A stretch of DNA of 63,262 bases, filler included, from Ministeria vibrans ATCC 50519 (taxonomy: Eukaryota > Protista > Filasterea): NCBI GenBank assembly GCA_943704425.1. It is 10 parts of 10 records of this genome, joined end to end, with 100 filler letters (N's around TTAATTAATTAA, not from the genome) between each part and the next. Parts side by side here need not be neighbours in the genome. Positions count along the whole stretch, not along the records: positions 28,752 to 54,865 come from CALSCP010000916.1; 9 more parts are not named here. One strand, written 5' to 3'. The stretch's first letter is position 1. Each line of letters starts with the position of its first letter. Shown here piece by piece: positions 1-63,262 of the stretch. Under the pieces are notes generated by a model. The model did no database searches. It was not told the DNA's origin and was given only the letters and a program-made list of their open reading frames with translations. A program made the position numbers and the translations under genes.

Positions 1-72
1 TTTTCGATACTGTGTGGGGCGCAAGCAGCGTGTGCGCCTGGGCAAACAGCGGCACCCAGGAGCCTGACGTGT

Positions 73-3000
73 TTGACCCGCACTCGACAGATGACTTTAT
101 TGACGGGCATGGCGGACCTACGTGCGCCTGCGACGTCGGCAGGCGAGTGTGGCAAGCGATGTGAGAAGGCGAGCGGCGAGTGCTTTGCGTGGACGTATTG
201 TCCGTCGTGCTTTGACAAGCTGCTTCCGTGTCAGTTGTTCTCAGAGTCTCGTGTGGCGTCTAGCACGGCGCTTGTTGTGTCGCACAACAAAGCGGCGGTT
301 TCGGGGTGCTCGACGGATGCATGGGCTCGCCATGGGGCGGTGTGCGGGGCGTGTGCTCCTGGGTATGCGGGAGACCAGTGTGTGCAGAAGGTGCATCATG
401 GAGAGTCGGAGCCAGCATTGTTGACAGCGGCCATGCTCAAGGGTGCGCCCCTAGGGGATTCTTCTTGGCAGGCGTGTGCCAAGGCATGCGGTGATTTGCG
501 CCAGGGGTGCGTGGCGTACACGCATCGTGGGAGCAAGTGCCATGTTGTCGCAGCACTGGATGCGGCTGTGTCGCGATCGACGACGTTTTGGGCACGGTCT
601 GGCGCGGATTCGGGCTGCAGTGCGTATGGGTTTCAGCTGTACGGGGAGATGTGCACGTCGTCACCGTTAAAGGAGACACATTTTGTGAACACGGTAGCTT
701 TGTCGGCCAACACTAAAGGCAGCGGGACCACTGCAAGTGAGTGTGCTGAGGAGTGTGACCGGAATGGCTTGTGCCAGTCGTGGTCGTTTGGCAAAAAGAG
801 CGGGTGCTATGTGGACGTGGGTACGTCGTCGTTGCCGTCGTTTCAGCAACTGTCGAGTGTGACCTCGGCGCAGGCGGCGCTGGTGGGCTCGTTGTCTGCT
901 TTGACTGGGCACGGAGTGTCTGAGGTTGTGACGACGCGAAATCACGCTGTGATTCTTTTGCTGGATGGCACCGTCCACACCGTTAGTGGTGTGGCGACAG
1001 TGTCTGTACCGGTACCGAATCTGCGTGACGTTGTGGCGATCGTTGGCAATCGACTGGGAGACTTCTTTGTTGCGGTACGAGCGGATGGATCGTATCGATC
1101 TGTAGGCTCGATCGAGCACTCGTCAGGGTCTGGAGTGAAGGCAGTGAACGTGTTTGTGAGTGCGCACGCGTTTGGAGTTGAGTTGAACGATGGCAAGGTA
1201 GTTGTGCATCCGAGTTTGGGCAAGGCGGTGGCGGGTGTGAGCAAACCTGTACAGGTTGTGACGACGGACACGTCTTTTGCGACACTAAGCGCTTATGGAA
1301 AGCTCACAGTGACTGATTTCACGTATCGGTGCAAGTGTCAAAATGGAGGTTGCAAGTCGGCGACGGATACAACATGTGTGTGTCCAGCAGGTTTCACTGG
1401 CCGCGCTTGCGAGCATGATATCTCCAAGCTTCCTCGTGACTGTGCGCAGCTCCTTGCCCAAACCCCTACAGCTTCCTCGGGGAAGCATGCGTTCATTGTG
1501 CGTGGCCAGCTTGTTGAGCTGTACTGCGACATGAAGACGGCGGGTGGTGGCTGGACGATTTTGGGGTCAGCTGGTGGACCTGCAGGTGGCGATGTGCCGT
1601 TTACGGCCGACAAGACTGTGTCGGGCAACCCACTTGTGTTTGAATCGATGTCGCTTTCTCGAGCGACCAAGGCGGTGCTGTGTAGCGATGGCGGTGGAAG
1701 TGTACTGTACGAAGGGATTGTGGTGTTGTCACGTCCTGATTCTGCACGGCACTACATTGAGTTTAATCATGCACCATTCAGTGGGTCACTGGTCTCGACA
1801 ACGACGACGGAGGAGGAGTACGATGTGACGTTGACATTTCCGGATGGGAAGACGAAAAGCGGCAAGGTGGGGTGGAGTACGACGGGCATTGTGAATGGCG
1901 GCGACTTTGGCATTGTTGACTCACGTGGCTTTGACCACCACTCCCGGTACATTTACCCGATGTTGAACAGTCACTGCGTGCACCATCTGTTGTTTTCACT
2001 GCAAAGGGTTGGTAATAGCATGGCTTCGTACAAGGCCAGCGACGCGTCGACGGTCACTTTTCAGTCTGACTCATGTTCGAGTAACACTCCAGGACAGAAG
2101 ATGTACTTGGCAGTGCGAGGTCGCCCATGTCCCTGTAAGAACGGTGGAAAATGCACCAAAGGAACGCGCGCGTGTGTGTGTCCAGCAGGTTTCACTGGCC
2201 GCGCTTGCGAGCATGATATCTCCAAGCTTCCTCGTGACTGTGCGCAGCTCCTTGCCCAAACCCCTACAGCTTCCTCGGGGAAACATGCGTTTAATGTGCG
2301 TGGCCAGCTTGTTGAGCTGTACTGCGACATGAAGACGGCGGGTGGTGGCTGGACGATTTTGGGGTCAGCTGGTGGACCTGCAGGTGGCGATGTGCCGTTT
2401 ACGGCCGACAAGACTGTGTCGGGCAACCCACTTGTGTTTGAATCGATGTCGCTTTCTCGAGCGACCAAGGCGGTGCTGTGTAGCGATGGCGGTGGAAGTG
2501 TACTGTACGAAGGGATTGTGGTGTTGTCACGTCCTGATTCTGCACGGCACTACATTGAGTTTAATCATGCACCATTCAGTGGGTCACTGGTCTCGACAAC
2601 GACGACGGAGGAGGAGTACGATGTGACGTTGACATTTCCGGATGGGAAGACGAAAAGCGGCAAGGTGGGGTGGAGTACGACGGGCATTGTGAATGGCGGC
2701 GACTTTGGCATTGTTGACTCACGTGGCTTTGACCACCACTCCCGGTACATTTACCCGATGTTGAACAGTCACTGCGTGCACCATCTGTTGTTTTCACTGC
2801 AAAGGGTTGGTAATAGCATGGCTTCGTACAAGGCCAGCGACGCGTCGACGGTCACTTTTCAGTCTGACTCATGTTCGAGTAACACTCCAGGACAGAAGAT
2901 GTACTTGGCAGTGCGGNNNNNNNNNNNNNNNNNNNNNNNNNNNNNNNNNNNNNNNNNNNNNNNNNNNNNNNNNNNNNNNNNNNNNNNNNNNNNNNNNNNN

Positions 3001-4017
3001 NNNNNNNNNNNNNNNTTGGTAATAGCATGGCTTCGTACAAGGCCAGCGACGCGTCGACGGTCACTTTTCAGTCTGACTCATGTTCGAGTAACACTCCAGG
3101 ACAGAAGATGTACTTGGCAGTGCGGCGTCGTTGTGACGCTGCAAGTGGTTGTGGTTCTCGTCGTGATGTACCAGAAGACGTGCTTGAGCAGGCGGATTAT
3201 GAACCAAAAGCAGAGGCATTGCTCACGTCAAACCTTGAGCTCAGCCATGCGGAAGTCTCCTCGAACACACTTGGGGAACACGAGGCTTACATACGCATGC
3301 CACGCACTGCGCCAGTTTTAGTGTCCACGTTCGGTGTCAAGCAGGTTGTCTCCACAGACACTGCATTTTGCGCGGTCCATTTCAATGGCAAGGTGGTTGT
3401 GTATGGCGATGCCAAGCGAGGCGGAGCCATCCCCCACGCGACGAAGTCTGCTCTGGTAAACCGACGTGCGGTGCATCTTGTGGCGACACGCGGTGCTTGT
3501 GCTGCTCTGTGTGATGACGGCTCTGTGTTTACCTGGGGCGACGGTGGCTTGGGTGGACTTGTGCCAGCGACACAAGTGGCAATGGTGAGTGCCCGCATCG
3601 AGTCGATTTATGCGACGGACGGCGCATTTATTGCCAAGGACCAGGATGGTCGTGTGATTGTGTGGGGCGCAAGCGAGTTTGGCAGCAACACAAGTGCACT
3701 GACTCATGTGCTGCTCCGTGGGGTGTCACAGGTGCTTGTGAGTCCCGCTGGGTTTGCTGCGGTGCACAGCGACAAGACGTCCGTTTTTGCATTTGGAACT
3801 GTTGCGACGACCATTGACGGCGAGCTGGTGAACTTTGCCACGAGTGCATCACAGGCGTATGGTGTCACGTTTGACGGTGGAGTGTGGACGAGCGATAGTG
3901 CTGTTCTGACGGCGGCCACTAAAAAGGCGAGCAAGGTGATCGCCTGGGCGAGCGGTGCGATTGTGATATCCAAAACGCAGGGATGCTTTGACCCGAGCGG
4001 GAGTGGCACACTGACGG
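73..4017 (+). CDS. Large probably extracellular multidomain protein (PAN/apple-like Cys modules, RCC1-like beta-propeller repeats, tandem EGF + fibrinogen-C-like cassettes); partial, spans an N gap
   Basis: ORFs 73..3321 and 3027..4073. Motifs: ECAEECDRNGLCQSWSF (PAN-like); CQNGGC..CVCPAGFTGRACE (EGF); PRDC..SG...LYCDMKTAGGGWT (fibrinogen C-domain start); AFCAV..NGKVVVYGD..RGG and DGSVFTWGDGGLGG (RCC1-like). Confidence 0.7.
1373..3125 (+). repeat. 798-bp near-identical tandem coding repeat (at least 2 copies, possibly a third across the gap)
   Basis: About 1373-2117 recurs at about 2171-2915 with only a few substitutions. The cassette end appears again at 3016-3125 after the N gap. Confidence 0.9.
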
Positions 4018-4117
4018 NNNNNNNNNNNNNNNNNNNNNNNNNNNNNNNNNNNNNNNNNNNNTTAATTAATTAANNNNNNNNNNNNNNNNNNNNNNNNNNN
4101 NNNNNNNNNNNNNNNNN
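4018..4117. other. Artificial contig linker N-TTAATTAATTAA-N (also near 9110, 11923, 15037, 16742, 21424, 22944, 28652 and 54866)
   Basis: An identical ~100-nt N pad with a six-frame stop cassette occurs nine times, and genes are truncated at these points. Confidence 0.97.
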
Positions 4118-4139
4118 TTTTTTTTTACGAAATTTGCAG

Positions 4140-4854
4140 ATGTGGAACTGCGCTGAAGAATTCGGCTCAGGCGGCAGCAGCGGCGCCGATCGAAGCTGCT
4201 CCGGTCGCCAGTCCGACGAGTGCACACGCTGCAGCGGGTAGCGACACAGGCAAGGCCAACGGAGCGGAGACGGCGGCGCTGGAGACGACCAAGGCCAAAC
4301 CGACAATGTTGAGTGAGAATGGCCTTCGCCTTGTCGCCAATACGATGGCAGCGTCTGTGAACGACAACTTACGACGAGACGAAACGGAAGCGCTGCAGCG
4401 GGCGCGGACGGTGGCGGCGGAAATGAGTGGGAATGGGAGCGGAAAGAAGCGGACGCGAAAGGGCAGTGCTGTCAGTGCCAGTGCCAGCGCCACTGCGCCC
4501 GACGACGCCGAGGACGCCGACGCCCCGCCCAAGAAGGCCCCGCGCCGGCTTGCCCCCGGCACCGAGGGCTCCTACAACGTCAAATACCCCCAGAAAATGC
4601 CGGAGAAGCGCCACAACGGCCAACCCACTGTCTTTTCGCGCCTCGACAAATCCAAAGATGCACTCAAACCACCGCCCCCCAAGCAACAACAGCCACAGCC
4701 ACAGCCGCAGCCGCAGCGCAAAGGAAAGCAACAGCAACAGCAACAGCAGAAATCACCGCAAAACGCAAAAAAGGCGCAAAAACCAAAGGCACAAAAACAA
4801 TCACAACAGCACAAGAACGCAAAAAAAACCGTTTTCAATCGACTGAACAAGTAA
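4140..4854 (+). CDS. Last exon of an unknown protein with an Ala-rich then Gln/Lys-rich low-complexity C-terminus
   Basis: The frame is open from the acceptor-like ttgcag at ~4139 to TAA at 4854. It has a repeated TVF(S/N)RL motif. Confidence 0.5.
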
Positions 4855-4881
4855 AAGAAACAAAAAGGAAAGCACGATGTT

Positions 4882-6755
4882 TTATTGCTTAGTCGGTGGC
4901 TTGTTTTTCTCTCGCAATTTAATCTGAGAAAGAGAGCGTGCTTGAGAAAGGGCGAAACGAGAGTGTTTTAGTGCAACTGACCTGATTTTGTTTGAACGTT
5001 GCAATGACATCTTTTCCTGCGTAATATTTAAGGACATCGCGAACATCATCAACATGGGACGTGGCAAGCACTGTAATAGAGAGAAAGTCAGTCGGTGACA
5101 GCGCTTGATAGTGATTGACATGGAGGGAATATGAGAGAGAGAGAGTGATTGACAACGGGGGGTGTCGTGAAGTACGAATGGCAAGTGACACACTCACATT
5201 CACATAACACAACAATAACACACAACACACATAAAATAAGCATTACTCTCCAAAAAGACCATCAGGTCCAACAGCTGTCGATCGTCTGGCTCTCCAGTCC
5301 ACTTTGTCAACTTAATTCCATTGTGTGGGTGTTCCTTGTACGTTCTACATGATCAAATATTAAGAATTATTATTATTGTTTTTTCTGTATATAGTCTTGT
5401 TTTGACATTGAGTACAGCTCTCGATTCTCTATTATTTTTCTTATTATTATTATCATTCAATCGCAAAATTAAGCGTTGCTCATATTTTTGTACCTTTCGT
5501 CTTTGTCAACCACGACAATGGATTTCAAATCGCGATTGAGACGATCCAAATCCTATTCGGATTAAAAATATAATAGTAAGAAAGTGAGTTGAGTCAAAAT
5601 GATATATAAAGGTGAAATGACAAATGAGCATAATTAAAAACGAGAAGGAATGAATTGTTTCATAATTACTAAGACGTAACATGTCGCATTAACTAATATT
5701 AATAAAAAACGACATGAAGAGAAGGGACGTAAACATAATACGCAACAATCATAATGGTTGTAGGCTATGATATATTGTGTCAGGGGCGGGGGTACCTTGA
5801 CGTGGTCTCCGTCGTGGTAGCGCGTGGAGTCGCGGAAGAGGCGGTAGAGCACACAGCCCTCAGGATCAATCTTCTCGAGAATGGGCTGGGCGTACGGGGC
5901 GGTGGCGCTCGTGTAGATGACAATTTCGTAGTGCTGACACAGTCGTGTAAGGAATGCCTTGAGAAACGGCCGTTTGGACGTCCGCCATCCGTGTTGTGGC
6001 TATACATGAACACAATCAATAACAATAATTTTTGTTCATGTGTCTTTTTTTGTTGTTACTGTCCATTCTGTGTGCACTAGTGTGTCTTCCAGCTCAAGCA
6101 CAAGAGTGAGTGGTCGTTGGTAGGGTGCTGGAAGCGGGTCGGGCAGGAGTATTTTGGCCGAGGGCAGTGCAAAGTACTACAAGCAAAGATGAGTCGTGTG
6201 TCTGAGTGCGCAGTGCGTACGTTCCAGCCCTTTTCAATCACTCGATCACGCGCTCGATGCAGGTAGGCAAGAACAGGGGTTTCTACGACAGCACAGGGTG
6301 TTGGCGAGAGATGGAAGAAAGACAAGAAGTGCCGAACAAGAGAGAGAGAGAGTATGACACATATCTCCTTTTGCACCATTTCTCGCTTACCATCTGCATA
6401 TGAACTTGTGACGATGTCGCCCTGGTCATCAAGAGACTCTTCTCTCGGTTGTCCTACCAAAGAAGGCGGGTCAGGGTGCGCAAGAGCGGTAGAAAGAGCG
6501 ATGGAAATGCGCCAGATGGCTTTCTCGACCGAAACAGATCAGCATACGCTCACACATACCAAGATATCCAACGCCAGCAACCGCAAGCGTCCCGAATGCA
6601 ACAGTCGCATACATCCCCGCGCGTGATTTGGGCGCTGGCGGGCTGGTGGAGGCAGTGGAGGATGAGGCGCGCGACAACGCGAGTCCCACGCGACTTCCAC
6701 TCATTTGGGGTCCGATCGCACGGCCAAGACGTGCAACACTACGCATGGCCCACAT
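4882..6755 (-). CDS. TIM50: Mitochondrial import inner membrane translocase subunit Tim50 (multi-exon)
   Basis: Manual translation: Arg/Ser-rich presequence; [26 protein letters not shown]; [50 protein letters not shown]; [11 protein letters not shown]. Confidence 0.88.
5386..5440 (+). repeat. Dispersed repeat family copy A (intronic in TIM50)
   Basis: TGTATATAGTCTTGTTTTGACATTGAGTACAGCTCTCGATT matches 8153-8192 and the reverse complement at 55389-55457. Confidence 0.85.
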
Positions 6756-7298
6756 TTTTTAATCACTTGACAGAACGCAGTTGGTGGCAGGTGAAGTGAG
6801 TGAGAAATTTTGATTTGATTTTGATTATTTTTTGCAGTTTGGTTACGACGATTAATTTGCGCACACTGTTCCAAGTTTGTTTCCATACCAGGAGTACTCG
6901 ACGTTATCGGATTTTTCTCAAATCTCACCCACCTAGACCGTAGTAAGCCCCCTGGCAACTGGCGTTGGGACATGAGCGCTGAGACTCCTTTTGAGAGCTC
7001 ATATGACTCGGTAGAGTTCATTTGGGAGTAAGATGATTAAAGTTCCGTCAAAGTGGCTTTTGAATAAAATAAGATTATTGAAAAGCATGTAGGTGGCAAG
7101 TTGACTGGCCACCAGTTGCTGTCGCTTTGGCGTGTACAAAGCCACAAATGAAAACGACAAGGGACAAATTAAAGTGATTCAAATTTTCAATGGAGTGTGA
7201 ATGTCATTCCAATGATTCCTCTATGCATTCCTACACAGGTCACCTCGGTCTCTCTCAAAAACTCAAAACCAACGTTTTTTTTTTGTTTAGGTTTTTGT

Positions 7299-7949
7299 TT
7301 ACAGTTCGGACTTGCCGTCAATTGACATGAGCTCCACCTCAAACACGAGCGTTGCTCCGCCAGGGATCTTGGGCGGCGAGCCACTAGCACCGTAGCCAAG
7401 CTCGGAGGGAATGACAAGCTTGCGCTTCTCACCCACACACGCGCCAAGAAGACCCTGATCCCAACCTAAGAGAGAAAGAGAGAGAGACCGAGAGAGACAT
7501 GTTATGACCAGACTCAAGAGTGAGACAATATTATAATGAAGATCAGAGAAATTCGTCAAACAAGGCATAAACGCGCGCCAACCTTTGATGACCTGGCCGC
7601 CACCTAGCTGGAAAGCAAACGGCGTGCCTCGATCGCGGCTCGAGTCGAATTGTGAGCCGTCACTTTTGAGAGTTCCGCTGAAAACGATTTGCAGTCAACA
7701 GTGTCACACTCTATCTCTCTTTCACTTTCTTTTACGTACACATAGTGAACGTGAATACGGTCGCCGCTGCTGGCGCGAGCCGTGCACGTCTCAGGCCGGA
7801 ACCTGACGCCAATCTGAGCGGGAGGAGCGGGAGGAGCGGTCAGAGACGAGAGAGAGAGAGAGGAGAGAGTGGGAACCAACCTGCAGCTTGCCTTCGCCGC
7901 TCACCATCAGCGCAGCGCCCAGCACAATGGCCAACAGACAGATCCTCAT
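7299..7949 (-). CDS. FKBP2: ER-luminal FKBP-type peptidyl-prolyl isomerase (FKBP2/FKBP13-like), multi-exon
   Basis: Signal peptide [10 protein letters not shown]; GDRIHVHY; [39 protein letters not shown]; C-terminal KSEL retention-like signal. Confidence 0.9.
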
Positions 7950-8098
7950 GTTTGTGCTAGTTGATACAGAGAAAAGATGTAATAACTAATTAAACTTTTC
8001 ACAATTTCACTTTCAAAGTAAATAGCGAAGTTAATACCCATATTATCATAAAATTAAAAATAACGTCTGTAGAGTGTAGAGTGACATTAGGGTAAATA

Positions 8099-8200
8099 GG
8101 GACATTCTTGTCTTGAAGTCTACGGCAGAAGTATTGTGCTGCTCTTTGTTTTGTATATAGTTTTGTTTTGACATTGAGTACAGCTCTCGATTATCTATTT
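8099..8200 (+). repeat. Dispersed repeat family copy B
   Basis: About 100 nt similar to the reverse complements of 55168-55267 and 55389-55457. Confidence 0.85.
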
Positions 8201-8226
8201 ATCAAAATAAGTTTGGTTTTTTCACA

Positions 8227-9090
8227 ATGACATCCGCTCCAACACAGGCGACCAAACTGGACCCGGAGCGTCTGAGGCAGTACCTTGTGTCGACGGCGCC
8301 CACCCTCTTCTCTCCTGTCCAGCTGAGTTCTTCAACGGGATCCGCCAGCGAGAAACTCGACTGGACTGCGGCGCAGAGGCACTTCTTCAACACCCAGCTG
8401 TTCGCCACGGTCACGGGCGTCTCCGAAACCAAAGTCGAGCAGGTTGGTCTCTTCATTCCTCTCTCTTTTCCCCCTTTTATATAATATATATATTTTTTTT
8501 TCATTTTTCCGTCTCCGTTTCAGACTTGGGACTACGTTTCGACACAAACGCGCACGCCCTCGGTGTGCGGCCACGTCTTTGCGCCCGACGAACCCATGTA
8601 CCAGTGCCTCGACTGTCAGCGGGACATGACGTGTGTGCTGTGCGTCGACTGCTTTCGTCTGAGTCACCATCGCGACCATTCGTATCGTCTGGCTGTGAGC
8701 GGCGGCGGCGGCTGCTGCGACTGTGGCGACCCCGAGGCCTGGACCAGCGAGGCCGGCTGTAGCAAGCACACCGCTCGGGCCGACGAGGCGCACGGCGACG
8801 TTGATCTGGACGCACTCCCTCCTCAATGGGTTGACAACTGGCGGGTGGCTATCCAGGTCGTCAGTGACTACATTGTCGCATGTATCCACGACGACGTCGT
8901 GTCCGACCCGCCTCGTTGGATGCTGGTCGACAACCCCGGAGACCCTGCGGCGGCCGTCAGCGATCAGTATGCCGTGGTCGTGTTCAACGATGAGGTGCAC
9001 ACCTTTGACGAGGTCATCGATCGCTTCACACACGGCACTGGCTGTTCCGTCCCGACTGCTGTCCAATGGGCTCACGTCGTTGACAAGGAG
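8227..9090 (+). CDS. UBR1: N-end-rule E3 ubiquitin ligase UBR1/UBR2 N-terminal part (UBR box + ClpS-like domain); truncated by contig end
   Basis: CGHVF...YQCLDC..DMTCVLCVDCF..SHHRDH....GGGGCCDCGDPEAW (UBR box) and VVFNDEVHTFDEVI (ClpS-like). Confidence 0.9.
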
Positions 9091-9209
9091 GTATTCATTG
9101 AAAAAAAAANNNNNNNNNNNNNNNNNNNNNNNNNNNNNNNNNNNNNNNNNNNNTTAATTAATTAANNNNNNNNNNNNNNNNNNNNNNNNNNNNNNNNNNN
9201 NNNNNNNNN

Positions 9210-11922
9210 CTGAAAAATACCGCACTTCTCACGCTCGGGTTCTTTCACACTCAGCGCATCTTGTACTGGTTGCCCAAGCCTTTACTATGTCCCTGCCGGC
9301 GACACACGCGGTTGCCAACAATGCGGCTACTACGCCAACCAGTACTACGAACAGCGCCGTCGCCGCCGCTTCTGGGGGGGCTCACCGTCGACTGCGTACG
9401 TCAACGGAACGTCAACGCGAACCAACGATTTGTCCCTAAACTTATCTTTCTCTTTCTCAGCTGCCAAAACTGTCCGTCAGGACAAATCGGATCTGCTGGT
9501 GGGTAAGGATGGGCGAAATGCATTGAACAGTGTCTCACTATCTGTCTTTTTTTCAGATGGAGCTGCTCGTCTTGCGCCGCCGGTCGCTACGCCCAAGTGC
9601 GCACCTGTACTTACTGCGCGCCGGGCAAGTACCAGCCGTCCGCGACTCAAGTTTCGTGTCTGACCTGTCCTTTTGCCCGCTACGCCAGCCAATACGGTCG
9701 TACTTCTTGCACACTGTACGAATCACAAGAACCATCCTTTATCCAACTGAACCTGTCCCCATCTGTAGATGTCCGCGCGGTCGATTCACATCGCAGTACG
9801 GAAGAACCTCCTCGTCGCAATGCAGCGGCTGCCCGGCCAACACTGTATCGTTTGAGCCCCAATCACACTCGTTCTCACTCTCGCCTACTCTTAGTACGAT
9901 GACAACATTTCGCGTCGTCGACGACGTCAGTATTCCTATTACTACCGCTACAGCTCTTACTATACATGCGTGAACTGCCCGAGTGGAAAGTTCAGGTAAT
10001 CACACCAGGGGCTGCAACGAGTACTTTCGTCTCAAACCATCTCTTCACTTCAATATAGTGGCGTGGGCGCGAGCTCCTGCGCTGGCTGCCCAACTGGACA
10101 GTACGCCTACTCGGGCTCCTGCCGAAACTGTCCCGCGGGCAAGTATCAGGACAGTAAGTGACTCTTATTTTTTGATTCCAGCGCACTTCAACTCATTTTC
10201 TGTCGACTCACAGCCTCGTCGCAAACGTCGTGCAAGAACTGCGGTGCGGGCTACTATAACAGTCAGGCAGGTCGCACGTCGTCGTGCACAGCCGCATGTA
10301 CACCAGGAAAGTACTCGCCCGCAGGCGCTGCAGGCTGGTAAGAGACGCGTTGCTGCGAAACCTTCCAAGGTATAAAACGTTTCCTGTTTGCTCATTTTAG
10401 CACCAATTGCCAAGCCGGTCGCTACACCTCCCAGTACGTGCGCTCCTCGTGTTCTTTGTGCCCTGGAGGCACGTACATGCAGTACACGGGCCGCACCAGC
10501 TGTACCAGCTGCCCGGCTGGTCGCTACACTGCCCTGACTGGACAAACCTCGTGCACCTACGTATGTGCCCCTGGACAATACTCTCCGGCTGGAGCCAAGG
10601 CCTGCACGACTTGCGCAACTGGACGCTACACATCCACATACGCTCAGGGCTCATGCGGCCTTTGCGCTGCCGGAAAATATGCATACAATGCTCAGAAGTC
10701 TTGCGTCTCGTGTCCGGTTGGTCGCTACTCGAAGTCAGGTGTCAACGCGTGCACGTAAGGAGTAAAACAAGACACACACACTTTCACAATCACTTTGCTC
10801 ATTTTAATACATAGGTACTGTGGAGCCGGCTACTACGCTTCCACAACAAACGCTGTGTCATGCCCCGCTTGTTCTTCGGGCAAGTACACAAACGGATCGG
10901 GCCGTTCTGTGTGCACCACCTGCCCATCGACTCAGTACCAGGCGTCGGCCGCCCAGACGAGTTGCAGGACGTGTGGGCACGGCACAACGGCCAAGTCGGA
11001 CCGCACCGGTTGCACAGCATGTGCTGCTGGCACAGCTGGCACCAGTGGTAGCTGTGCAAACTGTGCCACGGGTCGTTACGCTTCCAAGACGGGTCTCACT
11101 AGCTGGTACACGACGCAGTTCTGATCCGTTCTTTCGTTTTTTACAACACATACACATACACATACACATCACACACGCATACTCTTTCTCTCTGTCACAC
11201 GCACACACTCTCTGTCTGACTCTGTTTTTATGTCTAACATTTTTACTCTCTTCGTTTCTCGTTTTTTCAGCCCCGTGTGCCCTACCGGACGGTACGGCGA
11301 TGTGACCAAGCTGACGGTGTGCAAGCAGTGCGCCACTGGCCGTGTGGCCAGCACGGGGGCTCAGTCGTGCACCTACTGCTACACCGGCTACTATGCCGTC
11401 GCAGGCGAGGCGTCGTGTCGTGCATGCACTCCTGGCAAGTACAATGCGCAGAACTACCGCGCATCTTGCGTCAACTGCCCTGATGGAAAGTACACCCAAG
11501 TAAGAACGAAAAAAACCTCCTTTTGCCTTCTCTTACGTATTTTCTCGTCCATTAATTTTTGTAGTACTCCGCTCGTAAATCGTCGTCACAATGCTACACA
11601 TGTAGCGCAGGCAGATACAGCAAGTCAGGCGCTTCTGTATGCCTGTCGTGCCCCGCTGGTCGTGTCTCGACGGCCGGCTCTGCCTCGTGTGACGGCTGCG
11701 TCTCGGGTACCTACGCTGTGAGTGGCTCGTGCGCCCAGTGCACTGCTGGCTACTACTGCGTGAACAGCGTGCGCGCACCTTGCGCCACGGGCTACTACAG
11801 CGCGGCTGGTGCCTCGTCGTGCACCATCTGTCCTGCAGGCTCCTACTGCCAGAATGGAAAGCGCACGTCGTGCCCTGCCACCACGTCGCAGTCGGCCACC
11901 GGCAAGACCACATGTCCCACCT
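9210..11922 (+). CDS. Cys-rich surface protein made of TNFR/ephrin-receptor-like (GCC2_GCC3) repeats; internal multi-exon fragment
   Basis: Many CxxCPAGxY.....SC units (e.g. CSLCPGGTYMQYTGRTSCTSCPAGRY) separated by short GT-AG introns. Confidence 0.8.
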
Positions 11923-12099
11923 NNNNNNNNNNNNNNNNNNNNNNNNNNNNNNNNNNNNNNNNNNNNTTAATTAATTAANNNNNNNNNNNNNNNNNNNNNN
12001 NNNNNNNNNNNNNNNNNNNNNNATTATTGTTGTTGTTGTTGTTGTTGTTGTTTTTTTTCTGGGTGTTTTGTGTGTGTGAGACGGGTTAAAATAGGTTTC

Positions 12100-13057
12100 T
12101 CCCATTTCGTTTCGTACGGGAATAAGATCAATGATTCTTCCGTGCTCCGTTTGAAGTCGACTGTTCCAATACACTTTTGCATAATCAAACCGAAACAGAC
12201 ACTTTTGCTCACTCACTTCCTATAAATGAATAAAACAGAATTAGTATTATTAATGATTATGATTATTCTCATATATTGTTCTCTCTCGTACTGTGACTGT
12301 TTTTTCTTCTCCTGCGAGCACTTCCATTTGAAAGAAGCGAAATGTTGTGTCGATTGTGTTGAGTTTGTTGACGACTGTGCGAATTTTTGGCGATTTGTCC
12401 AAAATGACCTGTAGAATATTTAGGATCAAAATCTGTCGGGTTTGTTTTGTTTTTTTTTTTTGGGGGGGGGGGGGAGGGGTTGTTGGTGTTGTTATCGCGG
12501 TCGTTGTTGATCTGTACCTGTCCAATGGCAAGTTTGTACGGGAGAAGATGATCGCGCAGGTTGACATGGGCAATGTGGCCAATCTGTTCGTGGGACGTGC
12601 CGCACTCAATGTCGCTGGGGAGCACTGCCTGGAGCACATCGTCCGCACTGAAGTAGGAGTAGTCGAAGAGAAGGTCGTACTCGCGGGGCTCGGCGTGGAC
12701 GCTTGCAATGAGGGCGCGTGATTCGTCGCTGAGGTCGTCAATAGACTTGACGACGGGCGAGAGCAGAATGAGCCGGCGCTGCGGCTGCGCTTTGTGGCTC
12801 TTGTCGGACGCCAGGTCCACCGGCAGATGCGTGATCGGGTCGATGCCTTGGCCGCTTGCATTGATGAGCGTCACCCCGGCCCCTGGCTCCGACGTGATCG
12901 AGTGGAAGCGCGGACACGACAAAATCTGTTCGGAGAGTGAGCGCGAAATCGTGCCACAGTCTCGCGGCGCAACGCAGAGCGCAATGACTCGGAGGATGCG
13001 GAAAATCGACTTGCGATCAACAAGGCTTCCTACACATGGCAAGAGCGAGGGGTGCAT
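12100..13057 (-). CDS. TRM5: tRNA (guanine-37-N1) methyltransferase Trm5, N-terminal part; start approximate, 3' end truncated
   Basis: [25 protein letters not shown]; [33 protein letters not shown]; [18 protein letters not shown]. Confidence 0.92.
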
Positions 13058-13506
13058 GAGTCAGGGAGGCGCAAACGACAGCGAGTTTTGAAATATTGCA
13101 TCAATGGAGTTTTAAGGTCGTCTCGTTCTCTTTCTCGTTTCAAGGACCTGGTGCGATTGGAACATGAGGTGGCGCTATTAGCTTTCGTAGAGAATCCATG
13201 ATGAAAAAGGTGTAACAAGCAAAAGTGATCAGTGATCACAGAGAAAACTCAGAATCCTGAGAAAGAAGAATAAGTCAATAACTAAGTCACAAGACGTTAG
13301 ACGTCAGTCTGTACAACTATGGAGAAGCATCTGCGAACCAACAGCGAAACTCAACGATCAACAGTTTTCATTTTTCATTTGTCAACACTTGTGTTTACTT
13401 CTCGTAGGTATATACGTGAAAGAAATGTGTAATATTGTTGAAATTTAATACTGTGGCAATCACCCGCTCTTTCGTTTTCTTTCTCTCAGTCTCTAACTCT
13501 TATTAT

Positions 13507-14763
13507 TCAGTGGTAATACACCTCCCTAAGCTTCTCCAAAAGCCGCTCTTTGTCGTCGGGAGGAAGGAAGGAGGAACGTGCAGCATTGAAGGTGAGACGC
13601 ACAAAGGTCGCTTCGGAGAAACACATGTCGGCACGGAGAAGATCGTATTCGGAGGAGAGGGAGACGTCACAGACGGAGGGGTCGTCGGTGTTGATGGACA
13701 TGTTCATGTCGTGATGGACGAAGTGGGAGATGGGATGGACGGGTGCGCTGATGGGCACAGCGCATGTCTGGCGCGACGAGGTGTAGCAGCACTCGAGGTG
13801 GATTTTCTCGCGACGCACACGGTCAAAGATAGCCTCCGACTCGACAATGTGATAGCCATGACCGATGCGCTGTGCGTGGAGATGGTCCAATGCAATCAGC
13901 GCCTCTTCGGCCGGGCCTGACTCTGCTGCGTGCACTGTGCGTGGGATGTTGAGCTCTTTGGCAAGATCAAAGGCAGGCCGATGCGGTTCGGCAGGGGCAC
14001 TCTCGTCTCCTGCCAAGTCTACACCGACCACACCATCGTTGCGCATCTCCTGAGCCAATTGAACCACTTCCATGGACCATTCGGGTCGTCGGCGCATGCA
14101 GCACAGCAGTGTGCGTACCATCACCCCAAACTCGTCCGATCCGCGCTTAATGCCCCGGTTCATGGCTTCAACCACCTGGCGCGCACTCAGGGTGTCGCCG
14201 ACTAGCAGGTGCGGGGCATAGCGCGCCTCACAGTACAGGACATGACTGCGCGCTTGGTCTTCGCAAAACTCATAGCCAATCCGCTCAATCGTCTCCTCAC
14301 AACCAGCCACAATCGGAGTGAACACATAAAAGGCCTTGAGAAAGTCGACCAGCGAGCAGACGGACGGCGAGACAGTCACATGCGCCTTCAAATCTGCAAC
14401 GGTTTCAACACCGTCCGGCAAAGCAATCTTGCGCTGTCTGCACCAAAAAAGAATCAGCAGATGAGAGACCCACACTTCAATTGGTGAGTGGGAGTGGGTA
14501 CTAAATGGGGCTGTGTAACCTCTCGAGAGCCCGGGATTGAGGACAGGAGGCGCAGGAGTGAAGGAGAAGGCGCGCAATTTTTTTTTCTTTTTTGAAAATT
14601 TAGAAAAATCGCGAACACTGCGCAGTGGGGAGTGTCACCAGTGAGGGAGCATAGGGACTTACTTTGCGACTTCAAAGAGCGTTTCGGTGCGGATTGAGCC
14701 GTCAATGTGCACGTGAAGTTCGACGCGACACAACGGCGAACTGTACTGGGCCAGGCTCACCAT
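13507..14763 (-). CDS. ADA: Adenosine deaminase (2 exons)
   Basis: VELHVHIDGS; GVVGVDLAGDE; RTVHAAE; QRIGHGY; SINTDDP. Confidence 0.95.
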
Positions 14764-15156
14764 GCGGGGGGGGGGGGGGGGGGGGGCAGTTGGGTTACGA
14801 TGAACGGGTGCGTCGGTGAGACACACGGAGAAGATAATCACAGACAAAATAAATTGTGATTTGTATTCAACGTGATTCATCACTTTGGAGTTTGACGTTT
14901 GTTTGTTTTTGCCATCCGTCCGGCATTGTTCGCCCGTCTCCGACATCATCAGCTCCATGTTGGAGGCGTACGCACGACCGGCCGCCACCGCAACGCGATC
15001 CCACGGTTCGCTCATGAGTTGACAAATTTCAAAATANNNNNNNNNNNNNNNNNNNNNNNNNNNNNNNNNNNNNNNNNNNNTTAATTAATTAANNNNNNNN
15101 NNNNNNNNNNNNNNNNNNNNNNNNNNNNNNNNNNNNAGCATTTCTCTCTCGCGCAG

Positions 15157-15242
15157 CCAAAGACCTCATTCAGAAGATGACAGTGTTTGCGCCTTCCGAT
15201 CGCATTTCTGTCCAGGATGCGATGCTTCACGACTGGTTTGAG
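15157..15242 (+). CDS. C-terminal exon fragment of a Ser/Thr protein kinase (subdomain XI)
   Basis: Manual translation AKDLIQKMTVFAPSDRISVQDAMLHDWFE between ag and gt splice sites. Confidence 0.65.
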
Positions 15243-15794
15243 GTGAGTCTGTGGCAACGCCGGCTGCTAAAAACGAATCTAAAAAACAAATCGTCGTCGT
15301 ATTGCTGTAGATGAGTCCTGAGGTGCCCGAATTTTACATGACTCTCTATGGGTATCCCACATCTGTCGTTTGAGGTCTCCACTTCATCCGCCCCTTCTGT
15401 ATTTGTATCCACTTTTCTCTCATTCTCTGTAGTCTACGCATTATAAAACCCCCAATCAATCAATCATGCTTGCCGTTTCTTTTCATCAAGTCAGATTTCA
15501 AGTGTCTGTCAGACTGTCCCTAATAATATTAAGAATACTGCTGCAATGTTATCATCCATCACAAACACACTTTCTAAGCTAGTACAGGAGCATCGAGGGG
15601 AAGCGGAGACAGATTGGCTGATGGTCGATAGGCACCAGATGCACTATATGTCGAGAGGAATAATTGAAGACATATTATTATCAATCAACGAAAAGCGACA
15701 ACGCAAACAGCTCAGAACCACTTTTGGTATAAAAAAACCCCCCGCACAAGGCAAAAAAAATATTATTATCATTATTATTATAATTATTATTATG

Positions 15795-16319
15795 TTACAA
15801 TCGTCGTGTGTCCAGACGCGCACGTACAGCGTTGAAAGAGGCAAATAAGATCATCAAGGCAACAATGGCAATGACTATGGAGGCCGAGACGACGGCGCCA
15901 ACGCCGGTCGACGACGGGCACGCCTCACCGCTGGTCAAGTCGTGTATCCATGGAAACGACACGGCGGCTCCCCAAATAGCCAGAGGAATGGCCATGGCGG
16001 ACAGTGCCGACGATACCTGGGTTGGTCGGTGGTTTTTGCGCTTGTGTCCTGCTGAGAGCGGGATCTTGTAGTAAAAATTCAAGCAACCCGCAGAAATTTG
16101 AGAGAGAGAGAAGACAATCAAGTAGGCGGGCACGCTGGGCGATATGGGGCAGTCTCCGGCGCCCAGGATGCCAAAAATAAGCAAAGTGAAGTTGGTCAAG
16201 GTCAGACAGGCGCCGCCGTAGCGTTCGCGGCTCGACATGGCATAGGGCGTCTCCAGAGGAGCCAGTGTGTCGCCGCCAGCCACGTCGCTCTCCTCCCCGA
16301 CCTCGATGTAGCTTGACAT
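15795..16319 (-). CDS. Four-TM membrane protein, TMEM272-like
   Basis: Four hydrophobic segments; DCPISPSVPAYLIV resembles the CP..P.IP.YL.V motif. Confidence 0.55.
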   Translation of the reverse strand: MSSYIEVGEESDVAGGDTLAPLETPYAMSSRERYGGACLTLTNFTLLIFGILGAGDCPISPSVPAYLIVFSLSQISAGCLNFYYKIPLSAGHKRKNHRPTQVSSALSAMAIPLAIWGAAVSFPWIHDLTSGEACPSSTGVGAVVSASIVIAIVALMILFASFNAVRARLDTRRL

Positions 16320-16499
16320 GTTCCGTAGATGATGATCAAATGAAAAGTGCCGTCAGTGCAAGTCGGCGCGTGGGCTAATCGGCCGTAGCTGGGTGTCGAA
16401 TTATTTATTATTCTGAGTATTTTGACTTACTTTTTGAGTGTTGAATAGAAATTAGAAAAAAAAAACTATTATTAATTTGACCCGTATCACGTTAGGTTT

Positions 16500-16643
16500 A
16501 TGAAAGACGGCAGCGCCGTGCGCGCCCTCAACACCGATCATGTTCGAAATGGCGAGAACCGCTTTCGCTTCCAGACCTTCACGGAACGTGTTGCCGCCGT
16601 CAACATCAATGTGACCCATCGAGTCGCTCCCGTCGCAGACCAG
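16500..16643 (+). CDS. UTP20: Small-subunit processome component UTP20, first exon (truncated by contig end)
   Basis: ENRFRFQTFTERVAAVNINVTHR resembles the conserved UTP20 N-terminus. Confidence 0.7.
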
Positions 16644-16861
16644 GTAGCTCGCGCCTCCAAAAGCACTCCATCGCCCCCCCCTCCCCTCTCCCATGATGCT
16701 AAACCCCTCCCTCCTTTTCTTCTTTTCTCTCCTTTTTTTTTNNNNNNNNNNNNNNNNNNNNNNNNNNNNNNNNNNNNNNNNNNNNTTAATTAATTAANNN
16801 NNNNNNNNNNNNNNNNNNNNNNNNNNNNNNNNNNNNNNNNNTGTTTTGTTATTGTTTTTCT

Positions 16862-16933
16862 GGCTTCGTATTATAAGTGGAAGAATACCCGACTGTCTAT
16901 CGGGTGGTTCGGGTTCGAGTCCCGACGAGGCCG
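16862..16933 (+). tRNA. tRNA-Asp (GTC), followed by genomic CCA
   Basis: Acceptor GGCTTCG/CGAGGCC; anticodon arm CCCGA-CTGTCTA-TCGGG; T arm TCGGG-TTCGAGT-CCCGA; D stem weak. Confidence 0.85.
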
Positions 16934-16956
16934 CCACCGTATCATGTGATTGATTT

Positions 16957-17037
16957 GCACTCGGAGACGTTGGACGTCAACTGCACTTGAAATGCAGTGC
17001 CCCTGTGGGGTAGCAGGTTCGATTCCTGTTGAGTGCG
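16957..17037 (+). tRNA. tRNA-Ser (TGA) with long variable arm and atypical D arm
   Basis: Acceptor GCACTCG/TGAGTGC; anticodon arm CTGCA-CTTGAAA-TGCAG; variable arm TGCCCC-TGT-GGGGTA; T arm GCAGG-TTCGATT-CCTGT; T-rich tract downstream. Confidence 0.8.
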
Positions 17038-17304
17038 TTTATTTGCTTGATTTTTTTAAGGAAGAATACCCACAAAAAGCCTTTAACTGCTTGTCTTTGT
17101 GCTTGTGTTAGACCATTGGTGTGCCACTTGACAAACACTTATAGCTAATTAGCTAGGGAGTTACGGGATTCAAAACCTAAAAATGAACACACAATTTCAA
17201 CTGTGTTATTGTGAGACGTTGGTTTGAATTCTGAGTAGAATAGAAAAATTAATTTTATTATTATTATTATTGATTTTTAGTCATAATCATTAAGTCATTC
17301 GTTG

Positions 17305-18368
17305 ATGGACCCTCCCGACCTGACCGTTCCCATTGGCGTTGAGGCCACGTGTGTCTCGTTTAACCACTTGTCTCAGCCACGCCTATTGGCCTTTGGCGGA
17401 GATGTATCGCTCTCCGTTGGTGCGTTGACCGACGAAAAGTTTGAGCGACTCGTCGACATCTACCACGGTCCGTAGGCACACAGCGACGCCTGCACGGTGC
17501 TCACCCTCCTCTCCTCTCCAGGCACACGCATCCACGACATCACATGGGCCGAGCCGCAGTCTTCGTCGCTGCTTACGTACGGCCGCACAATCGCAATCGT
17601 CGTTGCCTCGTCTCATCCTTCTTCTCCTCCTCCAGTCTGATCACGGCGGGCGCCGACCGATGCGTGCGCGTCATCGAGGCGCACGACAACACCAGCTCGT
17701 CGCAGGTGCGGCTGGAAGGGCACACGTTGTACGTGAACTCGGTGGCGTACAGCGACGCGTTTGTCGCGTCCACTGGCGACGACAACACCTGTCGGCTGTG
17801 GGACATTCGCGCGCAGACCGAAGCCTGTCTGTTTCGACTGTCCTCCGCCGGCGTGTCGGTGTCGCTGAATCCGGCAAGCGAGCACCAGGTGTGCGTGGGT
17901 GAGCGGGGCGGCACCATCCGTCTCTTTGACGTGCGTGGTGTGACGCAGTCCCCTGTGTGTGTGTTTAGCTGTGGCACGACGCAGCCCTTACAGAGTTGCG
18001 ACTGGAGCCACGTGTCACCAGGCCGCATTGGTGCAGTGGCAGGCACAGAGTGGTTCGTATGGGACCTCAAATCGCCGAGTGGGGCTCTGCAGCGTGGCCA
18101 GTGCCATCCAGAGGGCGCTCACGCGTTCACCTTCTCTCACATTGCCGCAGGGCAGTTCGCTACCTCAGGCAAGTCAGGACTCATCCGTATCACAACCCTT
18201 GCCCATCCATCGCTGCCGCTTACGCGGCGCCCCACCAGCGACAACAGCAGCAGTGCACACGAGCGCCCGTCGCCTCTCGCCTGGCACGCCTCCCGTCGTC
18301 TCCTTGTCACCGCTGCTGCTCGCTCTCTCCACTTCTTCAATGCCGACGATGACCAGTTTGAGCTCTGA
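17305..18368 (+). CDS. NUP37: Nucleoporin Nup37 (WD40); start approximate
   Basis: GHTLYVN..VASTGDDNTCRLWD..LSSAGVSV..VGERGGTIRLFD..PLQSCDW..IGAVAGTEWFVWD follows the Nup37 motif order. Confidence 0.75.
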
Positions 18369-18447
18369 CCTGTTCTCTTTCTTTTCCCTGTGTACTCTTG
18401 TATCAACAAAGCAAGTTTCAAGTTTTGTCTCTGTGTGTGCGTGTGTT

Positions 18448-19241
18448 TCATTGAATGGAGCGCGACACTTGTGAATGATCTGTCGCCTTGTTCTTATGGT
18501 CTGCTGGATTCGCACTGGCCTCGTACACGGTAATGATTGTGTCGCGTTTGAGCTGACAAAACAAAAAAGGTGGGTTCTTCAGGTTTGGGGGTTTGTTGTG
18601 ACACGAACCTGTTTGAATTCGCCTTTGAGACCAATAAAGTGGATGCGCGTGGTGTCGGATCCGTAGTTGTTGGGAAAGAAGAGGGTGAGCGAGTGGACGC
18701 CCTGAAACTGCGATATCCTGGTGTTGTATTCGAGTGCGCCGGTCGGATCTGCGTGGAGATCCCACGACTGGACGGGAGTGCGCTCTTCAACATCGTCAAA
18801 ATCAAGATGGTCGACATTCTTCCAGGCCTTCATGGTGCGAGGATGTGTGCCGTCTGCTTCGCCGACGATCATGATCGATTTGAGCTTAATATCGGCTGTG
18901 AATCTGCGAAACAACAACAAAAACATAACATTTTATAGTGTTATGAGACGTACGATTTGTCAGAAGTTATATGTTTTGCGATACGGAATGAAAATGAGAA
19001 GCTGTTCGTCGGCGTCACTCTCAACATAGTGTGTCTTGTCGGCGCGCTCTGAGAATGGGCGGAAGAGGCGTGCGCCCTGGGCCTCGTCGACGGCGTTGAG
19101 ACAGCGCACGCCATTGTTGTCGACCTGTTGGAACAGCGAGAACTCCATGCCGCGCTCGGCGTCGTCGTCGTGGTCATGGTCGTGACTGTGCCCGTGGCTG
19201 TGGGAGTGGTCGTCGCCGCTGGCTTCAGCTGCGCACGACAT
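18448..19241 (-). CDS. PITHD1: PITH domain-containing protein 1 (multi-exon)
   Basis: His-rich N-terminus; VESDADEQLLIFIP; FQGVHSLTLFFPNNYG.DTTRIHFIGLKGEF; VYEASANPADH. Confidence 0.92.
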
Positions 19242-19557
19242 GAGTGTGAATATAAATAAAACTGTGTGTGAGACTGTGAGTTGTGAAACAGGAAATTTTG
19301 TAAACGTTTCACAAATTAATCACTAATAATTCATTTTTCCCCCTAATAACTAAGAAGGAATAATATTTTATTATTACAAATTGCTTGCGCAGAGTGAAGT
19401 GCAACTCATCGCTACAACAACCTGATTCTAATACATATTACTGTGACTCAGCTCAATGCAGACAAACAAAATTCATTATTAAATTTTATGATTATTCTTT
19501 TCGTTTTGGTACAACACTCACACTGACAGTGAGTTCTGACACACGCAGAACAAACAC

Positions 19558-20482
19558 TCAATCGACTTGGTCGTTGTCGTCGTCGTCAGCATCCAGCTCA
19601 AACCCGCCCGTCCCTTCTGTAACACCCGTCGTGCCACTCTCCTGTACGTCGTCCTTTCGCCCAATCACATGCGATGTGTTGGTCGTATAGTCAAACTCAA
19701 CCAACCCGCCAAAGTCCGTCTCAATCTGATCGTCGTTGTAGTGTTTCTTGAAGAACGCCTGTCGCTCCTCCATTGAGCCCCCAACAAAGTGTATCTACCA
19801 TCACAACAAATAAGCTCTGTCACTCGTCTGTCTGTCTCTCTATCTGTCGGTCTGTCTGTCTCGAACCTTTTCCTTTGTGACTTTGTCAATAAAAGGAGAC
19901 AAGACTCTCCAGAGCATCGAGAAGATGCGGGGCGCATTGACAACGGCGACAAGATAACATCGCTCGGGATAGTGATTGGAGAGGATGGACGCCCACCGCC
20001 GGCCGACGGACGCGTCCCCTGAGCGCGACAGCGAAAAACCCGTCATATCGATGATGTACGACAGCTTTTCAATGCCACGCGAGGCGTCCATGCGACGACA
20101 ACACTCCTCCAGATTGTACAGGATCAGATCGAGTTTCTCGTCCGGTGTCCCTACTTAGCAAGTGCGTGTGTGAGACAATGACCACATGGCGCGCGTCAGC
20201 CCCCCCACTGACCTTTCGGATCCCGCGACACGCGCATGTAGCACGTGGGGTGGCCGTGCTGGTCGTATCCCGCGACGTAGTTGGACCCGGCGACCGCCTG
20301 GCCCTTGACGGCGTCGTACGTCAAGTCCTGCGGCCGCACCGACGCGCGCCACTCAAGCGTCTCTTGGAGCATCTTGAAGGCCTTCTTCGTGTCGTAGTTG
20401 CGTGCTCGTAGGTAGCGGCAGATGGTGCTGTCAGAGCAAAAGGTTGTCATCTCCTCATTTCTAAAACGGAGAGAGAAGGAGA

Positions 20483-20525
<43 letters not shown>

Positions 20526-20727
20526 GATGAGACATGGCCAACGGAGCTGCACAAGGAGATGCACCGGCAAGGCGAGTGGAGAGAATAGAGAGAGAGAGAG
20601 GGAGGGAGAGAGGAAAGAAGATCAAAAACCATTACAGGTTGAGCGAAGCGATAAGCTCTTGCATCTCATTGAACTTTTTGAGCTGCTGAGCGTCAAGGGT
20701 GTCGATTGGGGTCCCATCAACAGACAT
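19558..20727 (-). CDS. CRAL-TRIO/Sec14-family lipid transfer protein (multi-exon)
   Basis: RYLRARNYDTKKAFKMLQETLEWR; YIIDMTGFS; ILSNHYPER; VNAPRIFSMLWRVLSPFIDKVTKEKV; DFGG. Confidence 0.9.
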
Positions 20728-20768
20728 GATGGAGTGGACTGGAGATAGAGAATAAAATTAAACGCTGA

Positions 20769-20910
20769 TCACACTCCGATGACCGATCCTTCCGCCTTCG
20801 CTACACCGTTGGCGTTTGCGTAGCATATGCCGAGTTCGCGTTGGGCCATTGCATCCTCTTTTGCTGCTGCCTTGGTGAAAAACTCGATTGCCAGACTCAG
20901 ATCTTTCCAG
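20769..20910 (-). pseudogene. Isolated Sel1-like repeat fragment (relic or terminal exon)
   Basis: Manual translation KDLSLAIEFFTKAAAKEDAMAQRELGICYANANGV. Confidence 0.5.
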
Positions 20911-21739
20911 AGACTTATTCGACAGTCAAGGGAGTACATTAGTCACTCACAGATTACTCACTCCGCACTTTGGAGCTTGGGGTTGGTTGGAGCCACTTCA
21001 ATCATAGTAACTAGTAGATGTCTATTCCTGGCACCTGTAGCATTCTCTTATCTGTTGTTGTGTTGTGTCATGATGAGTCATCAAAGAAAAAAAGACGCTC
21101 GACCTTCCACTCAATGAATAAAGAAAATCATTAATAATAATTATTAACAGATTCTTTTTTACCTTTCCATATTCTCCTGATTATTAAGTGAGCGAGCGGC
21201 CGAGCGTTGCTCTCTCCTTGGGACCCCTGTGCCTGCCATGGGCGGCTCACCCAGCTGGCAGGCGGTCAGCATGGCGGTCTACTGCACTGCCTCTGTGCGG
21301 AGTGGAACCAGCAGCGCCGCCATGCTGACTGCGGGGGTCTTCATGTACTTCTTCAGGGAACGGATTGTTAAGAATGAGCCAGAATCACTGCGACCAACGC
21401 AAAACTGAAACAAGTAAAAAAAANNNNNNNNNNNNNNNNNNNNNNNNNNNNNNNNNNNNNNNNNNNNTTAATTAATTAANNNNNNNNNNNNNNNNNNNNN
21501 NNNNNNNNNNNNNNNNNNNNNNNACAAAAAAAAAAACAAAAAAAAAACGGAGACAGGCGAGGTGAAAGAATCAAAATGATCGAGAGAAGAGAAAAAAGAA
21601 AAACAACGTGATAGAGAGAGAGAAACAAAGTGATAGATAGATTAGAGAGAGAAAAAAAGTGATAGGGAGAAAGCGACAACATACGAGTGGAGAGTGGAGA
21701 AGACGAAGCGCAAGGCTCCACTGGGCTGCAGCTGCAGCT

Positions 21740-22477
21740 GCGTCAAGGTAGAAGAGCATGTGCTGAAGCGTCTTGATGCCACCGCTGGCCTCCGCCTTGC
21801 CCAGAATGCGCACGCACAGGGGAAGGAGCATGCTCTGTGCAACTGTCTCTTTCGCTGGATCCTTAGCCTGTCGTGTCGTGTCGTGTGTGTGAGTGTGTGC
21901 CAAACTCAAAAATTAATATATTTTTTTGCTACCTGCATGAACAGGCTGTGGGCCGCCCAAAAGAGAAACTCTGGTTTGACCTTGGCCATTTTGAGTGCAA
22001 GCGTTTGTTGTTTGGCAAGATCACCAACGCGGATGTGTGCCTCCAACAGGCGCAGGAGCACTTCCATGTCCTAGACAGAAGAAGAATACACTTTGAGTGT
22101 CTGGATCGAGTTTGAAAATGAGCCCGCACCGTTGGCGATTTCTCCGCTGCTGTGATGTACATATCACGGATGAGATCGGGTCGGTTGCACTCGCGGTAGG
22201 CAAATTCCATTGCCTAGGAGACAACAATAAAAGAAAAGGAGAGATCGAGTGAATTAATGAAGATAATAATCATTGATTGTGCTGTGCGTACGCGTAGTGT
22301 TGCATAGTCGGATGGATTCTCAGCGCGGACCTTCAAGGAGTACATGCAACGACAATGATAAGTGTTATTGAGTCGACAACGGGATGGCAGTGGGAGTGAC
22401 CACATCGTACTGATTCGAGAAGCTCAAGCCCGTGGTCGGTCTGGCGTAAGCGTGCGACGGCAAGGCCTTTCAGTGCC
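21740..22477 (-). CDS. NAA25: NatB auxiliary subunit NAA25/MDM20, N-terminal internal exons
   Basis: ALKGLAVARL; VRAENPSDYATL; YRECNRPDLIRDMYITAAEKSP; HIRVGDLAKQQTLALKM; MLLPLCVRILGK, all colinear with the NAA25 N-terminus. Confidence 0.75.
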
Positions 22478-22564
22478 TGTGCGTCAAATGAGTCAGTTCT
22501 CTTTCCCACCGACGCGACTCACTCACGCACTCACTCACTCACTCACACACACTCTATCACTTTG

Positions 22565-22943
<379 letters not shown>

Positions 22944-23043
22944 NNNNNNNNNNNNNNNNNNNNNNNNNNNNNNNNNNNNNNNNNNNNTTAATTAATTAAN
23001 NNNNNNNNNNNNNNNNNNNNNNNNNNNNNNNNNNNNNNNNNNN

Positions 23044-23152
23044 CTGGCTCGCCACCGTACTTGAACAGCTCGATGGGCACGTTGTCGTCACCTGGCGCTT
23101 TGTCATTGTGCAACTTCTGCAGCGCCATCTTCACCTCTATCGGCTCGACGGC
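23044..23152 (-). mobile_element. 5'-truncated non-LTR retrotransposon (LINE/RTE-like) fragment, pre-RT region
   Basis: EVKMALQKLHNDKAPGDDNVPIELFKYGG is the typical KAPG.D motif preceding the LINE RT domain. Confidence 0.8.
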
Positions 23153-23294
23153 ATTATTAGAAGAAGAAGAATACAACCCATTTATTAATGATATTAAATT
23201 ATTAACAGTCAACAGAAACAAAAAATTTAAAAAAAATAATAATAATAAATTTATTAATATATACACTCGTCGTAATAAGCTTTGATCAAACTTA

Positions 23295-25004
23295 ATGCCC
23301 ACTACACAACAAAAGCTAGACAGTTTCATTACTGATGGCGTCAATTTCATTCGATCAGGTAGGATGGATTTTCCTTCATCAAGTTTGTATGAGAGTCATC
23401 GTAAACGCATCTTGAATCGTTACAAAAACTACTCTCTGAATTCTCAAGGTTTGCTGATCAAAGAAGGTGATCCACGTTCTCTCCTTACGTCTCAGCAGGC
23501 CCAAGAGATGATGCAGAAGCATTACAAACAGTTGGGTGATATCGGCCGTGATCGCTTTTACTACTTCTTGGCAGACAAGTATGCGGGGATCTCGCAGCAA
23601 CAGGTGCAGCAGTTCCTCAACAACCAAGAGCTCCATCAGCTCGTCCTGCCTGTGCGAAAGCAGAAGGTGAGCAGTGTCATTGTCACCGACAAACCTATGA
23701 AGCGGTGGCAGGCCGACTTGGTGGACGTGACCAAGTGGAAGAGCCCACAAAATCGACATGCGACGTTCCTCCTTACCATCGTCGACACGTTCTCCAAATA
23801 CGCCTGGGTCATGCCGCTCACCAGCAAGCACAGTGCCATCGTGGCTGCTGCCTTCGTTACGGTGTTCGCCGAGGCAGGTGTGCCCGAGGAGCTGCAGACG
23901 GACCGCGGTAGCGAGTTCTTTGACGACGTTGCCTTGGTATTTCAAGAACGAAACATCAAGCACGTCCGAAGTCATGCCTACAGCCCACAGACAAACGGTC
24001 AGATTGAACGGTTCAACGGCACACTCAAACGCATGTTAAATGCACACATGCTGGCCCGCAGCACGCGTTCCTATGTCAACGATTTACCTCGGCTGCTCAA
24101 GCAATACAATTCGCTCAAGCACACCACCACTGGTGTCGCTCCAGTCAAGATTCACACGTCTGCGTCCGACACACAAACGAAGCAGGTCAAGGAGCGTCTG
24201 GAGAAGCGTGCCACGAAGCAAGTGGGCAAGTTCAAACGCTGTCGCTTTTATATCTTCCACGGTGCAGGCAGCAACGGTAAGACATCATTGATCCGCCTCA
24301 TGCAGTACATGAAACATTTTGTTGAATTGACACCGTCTTTAACACCAACACTCGCGAAAATGCACGATGAGAGGCCCAATTTGGCTGTTGCGCGCCTGTC
24401 TAAGATGGATTATGAGTTGGACGAAGCAATAATACCAGCATTGACTGATGTTACGAAATTGGTTCTGGAGACGAACCACAAACCCCACTTTAACGCGTCG
24501 AATCGTGCCCTAACGGAGCGCCTTTGCTACCTTCGCTTTAATTCGGTGTTCGTTAAAGGGTTTAAAGAAGGGACATATAATGCCGAACCTGAGTTTATAG
24601 ACCGTCTCTCTGGTGACGGCTTGGATGAGTTGTTTACGCTTTGTGTTTTGGGTGCTCGCAAATGGTATGAGATTGGGCCTGAAGGAAGCTTGCAAGACCC
24701 ACCTGAGTTTGCCCAGTTACTTTCAGAATACATTGCTGAGGAGGACGTAATCCAGCGTTTCATAGACAAGTGTTGTATTGTGGTTGCAAATGCAGAGGCG
24801 AGTGCAGGTATACGTTTACTTTACAAGAAATACAAGATATTCTGTGAGAATAACTGTCTGACACCTGACGCACGCAGGTTGTTCGCAGACAAAATGGGAC
24901 TAATATTTCGCCGACGTGGAGAATATCTCTTAGGGATTAAACAAAAACCGGACGTGGAACCAGAGTATGAACATCGAGATGGAGATTTTAAGCTTGATTT
25001 CTGA
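23295..25004 (+). CDS. Maverick/Polinton-type rve (DDE) integrase fused to a C-terminal SF3/D5-like helicase module
   Basis: WQADLVD..LTIVDTFSKYAW..LQTDRGSEF..NGQIERFNGTLK (DDE). Then FHGAGSNGKT (Walker A), ETNHKP (motif C) and a winged-helix-like LYKKYKIFCENN. Confidence 0.88.
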   Translation: MPTTQQKLDSFITDGVNFIRSGRMDFPSSSLYESHRKRILNRYKNYSLNSQGLLIKEGDPRSLLTSQQAQEMMQKHYKQLGDIGRDRFYYFLADKYAGISQQQVQQFLNNQELHQLVLPVRKQKVSSVIVTDKPMKRWQADLVDVTKWKSPQNRHATFLLTIVDTFSKYAWVMPLTSKHSAIVAAAFVTVFAEAGVPEELQTDRGSEFFDDVALVFQERNIKHVRSHAYSPQTNGQIERFNGTLKRMLNAHMLARSTRSYVNDLPRLLKQYNSLKHTTTGVAPVKIHTSASDTQTKQVKERLEKRATKQVGKFKRCRFYIFHGAGSNGKTSLIRLMQYMKHFVELTPSLTPTLAKMHDERPNLAVARLSKMDYELDEAIIPALTDVTKLVLETNHKPHFNASNRALTERLCYLRFNSVFVKGFKEGTYNAEPEFIDRLSGDGLDELFTLCVLGARKWYEIGPEGSLQDPPEFAQLLSEYIAEEDVIQRFIDKCCIVVANAEASAGIRLLYKKYKIFCENNCLTPDARRLFADKMGLIFRRRGEYLLGIKQKPDVEPEYEHRDGDFKLDF

Positions 25005-25140
25005 ACACTACTACTGATAACACATTCATGCCTATGTGGGTGTTCCAGTTGTCTATGAGTTGTCTATAATTTTTCATTGGATTGGCGTTTGGTCGTGACA
25101 AAAAATATAATATTATAATTTTTTTTATTTTTTTTTATTG

Positions 25141-27593
25141 TTATTGCACTTCTAACATTATACTCTCTACGTCTTCTTCTGACAAATTCACGTCTTTTAG
25201 CAAGGTGACGTTATACACATTACCTTGAGCTTTCCGTTTCTTCTCAACCATCTTCGACATGGCCTCGCCGAAGACTTTCTCTGAGACGGCTTTTTCACCC
25301 GTGTCGCAGCAGAATTGACGATAGTGTTCATACACTGCTTGTGCTGCTGTCCATTCCTCACCACGACGACATACCACTTGTAAGAATCTCTCGTAAATGT
25401 TCATGTCTCTCAGGTATTCCTGCCTCTCACGTTTGATGCATTCTGGCTCTGCCAATCCCGTCTCATACCACATCTGTGCCCCCTTTAACATCCATGTCAA
25501 CACCTCACCAATGCCTTCCTCTTGCAGGTAGCGCACCAGCTCCGCGTCACATTTTTGCTCGGTTCCATTTGGATTGTCGACGAAGCGTGCCTTGAATGGA
25601 ATTATTCGCAGGCGGTCAATCATGGCTCGATCGGTCACGTCGAACTCAGGTTTGTGATTCGTCTCCACCACCACCTTTGCAGTGATGCGATGCTCTTCTA
25701 TCTCGCCATAGAGCTTGCGGAACACAATGCGATTGTTTCCCGTTAACACCTTTGTTGCAGACGAGTCAGTTTGCTCTCCGTCTCCGCAGCAACACCCAAA
25801 CGAGCACCTACCAAAGGGATCAAATGTGGAGACGCAGCACCTGCCTGCTTCTGGCCCGTCTTGGTAAGCACTTCCTTTGCTAAAGGTGTGAATGCCTTGC
25901 CTAAGACGGTGGCAATGGTGTCCGTCAGTGTGGTCTTCCCGTTCCTGCCGCACCCATACCAAATCATGTAGCACCGCTCTCGATTGTGTCCTGTCATGCA
26001 GTAGCCAAGAAAACGCTGCAGATATCGTGTCATGTCTTCGTTGCCACGCATTAGGCTCTTCATGAAAGCGTCACATTTTGACGTGTCTGCCACCATTTCA
26101 GCGGGGCTCTCATAATCAAACAAGTGTTGTGGTGTTCTTTGAACTGTTTCACCAGTGCGCAAATCAATTAGGAGACCGCCTGCAATGGGGAAATGGTCTG
26201 CATCGTCACGCAGACGCTTTGTGAAGTCTTTGTCAAGTAAGCCTACGTGTGCAAAATCAAATATATTCTTTACTCCTCGCCTGCTGTTTATATAATCTAG
26301 TTTGCTTTCTAATTTGTTCCTAGTCTTTTCTTCCTCCTCCACTTCAATCATTTTCTCAATTTCCGGTTCTAAAACATCGGACACGATGTATTCAAACTCC
26401 TCCCTTGATTTTTCTTGCCATAACCTTGTGTCTGTATTCCAATGATAGCCTTTCTTACCTTCAGTTGTCACAATGGTCTGATAGGTCTCTCGTGTAAGCG
26501 ATTCAAACATTGTTGCCAAGTATTTATCCGACTTGCGAAGCAACTCCTGTGTGTCAAAGAGCCGCGCTTTCGGATTGTTTATACTGCTAATTGCCGTGCT
26601 GCTTCGCTTTTCTCCGCTCACTTGAGTCACTGTCTCTGTTTCAGCCCATTGAGCCCAGCGTTTGAGCGACTCCATGTCGTATCCCTTTTCTTTGCGCGCA
26701 TTTTCATACAGTTTATCGACTTTATCTTCGTCGTATTTTTCTGGGCAGCCCTGTGAGAACTCGTGAGCCAATTTCTTTACTTCTTTCTCAATGCCCATCT
26801 CAGCGGCGCTAATCTTCAAGGCCCATATAACGTGTGTCCAATCGTCGTAATACTCCGACATGTTGCTTTTGAGTTTGTTGATAATTTTTACAAGGGAAGC
26901 GAACCTCTCAATTTTACTGCGCACACGGCGGTGCTTTTCTGACAGCTTGCTCTTAGATTTTCTGAATATGGCGTTGGGTAAGACAGGGGGCAGCCACTCC
27001 GGCATTTTGGTAATACGGTTATAGCGCTCTTCATTGAACATTTGGCTCATTTCCTTGTCTATGTATGTGTAATTCGCACCCGATTCATGCTGACTTCCTG
27101 GTGCTACTGCAAATTCCTTATCGGTGCGGAAGTCAATGCCAAACTTTTCTCCATTTACTTGAATCAACTTAGAGGTGTTCTTGATGCCCATCTCGCTCAA
27201 TTTGCGATCGTGTTTGAAGTAATAATGACGACCGCCACCACCCGTCTCGACTTTTAACGTGTCTAGGCGACCAAACTCACCGACAATTATTGACCAAACA
27301 CACATTCCATAATCCTGCTTATCAATATCAACAACATCTATGCCGGACTTGGCACCGGTTACAATACCAATGTTGTTGCGGGACTCACTCAGACAACCTG
27401 AGAGTCCTTTGATTATTTGTAGTGCCTCCTGTGGTGTCTTTTGAGGCCATTCTTTATAGCAAGGTTTCTTGTCCTTTGTGCACGCCACTGGAGTAATGTT
27501 GTGCTTTACAAATGCTTTAGCGTATTCGACACTAATACACTCACCAGGTTGGCAATAGAGTTCGTCTACAAGGATAAATTCAGATGGATCCAT
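25141..27593 (-). pseudogene. Bifunctional primase-polymerase (Prim-Pol) - PriCT-2 - D5/SF3 helicase, with one frameshift near 25766
   Basis: NIGIVTG..SGIDVVDID, TGGGGRHYYF and GIDFRT...VAPGS.H (Prim-Pol); YDDWTHVIWALK (PriCT-2); GCGRNGKTT (Walker A); GVAAETE. Continues in ORF 25141..25974 with KVLTGNNRI..ETNHKP..AMIDRLRIIPF. Confidence 0.88.
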
Positions 27594-29988
27594 GTTTGTT
27601 GTTTGTTGTTTTTTGTTTGTTGTTTGTTGTTTTTTGGTTGTTTTTTTTGTGTTTTTTGTGATTGATGGGATTGATTTGAATGGTAAAATATGAGACTGGG
27701 ATGTGACTCTCTGTGGGGACAGTGACTCTCTGTGGACTATGGGAATGGGGGGGAGAAGGTGGCTGGTTGGTTGTTTTATTTGTTGTTTTGGGATTAGTTA
27801 TTGTTTTCTTTGAACAGAGGGATCAAGTTTATGATTGTTGAATTGAGATGGTGGACAAAGAGATTTTATAGTTGTTTTATTGTATACATACTAGGCGACA
27901 TTTCTTCAAATGAAAATTCATAAAATAGAAAGTCAATTTCCATTTGAACAAATGGCCCCTATATCATATAGGGAATGGTTCCCATAATATTTAGAGGAAT
28001 CGCTGACTAAAATTTCAATGAATGATAATCCGGGATTAATTTTTAGCAAAATAATTATAATGAATTTTAAAAATAATAATGAAAAAAATACTAAGTAAAC
28101 ACAAAAATCATTAATAATGGGAGTTGAGCTTGATTTCGATGGGAGACGTCACAGCTTGATGTGGACTTGCGACTTGTGAATGGGATGTGATTTTCAATAG
28201 GAGTTGGGGAGCTTCGATTGGGGTTTGATACTTCAGGTGTGTGATTGTGTGAGAGAAGAGATGCTGGAGCAGATGAGTTTGGGACCTCATCTGTCGTTTT
28301 TTCTTCTTTTTGTTGCGTTTGCGTATCATGCAGTGAAATGAAAAACCCCAGTTTGATTGTAAATAACTTTTCAAAATACAAAAATACTTCTCCCGTCTCT
28401 CCTGTGTGTCGTGATGATGTGTATGTGCCTGTCACCCTTGCTATTTATCTTTCTATCTGTATCTGTGACAGTACATCTCTCTGTCTGATTTTATTGCGCA
28501 TTTTGGGCACTCTTGGTGGGAATAGGCGCGCGGCGTACTTCACTCGAACCCTGCGCAGCACCTGCATGGCGCCTGGGTGTCAAATGGGGCACGCCAGTGC
28601 CTCCTCCTCGTTTCCAAATTTGTCCCTGTTGAGCTCCCGGCGATGATGATGNNNNNNNNNNNNNNNNNNNNNNNNNNNNNNNNNNNNNNNNNNNNTTAAT
28701 TAATTAANNNNNNNNNNNNNNNNNNNNNNNNNNNNNNNNNNNNNNNNNNNNTCAAAAAAATGAAACCGTAAAAAAAAAAAAAAACGCAACATCCACCGCA
28801 TCGGCAAACAGCGCTCATCCCAGACGAATCAGTGGGGTCAGCCCGACGCGATTTTCAATGGTACACGCAGTGGCGGCCGTCAAACGCGTGCAGTGCCTTG
28901 CAGATGAGCCTCAGGAGAGTGACAAAAAAAAGAGACAAACGCGAACGAGAGAAAAAAAAAAAAAAAAAAAAAACTATCCATCGAGGAGAAAAGCCTCATC
29001 AAGGGGGGCTGTGAGACCGTCAGCATGGCAGTGCTGCCAAATGCCACCAAGACAGATGCCACGCAAACGAAAACGAAGAGAGAAGAACAAGAAAGGAAAA
29101 AAAAAAAACCACTCAATGAAGAGTATTTTGTGTGTGTGGGAGTGGTGCGCAGGGCCTCGATCGAGTCGGAGGGGACGATCGCACAGGGGCAGGCGGACGG
29201 GGCGAGCGAGCGGTGTGTGGTTGAGGGGCTTTTCGTATTCTTACGCCTTGTCCAAAAACTCGCGTGCCTTCCACATTCTAACGCGCGAGAGGAGAAGCTT
29301 GGAGGGTCACACAGACAGAACAGAAGGAAATGGAATGATGAATGAAAGCAGAAAGGCCGTTAGGACTTGGGTGATTGTTCAAAGTTGTTTATCAGAAGCA
29401 AAGTTCACTATCAACAGTGAACCAAATAGTGTTCGCTTGCGCTCGCTAGCCTCCAAAAACAGACCGCGCGGGCATATGATGCCACACCATACACGCATGC
29501 GACCCTATTGACAAGAGTCTAAGAGTCTACAGTGTCGTAGCGACTGCGTTTCAGTGAGTCTGCGAAAAAATTTGTTTTGCGTTGTCTGGGCACGAGCGTC
29601 TCCCCACGCTATCAAATACACTTTATAACAAAGTCATTCGTTGAATCCAGGCATCTGCTGGACCTTTTCATTAATGAGTGGCGCTGTTCGTCGCGTCAAA
29701 GAAAATGGGATCTTTTCACCGCCTCGACTCTCGCCAGGCACTCGAAATGGCGTCTACCCAGGATCCTATGGGCTCCTGACAAGCCTACGGGGAGGGTATA
29801 GGCGCGCGGAATTTCGTTACGGCGCGGGATCTGCCGATTAGGCGATCAGTTGATCAAGAGACGCTGTCGCCATCTCGTCACCGACGAATTTTTGACCAAT
29901 TTTTTTATTCTCTTTTTTTGCCCGACGATTTGCGAATCACGTAAAAAACCATTTTCGACATTTCCAGCAAAAAGACGACAACCCACGA

Positions 29989-30667
29989 ATGACTGAAATG
30001 AGTGCCTCCGCGTATCACCGTGTCCTTGCCGCTGTCAAGCATGCGCCGCGTGCTGCTGCAGCGCAGCTTGAGGTACACGCCAAAAGGAAAAGTGCGATGA
30101 GACGCGTTTCACGCTCACCTGCGCCACACGCCCTGCCGCAGCCCCTGCTGGTCGCCGTGTCGAAAACAAAGCCTGCCGATGAAGTCTTGCGCATCTACGA
30201 CCAGGGCCATCGTCACTTTGGCGAGAATTACGTACCAAAAAGCACTTTTTTCGTTTCTTTTCCGTCACACTCATCGAATGGCTTGTCGTACGGCGCTCTC
30301 GCCCTGTCCACAGGTCAACGAGTGGGTACAGAAGGCCGCTGTGCTCCCGCGCGACATCAAATGGCACTTTGTGGGTCATTTACAGTCCAATAAGGTCAAT
30401 CTCGTTACAGGTACAAAGTGAAAACAAAGTCGCAATCTGAAAAATAATAATCGATCGACATTTTTTTTTTTTTTTTTTTTGATCAATGATTTAAGCGATA
30501 CCGAATTTGCATCTGTTTGAGACAATCCACAGCGAGAAGATAGCGCGACTCTTGAACAACTCATGGGAAGTATCAGAACGTCCCGAACCCCTCCGCGTGT
30601 TAGTGCAGGTTAACACGAGTGGGGAAGAAAGTAAAACAGACTGAGAGAGAGAGAGAGAGAGAGACAG

Positions 30668-30698
<31 letters not shown>

Positions 30699-31211
30699 GA
30701 GTATTTTTTTTGATCGGGTTTCGTTTGATAGACAAACACGGAGTGTCCTGTGACGGGTGTGTTGATCTGGTGCGTTACGTGGTGAGCGAATGTCCCCATC
30801 TCAGCTTTCAGGGGCTTATGACCATTGGTGAGATTGGTCGTGACCCTAACTTGGGACCCAATCCGGATTTTCTCGTACGCCACACAAGTAGCACTAGCGC
30901 CATCTCTTATACAGTTTGTATGTATGTGTGTGCGTGTAGACGCTGGTAAAGTGTCGGGAGCGAGTTTCAAGCGCACTAGACATTCCCATCCACCGAATGC
31001 ATTTGAGTATGGGAATGTCGACGGACTTTGAACAAGCGGTATGGAAAACAACAATAATAATCATAATGATAAACACCTAATCGACTCTTGTTGCTTGTTT
31101 TGCTTGCTTCATAAACCATAGATTGGCTTGGGTTCGACTATTGTTCGAGTTGGGAGTACTATTTTTGGTGCGCGAACACCCAAAAAACAAGAACAAACTG
31201 TTTTGTGTTAA
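29989..31211 (+). CDS. PLPBP: Pyridoxal phosphate homeostasis protein (YggS/PROSC), multi-exon
   Basis: LVAVSKTKP; FGENYV; [12 protein letters not shown]; VQVNTSGEE; GLMTIG; [10 protein letters not shown]; [13 protein letters not shown]. Confidence 0.95.
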
Positions 31212-31485
31212 AAAGGGAACATGCGCAAAACAAACACTATTCAACAGCACACATGAAACGGATCAGAAAAGGCACACTCAACAACGTTGATGTCAGAAAG
31301 TATATAAAAATAAAAAAATATCATCAGTTTGTTTAATAGTTTACAAAAAAATAGTAGTGCAAAATCGAAACAAAAACGAAACGCACGAAATGAAAAACAG
31401 ATAACAGCCACAAAACATAATATGAAACAGATTCAGGGAGTAATTGCGGGGTGAAATTGAGGAATGAGCAGGAAATGATTTGGGT

Positions 31486-32783
31486 TCAAACAAGTCCATC
31501 ATACAGACAAATGGCCTGCACAGTCGACGGATCCCCCTTGCACGCATTCACAAACTCCTCTTTGCTAATACTATCATCGTGATTCTACAAAAACAAAAAC
31601 CATATGCAAGGATTATCAGTATTAACATGACATTATTATAATTGTGTTTTGTTGATGTTTTTTGTTTTTACGACATCAATTTTTGCCATAATCATATCGA
31701 CGCGCTTCTCGGGAGTGTCCTGGTCGGGCGGCATGACGACCATGTCGCCCACCATCTGGTACAGCGATGACGTCACAATATGCACTTCTTTGCGGCTGAT
31801 TGATCCGCTACTGTCCAAGTCGTACACATGAAATGCCCCTGAAACCACACAGGTCAAATTACTTCTGTCTCTCTCGTTGTTTTTTGTTTTTTGTTTTACA
31901 GTCAAGCTTTTCGTCGACTGAGCCACGAGAGGACACTGAAAGGGCCATCATGTACTCTTTAAAGTCAATAACTCCGTCTTGGTTCGCATCAAATGCCTAA
32001 CATAATTAAACAATAGCAAATCAAGTCAGGCACAAAATCCCCCTTGTCAGCTTACGCGAAACACATAACCGGCAAAATCCTCACTCTGTCCAAAGGGAAA
32101 CAGTTGCTGATACATGGTGAGAAAGGCAGCTCGCGTGATGATCCCCGACGGGTTCTCCTTGATGAACGCCTTGTACCATGCCGTGAGTTCTCTCCTGTCA
32201 ACTGCGAAAAATATATATATTCAATGTTATGTCTCTTGGTATTATAATTATTATTATTATAATAATATAATGTGAATGGTCAGAGTTTCAGTCGTGCTTG
32301 AAAATGAGACAGCCAGCAACCCACCACCACATCAAAGCATACCCATGGCCGGCCAAGCCACCCTGTACGGCTGAATGGGAAGCGTCATTCGCCGAAATTC
32401 TCCAAAAGTGAAAAACTGCACTTTTTTTTCAAATACCATTTCACAAAGAAAAAACACAAAGCAAAACACAACGAGCATACGAACGATCGCGCTGTCAAAC
32501 CGCATAATCCACAGACACAGACAGCGCGCCGGCGGTGAGTGTTTATCCTCAGAGAAACGACAAAAAAAANNNNNNNNNNNNNNNNNNNNNNNNNNNNNNN
32601 NNNNNNNNNNNNNNNNNNNNNNNNNNNNNNNNNNNNNNNNNNNNNNNNNNNNNNNNNNNNNNNNNNNNNNNNNNNAAAAAAAAAAAAAAAACGACAAAGT
32701 ATCAAAAACCCCAAAAACATACAGTAGGTCAATTTGAGCAAGTCATCGTAGTCCTCCTGCGGCAATGATGGGCCCACCCCCAT
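31486..32783 (-). CDS. Neuronal calcium sensor / frequenin-like EF-hand protein (multi-exon)
   Basis: MG N-terminus (myristoylation-like); [12 protein letters not shown]; [14 protein letters not shown]; [17 protein letters not shown]; DTPEKRVD; C-terminal LYDGLV. Confidence 0.9.
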
Positions 32784-32901
32784 TGTCAACGAAGATCAAA
32801 GAGACACAATATAAGTTGTAACAACTAATTTTATTTTTTAGTTTTTAATCGATTGTAAAAGTTCCTCAAAAATATTATTGTTCTTCACTAAATTTTATTC
32901 A

Positions 32902-33348
32902 ATGTCGAACCACGATAGGTACATGGGACTGGCCGTTGAGTTGGCACACAAGAGCGAGGCGGTCGACTCGGCGTACTGCGTCGGGTGCGTCATAGTCGAC
33001 GGAAACACCCTCGAAGTGCTTTCGACGGGCTTTTCGCGCCAACTGCCCGGAAACACGCACGCCGAGGAGTGTGCGCTCGCCACGCTGCCCCGCACGGTCG
33101 CCCCAGGCGCCATTCTGTACACCACCATGGAGCCGTGCTCCAAACGCCTCTCGGGCAAGGCGTGCTGCGTTGCGCGAATCCTCCGCTCTCCCGCCATCGC
33201 CCATGTCGTCGTGGGCGCCGCAGAGCCCCCCAACTTCGTCCAGTGCACCGGAATCCAGCAGCTGCGCGATGCTCACGTCCAAGTCACCGTCTTGGACCAC
33301 TGGAGGGACAGATGTCTTGAGCCCAACAGACACATTGTAACAATTTGA
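32902..33348 (+). CDS. Zn-dependent pyrimidine deaminase, Rib2-type (riboflavin-pathway deaminase domain)
   Basis: STGFSRQLPGNTHAEECAL and YTTMEPCSKRLSGKACC (HAE/PC..C motifs) closely follow the fungal Rib2 deaminase domain. Confidence 0.8.
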   Translation: MSNHDRYMGLAVELAHKSEAVDSAYCVGCVIVDGNTLEVLSTGFSRQLPGNTHAEECALATLPRTVAPGAILYTTMEPCSKRLSGKACCVARILRSPAIAHVVVGAAEPPNFVQCTGIQQLRDAHVQVTVLDHWRDRCLEPNRHIVTI

Positions 33349-33399
33349 TCATGAATAATAGTTTGATTGTATTTCTCTCTCTTTCTACAAATCCCTCAC

Positions 33400-36300
33400 T
33401 TAAATGGCACACACAGCTGCGTGCACCGCACGCAAATCCCCATCGTTCAGCACCATGGCTCGTTTTTCTCCCCCTCCAGCCTTGGGCAGACACACACGCG
33501 CCGCAAGCACTCGTGCACGCTGCTCCGCAATGAGTCGCGACACATTCACAACACGACTCGGTCCCTTAACACGCTGCACCAGCGTCCGGTACGTCTCGCT
33601 GGCGCGCGTTCGCAGTGCCGCATTAATCGCGACCGACTCGGCATAGACTGCTCGCGCTCGTCGTCGCTCCACCGCATTCTCATCCGAAATATCCACCACT
33701 CGCGGCACAATCGCACGACCATTCTCCAGTCCCTTCAGCACCTCAAGCACAGTGGAGTCCCCGCTCTTCTCTTGCGTCGGAGGCGGCGGCGCTACAAACA
33801 CCAGCGGTGGCAGCGCACGCGCCATGTCGGCCGACAGCTGCGCTCGCAACTGTGCACACTCCCGACGGCACACACGCACAGCCGCCACAAGCGCACGCGT
33901 GTTGCTTGCCACCACACTCGCAGTGGAGGTCATTGATAACATTGAAGAGGTAGTGACACCACCACCACCACCACCACCACCACCACCACCAGTACTGCTA
34001 CTATTACTCGTACTGCCTCCTGCACCCTCTTCACCGCCCTTCTTGGTGGCCAGCATTTTCCGCTTCAGCTCCTTGTTGCTCACTTCCATCTCCTCCAGCT
34101 CCTGCTCGCGCGTCTCCAATGCCTCCTCCAACTCACGCAGCTCCCGTCGCAGCACCTCCACCTCATCCGCATTGGCCGCACTCGCCTCCATCTGCGCTCG
34201 CTCCTCCCGAACCGCCTTCAGTCGCGTCTCAAGCGCACTGGTGCGCGTCGCTGCCTCATCCAGCGCCTTCACCTTCTTCCGCAACTCAATATTCAGCACC
34301 TGCATCTCTTCCTCCTTGCTCCGCATGCGTCCTCGCAGCGTCTCATTCTCACTCAACTCGGCGCGTACCACACCACTCCGTTCCACCACCGCCACCGGCA
34401 CAACCACCGCTCCTCCTGCGTCGCTCATACCGCCACTGGTAGTCGTCTCCTCCTTCTTCTCCTTGCGCGCAAACTCACCGCTCATCAGTGCAGCCGTAAA
34501 CGACTTGACATGCTTGTCGGTGCTCGCCAGTGCGTGTCGCACACTCTCCATCGCATCCTCGGCAGAGCTCTCAAGCACTAATGCAAATCCAGCGCCAATG
34601 GTCGCATCGTCCACTGTTGCTGCGTCGTCCACCTCGACATTGCCACTCCCATCACCATTCACCACGCTCACCACCACTGAGCCAATGAGTCCCGCCGCAG
34701 AGGCAAACTCACGCGCAAAACCAGACGCAATGTCACGCTTCTCCTTGGTCAGTGCAATGTCCATGCACAGTCCAAGTTCGCTGCGCGCGCCCTCGGCCGA
34801 CTCGCTCGCCGCGCCCGCCCCCATCAGCGCAGGCAGTGTTGTAAGTGCCTCGTCCACATCGGTCGCCTCCAGTCCACCCACGGGTTGCATGGTGGTAGCA
34901 AGCGCAACACGACGAGCACGGTCGCGCAAACTGCTTGTGTGCATCACCACCGCCTCAATCAATGACCCAACCGCACTCTTCGTTGTCGCCGCTTCGTCTT
35001 CCGCATCCCGCAACTGTGACAACACACGAACCTCACAGAGTGTGCACGCTGCGCTCGACTGCAGTTCATCCGCCGCAATCGCAGTGCGCTCCGCGTCACT
35101 GAGTGCTCCCGTGTGCTCTTCGCCCAGTCGCATCAGCTGTCCAGCGCTCTTTCGCACATCCTCACTCGCCCCCTGTCCCGCCTGCAACACGGCAATCTCG
35201 CTTAGCTCGCGTCGCTTTAGCAGGTACAACAGACTGTCAATGCGTCGCTCGTGCACCACCACCTCGTCACGCTGCGCCCCCAACTGCAAAAATGTCTCCA
35301 CCGGCGCACGCGCAAGCCCACCCGCAATGCGTGCTGCCGCCGAGCGCAATGCCAGCAGGCGACGACACATCTCAGCGCCCGCCGACACGCGCATAAGGAG
35401 GCGACGCGAGCGAATCGTTGTCTCACTACTGCTCGTAGTTGTAGTGAGATGAACTCCAAACTGCTCGCACACCTGCTGCACTGCAATGGTGCACTTGACG
35501 GCAATGCGTCGCACCACCAAAAGCGCCGCAAGTGCCGTCATGTCGCACGCATACTGCTCGCTCGGCAGGTATGCCTGTAACATGCGCACCTGCGCCGCCG
35601 TCTGTGTCGCATCAAGACGCAACAGTTGCAGTGCCACTGCACGCTCGTTGGCACGCGCCACGTCCGTCTGCAGACGCGCGTTCTCGGCAAGCGCCGACTG
35701 AGCTGCCGCACGCACACGCGCTTGGTCCGACGTCTGCTCGGCACTCGTCGACTGCAGCGCCATCAGTGCGTCGTTGGTGCGAACCAAACGCTCTTGGTAC
35801 TGTCGCACCTGATCGCGCATGTCTCCAAGCTCACGCGTGCGCTGTTCCATCTCCCGCTCCAAATGACTCACACGCACATCCTTTGAGTCCACTTCAAGAC
35901 GCAGCTCGCGCTCCGTCTGCGAGTGCGCCTCCTCCAGCTCGTCCGACAGGTCCTTGAGCGCATCCAAGTCGTCCACTTGCTCCTGCAAATCCCGCACACG
36001 CTCCTCCAACTCAAGGTTCTTGCGCGTAAGCGACTCTACAATCGCCTCGGCACCCAACGCATCGTCCACTTGGTCCTTGAGGTCCTCCACAGCCTCCTCA
36101 GCCGTCTCCAGCGCAGTCTTGAGCGTCCCGCACTGCTCGCGCAGCTGCCCCACCTCAACCGTCTGTGCCTCCAGCTCGCGAATGCGTGCTTCGTTTTTCT
36201 TCTTGTCCGACTCACTCACATCTCGCAGTCGTACCAGCGCCTCTTTCAGTCGCTCGCACTGTGTTTCCAATGCCTTGTTCGTCACGGCGGCTCCATCGCC

Positions 36301-37360
36301 TCCTCCGCCTCCACCTTCTTTCTCCTCCTCTGCGCGAATCTCCGCCTCCAGCTGCAACTCTTCCACTTGTTCCTCGAGCAGTCGTACTCGCTCGGCGGCC
36401 GCCTCCGCCTGCTCTTCTGCCATCTCCTTGTCGAGTGTCGCCATCTCGACAGTCTCCCCAAACGTGGCAAGTTCCTTCTCCGCCGTGGCGCGTCCCTCTT
36501 TGGCCTCCTTGGCCTCTTTACGCGCCGCCTTGAGCTCCTCCTTGAGCGTCGCCTGAGCCGCCACCCACTGTTGCTTGTAGCTGGCCACTTGTTCGTACTG
36601 AACACGGTACTTGTCCAGTTCCTTGATGGCCTTGCGGTACTGTTCGCAGCGCGCCTCCAGTTGTGTGACTCGCGACGCATCACTCGACGTCGCATTGGCA
36701 GGCGTCTCGTCCGAGGCGGGCGATGGCTCATCGGCACTGGAGGAGGCAGGGGGTGCCTCGCTAGGCGTTGCAGGGGCGGGCGTGGGTGTGGGAGCGGCGA
36801 CGGCGACAGGTTCAGTGGCAGCGGCAGTTGAGGCCGTTGGCGCTGGCGTTGGCGCTGAGGACGAGGCCGCAGCGGATGCCGCGGGTGCCTCAGCCTCGTG
36901 GATGACATTCACTTGCGTCTGGCGCACAAACATGCCATAGAACTCGCCTTCTTCTTGTCCTTCCTGTTAAGACAAAAAAAAAATAAAAAAGTCAAAATGT
37001 TTCAAATGATTTCAACGATCGGTATTTCGTGTTGAGGGAGCTTAATCGACACGCCAACGCGTCAATGACCGGAGTAAGAGATGATCCTGGGATAGGGATC
37101 AAAAAGAGACCGTGGATAGACGCCATTCCGGCGAGAGTGGAGCAAGAGAGAGTTTTTGGAAATGGGTTCGTTTTTGTTCTTACGCGACATTTGAAGTAAC
37201 GCTTCTCGTTGACGACGCCGTTGTTCTTGCCATGGGGCTCGTCAAGCTCGACGCCGACCCACTTGCCCGTGGCAAACAGGGTGGGGCCGCAGTAGCGGAC
37301 AGTTCCGCGCTTTCCCTTGACTTCCACGCGCATCCCGGCGCGGATCACAGAGTCGCTCAT
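33400..37360 (-). CDS. DCTN1: Dynactin subunit 1 (p150Glued)
   Basis: CAP-Gly ([20 protein letters not shown]); [12 protein letters not shown]; [10 protein letters not shown]; [12 protein letters not shown]; long coiled coils. Confidence 0.95.
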
Positions 37361-37588
37361 GACGGTCGGCGAGGGTGCAGCGGCGGTAGTGGCTGTGCGA
37401 GAGTTGAAAAAAAAAAGTAAATGATATGTCATATGAGCAATGAGTTGACAACAGTTTTCATGTCTTTGTTATTTTGTTTGTTTCACACACTGACACACAC
37501 ACACAGTTTTGTTGACTTTACGTTTGACGATTCTTTGATTCATAAAAAACCCACTCTTTCTGCTTTCATTCACTCTCATGCACGCTCT

Positions 37589-40500
37589 CTAACAATCGGA
37601 GGAGGAGGCGACTCCGTTGCCTCGTCGGTACAGAAAAATGTCTCCGTCGTTGACCATTCCCGCCGTCCAGTCCCTCCAAATGCGCCCCACCAGCGCAGCC
37701 TGCAGTGCATCGGTCGGGTCCAGCATCCGCAGTCGTCGTCGCAGCTCAACCGCACTCACATACGTCTCATCCTCGTCAAACACCTTTCCTTTGCCCAGTG
37801 CGAGAATGAGTAGCTCAGTCAGGCGCGTCACACCCCCACTCGCAAAGCTGCTGGCGTCGCGCAGTGCGCTCGTAATGGCCTGGCGTGCGTACCCTCGAAC
37901 GGGCGCAGTGCGCTCGGCCATGGTCAGGTCCTCCTCTGGCACAATCAATGCTCCGCTGTTGCAAAAGTCGCAGAACACCAACACGTTGCCGCCCAGCCAG
38001 AAGACATCGTCGCGGAGAATGGTGGAAAGACTCAAACGTGTCAGTGGACCACCAACAGTCTCACGAGCGTCACTCAGCAGCAGACCACCCCCACTGTCCT
38101 CGGCACCATGCCCAATCAGATGCACAATCAACAGCGAGTCCTGTCCCGCACCCACTCCCGCCTTCGTGGCCAACCGTGTCGTCGCATCCACAATCAGACT
38201 CCTCCTCACTGCGTCACCCTTCTTCGAATCCACCACCGTCTCCACATCACATCCTCGATCGCCCCACATCTTCGCCAGCTGACGAACACTCTTCTGCACC
38301 TCAGGAAGATCGTCAAAGTCCTTCAGCGCAGCATTGCCCGACGACGCATACCGACTCACTCCCACGATCAACACTGACGCATGCGAGTAGATTCCCATTG
38401 CTACACCAACAAGAACGTGTCAAAAACAATTACAATCATATCAAACTACAAATACTAACGAATCGTACCTTCTTGCTTGCACCACCACCTCTTCAGCTTC
38501 AAATTGCACATCCGCTTCTGTCCATCAAAGCGTTTCAGCTCCGCATTCACAACCTCCGCATCGCGATAGTCTTCGGGCCGCTCAGCGACACTCTTCGGCG
38601 CAAACAGCGGATGCAATGGATGCGTCTCGCCCACTGCCAGTGCAAACGGATGCGCAGGCACCACCACAGCACGCCCGCGCCAGCCCCACCGCAGAGACCG
38701 CGTCGACTCACACACAGTCTCAACCAGTCGAGTCCACGTCCGCTCGCACTTGATCGCCTTCTCTCCCAGCATCTCCACTCGAATGAACGACTCGTTGCTG
38801 TTGAGGCGCAGTCGCACAGACTCACACCCGTCCATCGTCAGCGCATTCGTGCATCGTTGCGTCGCTTCAATGTGAATGGCAAGTGGACACGCCCGCCATA
38901 GGGCCACCACAACCAGATGGAAGGTGGCCAGTGACACTGGAAGCTCCTCCCACTTGCCAGTGTCCGCATTGTGCGTCATCTGGTACAGGAACAGCACTGC
39001 GGGCGCCGGTGGTGCGTTCGCCACAAAGGGCGCACTCTCAGGCAGCAGCATCGGGATGAGAAGGTGGTCATGATGCGCATGCACCAGACTGAGGTGCTCC
39101 AGACACGCCATGAATGCTGACACGTCCGTCACATCTGCACCTGCCAGCACAGGGTCGCCGCTGCTCTTTGTCTTGGCCGCCGTCCACACCAGCCACTCCG
39201 CCACCTCCCGACAGAATCCCGCCTCGGACCGTGTTTTTGACTCGTCCAGAGACACAAGCAGGCGCTCGGTGCGCTTCACGTCGACCGAACGACCCGCCTG
39301 CGTCACCTTCGTCAGCATTTCCTTGGCACGCGCACTCCCCGCTCGTTCCCACCGTGCCATCACCACCGAACACAGCAGTTCAACCGCCGAGATCAGCCGC
39401 GGAATGTCAAACACAATTGTGTCCTTCTCGTCCAGCGACTGCGCCGTCGCATCTTGGCGGCACACCACAATGTCCGCCGCAGACTCAAGGTACGGCACAA
39501 GTTCGGCCCGCACCTTTGCCCCGTCCGGCATAAGATCAGTCAACATGACGGATGGCTCAGTGCTCAGCTGGAGCGTGTCAAGGTGTTCGACAGAGGAGAG
39601 CAGTGGAATCTCGTTCAGTCGGGCGGCACGACCAAGCAGGTCCTGTGCACACACATACTCCATCGGCAGCTTGCGTCGTCGCGGTGCGACGTGCAGTGCC
39701 TGTGTGAGTGCGCTGAAGCCCACCTTCTTGCTGCTGCCCACCTGGAAGAACGGCAGAGCAGAGTCGGCAGGCTGCATCAAGTGATCGCCCAACTGCAACC
39801 CAACGAGATGGAACACTCGGTCGGAGACGGCCGCCAGCAGGTCGACGGGAACTGTGTTGTTGGGGAATGTGTCAACGTGAGTGCCCACAATGAGCACACG
39901 GAAGTATGAGTCGTCGGTCGAGGGCACTTGGTGCGCAATGATGTGGGCCCACTTGGACAGGTGTTCGTACTGTCGCTGTGCCTTGACTGGATCGTCCATG
40001 ACAGACAGGTCAAATACAAGCAGGTAGGCCGACTCGGAGCCCATGAAGAGCGCAGGAAGCGAGTCAAACATCTCTTCACCTAACAATAACAGCATCAATA
40101 GGAGTGGAAGACAGTGTTCTTTGTCGTCTGCGCTATACCGGCAAAGTCAAATGTTTCAAGGTCAATGTGGCCCTCGCGCAGTTCAGACTCGAGAAGCGTG
40201 TGCACGGCCGACATGGTGACTGAACTGGGCGTGGGGGCGGCCGGTGGTGGGGTGGATGGGCACGGAGAGGATGGTGATGATGAGGGAGAAGTGGTCGTCG
40301 AGGACGGACTGAGCAGCCTCTTGAACCACTGCAAAACCGAGGTCGCTGTTGGACCGACTGCTTGAGCGGCAGGCTGTGATGTCTGCTGTGCAGTCGTGGT
40401 GGTGGTGGTTGTCGTAGTGGTTGTCGATGGTGTGGTCTGCTGCTCGTCCTCCTCCGCTCGTTGCGCCCTCCAATGAGACTGGCCAGGCGGTGTTCCTCTT

Positions 40501-42381
40501 GCGGCACTGCCTCAAACACGCCTGTCGCCCCATCCAGCACCATTCGCACTCGCTCCAGTCGAGTGGCCACTGACCGATCTGCCTCCGTTGGCAGTGTCTG
40601 TCCGCGCAGTGCACACAGCAGGGCCGTTTTGCCCGCCAGCACTGCCCCCAGACACAACAGTTTGATCGTGCGTGGTTCTACTGATCCTCGCTCAATGGCC
40701 GCCTCAAATGCCCTCTGGTACACGCTGGGAATCAAGAAAAGAACGGCATGTTAAAAACGAGAGAGATGTATTCGTCTGTTGTAGCACTCACGTTTTGACA
40801 AACTGCGCAATGGACCATCGGTGGACTGTCTTGTCTGCACAGTGGACAATCAGTGTGTTCCCATCCGACGAGAACTCAATTGTGTCCACTCTAAACAAAC
40901 ACACAAAAGCGAGTGAGTGAGTAAGTGATGAAAGGAATTGAACACACAAACCTGGAAGGAACTGCAAATTGTGTGAGAATGGTTCCTTTGAATCGGGTCC
41001 ACACTTTGATTGTTCTGTCACCTGATCCACTGTAGATGGTGGTTCCGTCTCGAGACACAGCGACTGAGAGAATATGACTAAAAAGCAGAAACAAGCACAT
41101 ATTAGACAGGTCTTCTCTGCACAATTCAACTCACTTCGTGTGTTCCTTCAATGTCCGCTCGCACTCTCCAGTCAGCACATTCCACACTTTCACCGTCAAG
41201 TCGAATGAGCCACTGATGACGTGTCGTCCGTCAAAGGAAAACACTGCTGACCGGACAGGACTGCAAACGAAGAATATAAGAGACCAAACCACACGGAATA
41301 GTGATTGAGTGACTTACTCAGAGTGTCCACTGAGTGTCTTGAGACACTTTCCACTCACAACAGACCATATTTTGATTGCGTCGTCGGATGACCCACTGAG
41401 CACTGTTTGTCCATCAAATGAGAATGCCACGCACAGCACATAACTGTAAACCACAAAACAATCAATACATCAGAAGAAATTACACTCTTTCTCGATTTGA
41501 ATTACTTTGAATGTCCCTTAAACGTGATTTCACACTTTCCCGTTTGACTGTCCCACAGTTTCATTGTGTGGTCGTCTGAGCCACTCAGTATTTTCGTTCC
41601 GTCCGGTGAAAATCTCACTTCTCCTACAACACTGAAATGCATAAGAATGAACATCAACACACAGAATCACTCTTACTGTGTGTGGTCTTTCAGAATGAGC
41701 AGACACTCTCCCGATTGACTGTCCCACACTCGAACTGTATCGTCAGGACTGCCACAGACCAATTTGAGTCCATTGGGTGAGAAATCAATAGAACAGACAG
41801 CACTACACAAATGAATATTAGACACAGTGACACTCAGTCGGGTATCTCTCTCTTTCTCTAACCTTGTGTGACCAGTGAGAGTGAGAGTGCACTTTCCACT
41901 GTGCATTTCCCACACTCTGACTGACCCGTCCTCTGATCCAGTGACCACTCGCAGTCCATCGGGAGACACTCTCACACTCGACACACCACTAAAAGAAACC
42001 CAAAGATGGTCAGACACCAATCTCCATTGTGTTCATGGTAATTGAAAATGAAATGTCCAATTTGTGCACAACACAACGCACAGAAAGAACGGGTATTCTT
42101 ATTCGTCTCGTTTCAACTTACCCTTCGTGCATGAGTGTTCTGACACACTTTTTGTCTTTCACAGACCACACTTTGGCTGTGCTGTCGCCTGATGCACTCA
42201 CAACCCACTGCTCGTCTGGAGACAGTGTAACTTCATAAATGAAACCAGAGTGACCAGTGAGAGTGACCACTCCACAGTCAACCTGTTCCCCTCCTTTGCC
42301 GTCCACTTCCACCAGCGCAACATGCGATCCTTTGTCAACAGCGACCAGTGAGTCGTCAACAGAGTGGCGAATAGCGGACAT
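37589..42381 (-). CDS. WD40 - Roc GTPase - COR - caspase-like (Peptidase C14) protein; 11 predicted exons; one apparent frameshift near 40470
   Basis: About 8 WD40 repeats. G1 GAVLAGKT, G3 DFAG (spliced), YLLVFDLS, G4 IVGTHVD, then a COR-like region. C14 motifs [17 protein letters not shown] and VFCDFCNSG. All ten GT-AG junctions were checked manually and keep frame. Confidence 0.8.
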
Positions 42382-43875
42382 TCAGTTCTGAAAGAGAAAC
42401 CCCATTTGTTGAGTGATCATAGAACAGTTGAGCACGACACCCTCCCGGTCCAACCGATACTTCACCGCTCTTCCACACCCCCACTCTCTCCCACTCTCTA
42501 CAGCGACAAGAAGAAGAGTGTTCTGTTTTGGCCATATTTTATCCACTGAATGACAAACAAACCAAACCTAATAATAACAAACACACTCTCACCCATGTCC
42601 CACCACCAATACACACACTGTAGCCCAACCATGCCATATGGGCTGTCCCTCACCACAATATCGTCTTCTAGAATTAATTCCAGTTCGACTCGACCGAAAA
42701 CTACATTCGGCCTACCGCCCAACACACACACACAATGCGATCCCACGGCGTCCCAGCAGCCCCCGCACCCCCCACGGCACCCCCCTGCCCCGTGCCGCAC
42801 ACCAATAGCAAGCCCTGTGGCTCTCTGTCGACTCCTTCAAAATTTTAAGGGCTCACCCACACACAAAACACAGACAAAAACGCACAAGGNNNNNNNNNNN
42901 NNNNNNNNNNNNNNNNNNNNNNNNNNNNNNNNNNNNNNNNNNNNNNNNNNNNNNNNNNNNNNNNNNNNNNNNNNNNNNNNNNNNNNNNNNNNNNNNNNNN
43001 NNNNNNNNNNNNNNNNNNNNNNNNNNNNNNNNNNNNNNNNNNNNNNNNNNNNNNNNNNNNNNNNNNNNNNNNNNNNNNNNNNNNNNNNNNNNNNNNNNNN
43101 NNNNACCCCCCTGCCCCGTGCCGCACACCAATAGCAAGCCGTGTGGCTCTCTGTCGACTCCTTCAAAATTTTAAGGGCTCACCCACACACAAAACACAGA
43201 CAAAAACGCACAAGGACTCTGTTCACTCCCGCCAAACGCAGCGAACCACCCACCTCAATCCAGTCTCTTGTGGTGACGGCACCGGCGGCGAGTATTGCAC
43301 AAACTGTAAGCACAGAAACGAAAATGTTTAGTTTCAGCCACAAAAACAAAAACGACTCTGCGGATACTCTGACGAAAATCACCCAGCCAACACGTCAGTC
43401 TGGTCAGAGGCACTCAGCAATCGAGACGAACAATTGAGAGAATTTTTTGAATGATTTTTTTTTTTGGAATTTGTGAAGAAAAAGTCGCCCGATATTTTAT
43501 TAATTATTATTAGTGATCAGTTCACCCTTAAAAATAAACCAGCCCTGGCTAGGTATCCCATATGACCTACCTACGTATTTAAGAGCCAATGTATAGTTGT
43601 GACGACTGTGGCGTCCTCACGGAGGAGATGACCCACCTTTTAACCAAACTCCCGCGACAAAATAGTAAACAATACAGTTGTGAAGTTATATCAGCTGATA
43701 TCCCACCCTACTTTCCCCTTGCCTTGGTCTGGGGATGCATCTTATTAATCACATGACGAGAAAAAATAACAAAGAAATTATATTTTATTGATAAACAAAA
43801 CGCACTCATATGACTCTCCGATTCTCTCCGATTCTCTCAGCACACTCACATTCTCTCCCTCTCTCTTTCAGTCTC

Positions 43876-46800
43876 TCATACATCCGAGTCAAACGTCGGA
43901 GTCAAATCCGACAATGTGAACGCCTGTACATTTGCTGGTTCAGCAGCTCCCGCAAACTCATTTCCACCCGTAGGCCTAATAGGAACAAAAAAAAATGAGT
44001 ACCACAGTCTCTCTTACTATGTCTCTCTCTCCCTCTCTTACTTGAACATGGAGCTCATTCGAAGCATTCCAGCACCGCCCATAGGATCACTATCCACGTT
44101 GTAGAAGGGGTCCGCGGCGGGCGCTCTCCCTCTTGACCTGTACAAAAAACACAATAAATATGAGACACGACAAACAAATTTCAAGAATAGCATACTTTGA
44201 AGAAGAGGAACCGGACGACTTGGGCATCGATGGTAATGAGCAAGAGCAAGGACAGGCGCACGAGGCACACTTCTCCTTGAGCTGTTCACGGTGCTTGAAG
44301 CAGAAGAAGGCAAGGATAGCGGCAACAACGAGGCCAATGACGACGCCCGCGGCAATGCCTGCGGCGCTACCGCCCGACGACGGCTGTGTGTTGATCTGAC
44401 AGAAGTCGCCGGCAAAGGGTGGCAAACATGTACAGTTGTAGCCGTTGACAGTGTCGTTGCAAAGACCGCCGTTGAAGCAGGGCGACGACGCGCACTCGTC
44501 CACCTCCACTTCGCAGTTGGTACTGTTGAATCCACTCGCGCACATGCAAATGTACTCGTCCGTGCCAAACGCATTGACGCACGTCGCGCCGTTGGTGCAC
44601 GGCGACGACAGACACTCGTCGACGTCCAACTCGCAATGGGTGCTCATGTAGCCGCTCGCACAGCTGCACGTGTAGCCGTCCACTCCGTCTGTGCAGGTAG
44701 CGCCGTTCTGGCACGGGCTCGACGCGCACTCGTCGACGTTGGTCTCGCAGTTGGTACCCGTGAATCCACTGGCGCATGTGCACACAAAGTTGTCCACGTT
44801 GTTCGTGCAGGTGGCGCCATTCGAGCAGGGACTCGACGCACACTCGTCCATGTTCGACTCGCAGTTGGTACCCGTGAACCCTGAGGCACAGGTGCACGTG
44901 AAGCCGTCCACATTGTCCGTGCAGGTAGCACCATTCGAGCAGGGGCTCGACGCACACTCGTCCATCTCCGACGCACACACAACTCCTGTGAAACCACTGG
45001 CGCACGTGCACATGTAGCCGTTCACCTGATCGGTGCACGTTGCGCCGTTGGTGCAGGGACTCGACGCGCACTCGTCAATATCCGACTCGCAGTTGATACC
45101 GGTGTAGCCGGCGGTGCAAATACACGTGAACATGTCAACATCGTTGACACAGGTGGAGGCAAACTGACAGGGTGACGAGTCGCATTCGTTGACGGTAAGC
45201 ATGGCAAATTGGGCAGACGAAAGCGACGTCTGCGCACACAGAGCAGTGGTACTGCCGGTACACAAGGCGTTGCGACGGCGACCGTTGCTCGACGGCGGAG
45301 CGTCAGCAAGGGTCCAGGGACCCGGATTGTTCAGCGGAGACGACGAGTAGATGAGTGCATCGGAGCTGGGCGGAGCACCGTTGCCCGTCTCAATCATAAT
45401 CGTGATGGGCGAGCTAAAGTCGGTGCCATTCAGCTCGGGCACGTTGATCGAGACAATCGTGCTGTTATCGGCAACTTCCGCATTGGAGGGCAGCGTCTTC
45501 TCTTCGCCAGTGGGTATGTTGTTCACAAGAAGAGTGCCGCCCGCGGGAATGACACCCTCCGGCACGACAATCGTCACCTTGTCCATGACAAAGGTGCCGC
45601 CAGCACCCGTCGAGTTGAAGCCCGTCAGCTCACAGTTGACACCCACGTAGCCCAAGACGCAGCTGCACAGGAAGCCGTCCACCACGTCGGTACAGGTACC
45701 GTTGTTAGAGCACGGACTGGACGCACACTCGTCGACTTCCGACTCGCACGTGACGCCCGTAAATCCTGACGCACACGTACACGTGAATCCGTCAATGTTG
45801 TCGGTGCAGCTACCTGCATTGGTACACGGACTCGACGCACACTCGTCCATCTCCGAGCCGCACTGCACCCCAGTAAAACCACTGGCACAAGTACATGTAA
45901 AAGCGTCCACGTTGTCGGTACACGTTGCGCCATTCGAACAGGGACTCGACAGGCACTCGTCAAGTTCCGTCTCACACTGCACACCGGTGTAGCCCGACGC
46001 GCACACGCACTCAAACAGGTTCGCCATGGATCCCTCAGAGCACGTGGCGCCATTCGAGCAAGGGCTCGACGCACACTCATCCATGTCCGACTCGCAGTTG
46101 ATGCCGGTGAAACCGGCGGCACACGAACACGTAAAACCGTCGACATTATCTGCGCAGACTCCGCCGTTCGAGCAAGGGCTCGACGCACACTCGTCCACTT
46201 CCGACTCGCACATGACACCAGTAAATCCACTGGCACAGGTGCACACGAAGAGGTCAGGCATGGAGCCCTGCGAGCAGGTGGCACCGTTCGAGCAAGGGCT
46301 CGACGCGCACTCATCCATGTCTGACTCGCAGTTGATGCCAGTGAAGCCGGCGGGACAGGTGCACAGGAAGCCGTTAATCACATTGGCGCAGGTGGCGCCG
46401 CTTGAGCATGGACTCGACACACACTCGTCCTGATCAGCATCGCATACGGTGCCGAAGAAACCGTCAGGACAGGCGCATGTGAACCCATCGACATTGTCGG
46501 TACACGAACCACCGTTGGAGCACGGCGACGAGATGCACTCGTCCAGTTCCGTCTCGCACACCACACCCGTGTAGCCCGAGGCGCACGTGCACATGTAGCC
46601 ATCGACATTGTCGGTGCACGTCGCACCGTTGGAGCACGGACTCGAGCCACACTCGTCAAAGTCAGTCTCACATGTGATGCCCACAAATCCACTGTGGCAG
46701 GCACAGGTAAAGCCATCCACAATGTCGGTACAGGTGCCCGCATTGGTACACGGACTCGACGCACACTCGTCCATCTCCGAGCCGCACTGCACCCCAGTAA

Positions 46801-49800
46801 AACCACTGGCACAAGTACATGTAAAAGCGTCCACGTTGTCGGTACACGTTGCGCCATTCGAACAGGGACTCGACAGGCACTCGTCAAGTTCCGTCTCACA
46901 CTGCACACCGGTGTAGCCCGACGCGCACACGCACTCAAACAGGTTCGCCATGGATCCCTCAGAGCACGTGGCGCCATTCGAGCAAGGGCTCGACGCACAC
47001 TCATTCATGTCAGNNNNNNNNNNNNNNNNNNNNNNNNNNNNNNNNNNNNNNNNNNNNNNNNNNNNNNNNNNNNNNNNNNNNNNNNNNNNNNNNNNNNNNN
47101 NNNNNNNCACTGCACACCGGTGTAGCCCGACGCGCACACGCACTCAAACAGGTTCGCCATGGATCCCTCAGAGCACGTGGCGCCATTCGAGCAAGGGCTC
47201 GACGCACACTCATTCATGTCAGACTCGCAGTTGATGCCGGTGAAACCGGCGGCACACGTACACGTAAAACCATCGATATTATCTGCGCAGACTCCGCCGT
47301 TCGAGCAAGGGCTCGACGCACACTCGTCCACTTCCGACTCGCAATTGATGCCAGTGTAACCGCTGGCGCAAGTGCATGTAAATCCGTCCACGTTGTCGGT
47401 GCATGTAGCGCCATTCGAGCAGGGGCTCGAGGCACACTCGTTGTTTTCCGAGTCACACACAATGCCAAAAAATCCGCTGGCACACGTACAGGTGAATCCA
47501 TCGACAATGTCGATACAGGTGGCCCCATTGGTGCACGGACTCGAGGCACACTCGTCCATGTCCGACTCGCAGTTGACACCGGTGTAGCCGCTGGCGCAAG
47601 TGCATGCAAAGTTGTCGACGTTGTCGGTACAGGTGGCACCGTTGGAGCACGGGCTTGAGGCACACTCGTCCATGTCCGACTCGCAGTTGACACCGGTGTA
47701 GCCGCTGGCGCAAGTACACGTAAAGCCGTCCACGTTGTCAGTGCATGTGGCACCATTCGTACACGGACTCGAGGCACACTCGTCCATTTCGGAGCCACAG
47801 AGAACCCCAGTGAAACCACTCGCGCACGTGCACACATATCCATCGACTCCGTCGGTACAGGTGGCGCCGTTTGAGCACGGACTCGACGCGCACTCGTCAA
47901 CGTCCGTCTCGCACTGGATACCGACAAAGCCGCTGGGACAGGCGCACGAGAAACTATCAAGGCTCTGCGAGCAAGTACCAGTATTTGAACAGGGACTCGA
48001 AGCACACTCGTCAATGTCCGACTCGCAATGAACGCCCGTGTAGCCGGAAACACACTGGCAAATAAAGGCGGCAGGCACATTGACGCAGGTCGCAGAGTTG
48101 ACGCACGGTGACGACGCACACTCGTCTGAGTCCGCCTCGCATTGAATACCAAAGAAACCGGGCGGGCAAGTGCACTCGTAGGCGCCAGGCGTGTTGGCGC
48201 ATGTACCGCCGTTGGAGCAGGGCGACGACAAACACTCATCCATGTCGGACTCGCAGTGCGTGCCAGTGTATCCCTGTGCACACACACACATGTAACCGTC
48301 CACCTGATCGGCGCACGTCGCACCATTCGAGCAAGGACTCGACGCACACTCGTCAATGTTGGTCTCACAATCGAGGCCCGTGTAGCCAATGACACAGGTG
48401 CAAGTGTAGCCATCAATCATTTCTGAGCAGGTTCCACCATGCGCACACGGCATCGAGGCACATTCGTCAACCTCAACGCCACACTGCACACCAGTGTAGC
48501 CCGAGGCGCACGTACACACAAAGCCATCAACATCATCCGCACAAGTGGCGCCATTCGAGCACGGACTCGACGCACACTCATCCACATTGGTCTCGCAGTT
48601 GATGCCAACAAAGCCCGAGGCGCACGTACACCCAAATCCATCGACATTGTCCGAGCAAGTGGCACCATTGGAACATGGGCTCGACGCGCACTCGTCAACG
48701 TCCGACTCGCAGTTGACACCGGTGTAGCCGCTGGCGCAAGTACACGTGAACGCGTCCACGTTGTCGGTGCATGTGGCGCCGTTGGAACACGGCGACGAAG
48801 CACACTCGTCCATTTCGGAGTCACACTGTACACCGGTGAAGCCACTGGCACAAACACACACATAGCCGTCAACGTCGTCGTTACAGGTGGCGCCGTTGGA
48901 GCACGGGCTGGACAGGCACTCGTCGACATTGGTCTCGCAATTGACGCCGACATACCCACTGGCACAAGTACATGTAAAAGCGTCCACGTTGTCGGTACAC
49001 GTTGCGCCATTGGAACACGGACTCGATGCGCACTCGTCCATTTCAGAGCCACACTGTACACCGGTGAACCCACTTGCGCACGTGCACACAAATCCATCGA
49101 CATCGTCAGCACAGGTGGCACCATTGGAGCATGGACTCGAAGCACATTCATCCACGTTGGTCTCACAGTTGGTGCCGACAAAGCCGCTGGCGCACACGCA
49201 CGAGAAGCCCAGAAGTGAGTCCTGACAAGTGGCACCGTTGGAACAAGGGCTCGAGGCACACACCTCCAGGTCGGTCTCACACAGCGTACCGACTGCACCG
49301 GGCGGACAGGTGCATGTAAAACCATCGATGTTGTCGGTGCACGTGCCGGTGTTCTGGCACGGACTCGAGGCACACTCGTTGTTTTCCGAGTCACACACAA
49401 TGCCAAAAAATCCGCTGGCACACGTACAGGTGAATCCATCGACGATGTCGATACAGGTGGCCCCATTGGTGCACGGACTCGAGGCACACTCGTCCATGTC
49501 CGACTCGCAGTTGACGCCGGTGTAGCCGCTGGCGCAAGTGCATGCAAAGTTGTCGACGTTGTCGGTACAGGTGGCACCGTTGGAGCACGGGCTTGAGGCA
49601 CACTCGTCCATGTCCGACTCGCAGTTGACACCGGTGTAGCCGCTGGCGCAACNNNNNNNNNNNNNNNNNNNNNNNNNNNNNNNNNNNNNNNNNNNNNNNN
49701 NNNNNNNNNNNNNNNNNNNNNNNNNNNNNNNNNNNNNNNNNNNNNNNNNCATGCAAAGTTGTCGACGTTGTCGGTACAGGTGGCACCGTTGGAGCACGGG

Positions 49801-52800
49801 CTTGAGGCACACTCGTCCATGTCCGACTCGCAGTTGACACCGGTGTAGCCGCTGGCGCAACTGCATGCAAAGTGCCCGTGGTTGTCCGAGCATGTGGCGC
49901 CGTTGGAGCACGGCGACGAGGCACACTCGTCCATGTTGCTCTCGCACACAATGCCGGTGAAGCCACCAGCGCAAATACACGAGAAGCCATCCACTCCGTC
50001 CGCGCAGGTGGCGCCATTGGAGCACGGCGAGGAAGCACACTCGTCAATGTTGGTCTCGCAGTTGACACCCGTGTACCCACTGGCGCAAGTGCATGCAAAA
50101 CCATCGACGTTGTCGGCGCACGTCGCGCCATTGGAGCAGGGGCTCGACGCGCATTCGTCCATCTCCGAGCCACACACGACACCGGTGAAACCACTCGCGC
50201 AAGTGCACACGAATCCATCCACTCCGTCCGTACAGGTGGCGCCATTGGAGCAGGGGCTTGAGCTGCACTCGTCAATGTTGGTCTCGCAGTTGGTACCGAG
50301 GTATCCGCTGGCACACGTGCACGCAAAGCCATCCAGGTTGTTGATACACGTGGCGCCATTCGAGCAAGGGCTCGACGCACACTCGTCAATGTCCGACTCG
50401 CACTGTGTGCCCGTGTAGCCAGGAACGCAGTCGCACGCAAAGGCACCTGGATTGTCGTTGCAGGTCGCACCATTGACACAGGGCGACGAAGTGCACTCGT
50501 TCACATCCGTCTCGCACGACTCACCCACAAAGCCGGGAGCGCACGAGCAGCTAAAGCCCTGATGAGAATCACTGCACGTGCCACCGTTGGAGCAGGGCTG
50601 CGAAGCGCACACGTCCAAGTCAAATTGACACTGGTCGCCAGCGGTACCGCCAAGACAGTTGCACGTGTACTCGTTGATTCCGTCGACACAAGTGCCGGCG
50701 TTACGGCAGGGCGATGAAGCACACTCATCGACATTGGTTTCGCACATGAGTCCCACAAAGCCGGGAACGCAAGCGCACGTGAAGGAATCGAGAAGGTCCG
50801 TGCAGGTACCACTCGACTGACACGGCGACGAATCGCACTCGTTGATCTCCACGTCACACAGAGTCCCAGTATAGGCACTGCTGCAAGTGCAAGTGTATCC
50901 ATCGACCACGTCGATGCATGTGGCGCTGTTCTGGCATGGGCTTGACGCACACTCGTTCACGTTGGTCTCGCAGTTGACACCAAAGAAGCCGGAGGCGCAT
51001 GAACAGGTGAAGCCATCCACGTTGTCCGTGCATCCAGCTCCGTTCGAGCAAGGGCTCGACGCACACTCGTCCACGTCCGATTCGCAGTTGACACCAGTGT
51101 ATCCGCTGGCGCAAGTACATGTGAACGCGTCCACGTTGTCGGTGCACGTGGCGCCGTTGGAGCACGGTGACGAAGCACACTCGTCCATGTTCGATTCGCA
51201 GTTGACACCAGTAAACCCACTCGCGCAAGTACATGTGAATCCATCGACATTATCAGTGCAAGCGCCACCGTTGGTACACGGGCTCGACGCGCACTCGTCC
51301 ATCTCCGACCCACAATTGACACCGGTGTATCCGCTCGCGCAGGTGCACACAAAGTTGTCCACATTGTCAGAGCAAGTGGCACCATTGGTGCACGGGCTCG
51401 ACGCACACTCGTCCATATCCGACTCGCAGTTCACACCAGTGTAGCCACTCGCGCAAGTACACGTAAAGCCGTCAACGTTGTCAGTGCATGTGGCACCGTT
51501 TGAGCATGGGCTCGAGGCGCACTCGTCCACCTGCGACTCACAGTGTGTGCCCACAAAGCCGCTGGCGCACGTGCATGAGTACGAGTTGGTGCCGTCGACG
51601 CAGGTGCCGCCGTTGCTGCACGGCTGCGAGACGCACTCGTCAATGTTGCCGTCACACACGGTTCCGGCAAAACCGCTGTCGCAAATGCATGTGTACGAAT
51701 TGATGCCGTCGGTACAGGTGCCGCCATTGGCACACGGTGTCGAAGCACACTCGTCGACATTGGTCTCACAGAGAACGCCCACAAACCCGTTGAGGCACGA
51801 GCAAGAGTAAGAGGTGATACCGTCGACACAGGTGGCGTCGTTCTGGCAAGGGCTCGAGGCACAGTCATCAATGTTCGTGGAGCAGGTGACGTCGGTGAAG
51901 CCGGCGGCACAAGTGCACATGTACGAGGTGACACCATCAAGGCAGGTGGCGCCATTGGCGCACGGGTCGGAGGCACAATCGTCAATGTTGTTGCCACACA
52001 GGTTGCCCTGGTAGCCGGCAGCGCAGGTGCACGAGAAACCATTGACAGCATCAGAACAGGTGGCACCGTTGCGACACGGCGACGAGTTGCACTCGTCGTT
52101 GTTGACATCGCAAAGGGTGCTTGAGAAACCTGAAGCGCACGTGCACGTAAAGCCGTTGACGTTGTCGGTGCAGGTAGCACCATTGGTGCACGGGCTCGAC
52201 GCGCACTCGTCAATGTTGTTGCCACAGAGTGTGCCATCGTAGCCAGAAGCGCAGGTGCAGGTGAATCCATCGACCTCGTCGTTGCAAGTGGCGCCGTTGA
52301 GGCAAGGAGTGGACGCACACTCGTTTGTGTTCGAACCACACCTGGTACCAAAAAAGCCCGAAGCGCAGATGCAAGAGTAGCCGTCGACCTCGTCGGTGCA
52401 GGTGGCGCCGTTGGAGCAAGGCGACGAGTCGCACTCGTCGTTGTCGATTTGGCAGAGGTTGCCTGAGAAACCCGAGTGGCACGAGCACGTGTAAGAGGTG
52501 ACACCGTCGTTGCAGGTTGCGGCATTGCTGCAGGGAGACGAATCACAATCGTCAATGTTTGTGGAACACAGGGTGTCGGTGTAGCCCGGGACACAGGTAC
52601 ACGAGTAGCCATTGACTTCGTCGTTGCACGTCGCACCGTTCTGGCAGGGGTTCGAAGCGCACTCGTTGACGTCGGTCGAACACGTCGGGCCGGCGTAGCC
52701 TGCTGCACACGCACACGTGTACGACGTAACACCGTCGTTGCAAGTTGCACCGTTGGCGCAAGGATCGGAGGCGCAGTCGTCAATGTTGGTCAAGCACGAC

Positions 52801-54460
52801 ACATCCGTGTAGCCAGAGGCACAGGTGCAAGAGTATGAGTTGACGCCATCGTTACAGGTGGCACCATTGGCACACGGGTCGGAAGTACAGTCATCGATAT
52901 TATTGGTGCAAGTGGTGCCGCTGAAACCAGTGCCTGCGCAGTTGCAGGTGTACGAGTTGACACCGTCATTGCAAGTACCACCATTCTGGCACGGGCTCGA
53001 CACGCACTCGTCAATGTTGGTCGAGCAGGTCGCATCAGTGTAGCCAGGAGCACAAGTGCAAGTGTACGAGTTGACACCGTCATTGCAAGTGCCTCCATTG
53101 GCGCACGGGTCGGAAGTGCAGTCATCGACATTATTGGTGCAAGTGTTGCCGGTGAAGCCCGTGCCTGCGCAGTTGCAGGTGTACGAGTTGACACCGTCAT
53201 TGCAAGTGCCTCCATTCTGGCACGGGCTCGACACGCACTCGTCAATGTTGGTCGAGCAGGTCGCATCAGTGTAGCCAGGAGCACAAGTGCAAGTGTACGA
53301 GTTGACACCGTCATTGCAAGTGCCTCCATTGGCGCACGGGTCGGAAGTGCAGTCATCGACATTATTGGTGCAAGTCGTGCCGCTGAAACCAGTGCCTGCG
53401 CAGTTGCAAGTGTACGAGTTGACACCGTCATTGCAAGTACCACCATTGGCGCACGGGTCGGAAGTACAGTCGTCGTCGTTGACGGCGCAGGTATCGCCGC
53501 TGAAGCCAGACACGCAACTGCAGGTGTACGAGTTGACACCGTCATTGCAAGTGCCTCCATTGGCGCACGGGTCGGAAGTGCAGTCGTCGATATTATTGGT
53601 GCAAGTCGTGCCGCTGAAACCAGTGCCTGCGCAGTTGCAAGTGTACGAGTTGACACCGTCATTGCAAGTGCCTCCATTGGCGCACGGGTCGGAGGTGCAG
53701 TCATCGACATTATTGGTGCAAGTGTTGCCGGTGAAGCCCGTGCCTGCGCAGTTGCAGGTATACGAGTTGACACCGTCATTGCAAGTGCCTCCATTGGCGC
53801 ACGGGTCGGAAGTGCAGTCGTCGTCGTTGACGGCGCAGTTATCGCCGCTGAAGCCAGACACGCAACTGCAGGTGTACGAGTTGACACCGTCATTGCAAGT
53901 GCCTCCATTGGCGCACGGGTCGGAGGCGCAGTCGTCGATATTATTGGTGCAAGCGTTGCCGGTGAAGCCCGTGCCTGCGCAGTTGCAGGTGTACGAGTTG
54001 ACACCGTCATTGCAAGTGCCTCCATTGGCGCACGGGTCGGAGGCGCAGTCGTCGATATTATTGGTGCAAGCGTTGCCGGTGAAGCCCGTGCCTGCGCAGT
54101 TGCAGGTGTACGAGTTGACACCGTCATTGCAAGTGCCTCCATTGGCGCACGGGTCGGAGGCGCAGTCATCGACATTGCTGGTGCAAGTGGTGCCAGTGAA
54201 GCCCGTGCCTGCACAGTTGCAAGTGTACGACTCGACGCCGTCATTGCAAGTGCCGCCATTGGCGCACGGGTCGGAAGCGCAGTCGTCAATGTTCACCTCG
54301 CAGAAATCGCCGTTGTATCCATCGACACATGTGCACACAACATCCCCCTACACACACGTACACACACACACACACACACACACAAAGAGATACAGCCATA
54401 AGTGGGGGCACGAAGAATAAGAGGTGACCCGGCGGCTTGGCCAGGCGTGCAGTGGCGACA
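43876..54460 (-). CDS. Giant single-pass EGF-repeat receptor (~80 Ca-binding EGF repeats, ZU5-like insert, TM helix, short tail); Notch/Crumbs/fibropellin-like; N-terminus uncertain, two N gaps
   Basis: DECASSPCSNGATC....F.C.C..G(Y/F).G..CE repeats across ORFs 48417..54338, 47005..50040 and 44090..47143. TM IAAGVVIGLVVAAILAFFCF. Two spliced tail exons end FDSDV*. Confidence 0.88.
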
Positions 54461-54984
54461 GAGACGAGCACGACACAGAGCAAGAGAGAGTTGCACGGTT
54501 TAAAATAAAAATAAAAATAAATAAAATAATACAAAATAAATATGACGCGTGGTGCGTGCGCCAGGGGAGAATCTCTACGCCCTGATCTGGATGCGAAAGA
54601 GATCACAAAAAAAACCACAGTGGTTGGTTGACAGTTGGAAAAAGATGATGGGACGAAATTTTTTTCGTTGCCACAAAACCGCTCTGAAAATGGTGTTTTC
54701 CATTAACAAACCGCGCTGGATCTGGCGCGGACACATAGAACCATGCGCGTTCCCACCAAACTCCGTGGCAAGCAGTCGGCGAAAAAACGAGCGAAGACGA
54801 CAAAGCAAAGCAAACGGCAAAAAGATGGTGCGAGAGAAGGAAACTGTTCTTTTCGGCGAAAACTGNNNNNNNNNNNNNNNNNNNNNNNNNNNNNNNNNNN
54901 NNNNNNNNNTTAATTAATTAANNNNNNNNNNNNNNNNNNNNNNNNNNNNNNNNNNNNNNNNNNNNGGGGGGGGGGGGGGGGCAG

Positions 54985-55110
54985 CGGAGCCACGCGCCGG
55001 ACGGTGCGTTGCTCACGGAGATCGCTAAAGGCGATAACGCCTTTGTCGGAGAATCTGCCGCCTGGTGTCACGTCGCCCGATATCATCGCGCCCAGATACT
55101 TGAACAGCGG
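54985..55110 (-). mobile_element. Probable 5'-truncated non-LTR retrotransposon fragment (RT C-terminal region)
   Basis: GC-rich patch encoding FKYLGAMIS...AFSDL, resembling the FKYLG motif at the end of LINE RTs. It lies near the same 28-nt motif as the 23044 LINE fragment. Confidence 0.5.
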
Positions 55111-55167
55111 GTAAAAATATAATAATAGAAAAATAATTAGAAGAAGAAGAATACAACCCATTTGTAT

Positions 55168-55457
55168 GAGAAAAATAATTTTAGAGAATCAAAAGCGATA
55201 CTCAATGTCAAAACAAAACTATAATTAAGAGCTACTTCCGCCGTAGACTTCCAGACGAGAATGTCCCGAAAAAAGCCCATAGAACCACTGATACACCCAG
55301 GAAAAAAATGTACGGATGCTCAGGTTTCGCACAGGTAGACCCTGTACACAGCAGCCCCTAGTGTGCCATAATAATAATAGTAACAATAGAAAAATAAATA
55401 GAGAATCAAGGAGCTGTACTCAATGTCAAAACAAAACTATATACAAAACAAAGAGCA
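55168..55457 (-). repeat. Dispersed repeat family copies C (55168-55267) and D (55389-55457)
   Basis: Both contain CTCAATGTCAAAACAAAACTATA, the reverse complement of the core at ~5390 and ~8156. Confidence 0.85.
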
Positions 55458-55947
55458 TAATAGTAAATAATTATTGTAATGTTTATTGATACAAACTATG
55501 CGTTCTCTTCCCCTTCTCTTCTCATTGACAACATAAGACGCGCACATCCCTTAAACGTGTCCATCGCAACACCGCTAAGTGAGACGCCCTCAAAACACCC
55601 ATCCTTCTTGCCTCCATAACCTACGTCATCGGCACGCGGTCTCTACCGTAAGAGCCAGAACTCCCTAACGTAACCGTTTTTCTCTAACAAGGTCAGAAAT
55701 CTGACTGAAGATTGAACAAGGTTTACAAGCCAAGAGCCAAGAGCGGGTTGTGGGGCAAGATCAAACTGCTCGATGGGTGTCCGAGAGTAACAAAGGGAAT
55801 TGTATTAATTTTTCTCGCCAGCGATAAGACACATAAAGGACAGTCGTGCTCTGCATTTTTTTTCGCACATTCCATCGATCTCTCTGGTTTGTTCTTGCAA
55901 ATCTAACTTTTAGCCTTCACTTTTGCCCCACCGCTTCTTGGGCACTC

Positions 55948-58900
55948 ATGGCGCCCTCGGCAGCGGCGTTGGCGTTTGCAGGGCACGGGGCGGCGCTGCC
56001 TTTGGCCGCCGTGAGCATCGTCATTGTTATCGCTGCCGTTGTCTTTGTGACCATCAGCTGCTGCCCTCGTCGCGTCACCGCCGGGCCACGCAAGGGTCCC
56101 GTCGCCGGCCAGGGCATTGCACCGCCGATTTTGCCCGGAGAGGACGACGCTGGTCTGTCTTCGTTGCAACACGGCGGAAAACGGCAAACCAGCAAAAATC
56201 CCTCTACGGCGTCCTCGTCGAGCGCCGACGACTCGAGCAGTGCCACAGCTGCTCGCGGTCAACGTCTGGCTGGAAGTCGCTCGGCATCAAACTCTTCGAA
56301 ACGCTCCGAAGAAAAAAATCCTCTGCATTTACCAAAAACCACAAGACACGGCCGACGCCGCTCATCCGTACACCTCGACGACGACATCCCCATGATAAAC
56401 GTCGCTCAAATCGACATGGGCAATTCGAGCAAGCCTCCGCTGCCGGAACGTCGTCAGTCGCTCGCAACCCTGCCGTTGTCAGCAGGCGCCTTGCAGCCCT
56501 CTGCACCGGGCACCCTGCGCACCGCCTCGGGCCTCTCCAACACCCACGCCTATTCGTACTGCACGTCGGCAGGCGAGCGTGGAGTCAAGAGCAGCCTCGA
56601 GGCAAGCGTTGCCGCTCTGCGCTCCATTTCCTCCGAAGGCGAAGATCCCTCTTCGAGTCGCACCTCGTCGCGTCGTGACTACACTCCATCCAAAAACACC
56701 GCACGTCTCCTGGCCAACAAACCTGTCCCCGCCATTGCCGTCGCCGAAAATCAGTCTGTGCCCATCTCGTCGCTCTTCACCGTGTCCTTCAGTCAGACGG
56801 CGCACAAGCCGCGCTTCGACATGGACGCCGACGAACTGTACCAGCAACAACAACTGCGCCAGCAACGTCAACAGCAGGAGGAGGCTCGCCGCAAAATCTC
56901 GCCGCAAAACTCGTCGGACGTCCCAAGCACCACCTCCGATGTCGAAGCGCTCAAAGCACCTCCGCCTCCCAGCAGCGAAGTGTCAGGCGAGTGGGCCCGT
57001 AGCTCCACCGCGAAGGACATGTTTACCTACGACCACGACGATGCTCCCATCGACCCCATTCCCACTCGATCGGTACGTACTATGCAAGAACAAGAACGAA
57101 TGATAATAATTATAAGACGTTTTGTTTTGTTGTCGTTGTTGTTGTTGTTGTTTTTTTTTTTTTNNNNNNNNNNTTTTTTTTATAACAGAGCTCAAGTGCC
57201 AGCAAGGGAGATCGTACGCCAGTTCAACGACACATGACAAGGGGCGTGTCCGGCGAGAATATTGACCAAGCAGTGGCGACAGCAGTCGATCAAGTGCTCG
57301 AAGAGAAGCGCAAGGCGCGCGTGTCTTCTTCGGGCTCACCCATGACGTCGAGTAGTAGCAAGTCGCCCAAACCTCCAACCAAGCGCAGTGTTTCAAGTTC
57401 AACGACAACAAACCCCTCAAGCGCCACGAGTAGTGGAAGTACTGATGCCGCCACGAGTCGATCCAAGACAAAACGATCGGCCTCATCCCGGACGCCCGCC
57501 CCCACAGCGGGTGCAAAAAAGAATTCACGCGATGCCGATCATCCCACTACCATTGCTGCCCCTGTTACTGCCCCTGCTGCTGTTACTCGCGCTGCGCTTC
57601 CAGCCAAGGTTCAGGCATCATCCACCAAGACACCGCCACCCGTCACACCACCGCCGTACCATCGACCACCGTCCACGACCAGGCGCAAGACACCAGTCAT
57701 CGCGCCGCCCCCTCACCGTCCCTCGACGGGAAGCGTCACGACCACCACCCCGCCTCCCGTTGCCGCCACTCGGTCTGCGTCGTCTTCGGCAACTTCGTCG
57801 CGAACAACAACTCCTGCTCAGCGAGCCGCGTCTACCGCTGCTCGCGTGAGTCCGTCAGCGTCGGGCAGCAGTCTCGCCGTAGCGCGCTCTCTTTCGGCTG
57901 CGTCGCGTCCTCCTCGTTGGGTAACTCCCACCACTTCGTCGACAAGTGTGAGCGAGACGAGTACAACACCGCCTGTTCCCACTGTTTCCTCGACAGCACC
58001 AGCGGTATCCCGCACGCGCATTCTTCCCGCACCCGTTGCTGCGCCTGCGCCTTCTGCCACTCGCGGCTCTCCTCTGCTCCTCTCGGACTTGACCACAGAC
58101 GCAGCGCCCGTCAAGTCGACCAAGCCCGACGCTGCAAAAAAAGAGCGCCGTCACTCTCCTGCCCAAACTGACGAGACGAAGGCCGCGGCAAATAAAGCGG
58201 AGACGAGTGTTGACAAAGAGCACCGTGTTAAACCTGAGTCCACCACACCCGCCCCAGTCACCGCCGCTCCGACAAGCATTGCTCCCACAACAACCCCTGT
58301 CACGCGAACGATGTCATTGACACCGACCATCACTCCAACGGCTTCCACAACAACCCCTGTCATACGAACTAAGTCATCGACGCCGACCATCGCCTCAACC
58401 GACCAGCGTGCGACAGCGGAGCGGACACAGTCGACGCCTGTGTCCAACCTAGAACGACGCCGTCTCGAGCTTCAGGCACGCAAAGAGGCCCGTCTTGCGC
58501 GCACCCGATCTCCCGGAGGCTCTGTACTCGCGGCGTACTCGGTGCGGAAGTCTGCCGACATGGATCCCGACTCAAAATCCGACAGTGGCTCGCCCGTCAA
58601 AGAACCCGTGACCGTTGCACCAGGTGCCACAACAGCAGCAAAGGAGAGCACCCCCACAACAGCAGCAAAGGAGAGCACCCCCACAACAGCAGCAAAGGAG
58701 AGCACCCCCACAACAGCAGCAAAGGAGTCCACCCCCACAACAGCAGCAAAGGAGAGCACCCCCACAACAGCAGCAAAGGAGTCCACCTCCACAACAGCAG
58801 CAAAGGAGAGCAGTCCGGTCAGCACTGCTGCCGCACCATCTCCACGTGTGCCACATGCCGCTTCTCGGTTGTCCAGTGCTGATGAAACGTCAACTCCGAA

Positions 58901-59300
58901 AACCAATGGAAATCCTTCGCCCTCGGAACCCATCGCGAAGAAAAAAGACACAACCCCAACCCCTGAGGGTCCCGCCGAAGACGCCGAGGACGCTGAGAAG
59001 GAGCAGAAACGACAGGAGAGACGCCAGAAACTGCGTGTACTCTTGGCTAGCACAGCAGTCGAGCCAGATGCAGAGCGTGAAACAAAAGAAGCGGTAAAAA
59101 AAAGTTAATAATTATTATTATTGGTTCTTCTTCTTACACAATTTTTATAGAGAGCCCGTGATCGTGCGGCACGTCTAGCAGCTATTCGAGCGTCGCGAGA
59201 GGTATATAGCTGGGAGAGAGAGAAACCATTGTTATTAATACTATATTAATAATTGCGTTGTAGTCGGAGAAGCAACATGCGTGACAAAGGAGGAACCCTT
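55948..59300 (+). CDS. Ser/Thr/Pro-rich low-complexity protein with N-terminal TM segment (multi-exon; end approximate)
   Basis: ORFs 55846..57237 and 57234..59108; hydrophobic AAVSIVIVIAAVVFVTISCC followed by disordered sequence. Confidence 0.55.
58628..58812 (+). repeat. 24-nt coding minisatellite (PTTAAKES(T) octapeptide, ~7.7 copies)
   Basis: Tandem units of CCCACAACAGCAGCAAAGGAGAGCAC-like sequence. Confidence 0.95.
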
Positions 59301-59876
59301 CAAGAATACATTATTATTACAATTATTATCTTTCTATCTTCCTATCCATCACAAAAATTATTATTCCTCCCGCTGAGGCCACTAATAATTATTATTATAA
59401 TTATTATTATTAATGATAATTAATTTTATTGTATTCTACAGTATGTCATGTCAGGTATAGAGCAGTCGAAATATTTGCTCAATAAAAGCCTCTTTCGACG
59501 CTTCTCTCCCTCGTCGAGAGGTACAATAAGACGACTCTCTATTTCATGAAAGAATGTGAGAAAAAATTTCGAGCGAATATGTGGCCGCATCAGTGCTCAT
59601 ATTTTATCCGCCACGGCGTTATTTTCGTTGTTTTGCTTGTTCTTGCGGTATTTGGGCTCTCATCATGGCACAATGTGAATGTGTAGAAGCTTTTGCCCTA
59701 GAACTTCCAAAAAAAACAATGTGAATGTGTCTGTACAAGTGAATGGCAAAGACAGCGTCAAAGGCAGGTTTCTCAGTCGATATATACCATGCAAAATCGA
59801 AATTAAAAGAGGGAAAGTCAATAAAATAATAATAATCATCTTTATTATAGCTTGTGCCATTTTAAAAATAATTGGT

Positions 59877-62292
59877 TTAGTGAGCGAGCTCGGTCTCATT
59901 GAGACGCACAATGGGATGATCCATCGACACCTTGAGATCAAAGCCGTAGCCCTCAAGCTCTCGGATGTTGCCATAGCCGTACTTGATCATGGTCGGGCGC
60001 TCGAGAGAAAGACCCCACGCAATGACAGTGACGTCCTCGGGGAATCCCATAGGAAGGAGCATCTCAGGGCGGAATACTCCGCTGTTGCCCAACTCAACGT
60101 GCCTGCAAGGTACGTAAAAAAGTGGAACAGGTGTGGGGGTTAACATTTGCCAACGAGAGAGGTTTAAGAGCAAATCATCACAGAGCACAAGGTTTAAGGG
60201 CAAATCAATCACAGAGCACAATTATTATCCTACTTCTTGAGAGTGGGGTGATAACCAAAGATCTCCATGGACGGCTCAGTGTACGGATTGTACGCCGGCT
60301 TAAACTTGAGGTCGGTGATGCCAATGCGCTCAAAGAACTCCTGGAGCACCCCAATGAGGTGCCCGAGCGTCAGATTGCGATCGGCGACAAGTCCTTCGAC
60401 CTGGAAGAACTCAGCGAGGTGCGTTGCGTCGAGGGTCTCGTTACGGAACACCTTGTCGATCGAGAAGAGCTTGACCGGCTCAAAGACGGGGCGACTGGCA
60501 AGAGCGTGCAGCATGCGCGCACTCACGGNNNNNNNNNNNNNNNNNNNNNNNNNNNNNNNNNNNNNNNNNNNNNNNNNNNNNNNNNNNNNNNCGAGGTGCG
60601 TTGCGTCGAGGGTCTCGTTACGGAACACCTTGTCGATCGAGAAGAGCTTGACCGGCTCAAAGACGGGGCGACTGGCAAGAGCGTGCAGCATGCGCGCACT
60701 CACGGCCGTCGTGTGCGTGCGCAAGATGTTTTTCTCCGCCTCCCCTCGCGTCCACTCGTACTGGTACCCAATAGAGCCCGTCTCCCATCCATTTTCGTGT
60801 GTTGCTTGCACTCGCTTGAGATAGTCCTCGGGCAGATTCTACGTGGGCACAAAGTGTTTGTGTGTGTGAGATTCTCTTGTAGTTGGCTTTGTTCGCTTTC
60901 TCGTCTCTACCTGTGACGTGCTTGGGTCTGACACAAAGAAGGTGTCATGGGCGTCGCGTGCGGGGTGCTTCTGAGGCTGGAAGAGTGCGTCGAAATTCCA
61001 AAAGCCATTCTCAACATACTGGTTTGTCGGCATCTCCTGGAATCTGCATGTTGACAGGGGGAATTAAGACATTAATTATTAGCATTCGGGTCCTTCTCTT
61101 CTGCTCTTCGATCGCTTCCTCTCTCTTTCTCTCTTTGTCTTGTACCCCATCTCCAGGAAGTTGGAGCGAATTTCTGCGCGGACTTTGAGGAGCGGGTGCA
61201 GTGTGCCGTAGGTCGGCTTAACACCCATGGCATCGAAGTTGTACGGCTTGAACGTCTGCGTCTTCCACGACTCTGACGCGAACATGCTTGCCGTGAGCTC
61301 TGTCTCCGGCTTGACAATGGTTGTGGAAAACTCCGGACCTGTGCGAATTGTGAAGAACACAAAAGACCTGTGTGTAGGAGAACGTTGCGTAAGTAGGGAA
61401 GAATTGTGTCATGGGTCTGCTGTTACGTGACCACAATCAGCTTTCGCGACTTCAGGTCTTTCAGCGACACTTCGTCGAGCGTTTCAAATGTCTTGAGTTG
61501 GTCTCGAACGGTATCCGTCACAGAGTCAACCTATTAAACAACCAGGCGTGTAAACAGACGTGTAAACAACATAATTTATTTTGTATTGTGTTCTTTAGAC
61601 TTACTGCCCGGCGCACGTGGACCACTCCGTCCACCTTCTCTGTGGCAACCCACTTGTTCTGCATAGCGCGCGAGAACCCAACAGCAAAACGGTTTCCACT
61701 CTTCCGTTTCAAGTCGGTTTGACTGATCGACCCATTCTGCGGAATGTGCTCGAAAACAACAGCCTCGTGCGACCCGTCGCTCACAATACTCTTGCCCTCC
61801 TCCGTCAAAGACGTGGTGACCTCTTCGTGGCGTTCGCTCTTGACGTACTGCAGTAATATCAAGAGAAAGAGAATTATTATTGGTCGTTTTTTTTTAAAAA
61901 AAAATACGTTTAGTGACTGAAGAGCTTTCATGGCACCCACAACGGCTTGATGCTCAATGCCATGCTCATTTGAAAAGGTACGACTGTCCGTCTACGAGAA
62001 GAAGACATTGACCATCAAAAAACAAACGAGTTTCGTCTTTCGAGGGTGTTTTTTTCGGTCGATGTGCTGAAAGGGGCTTAATTTTGAAACAACACCTTAC
62101 CGTTCCCGTGGCATGCAGATGGTTTACAAGGAGTTGTTGAACATTTTGAGCTCCTGTTGGCTAAAGGGAGCAAAAGAGAAAAACAAGCGCGTTTAGAATT
62201 CATTATTCTACGCATACTGCAAGCTACACACTTCGTGGCGATGCGCATACCTTTGTGGCGGGGGCTGTGTCCGTAGACGTAGAGGCTGACAT
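59877..62292 (-). CDS. FARSA: Cytoplasmic phenylalanyl-tRNA synthetase alpha subunit (multi-exon)
   Basis: [10 protein letters not shown]; [23 protein letters not shown]; LRTHTTAVS; [25 protein letters not shown]; [10 protein letters not shown]; AWGLSLERP. Confidence 0.97.
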
Positions 62293-62533
62293 GGCTGTTT
62301 ACAAAGAGAAAGAGAGAAAGAGATTAAAAAGAATGTGAAGTATTGATCATGAAAAGCCGTAACTTCCGTCCAATTGGTCGAGGTTCGGTCGAGAGGACGT
62401 TTTTTTTTTTTTTTTGAGTGTCTTTCGACAATAATTTCCCGATTGAAACTCATCGACCAGACTCGATTCTCGCCACTTTACTTTTCATTATTTTTCACCT
62501 CTCTACTCGGTACTCTGCCACTTTTGTATAGCA
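62293..62533. promoter_or_regulatory. Probable bidirectional promoter between FARSA and FARSB
   Basis: About 240 nt separate the divergent start codons. Confidence 0.6.
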
Positions 62534-63262
62534 ATGCCTACCATTTCCGTCGCCAAGACCCCTTTCCTAAAGGCCATTGATTGGGTCAACGCCACTGACG
62601 AAAACATTCGCACACTTTGTTTCGACTTTGGCATCGAACTCGATGACATTGTTGATCCCAAGGAGGAAAGATGCGCTGCTGCTCTTATGGGTGGAGGTAA
62701 AGAGAGAGCAAATACATTGTATGTGTAGTTTTGTGTTCTGTTCTCTTTTTTTGCGTGTTTTTTCGTCCGATTGACGCAACCTTTACGGTTTTGGTCGAAG
62801 TCCAAGAAAGCGTCCGAGTAAACACACAATGTTTTGGTCCTAAACTTGTAATTATAATCAATTGTTGGTCTTTTCACCTTTGGTTGTATTCTTTGGTGGC
62901 ATTTGGTCGCTTGTTGAGTATTTTTTTATTATTGTTTTTTGGAAGTTAAGGAATTACCCGAAATTTATCCTCAACTTTTTTCCTTTTTATGTTTTTTTTA
63001 GAACGAACTGCACAAGACGCGCCCGCTGTCGTATACGACGACAACGACCTGATCTACAAGATTGACATTCCTGCCAATCGCTATGATCTGCTCTGTTTTG
63101 AGGGCATTGTTCAAGCCTTCCGAGTGTTCTTGCAGAAGTCCCCTTCGCCGGAGTACATCCTCTCAAGCCCCGAGACACGCCAGCGTCTTGTCGTGGACAA
63201 GAGCACTGCTGCCATTCGTCCGTTTGCCTTTGCAGCTGTTCTTCGCGACGTTAAATTTACAC
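62534..63262 (+). CDS. FARSB: Cytoplasmic phenylalanyl-tRNA synthetase beta subunit (5' part)
   Basis: MPTISV..LCFDFGIELD; IYKIDIPANRYDLLCFEG; IRPFAFAAVLRDVKF. Confidence 0.95.

Follow-up and report, generated by a model that had tools for sequence, protein, structure and literature searches.

A spliced and expressed Ministeria vibrans gene joins a hypervariable WD40 propeller, a Roc-like domain and a caspase-like protease and is a candidate non-self receptor

Results

WD40, Roc-like and caspase-like domains are encoded by one expressed gene

We found that the WD40, Roc-like and caspase-like parts of a locus in Ministeria vibrans belong to one spliced, expressed gene, confirming what a preliminary description of the DNA had observed, and we consider this gene a strong candidate for an immune or allorecognition receptor. 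The gene lies in a window of 63,262 nucleotides (the whole stretch of DNA that was analysed, filler included) and consists of 11 coding exons on the minus strand, from the ATG at 42381 to the stop at 37589. All introns are GT-AG and join the exons of the full model into a single gene, as had been claimed (Table 1). The exons were searched singly in family, sequence and fold tools and were joined only for checks of frame, length, stop codons and codon differences.

The preliminary description had named three introns: one joining WD40 to Roc (40725-40791, AC/C GTG TAC), one rebuilding the G3 motif (40080-40138, DFAG/EEMF) and one joining the COR-like region to the protease (38401-38468, KQE-A-MGIY). 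Each of these GT-AG introns was found spliced out of contigs from three RNA runs belonging to three studies (X1, X5 and X9) and retained in the DNA run X19, and contigs of up to 1486 nt connect the COR and protease exons; every coordinate that had been given proved correct. The RNA evidence consists of assembled contigs rather than raw reads, and none of these contigs covers the gene from end to end. This feature of the data would be compatible with an artefact in which two or three adjacent genes (WD40, GTPase and metacaspase) were joined by chance open frames or chimeric contigs. However, spliced contigs from three independent studies cross each domain boundary, with the GT-AG introns removed exactly and the reading frame preserved, no stop or start occurs between the domains, the same co-linear domain order is found in L004, L005, L006 and L007, and the homologs P0011 and P0022 have uninterrupted COR-protease and G3 joins that lack an intron. 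On these grounds we regard an artefactual joining as highly improbable.

The start codon is fixed at 42381 by an in-frame TGA at 42382-42384. The real 5' end of the transcript lies upstream of the earlier model, in a non-coding exon whose 3' boundary is at 43254: the sequence of RNA contigs left over at 42389 matches 43256-43285 exactly, and a donor (GAG/GTGGGT) follows 43254.

Table 1. Coordinates of the gene and its predicted functional sites within the window
Feature	Coordinates	Strand	Evidence
Non-coding 5' exon, 3' end	43254..43285	minus	Verified part; RNA contigs reach ~100 nt further upstream
5'UTR intron (GT..AG), holds assembly gap of N	42388..43253	minus	RNA contig ends and donor
Exon 1 (coding): start codon, N-terminal segment, WD40 repeat 1	42122..42381	minus	Pfam WD40 3.9e-09; RNA junction 41989/42124
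Exon 2: WD40 repeat 2, 126 nt, phase 2	41863..41988	minus	Pfam, RNA, gene model, repeat alignment
Exon 3: WD40 repeat 3, 126 nt, phase 2	41677..41802	minus	Pfam, RNA, gene model, repeat alignment
Exon 4: WD40 repeat 4, 126 nt, phase 2	41506..41631	minus	Pfam, RNA, gene model, repeat alignment
Exon 5: WD40 repeat 5, 126 nt, phase 2	41318..41443	minus	Pfam, RNA, gene model, repeat alignment
Exon 6: WD40 repeat 6, 126 nt, phase 2	41135..41260	minus	Pfam, RNA, gene model, repeat alignment
Exon 7: WD40 repeat 7, 126 nt, phase 2	40952..41077	minus	Pfam, RNA, gene model, repeat alignment
Exon 8: short last WD40-like repeat, 99 nt	40792..40890	minus	RNA junctions 40890/40952, 40724/40792
Exon 9: Roc G1 and switch I, conserved 13-residue segment, variable Thr/Ser/Pro-rich insert, beta3, G3 start (DFA-G)	40139..40724	minus	TIGR00231, PDB Rac/Ras, homolog conservation
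P-loop GAVLAGKT (G1)	40625..40648	minus	Translation; GxxxAGKT pattern retained in paralogs L005, L006
Two extra bases breaking the frame	40458..40460 (at 40459/40460)	minus	Missing in X1, X5, X19, L001, L004, L007
Exon 10: rest of Roc (G3 end, THVD G4-like, SSK G5-like) and ~400 aa COR-like region	38469..40079	minus	Weak Pfam, LRRK2 Roc, ESM Atlas
G4-like motif THVD (VGTHxD)	39871..39882	minus	G, T, H, D invariant in 8 homologs; aligned to VGTHLD of LRRK2 Roc
Exon 11: caspase-like domain (C14, clan CD) and stop codon	37589..38400	minus	NCBIfam, Pfam in homologs, AtMC4 profile match, fold
Predicted catalytic His97 (LIGHG)	38108..38110	minus	Invariant in 12 homologs; end of strand 88-98 in model
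Predicted catalytic Cys146 (DFCNSG)	37961..37963	minus	Nearly invariant, absent only in truncated homolog (n=12); end of strand 138-146

The window copy carries a two-base frameshift

Within exon 9 of the window, the frame of the P-loop (40723-40460) and that of the DFAG motif (40457-40140) differ by two bases, a feature that the preliminary description had overlooked. The window coding sequence of 4124 nt is not open, and removal of the two bases yields 4122 nt with a single terminal stop. The offset reflects this two-base difference and not an intron; a GT..AG candidate of 151 nt bridging the two frames was rejected as being of the wrong length class and without a joint in the RNA contigs. 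The extra bases are missing in six other datasets (two RNA, one DNA and three metagenome scaffolds), and the allele L004 has an intact open reading frame of 1365 aa with 10 of 10 splice-site pairs kept. A separate loss of four bases, at 40259, occurs in scaffold L001 within the same low-complexity insert. We conclude that the frameshift in the window assembly either arose through an error of assembly or represents a null allele specific to the strain.

Variation among alleles is concentrated on the predicted ligand-binding face of the WD40 propeller

The identity of the N-terminal domain as a WD40 propeller is certain. All six open reading frame pieces that jointly cover repeat exons 1-7 matched Pfam WD40 (PF00400) at 32.5-59 bits (cut-off 27), and the repeats are in register when aligned. 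Each repeat occupies its own exon, and six consecutive repeat exons have equal length and are each entered and left in the same phase.

When four alleles were compared, 30 of 49 codons at hypervariable positions of the HET-E/D/R type were variable versus 14 of 244 elsewhere (Fisher 9e-18), a comparison in which the hot positions were noticed in the data first and set against the published HET-E positions afterwards, and in which the "alleles" are metagenome scaffolds that could be very recent paralogs. Exon 1 alleles (n=6) vary at the same positions. The dN/dS ratio was 1.4-2.1 in the propeller versus 0.15-0.33 in the remainder of the gene, with an intron divergence of just 1.3-1.5%. In exon register the variable positions are 42, 1, 2, 4, 20 and 22, corresponding to the neighbours of the conserved Val after GH and to the x positions of SxDxT; these presumably match the HET-E register, judging from their spacing and from the form of the HET-E repeat. 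In the fungal proteins HET-E, HET-D and HET-R (HNWD), the hypervariable positions are 10, 11, 12, 14, 30, 32 and 39 of the 42-residue repeat (PMC12222747). Diversifying selection thus appears to be restricted to top-face positions of the propeller in an HNWD-like manner, with variable codons at the same places of a 42-residue repeat, whereas the fungal proteins have a STAND NACHT ATPase, a C-terminal sensor and a HET effector. Concerted evolution of the HNWD type is absent here, as the six repeat exons have pairwise nucleotide identities of only 0.41-0.60 and the fungal repeats are near-identical.

The central region contains a Roc-type G domain followed by a COR-like region

The preliminary description had assigned the central region to a Roc-COR switch. 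The Roc half of this assignment is supported by a series of co-linear matches that fall under curated cut-offs, which we attribute to the division of the domain over three exons and to the insert that it carries. The P-loop piece matched TIGR00231 (small_GTP) at positions 3-52 (E 0.0018) and, by phmmer against the PDB, just Rac/Ras at E 0.1; other single exons returned nothing useful in that phmmer search. The piece after G3 gave weak co-linear Pfam matches to Ras (59-124) and Roc (67-119), the best Roc score (E 2.9e-4) being obtained with a homolog. In a profile search of the PDB the top match was the Roc domain of LRRK2; it accounted for seven of nine matches, no other solved G domain was recovered, and its FM..Y..V.DLS and VGTHLD segments were aligned. 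A 12-residue motif and THVD are present in this domain and conserved among homologs, and the 13-residue segment of exon 9 is among those conserved in L004, L005 and L006. These matches point to a Roc-type G domain with G1, G3 and G4 motifs.

Directly C-terminal to Roc, where COR is expected, lies a conserved region of ~400 aa. In the ESM Atlas, whole exon 10 (at 0.96) and its residues 135-536 alone (at 0.94) each returned COR-A, COR-B or Roc proteins as their best 10 family-bearing matches, whereas COR gave no Pfam or PDB match, including with an 8-sequence profile. The COR half of the assignment is the weakest of our domain calls, and we describe the region as COR-like by protein-language-model similarity. 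No exon matched the STAND families NB-ARC or NACHT, and the switch domain found is a small GTPase.

The C-terminal exon is predicted to adopt a caspase fold with a His-Cys dyad

The last exon matched NCBIfam NF047832 (caspase, EACC1-associated type) at E 1.9e-08 (34 bits versus a cut-off of 140). Against Pfam Peptidase_C14 (PF00656) the window exon scored 14.4 bits versus a cut-off of 21.4, and 7 of 12 family members matched at E up to 0.01 (best 3.4e-07). A profile match to metacaspase-4 (AtMC4) aligned the predicted dyad with GHG and DSCHSG. As a single-sequence prediction of this exon reached only pLDDT 35, we modelled the protease from a 12-sequence alignment (pLDDT 74.9, pTM 0.83). Residues 1-267 of this model matched MALT1 (VIA Z 17.5), caspase-4 (16.5), caspase-9 (16.0) and AtMC4 (15.8), and Foldseek gave E 2.6e-08. 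The model and alignments agree with the earlier claim of a C14 strand order with a His (LIGHG) and a Cys (DFCNSG), the His following beta3 and the Cys beta4, and we predict that this exon encodes a caspase/paracaspase/metacaspase fold with a His-Cys dyad. Two residues ahead of the Cys lies an Asp (DxC), as in enzymes cleaving on the C-terminal side of Arg or Lys. The domain shares its fold (Z 15.8-17.5), dyad and DxC with MALT1, with plant, fungal and protist metacaspases and with the bacterial orthocaspase-like GSU0716, but is only 12-17% identical to them, has no death, Ig or p10-linker features and is fused to Roc-COR.

The sub-threshold C14 score of the window exon, the frameshifts in the window and in L001, and the presence of caspase-fold pseudo-enzymes such as c-FLIP among the fold matches could indicate a non-catalytic protease scaffold or a locus decaying as a pseudogene, in which the architecture persists without a present effector function. 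We consider this improbable, as the extra bases are specific to the window among the datasets compared, the L004 reading frame is open throughout and has all its splice sites intact, dN/dS is low over Roc-COR and C14, transcription and splicing are seen in three studies, and His97 is invariant and Cys146 nearly so over homologs of 46-58% identity.

The gene belongs to a small family with the same architecture

The entire co-linear architecture is kept in the paralogs L005 and L006 (55-61% identity), which have the same repeat-exon pattern with the frame changing between repeats, and Roc-COR-C14 is kept in L003. An exhaustive representative search with the 536-aa exon returned just itself and three fragments, while a word-index search recovered seven full-length relatives, to which a profile search added none. 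No confirmed relative was found in JGI metagenome contigs with the Roc-COR exon and the protease alignment as queries. A tblastn search of plasmids for a bona fide bacterial Roco protein to compare gave one chance match only, and PADLOC returned no match.

Discussion

We propose that this gene probably encodes a three-part receptor in one polypeptide, with a WD40 sensor, a Roc-COR switch and a caspase-like effector, for non-self recognition and proteolytic signalling or cell death. The protein would be cytosolic and ~1370 residues long. Its propeller, with a top face that is hypervariable between strains, would act as the ligand sensor, the Roc small GTPase and COR-like region as a nucleotide-dependent switch and self-association module, and the metacaspase/paracaspase-like cysteine protease as the C-terminal effector. 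A variable non-self ligand, from a virus, a parasite or a conspecific, may bind the propeller and thereby release or re-orient Roc-COR, upon which the proteins would dimerise or oligomerise. Proximity would then activate their caspase-like domains, with proteolytic signalling or cell death as the outcome. The preliminary description had suggested a one-component immune or cell-death receptor; that idea gains support from the hypervariability of the WD40 face among alleles, and GTP-driven dimerisation and protease activation are what we infer for the steps downstream.

A different reading is that the gene encodes a Roco signalling protein that serves housekeeping or development (cytoskeleton, trafficking, or mating and gamete recognition), in which the WD40 domain tracks a fast-evolving endogenous partner and the protease processes a specific substrate without cell death. 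Roco proteins of Dictyostelium and animals have roles in chemotaxis, cytokinesis and trafficking, and sexual or mating recognition proteins are likewise under positive selection. Brown-algal ROCO genes, moreover, react to many stresses and not just to immune ones (PMC11378527). Against this reading, a sensor of hypervariable repeats combined with an NTPase switch and a caspase-like effector, in a multigene family, fits the architecture reported for conflict systems (PMC8195603), and among protein families the protease is best matched by a caspase of bacterial conflict systems. We therefore judge a housekeeping or developmental role unlikely and favour the non-self receptor.

The earlier claim that the architecture is novel was too strong. 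Bacterial conflict proteins of the form LRR-AP-GTPase(Roc)-COR, known from computational analysis only, carry a C-terminal caspase, TIR or trypsin, caspase being named as one of at least 24 effector domains (Kaur, Iyer, Burroughs, Aravind, eLife 2021, PMC8195603). They resemble the protein described here in having an N-terminal repeat sensor, a central Roc-COR and a C-terminal effector, and the protease best matches a caspase family of bacterial conflict systems (NF047832); unlike them, this gene is eukaryotic and spliced, with a WD40 rather than an LRR sensor and a long low-complexity insert in Roc. Brown algae (Ectocarpus and others) have LRR-ROC-COR candidate immune receptors with one repeat per exon, phase-2 introns and diversifying selection on the repeats, and some SAR ROCO proteins have a C-terminal peptidase (Teng 2024, PMC11378527). 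The symmetric, phase-2, repeat-per-exon arrangement is shared with the six 126-nt WD40 exons, but the algal LRR exons are of 72 bp and the peptidase is IPR009003 (trypsin-like), not C14. A ROCO with a WD40 sensor that carries a caspase is absent from that study (PMC11378527). Novelty is lowered accordingly, since both the bacterial LRR-Roc-COR-caspase proteins and the brown-algal one-repeat-per-exon ROCO genes are already published.

Among eukaryotic systems, LRRK2, DAPK1, MFHAS1 and Dictyostelium Roco share the Roc motifs GxxxxGKT, DFAG and VGTHxD and, in some members, WD40 repeats; LRRK2 differs in having a C-terminal WD40 domain, a kinase effector and a COR that is detectable by HMM. For the brown-algal LRR-ROC-COR candidate receptors, Zambounis 2012 is reportedly a further source. 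The Apaf-1/CED-4 apoptosome likewise combines a WD40 sensor, a nucleotide switch and a proximity-activated caspase (such activation being our proposal here), but the switch of Apaf-1 is an NB-ARC STAND ATPase and its caspase is a separate protein recruited via CARD, whereas here the protease is fused in cis. The label "Roco-apoptosome" used in the preliminary description fits the sensor, switch and caspase-like parts, but is an analogy only, given that a small GTPase stands in the place of a STAND ATPase.

In animals, plants and fungi, the receptors for innate immunity and cell death are based on STAND ATPases, and genomic work on bacteria and brown algae has led to the proposal that Roco GTPases serve as an alternative switch. 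To our knowledge, no eukaryotic Roco case had combined a death-type protease with a diversifying sensor. The gene described here would be such a case: it is expressed, its predicted dyad and GTP-binding motifs are open to mutagenesis, and its natural alleles differ almost exclusively on the face presumed to bind the ligand. More tentatively, we suggest that a marine protist lineage may have built a one-polypeptide equivalent of an NLR or apoptosome from a Roco GTPase, with a WD40 sensor diversified between strains at exactly those contact positions that fungal allorecognition NLRs use, symmetric exons ready for shuffling and a fused caspase-like executioner; this could be a third independent eukaryotic route to sensor-switch-caspase immunity, with bacterial AP-GTPase systems as likely ancestors. 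The gene allows tests of whether Roc-COR can gate a caspase-like protease, of what protists use metacaspase-like enzymes for and of hypervariable WD40 faces as a general solution to non-self recognition, and it may bear on how repeats, GTPase and effector are coupled in LRRK2-type proteins.

Gene structure and transcripts

Reading of the strand together with a scripted check of every boundary resolved 37589-42381 on the minus strand as a eukaryotic gene of 11 coding exons, with GT..AG at all introns. The ORF list breaks this locus up into two ORFs of 547 and 269 aa, a P-loop piece and pieces that resemble WD40.

Coding exons and low-complexity insert of the candidate receptor gene
Feature	Position	Strand	Content
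Exon 1	42381-42122	-	start codon and repeat 1
Exon 2	41988-41863	-	126 nt
Exon 3	41802-41677	-	126 nt
Exon 4	41631-41506	-	126 nt
Exon 5	41443-41318	-	126 nt
Exon 6	41260-41135	-	126 nt
Exon 7	41077-40952	-	126 nt
Exon 8	40890-40792	-	last repeat, short
Exon 9	40724-40139	-	Roc G1, insert, G3 start
Thr/Ser/Pro-rich low-complexity insert	40200-40457	-	in exon 9, ~100 residues, between Roc β2 and β3
Exon 10	40079-38469	-	remainder of Roc and COR-like region
Exon 11	38400-37589	-	caspase-like domain and stop

To check the transcript, we mapped contigs of four public runs on 37400-42700. Spliced forms were present in X1, X5 and X9, RNA runs from three studies, and introns were retained in X19, a DNA run. 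The preliminary description had proposed a single gene and named three introns; these are exactly as it described them, with the joints 38400/38469, 40079/40139 and 40724/40792 seen in all three RNA runs. The join between the COR-like and protease exons is bridged by contigs of 1237 and 1486 nt, a 997-nt contig links the P-loop exon to the WD40 exons, and the WD40 introns are spliced out as well. Spliced contigs from the three studies thus cross every domain boundary, each single contig covering part of the gene. The intron at 41803-41862, between WD40 exons 2 and 3, lacks an in-frame stop, so that a mechanical ORF (41673-42020) runs through it; in RNA contigs it is removed by splicing.

The start codon is fixed at 42381 by an in-frame TGA at 42382-42384. 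Upstream of 42389, RNA contigs run into sequence matching 43256-43285, and the gene therefore has a non-coding first exon and a 5'UTR intron that spans an assembly gap. X5 has another loose end, 136 letters long, that uses the same acceptor (42388-42389) and has no match within the window; it may come from an alternative first exon or lie inside the N gap at ~42800-43100.

A frame break in the low-complexity insert

The gene structure of the preliminary description was confirmed with one correction, a frameshift that it had overlooked. In the window, the frame of the P-loop (40723-40460) differs from the open DFAG frame (40457-40140), and the resulting coding sequence of 4124 nt has an early stop. 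Two bases at 40459/40460 are absent from X1 and X5 (RNA), X19 (DNA) and the metagenome scaffolds L001, L004 and L007, which carry near-identical copies of the gene. Without these bases the coding sequence is 4122 nt and encodes 1373 aa with a single terminal stop. L004 keeps all 10 of 10 splice-site pairs and has an intact ORF of 4098 nt (1365 aa).

The break sits in the Thr/Ser/Pro-rich insert, which is bordered by the conserved segments [13 protein letters not shown] and [15 protein letters not shown]. Between paralogs, and also among alleles or strains, the insert varies in length and sequence, with in-frame indels (33-nt differences) and another version in X9. L001 has its own loss of four bases (CCAT) in the same insert (L001:1500-1520, corresponding to window 40256-40259), which shifts the frame before DFAG; at 40256-40259, L004, L007 and X5 agree with the window. 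Given the indel-variable setting and the separate loss in L001, the 2-base shift of the window reflects either a strain-specific null allele or an error of assembly. That a single low-complexity stretch holds two distinct frame breaks suggests frequent slippage or problems in assembly.

WD40, Roc and probable COR domains

Six ORF pieces over repeat exons 1-7 each scored above the Pfam threshold for WD40, and six exons each encode exactly one 42-residue repeat, in phase 2 throughout. Searching exons one by one lowered the Roc scores, and each Roc piece scores weakly because Roc spans three exons and has the insert within it. The Roc matches are nevertheless co-linear: the P-loop piece matches TIGR00231 positions 3-52 (E 0.0018) as well as Rac/Ras in PDB, and the piece after G3 matches Ras 59-124 and Roc 67-119, with a Roc match of E 2.9e-4 in one homolog. 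When an 8-sequence profile of the Roc-COR exon was used, LRRK2 Roc made up seven of nine PDB matches, with FM..Y..V.DLS and VGTHLD aligned. GxxxAGKT, DFAG and VGTHxD are kept in paralogs, and the homolog P0022 has an uninterrupted, intron-free G3 region.

Following the G domain, a conserved stretch of ~400 residues (mean column identity 59%) had no match in Pfam or PDB. Its likely identity as COR comes from ESM Atlas, the sole positive evidence, where the whole Roc-COR exon scored 0.96 with 198 shared features and residues 135-536 alone scored 0.94; the best 10 family-bearing neighbours in each search were all COR-A/COR-B/Roc clusters.

A caspase-like C-terminal domain

By itself, the protease exon of the window fell below threshold (CHAT 7e-4, C14 0.03). 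It has eleven homologs (46-95% identity), and PF00656 matched seven of the 12 family members (best 3.4e-07). The assignment to C14 with a His-Cys dyad is supported by a match to NCBIfam 'caspase, EACC1-associated type' (1.9e-08, nearly the full profile covered), by a family profile that matches Arabidopsis metacaspase-4 with LIGHG on SGHG and DFCNSG on DSCHSG, and by the predicted fold. A structure model from the 12-sequence alignment (pLDDT 74.9, pTM 0.83) matched MALT1 paracaspase over residues 1-267 (Z 17.5), as well as caspase-4, GSU0716, caspase-9 and metacaspases; Foldseek on this model gave E 2.6e-08. His97 and Asp144 (protease-domain numbering) are invariant, and Cys146 is absent only from one truncated homolog. 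Metacaspases and MALT1 link an Asp two residues before the Cys with cleavage after basic residues, a specificity that this position suggests here.

Hypervariable sites in the WD40 exons

Over the gene, L001, L004 and L007 share 96-98% identity with the window, and their introns differ by only 1.3-1.5%. Many amino-acid changes fall in the WD40 exons, often with two or three bases altered per codon. Treating these copies as alleles, though they could be recent paralogs, we obtained Nei-Gojobori dN/dS values of 1.36-2.05 for the WD40 part and 0.15-0.33 for the blade 8 plus Roc G1, Roc-COR and protease regions.

The variable positions in the exon-register repeat are 42, 1, 2, 4, 20 and 22: four of them flank the conserved Val next after GH (three before it, one after), and two are the x's of SxDxT. 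In fungal HET-E/D/R WD40 receptors the published positions are 10, 11, 12, 14, 30, 32 and 39 (PMC12222747), and the set here equals that set shifted by ten, a register match that rests on spacing. Codons varied among the four alleles at 30 of 49 positions of the HET-E/D/R set versus 14 of 244 elsewhere (Fisher 9e-18), a count that used the published set as a prior, although the hot set had been noticed in the data before the literature match. Three or even four states occur at several sites, variation among six exon-1 alleles falls on the same positions, and RNA contigs add further residues at junction codons. Repeat by repeat, the alleles are mosaics, a pattern suggestive of recombination between exons.

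GC3 is 0.49 in the WD40 exons (40792-42381) versus 0.61-0.71 in the Roc, COR and protease exons (37589-40724); it is 0.65-0.67 in neighbouring genes, and introns are 38% GC. A separate history of the repeat exons is one possibility for the low value.

Gene family and neighbourhood

More distant relatives keep part or all of this architecture. L003 (58% identical) keeps G3, intron, Roc-COR, intron and C14, and L005 (61%) and L006 (55%) keep the full co-linear order of WD40 exons, P-loop, insert with G3, Roc-COR and C14. L003, L004 and L005 co-occur in sample ERZ23497376, and L001 and L006 in ERZ23497041; copies found alongside a near-identical allele are 54-65% identical in the Roc-COR exon. 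As several relatives occur in one metagenome sample, the gene probably belongs to a small multigene family, and the co-occurrence suggests either that each genome holds several paralogs or that several related species share a habitat. All relatives came from one ENA metagenome project and Logan assemblies, and an exhaustive representative search returned none outside this family.

The large genes in the same piece are all on the minus strand. The upstream neighbour (43880-54338) is a very large gene for EGF repeats, calcium-binding ones among them; its largest ORF, of 1973 aa, matches Pfam EGF at E 4.8e-252. As read from the strand, this gene seems to encode one transmembrane segment, to have a short tail that is spliced and to carry a poly(A) signal near 43790. 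Downstream, a dynactin p150-like gene (33400-37432; Pfam Dynactin 7.4e-26, CAP-Gly-like first exon by eye) begins only ~150-230 nt past the stop of the candidate receptor gene.

Relation to known systems and proposed mechanism

This kind of system is already known, since bacterial LRR-AP-GTPase-COR-caspase proteins and brown-algal LRR-ROCO genes have been described. The bacterial proteins carry at least 24 C-terminal domains, including caspase, TIR and trypsin (Kaur et al. 2021, PMC8195603). AP-GTPase-COR is also present in ternary conflict systems. Brown-algal LRR-ROCO genes encode one LRR per 72-bp phase-2 exon and undergo exon shuffling and diversifying selection, and SAR ROCO members with a C-terminal peptidase are described (Teng et al. 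2024, PMC11378527; Zambounis et al. 2012). In the literature searched, Roco combined with metacaspase, Peptidase_C14 or 'caspase domain' appeared only in two bacterial papers, and no expressed eukaryotic protein of WD40-Roc-COR-caspase architecture with HET-E-like hypervariable sites came up. The gene is not a STAND NLR, nor is it an apoptosome in the strict sense.

The interpretation as a receptor is partly supported, and the hypervariable sensor strengthens it; the data show the parts and the selection pattern, and the mechanism is inference. The predicted parts and their order match a scheme of repeat sensor, Roc-COR switch and C-terminal effector. By analogy with established Roco dimers and caspase/paracaspase activation, from which each step is drawn, ligand binding to the variable propeller face would change the state of Roc-COR, the proteins would then self-associate, and the caspase-like domains would be activated by proximity.

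Follow-up and report, generated by a model that had tools for sequence, protein, structure and literature searches.

Does a WD40 array in which every repeat sits on its own symmetric exon give a protist new recognition specificities and, if so, is this achieved by rearranging the exons or by changes within them? This question is raised by a gene on the minus strand of a 63,262-nt stretch of DNA from Ministeria vibrans ATCC 50519 (the window). The original prediction for this locus was a modular recognition domain of a Roco-caspase, built from six 126-nt exons that could be skipped, duplicated or swapped without loss of the reading frame. Receptors with hypervariable repeats occur in plants, animals and fungi (NLRs) and in brown algae (ROCO-LRR). 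The reading that we favour, and consider probable as a whole, is that the locus belongs to a family of sensor-switch-protease receptors: the protein of about 1,370 residues would consist of an N-terminal WD40 propeller, six of whose eight blades are encoded by the 126-nt exons, followed by a Roc-COR GTPase module and a C-terminal caspase-like protease, and the one-blade-per-exon architecture would be old and by now a fixed trait of the family.

Structure of the gene and of the WD40 array

The six exons (E1–E6, Table 1) were confirmed on the sequence with the borders, length and symmetry that had been claimed, and each holds one WD40 repeat. Every exon is preceded by a pyrimidine tract and AG, is followed by GT and has a single open frame that begins at its second base, which places every flanking intron in phase 2. 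The introns between them measure 60, 45, 62, 57 and 57 nt from E1 to E6, with a GC content of 31–40%. Translated singly, all six exons score above the cut-off of 27 bits for Pfam WD40 (PF00400; 30.9–39.0 bits), as does the first coding exon (37.1 bits); the 99-nt exon gave weak matches to propeller families only. Taken together, the first coding exon, the six 126-nt exons and the 99-nt exon make up an array of eight repeats. A 126-nt exon runs from just past one GH-[ST] to the next and covers strands a, b, c and d, that is, one structural blade, and the 3′ border of the first coding exon, likewise in phase 2, falls on the repeat position that is shared with the other exons. Going by the sequence, a propeller of eight blades is predicted, which may be closed by the N-terminal d strand.

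Table 1 Features of the gene, in window coordinates
Feature	Position	Strand	Remarks
5′-UTR exon, 3′ end	43254..43285	-	contig loose end at 42389 equals 43256-43285 exactly; donor GT at 43253
5′-UTR intron	42388..43253	-	holds assembly gap, N run 42890-43104
First coding exon	42122..42387	-	ATG at 42381, in-frame TGA just upstream; d-strand-like segment and WD repeat 1
E1, 126 nt, one WD40 blade	41863..41988	-	39.0 bits; phase 2-2
E2, 126 nt, one WD40 blade	41677..41802	-	32.8 bits; phase 2-2
E3, 126 nt, one WD40 blade	41506..41631	-	37.9 bits; phase 2-2
E4, 126 nt, one WD40 blade	41318..41443	-	37.3 bits; phase 2-2
E5, 126 nt, one WD40 blade	41135..41260	-	32.2 bits; phase 2-2
E6, 126 nt, one WD40 blade	40952..41077	-	30.9 bits; phase 2-2
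99-nt exon	40792..40890	-	phase 2-2; last degenerate repeat, strands a-c only; joints 40890/40952 and 40724/40792 exact
Exon with N-terminal half of Roc GTPase	40139..40724	-	P-loop GAVLAGKT, Thr/Pro/Ser-rich insert, DFAG
Exon with C-terminal half of Roc and COR domain	38469..40079	-	invariant GTHxD in Roc part
Last exon, caspase-like domain	37589..38400	-	invariant HLxGHG and DFCNSG; stop codon 37591-37589

Transcript evidence agrees with this model. In four public runs, contigs show splicing at the borders of the 126-nt exons, which they contain in order. The coordinates of two contigs, each about 1 kb long, correspond to E3–E6 followed by the 99-nt exon and the exon after it. Splicing joins the array in frame to Roc-COR and to the caspase-like domain. 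A backward joint (42266→41161), present in two runs, probably stems from the d strand of a different family member that was aligned as two segments, and was not taken as a back-splice or an isoform. The assembly gap in the 5′-UTR intron is bordered by a 111-nt duplicate (99%).

The copy in the window has two extra nucleotides (CG, 40460-40459) in the Roc exon, which shift the frame with respect to all other copies; the Roc motifs of this copy share one frame only once the two nucleotides are removed. The window copy may thus be a pseudogene or contain a sequencing error.

The Roc-COR and caspase-like modules

Identification of the Roc-COR module came from structure prediction. In the AF2 model of the COR exon, residues 140–536 have a pLDDT of 70–97, and the 16 Foldseek matches at E ≤ 1e-3 were Roco proteins without exception (best E 2.6e-6); the Roco structures matched were 6hlu, 8e05, 8fo7, 3dpu and 3dpt. 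The protein atlas gave 0.96 for this exon to COR-A/Roc clusters. The motifs G1, G3 and G4 of Roc were found, including the invariant GTHxD. According to the model, the predicted COR domain follows directly on a Ras-like GTPase, the tandem of ROCO proteins. Very little of this is visible to sequence comparison: Pfam returned only Ras, at 11.1 bits, and its Roc and COR models did not match the Roc/COR exons. A profile searched against the PDB matched the Roc domain of LRRK2 at no better than E 0.15. By phmmer, no match in the PDB was obtained for the COR exon or the caspase-like exon, and the profiles of both C-terminal exons gave PDB matches that were weak but coherent.

The C-terminal domain is predicted to be caspase-like and is a putative protease with a conserved His/Cys pair. 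Its Pfam scores fall short of the gathering score both for CHAT (19.5 against 24 bits) and for Peptidase_C14 (14.4 against 21.4 bits), and the protein atlas gave 0.96 for the exon to Peptidase_C14 clusters. HLxGHG and DFCNSG are invariant in seven out of seven sequences and come after predicted strands, E88-96 and E138-145. Its best fold matches are MALT1, GSU0716 and caspase-9, with E values of 5e-3 to 0.1 and from a model whose pLDDT is only 54.5. Together with the Roc-COR fold found by Foldseek, the His/Cys pair supports the identity of the protein as a Roco-caspase.

Variation is concentrated on four codons per blade

Four alleles were compared, that of the window and those designated L001, L010 and L011, together with the paralogue pair L004/L012. 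The array is covered in full in the window and L001 only; L011 begins in E2, and L010 is without E1. The missing E1 was rejected as a repeat-number polymorphism, because a 100-N scaffold gap lies at this place. Metagenome scaffolds are the source of three of the four alleles; in them, the linkage of exons may be an assembly artefact, and they could be very recent paralogues instead of alleles.

Variable positions were first noticed in one pair and later confirmed in the other alleles and a paralogue. Of the 51 extra amino-acid states counted over the four alleles and the single pair of paralogues, 35 lie on only four of the 41 repeat positions (1, 3, 19 and 21; binomial 6e-24). By counts of pN and pS, pN is 0.368 at these hot codons, whereas the other 37 codons have a pN of 0.016 and a pS of 0.035. 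At the predicted top-face codons pN exceeds pS, and in the rest of the repeat it is below pS. Between the window and L001, pN is 0.061 and pS 0.044 over the six exons, against a dN/dS of 0.20 for the COR exon and 0.19 for the protease exon. E2 is the exon in which these two alleles diverge most (10.3%). Divergence among all four alleles is about 5.2% in E3–E6 and about 0.6% in the intervening introns; framework codons and introns are conserved, as are the Roc-COR and protease exons, and the 99-nt exon is almost invariant. Hot codons differ at one to three nucleotides next to codons that are identical including their third bases. The codon of each blade that is split by the intron is also variable.

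Positions 1 and 3 lie on either side of a Val that is conserved where strand a begins, and positions 19 and 21 on either side of a conserved Asp in the b-c turn. This register matches the published top-face hotspots of WD40 domains, R1-2, R1 and D-1 (PMC3419727), and the geometry is that of codons 7, 9, 25 and 27, the four under selection in fungal HET-E/HET-D (PMC1805685). The variable residues thus probably line the top face of the propeller. Strong variation of a predicted binding face with near-constant surroundings is the signature of an immune-type receptor, and the notion of the WD40 array as a diversifying, recognition-type domain gains support from the clustering of replacements on four positions of each blade that are predicted to lie on the top face and at which pN greatly exceeds pS.

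Could the array nevertheless be the ordinary scaffold of a signalling Roco protein, with no role in recognition, and its variation the result of relaxed constraint or of sequencing and assembly artefacts? WD40 domains are common in Roco proteins, LRRK2 being an example (PMC3341825), and both the frameshift in the window copy and the metagenomic origin of three alleles would fit. Under relaxed constraint, however, changes should spread, but 69% of the extra states lie on 10% of the positions and pN stays below pS in the remaining codons. General error or mixing of paralogues is excluded by the near-identical introns and the identical neighbour codons, the known paralogues being 35–46% different in the COR exon. 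Against an artefact, several variant letters (for example those at 41198-41199, 41756 and 42243) recur in contigs from runs that bear other organism labels, and the same hot positions vary in an independent pair of paralogues, L004/L012. We regard an ordinary scaffold as highly unlikely.

Diversity at the hot codons could also be made by templated or targeted mutation instead of selection on point mutations, be it micro gene conversion from paralogous blades or site-directed hypermutation. The frequent differences at two or three bases beside identical flanking codons would be in line with such a process, as would the recurrence of variant strings across blades and alleles (the same residues at positions 19–21 in different blades, for example) and the presence of at least eight related genes as potential donors. 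However, donor tracts were not demonstrated, and conversion from paralogues would import synonymous and framework differences, none of which was seen beside the hot codons. Within this piece, no reverse transcriptase or template repeat is found near the gene. We therefore consider templated mutation unlikely.

Paralogues and exon shuffling

The most direct interpretation of the symmetric exons is that of an active cassette, in which duplication or deletion of 126-nt units, their exchange between paralogues or alternative splicing would create new specificities, a scheme suggested for brown-alga ROCO genes with their LRR exons. All eight introns of the WD part are in phase 2 and the exons have lengths divisible by three, so that removal or addition in frame is possible, and the LRR exons of brown-alga ROCO genes are likewise in phase 2 (PMC11378527). 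Paralogues carry versions of the blade exon of 120–132 nt, the introns are nearly identical between alleles and thus possible sites of recombination, and the alleles appear mosaic, exon by exon. This mosaicism, however, may stem from metagenome assemblers that switch strains at identical introns. Moreover, the six repeats share 27–51% of their amino acids, and their identity of only 41–60% at the nucleotide level and 38% at third codon positions argues against a recent duplication or homogenisation. No variation in exon number or length was found where the four allele sequences cover the array.

The same plan of one blade per exon in phase 2 is present in at least four paralogues; L002 (P0002) comprises part of the COR exon only, without WD exons, and L005, L007 and L009 begin too near the COR exon to reveal the array. 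A comparison of the order and number of WD exons among paralogues, as had been suggested for this locus, revealed colinear blades and no reshuffling: identity is 0.59–0.88 on the diagonal and 0.29–0.65 off it, as expected of positionally orthologous blades. No exon-skipped transcript was found among the supported joints of the transcript contigs, a type of data in which rare isoforms could escape, and the loss of a blade should be poorly tolerated by a closed propeller. The symmetric phase permits shuffling in principle, but nothing here shows shuffling happening. Given the divergent repeats, the constant exon number, the colinear blades and the contigs in exon order, skipping, duplication or swapping of exons finds no support as the means of diversification, and an active cassette appears quite unlikely. 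The phase-2 layout, in which each blade has an exon to itself, is most likely a trace of the tandem exon duplication that gave rise to the array. In the favoured reading, a receptor with a fixed exon architecture, present diversification would proceed by hot-codon substitutions, which ordinary recombination may reassort, with the order and number of exons unchanged.

Proposed mechanism and comparison with known systems

It is tempting to speculate how such a protein might work. The top face of the propeller would bind a fast-changing ligand, for example a pathogen or non-self protein; Roc-COR, as a switch or dimeriser, would relay ligand binding, and the caspase-like domains would be brought together and thereby activated. 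The receptor would then work like an NLR or the apoptosome, Roc-COR taking the role of the STAND ATPase. A more far-reaching version, which we put forward only tentatively and would rather doubt, is that the family is an undescribed class of eukaryotic innate-immune or allorecognition receptor, in which Roc-COR replaces the STAND ATPase and drives a fused caspase-like executioner, and in which the near-identical introns are recombination spacers that reassort blade specificities at constant exon number.

Parts of this design are known from other organisms. The NWD/HNWD proteins of Podospora anserina (HET-E, HET-D and HET-R) have a WD40 sensor with a repeat unit of 42 residues, as here, and the sensor is linked to a cell-death output, which is predicted for the protein described here. 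The four diversifying positions of HET-E/D likewise form two pairs, each around a conserved residue and 18 residues apart, and lie in the d-a loop/start of strand a and in the b-c turn at the top of the propeller (PMC1805685), where we place them by sequence register. The fungal proteins, however, have a NACHT NTPase instead of Roc-COR, a HET-domain effector instead of a caspase-like domain and the reverse domain order, and their highly similar repeats exchange units, within a gene as well as between genes, and evolve in concert (PMC1805685), whereas the repeats found here are 41–60% identical, equal in number in all copies seen and on exons of their own.

The LRR-ROCO proteins of the brown algae Ectocarpus and Saccharina, which are candidate receptors, share the Roc-COR core with N-terminal repeats, the layout of one repeat per exon in phase 2 throughout and diversifying selection on the ligand-binding face, which here is a predicted one (PMC3341825, PMC11378527). 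They differ in that the exons encode LRRs and are 72 nt long, instead of WD40 blades of 126 nt, and in that they are shuffled beyond alignment of the paralogues and alternatively spliced, whereas here the blades are colinear and the contigs in order. A caspase domain is not reported in the algal proteins.

Apaf-1 in the apoptosome and NLR-type receptors combine a WD40 sensor, a nucleotide-dependent switch or oligomeriser and caspase activation (PMC7159879), the logic that is proposed here. In Apaf-1 the switch is an AP-ATPase and a separate caspase is recruited via CARD; in M. vibrans, Roc-COR would act on a fused caspase-like domain. The Roc-COR tandem fold is shared with LRRK2/LRRK1 and bacterial Roco proteins (Foldseek E 2.6e-6 to 1e-4), although similarity in sequence is almost nil. 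LRRK2 also has a WD40 domain within the same protein, but at the C terminus and not at the N terminus, and the output of these proteins is a kinase or none, unlike the caspase-like protease here.

If the favoured reading is true, the family would be a third solution for hypervariable-repeat receptors, in a marine protist. The geometry of HET-E/D, a Roc-COR like that of LRRK2 and a protease fusion reminiscent of the apoptosome would then point to a convergent assembly of receptors from sensor, switch and death protease, and the compact single polypeptide would be useful to study how Roc-COR transmits ligand binding. No relative turned up when JGI metagenome contigs were scanned with the COR exon. 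Only four representative clusters among 1.84 billion proteins belong to the family, which is thus almost invisible to sequence searches, and such receptors may be widely missed.

Architecture of the gene

The six stretches of the original prediction (E1 to E6, table) are all exactly 126 nt long and lie on the minus strand. A pyrimidine tract and AG stand before each of them and GT after it, and the sole open frame of each begins at base 2. Since every exon is open only from its second base, the flanking introns are all phase 2. The introns between E1 and E6 measure 60, 45, 62, 57 and 57 nt and have a GC content of 31-40%. Translated singly, the exons scored 30.9-39.0 bits with Pfam WD40, all above the gathering score of 27. 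Splicing exactly at the borders of E1 to E6 was seen in contigs from four public sequencing runs, and the internal coordinates of two contigs, each about 1 kb long, can be explained only by E3-E6, the 99-nt exon and the next exon in this order. Lengths, AG/GT borders, frame, Pfam scores and spliced contigs thus agree with six 126-nt, phase 2-2 WD40 exons, as proposed, and six successive exons so alike in length, phase and content cannot be chance. Each spans from just past one GH-[ST] up to the next, and its strands a-b-c-d make up one structural blade rather than the usual 'WD repeat', which is offset.

Features of the WD40-Roc-COR-caspase-like gene (positions along the window)
Feature	Position	Strand	Remarks
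5'-UTR exon	3' end at 43254	minus	loose transcript-contig end maps to 43256-43285
5'-UTR intron		minus	contains assembly gap, N 42890-43104
Start codon ATG	42381	minus	in-frame TGA immediately before
First coding exon	to 42122	minus	WD repeat 1; phase-2 end at the same repeat position as E1 to E6
E1	41988-41863	minus	126 nt
E2	41802-41677	minus	126 nt
E3	41631-41506	minus	126 nt
E4	41443-41318	minus	126 nt
E5	41260-41135	minus	126 nt
E6	41077-40952	minus	126 nt
99-nt exon	40890-40792	minus	phase 2-2; last repeat, strands a-c only
Exon	40724-40139	minus	P-loop GAVLAGKT, low-complexity insert, DFAG
Exon	40079-38469	minus	invariant GTHxD and about 400 further residues
Last exon	38400-37589	minus	invariant HLxGHG and DFCNSG motifs

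The d strand absent from the last repeat corresponds to 27 nt, that is 126 minus 99. An N-terminal segment of the first coding exon, ending in TLTGHSG, resembles a d strand and would close the propeller ring. The 99-nt exon is joined to 40724, with the exact joint present in four runs. Within the 5'-UTR intron the gap is flanked by two copies, 99% identical, of a 111-nt stretch (42779-42889 and 43105-43215). This is probably a gap-closure artefact, and the length of this intron is therefore uncertain. Contigs of two runs, X7 and X19, link 41161 back to 42266 with four other letters in between, a joint that spells a WD d-strand when read on the minus strand; we read it, provisionally, as a further family member whose alignment was broken in two.

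The Roc-COR and caspase-like domains

The C-terminal parts gave Pfam scores under the cut-offs (Ras 11 bits, CHAT 19.5, Peptidase_C14 14.4) and no or weak matches in sequence searches of the PDB. When 1.84 billion representative proteins were searched exhaustively with HMMER, only four clusters matched; a word-index search found seven paralogues (54-65% identity), each located on a metagenome scaffold from the same sample series. An AlphaFold2 model of the COR part, built with an alignment of the matched relatives, was usable (pLDDT 70-97 over residues 140-536). Foldseek matched it to Roco proteins only (16 matches at E<=1e-3), among them C. tepidum Roco (E 2.6e-6), LRRK1, LRRK2 and RocCOR and COR crystal structures. 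The protein-atlas lead for the COR exon (0.96 to COR-A/Roc clusters) agrees with Foldseek.

The model of the last domain was poor (pLDDT 54.5), and its best fold matches were the MALT1 paracaspase, GSU0716 and caspases 9, 6 and 2 (E 5e-3 to 0.1). The protein-atlas lead for the last exon was to Peptidase_C14 clusters (0.96), weak profile matches in the PDB were to metacaspase-4 and GSU0716, and the His/Cys motifs are invariant and placed after predicted strands 3 and 4. We consider, with moderate confidence, that this domain is caspase-like. The designation 'Roco-caspase' therefore holds, at that confidence for its second half.

Variation is concentrated at four codons per blade

With the COR exon as query, metagenome scaffolds from three samples yielded three more copies of the window locus, L001 (whole gene), L010 and L011, as well as L004 and L012, which represent one paralogue in two copies. 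The habitat is marine. The three copies and the window copy were treated as four alleles, with pN/pS determined by codon counts. Window and L001 are 96.7% identical overall, and the differences are unevenly spread: 2.4-10.3% in each of the six WD exons, 5 in 281 nt in the five introns between them, 1.0% in the COR exon, 1.7% in the protease exon and 0.2% in the 3' UTR. For the six WD exons of this pair pN was 0.061 and pS 0.044; the COR and protease exons had dN/dS values of 0.20 and 0.19, respectively. Among the four alleles, the mean difference was about 5.2% in E3-E6 and about 0.6% in the introns from E2 to the Roc exon.

The original prediction had suggested a test for positive selection at propeller-surface residues; replacements pile up on positions 1, 3, 19 and 21, on the predicted top face. 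Summed over blades, these four of the 41 whole codons hold 35 of the 51 extra amino-acid states (binomial 6e-24); their pN was 0.368, as compared to a pN of 0.016 and a pS of 0.035 in the remaining 37. The positions were spotted first in one pair and then confirmed in L010, L011 and the independent paralogue pair. The hot codons vary by one to three bases, and codons 2, 18, 20 and 22 are identical including their third bases. The intron-split codon (two bases, intron, then T) is variable too, e.g. S/K, H/D and N/S/F. Indels occur at the hot spot as well: the blade-2 exon of the paralogue has 129 nt in one copy (L004:1213-1341) and 126 nt in the other (L012:1029-1154), a difference of one codon at the hypervariable start.

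Several variant letters recur in contigs of runs filed under other organism labels, such as the change at 41198-41199 (E5 codon 21) as in L010, and those at 41756 (E2 codon 16) and 42243 (first hot codon of repeat 1) as in L001. This excludes metagenome artefacts as their source, and the fact that these contigs are spliced suggests that the variants are expressed.

The hot positions flank two conserved residues, Val at position 2 and Asp at position 20, and so give two motifs at a distance of 18 residues: x-V-x where strand a begins and x-D-x in the b-c turn. Wu et al. described R1-2, R1 and D-1 (G-beta residues 16, 18 and 34) as interaction hotspots of the WD40 top face (PMC3419727), and positions 1, 3 and 19 share their register. 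In the Podospora HET-E/HET-D family, Paoletti et al. found positively selected codons 7, 9, 25 and 27, two pairs around conserved residues in the d-a loop and b-c turn, all on the propeller top (PMC1805685). This four-codon geometry equals the one seen here, and judging from the sequence register the hot positions would line the top face of the propeller.

Three length differences lie outside the blades. An extra CG at 40460-40459, in the low-complexity insert of the Roc exon, shifts the frame between P-loop and DFAG and splits the exon into two frames in the window; it is missing in L001, L010 and L011 and in contigs of the covering runs X7 and X17. It is either an assembly error or the mark of a strain-specific frameshifted copy or pseudogene. 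A 33-nt piece of the same insert (40315-40347) is missing in L001, in frame. At 38027-38036, in a loop of the caspase-like domain, the window is short by nine bases, again in frame; L001 and three of four runs carry the insertion, and the fourth run a different one of equal length.

The exon layout and exon shuffling

It had been proposed that any of the exons can be skipped, duplicated or swapped. The in-frame symmetry is correct, and arithmetically any of them can be removed or doubled in frame, but diverged repeats, colinear blades and constitutive joints are evidence against current use of the layout as a shuffling device. The six repeats share 27-51% amino acid and 41-60% nucleotide identity (38% at third positions), so neither recent duplication nor homogenisation has taken place. 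Exon number and lengths are constant wherever allele sequence covers the array: all eight repeat exons are present in the window and L001, and L011 begins inside E2. An apparent loss of E1 in L010 was rejected, the gap being a run of 100 N. The paralogues (L012/L004, L003, L008 and L006) follow the same plan of phase 2 and one blade per exon; most of their exons have 126 nt, and lengths of 120, 123, 129 or 132 nt also occur. Blades of the window gene and L012 are positionally orthologous, with identities of 0.59-0.88 between blades in the same place and 0.29-0.65 between all others. Comparison of exon order and number among paralogues and alleles thus revealed no reshuffling, and the transcript joints supported by run contigs are the constitutive ones.

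Because it is constant across alleles and across paralogues with colinear blades, the layout is older than the gene family. Most simply, one blade per exon is a trace of how the array arose, by duplication of exons in tandem. The alleles look mosaic by exon, L011 being equal to L001 in E5 and the start of E6 and to L010 in E4. Recombination within the conserved introns could explain this; however, where introns are identical a metagenome assembler can change from one strain to another, and we have not counted the mosaic as evidence.

A possible mode of action

The WD40-Roc-COR-caspase-like genes are an expressed family that diversifies strongly, but at no more than four or five positions of each blade. 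It is tempting to speculate that the top face of the propeller binds a rapidly changing partner, that binding alters the nucleotide or dimer state of Roc-COR, and that this would bring the fused caspase-like domains together and activate them, with proteolytic signalling or cell death as the outcome. NLRs and the apoptosome work similarly, but the protein is not a member of those families because its switch is a GTPase. With Apaf-1 it shares the sensor-switch-caspase logic and with LRRK-type Roco proteins the Roc-COR fold. The fungal HNWD receptors have the hot positions in common with it but differ in having their own NTPase type and concertedly evolving repeats. Like this gene, the brown-alga ROCO-LRR genes combine a Roc-COR core with phase-2 exons of one repeat each; their repeats are of a different type, however, and their exons are truly shuffled and alternatively spliced. 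A limited literature search found no published description of a Roco protein in which a hypervariable WD40 sensor is paired with a caspase-like output.

Base composition and neighbouring genes

The base composition breaks inside the gene. GC3 is 0.41-0.63 in the WD exons (40952-42381) and 0.61-0.71 in the Roc-COR and protease exons (37589-40724) and in neighbouring genes; a similar break is present in L012 and L008 (0.32-0.51 versus 0.66-0.68). A regional influence of the short, AT-rich introns could account for this, as could a separate history of the WD module. The downstream neighbour (33403-37468, minus strand) is a dynactin p150Glued-like gene, with CAP-Gly at 76.8 bits and a Dynactin domain at 91.5 bits. 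A giant EGF-repeat gene lies at 44093-54338, also on the minus strand, and its open frames are very long and consist of 38-residue EGF-like units (114-nt period); Pfam EGF matched 19 and 38 stretches in two frames. The units at 45975-46089, 46899-47013 and 47108-47222 are 98-100% identical, which suggests recent unit duplication or assembly collapse.
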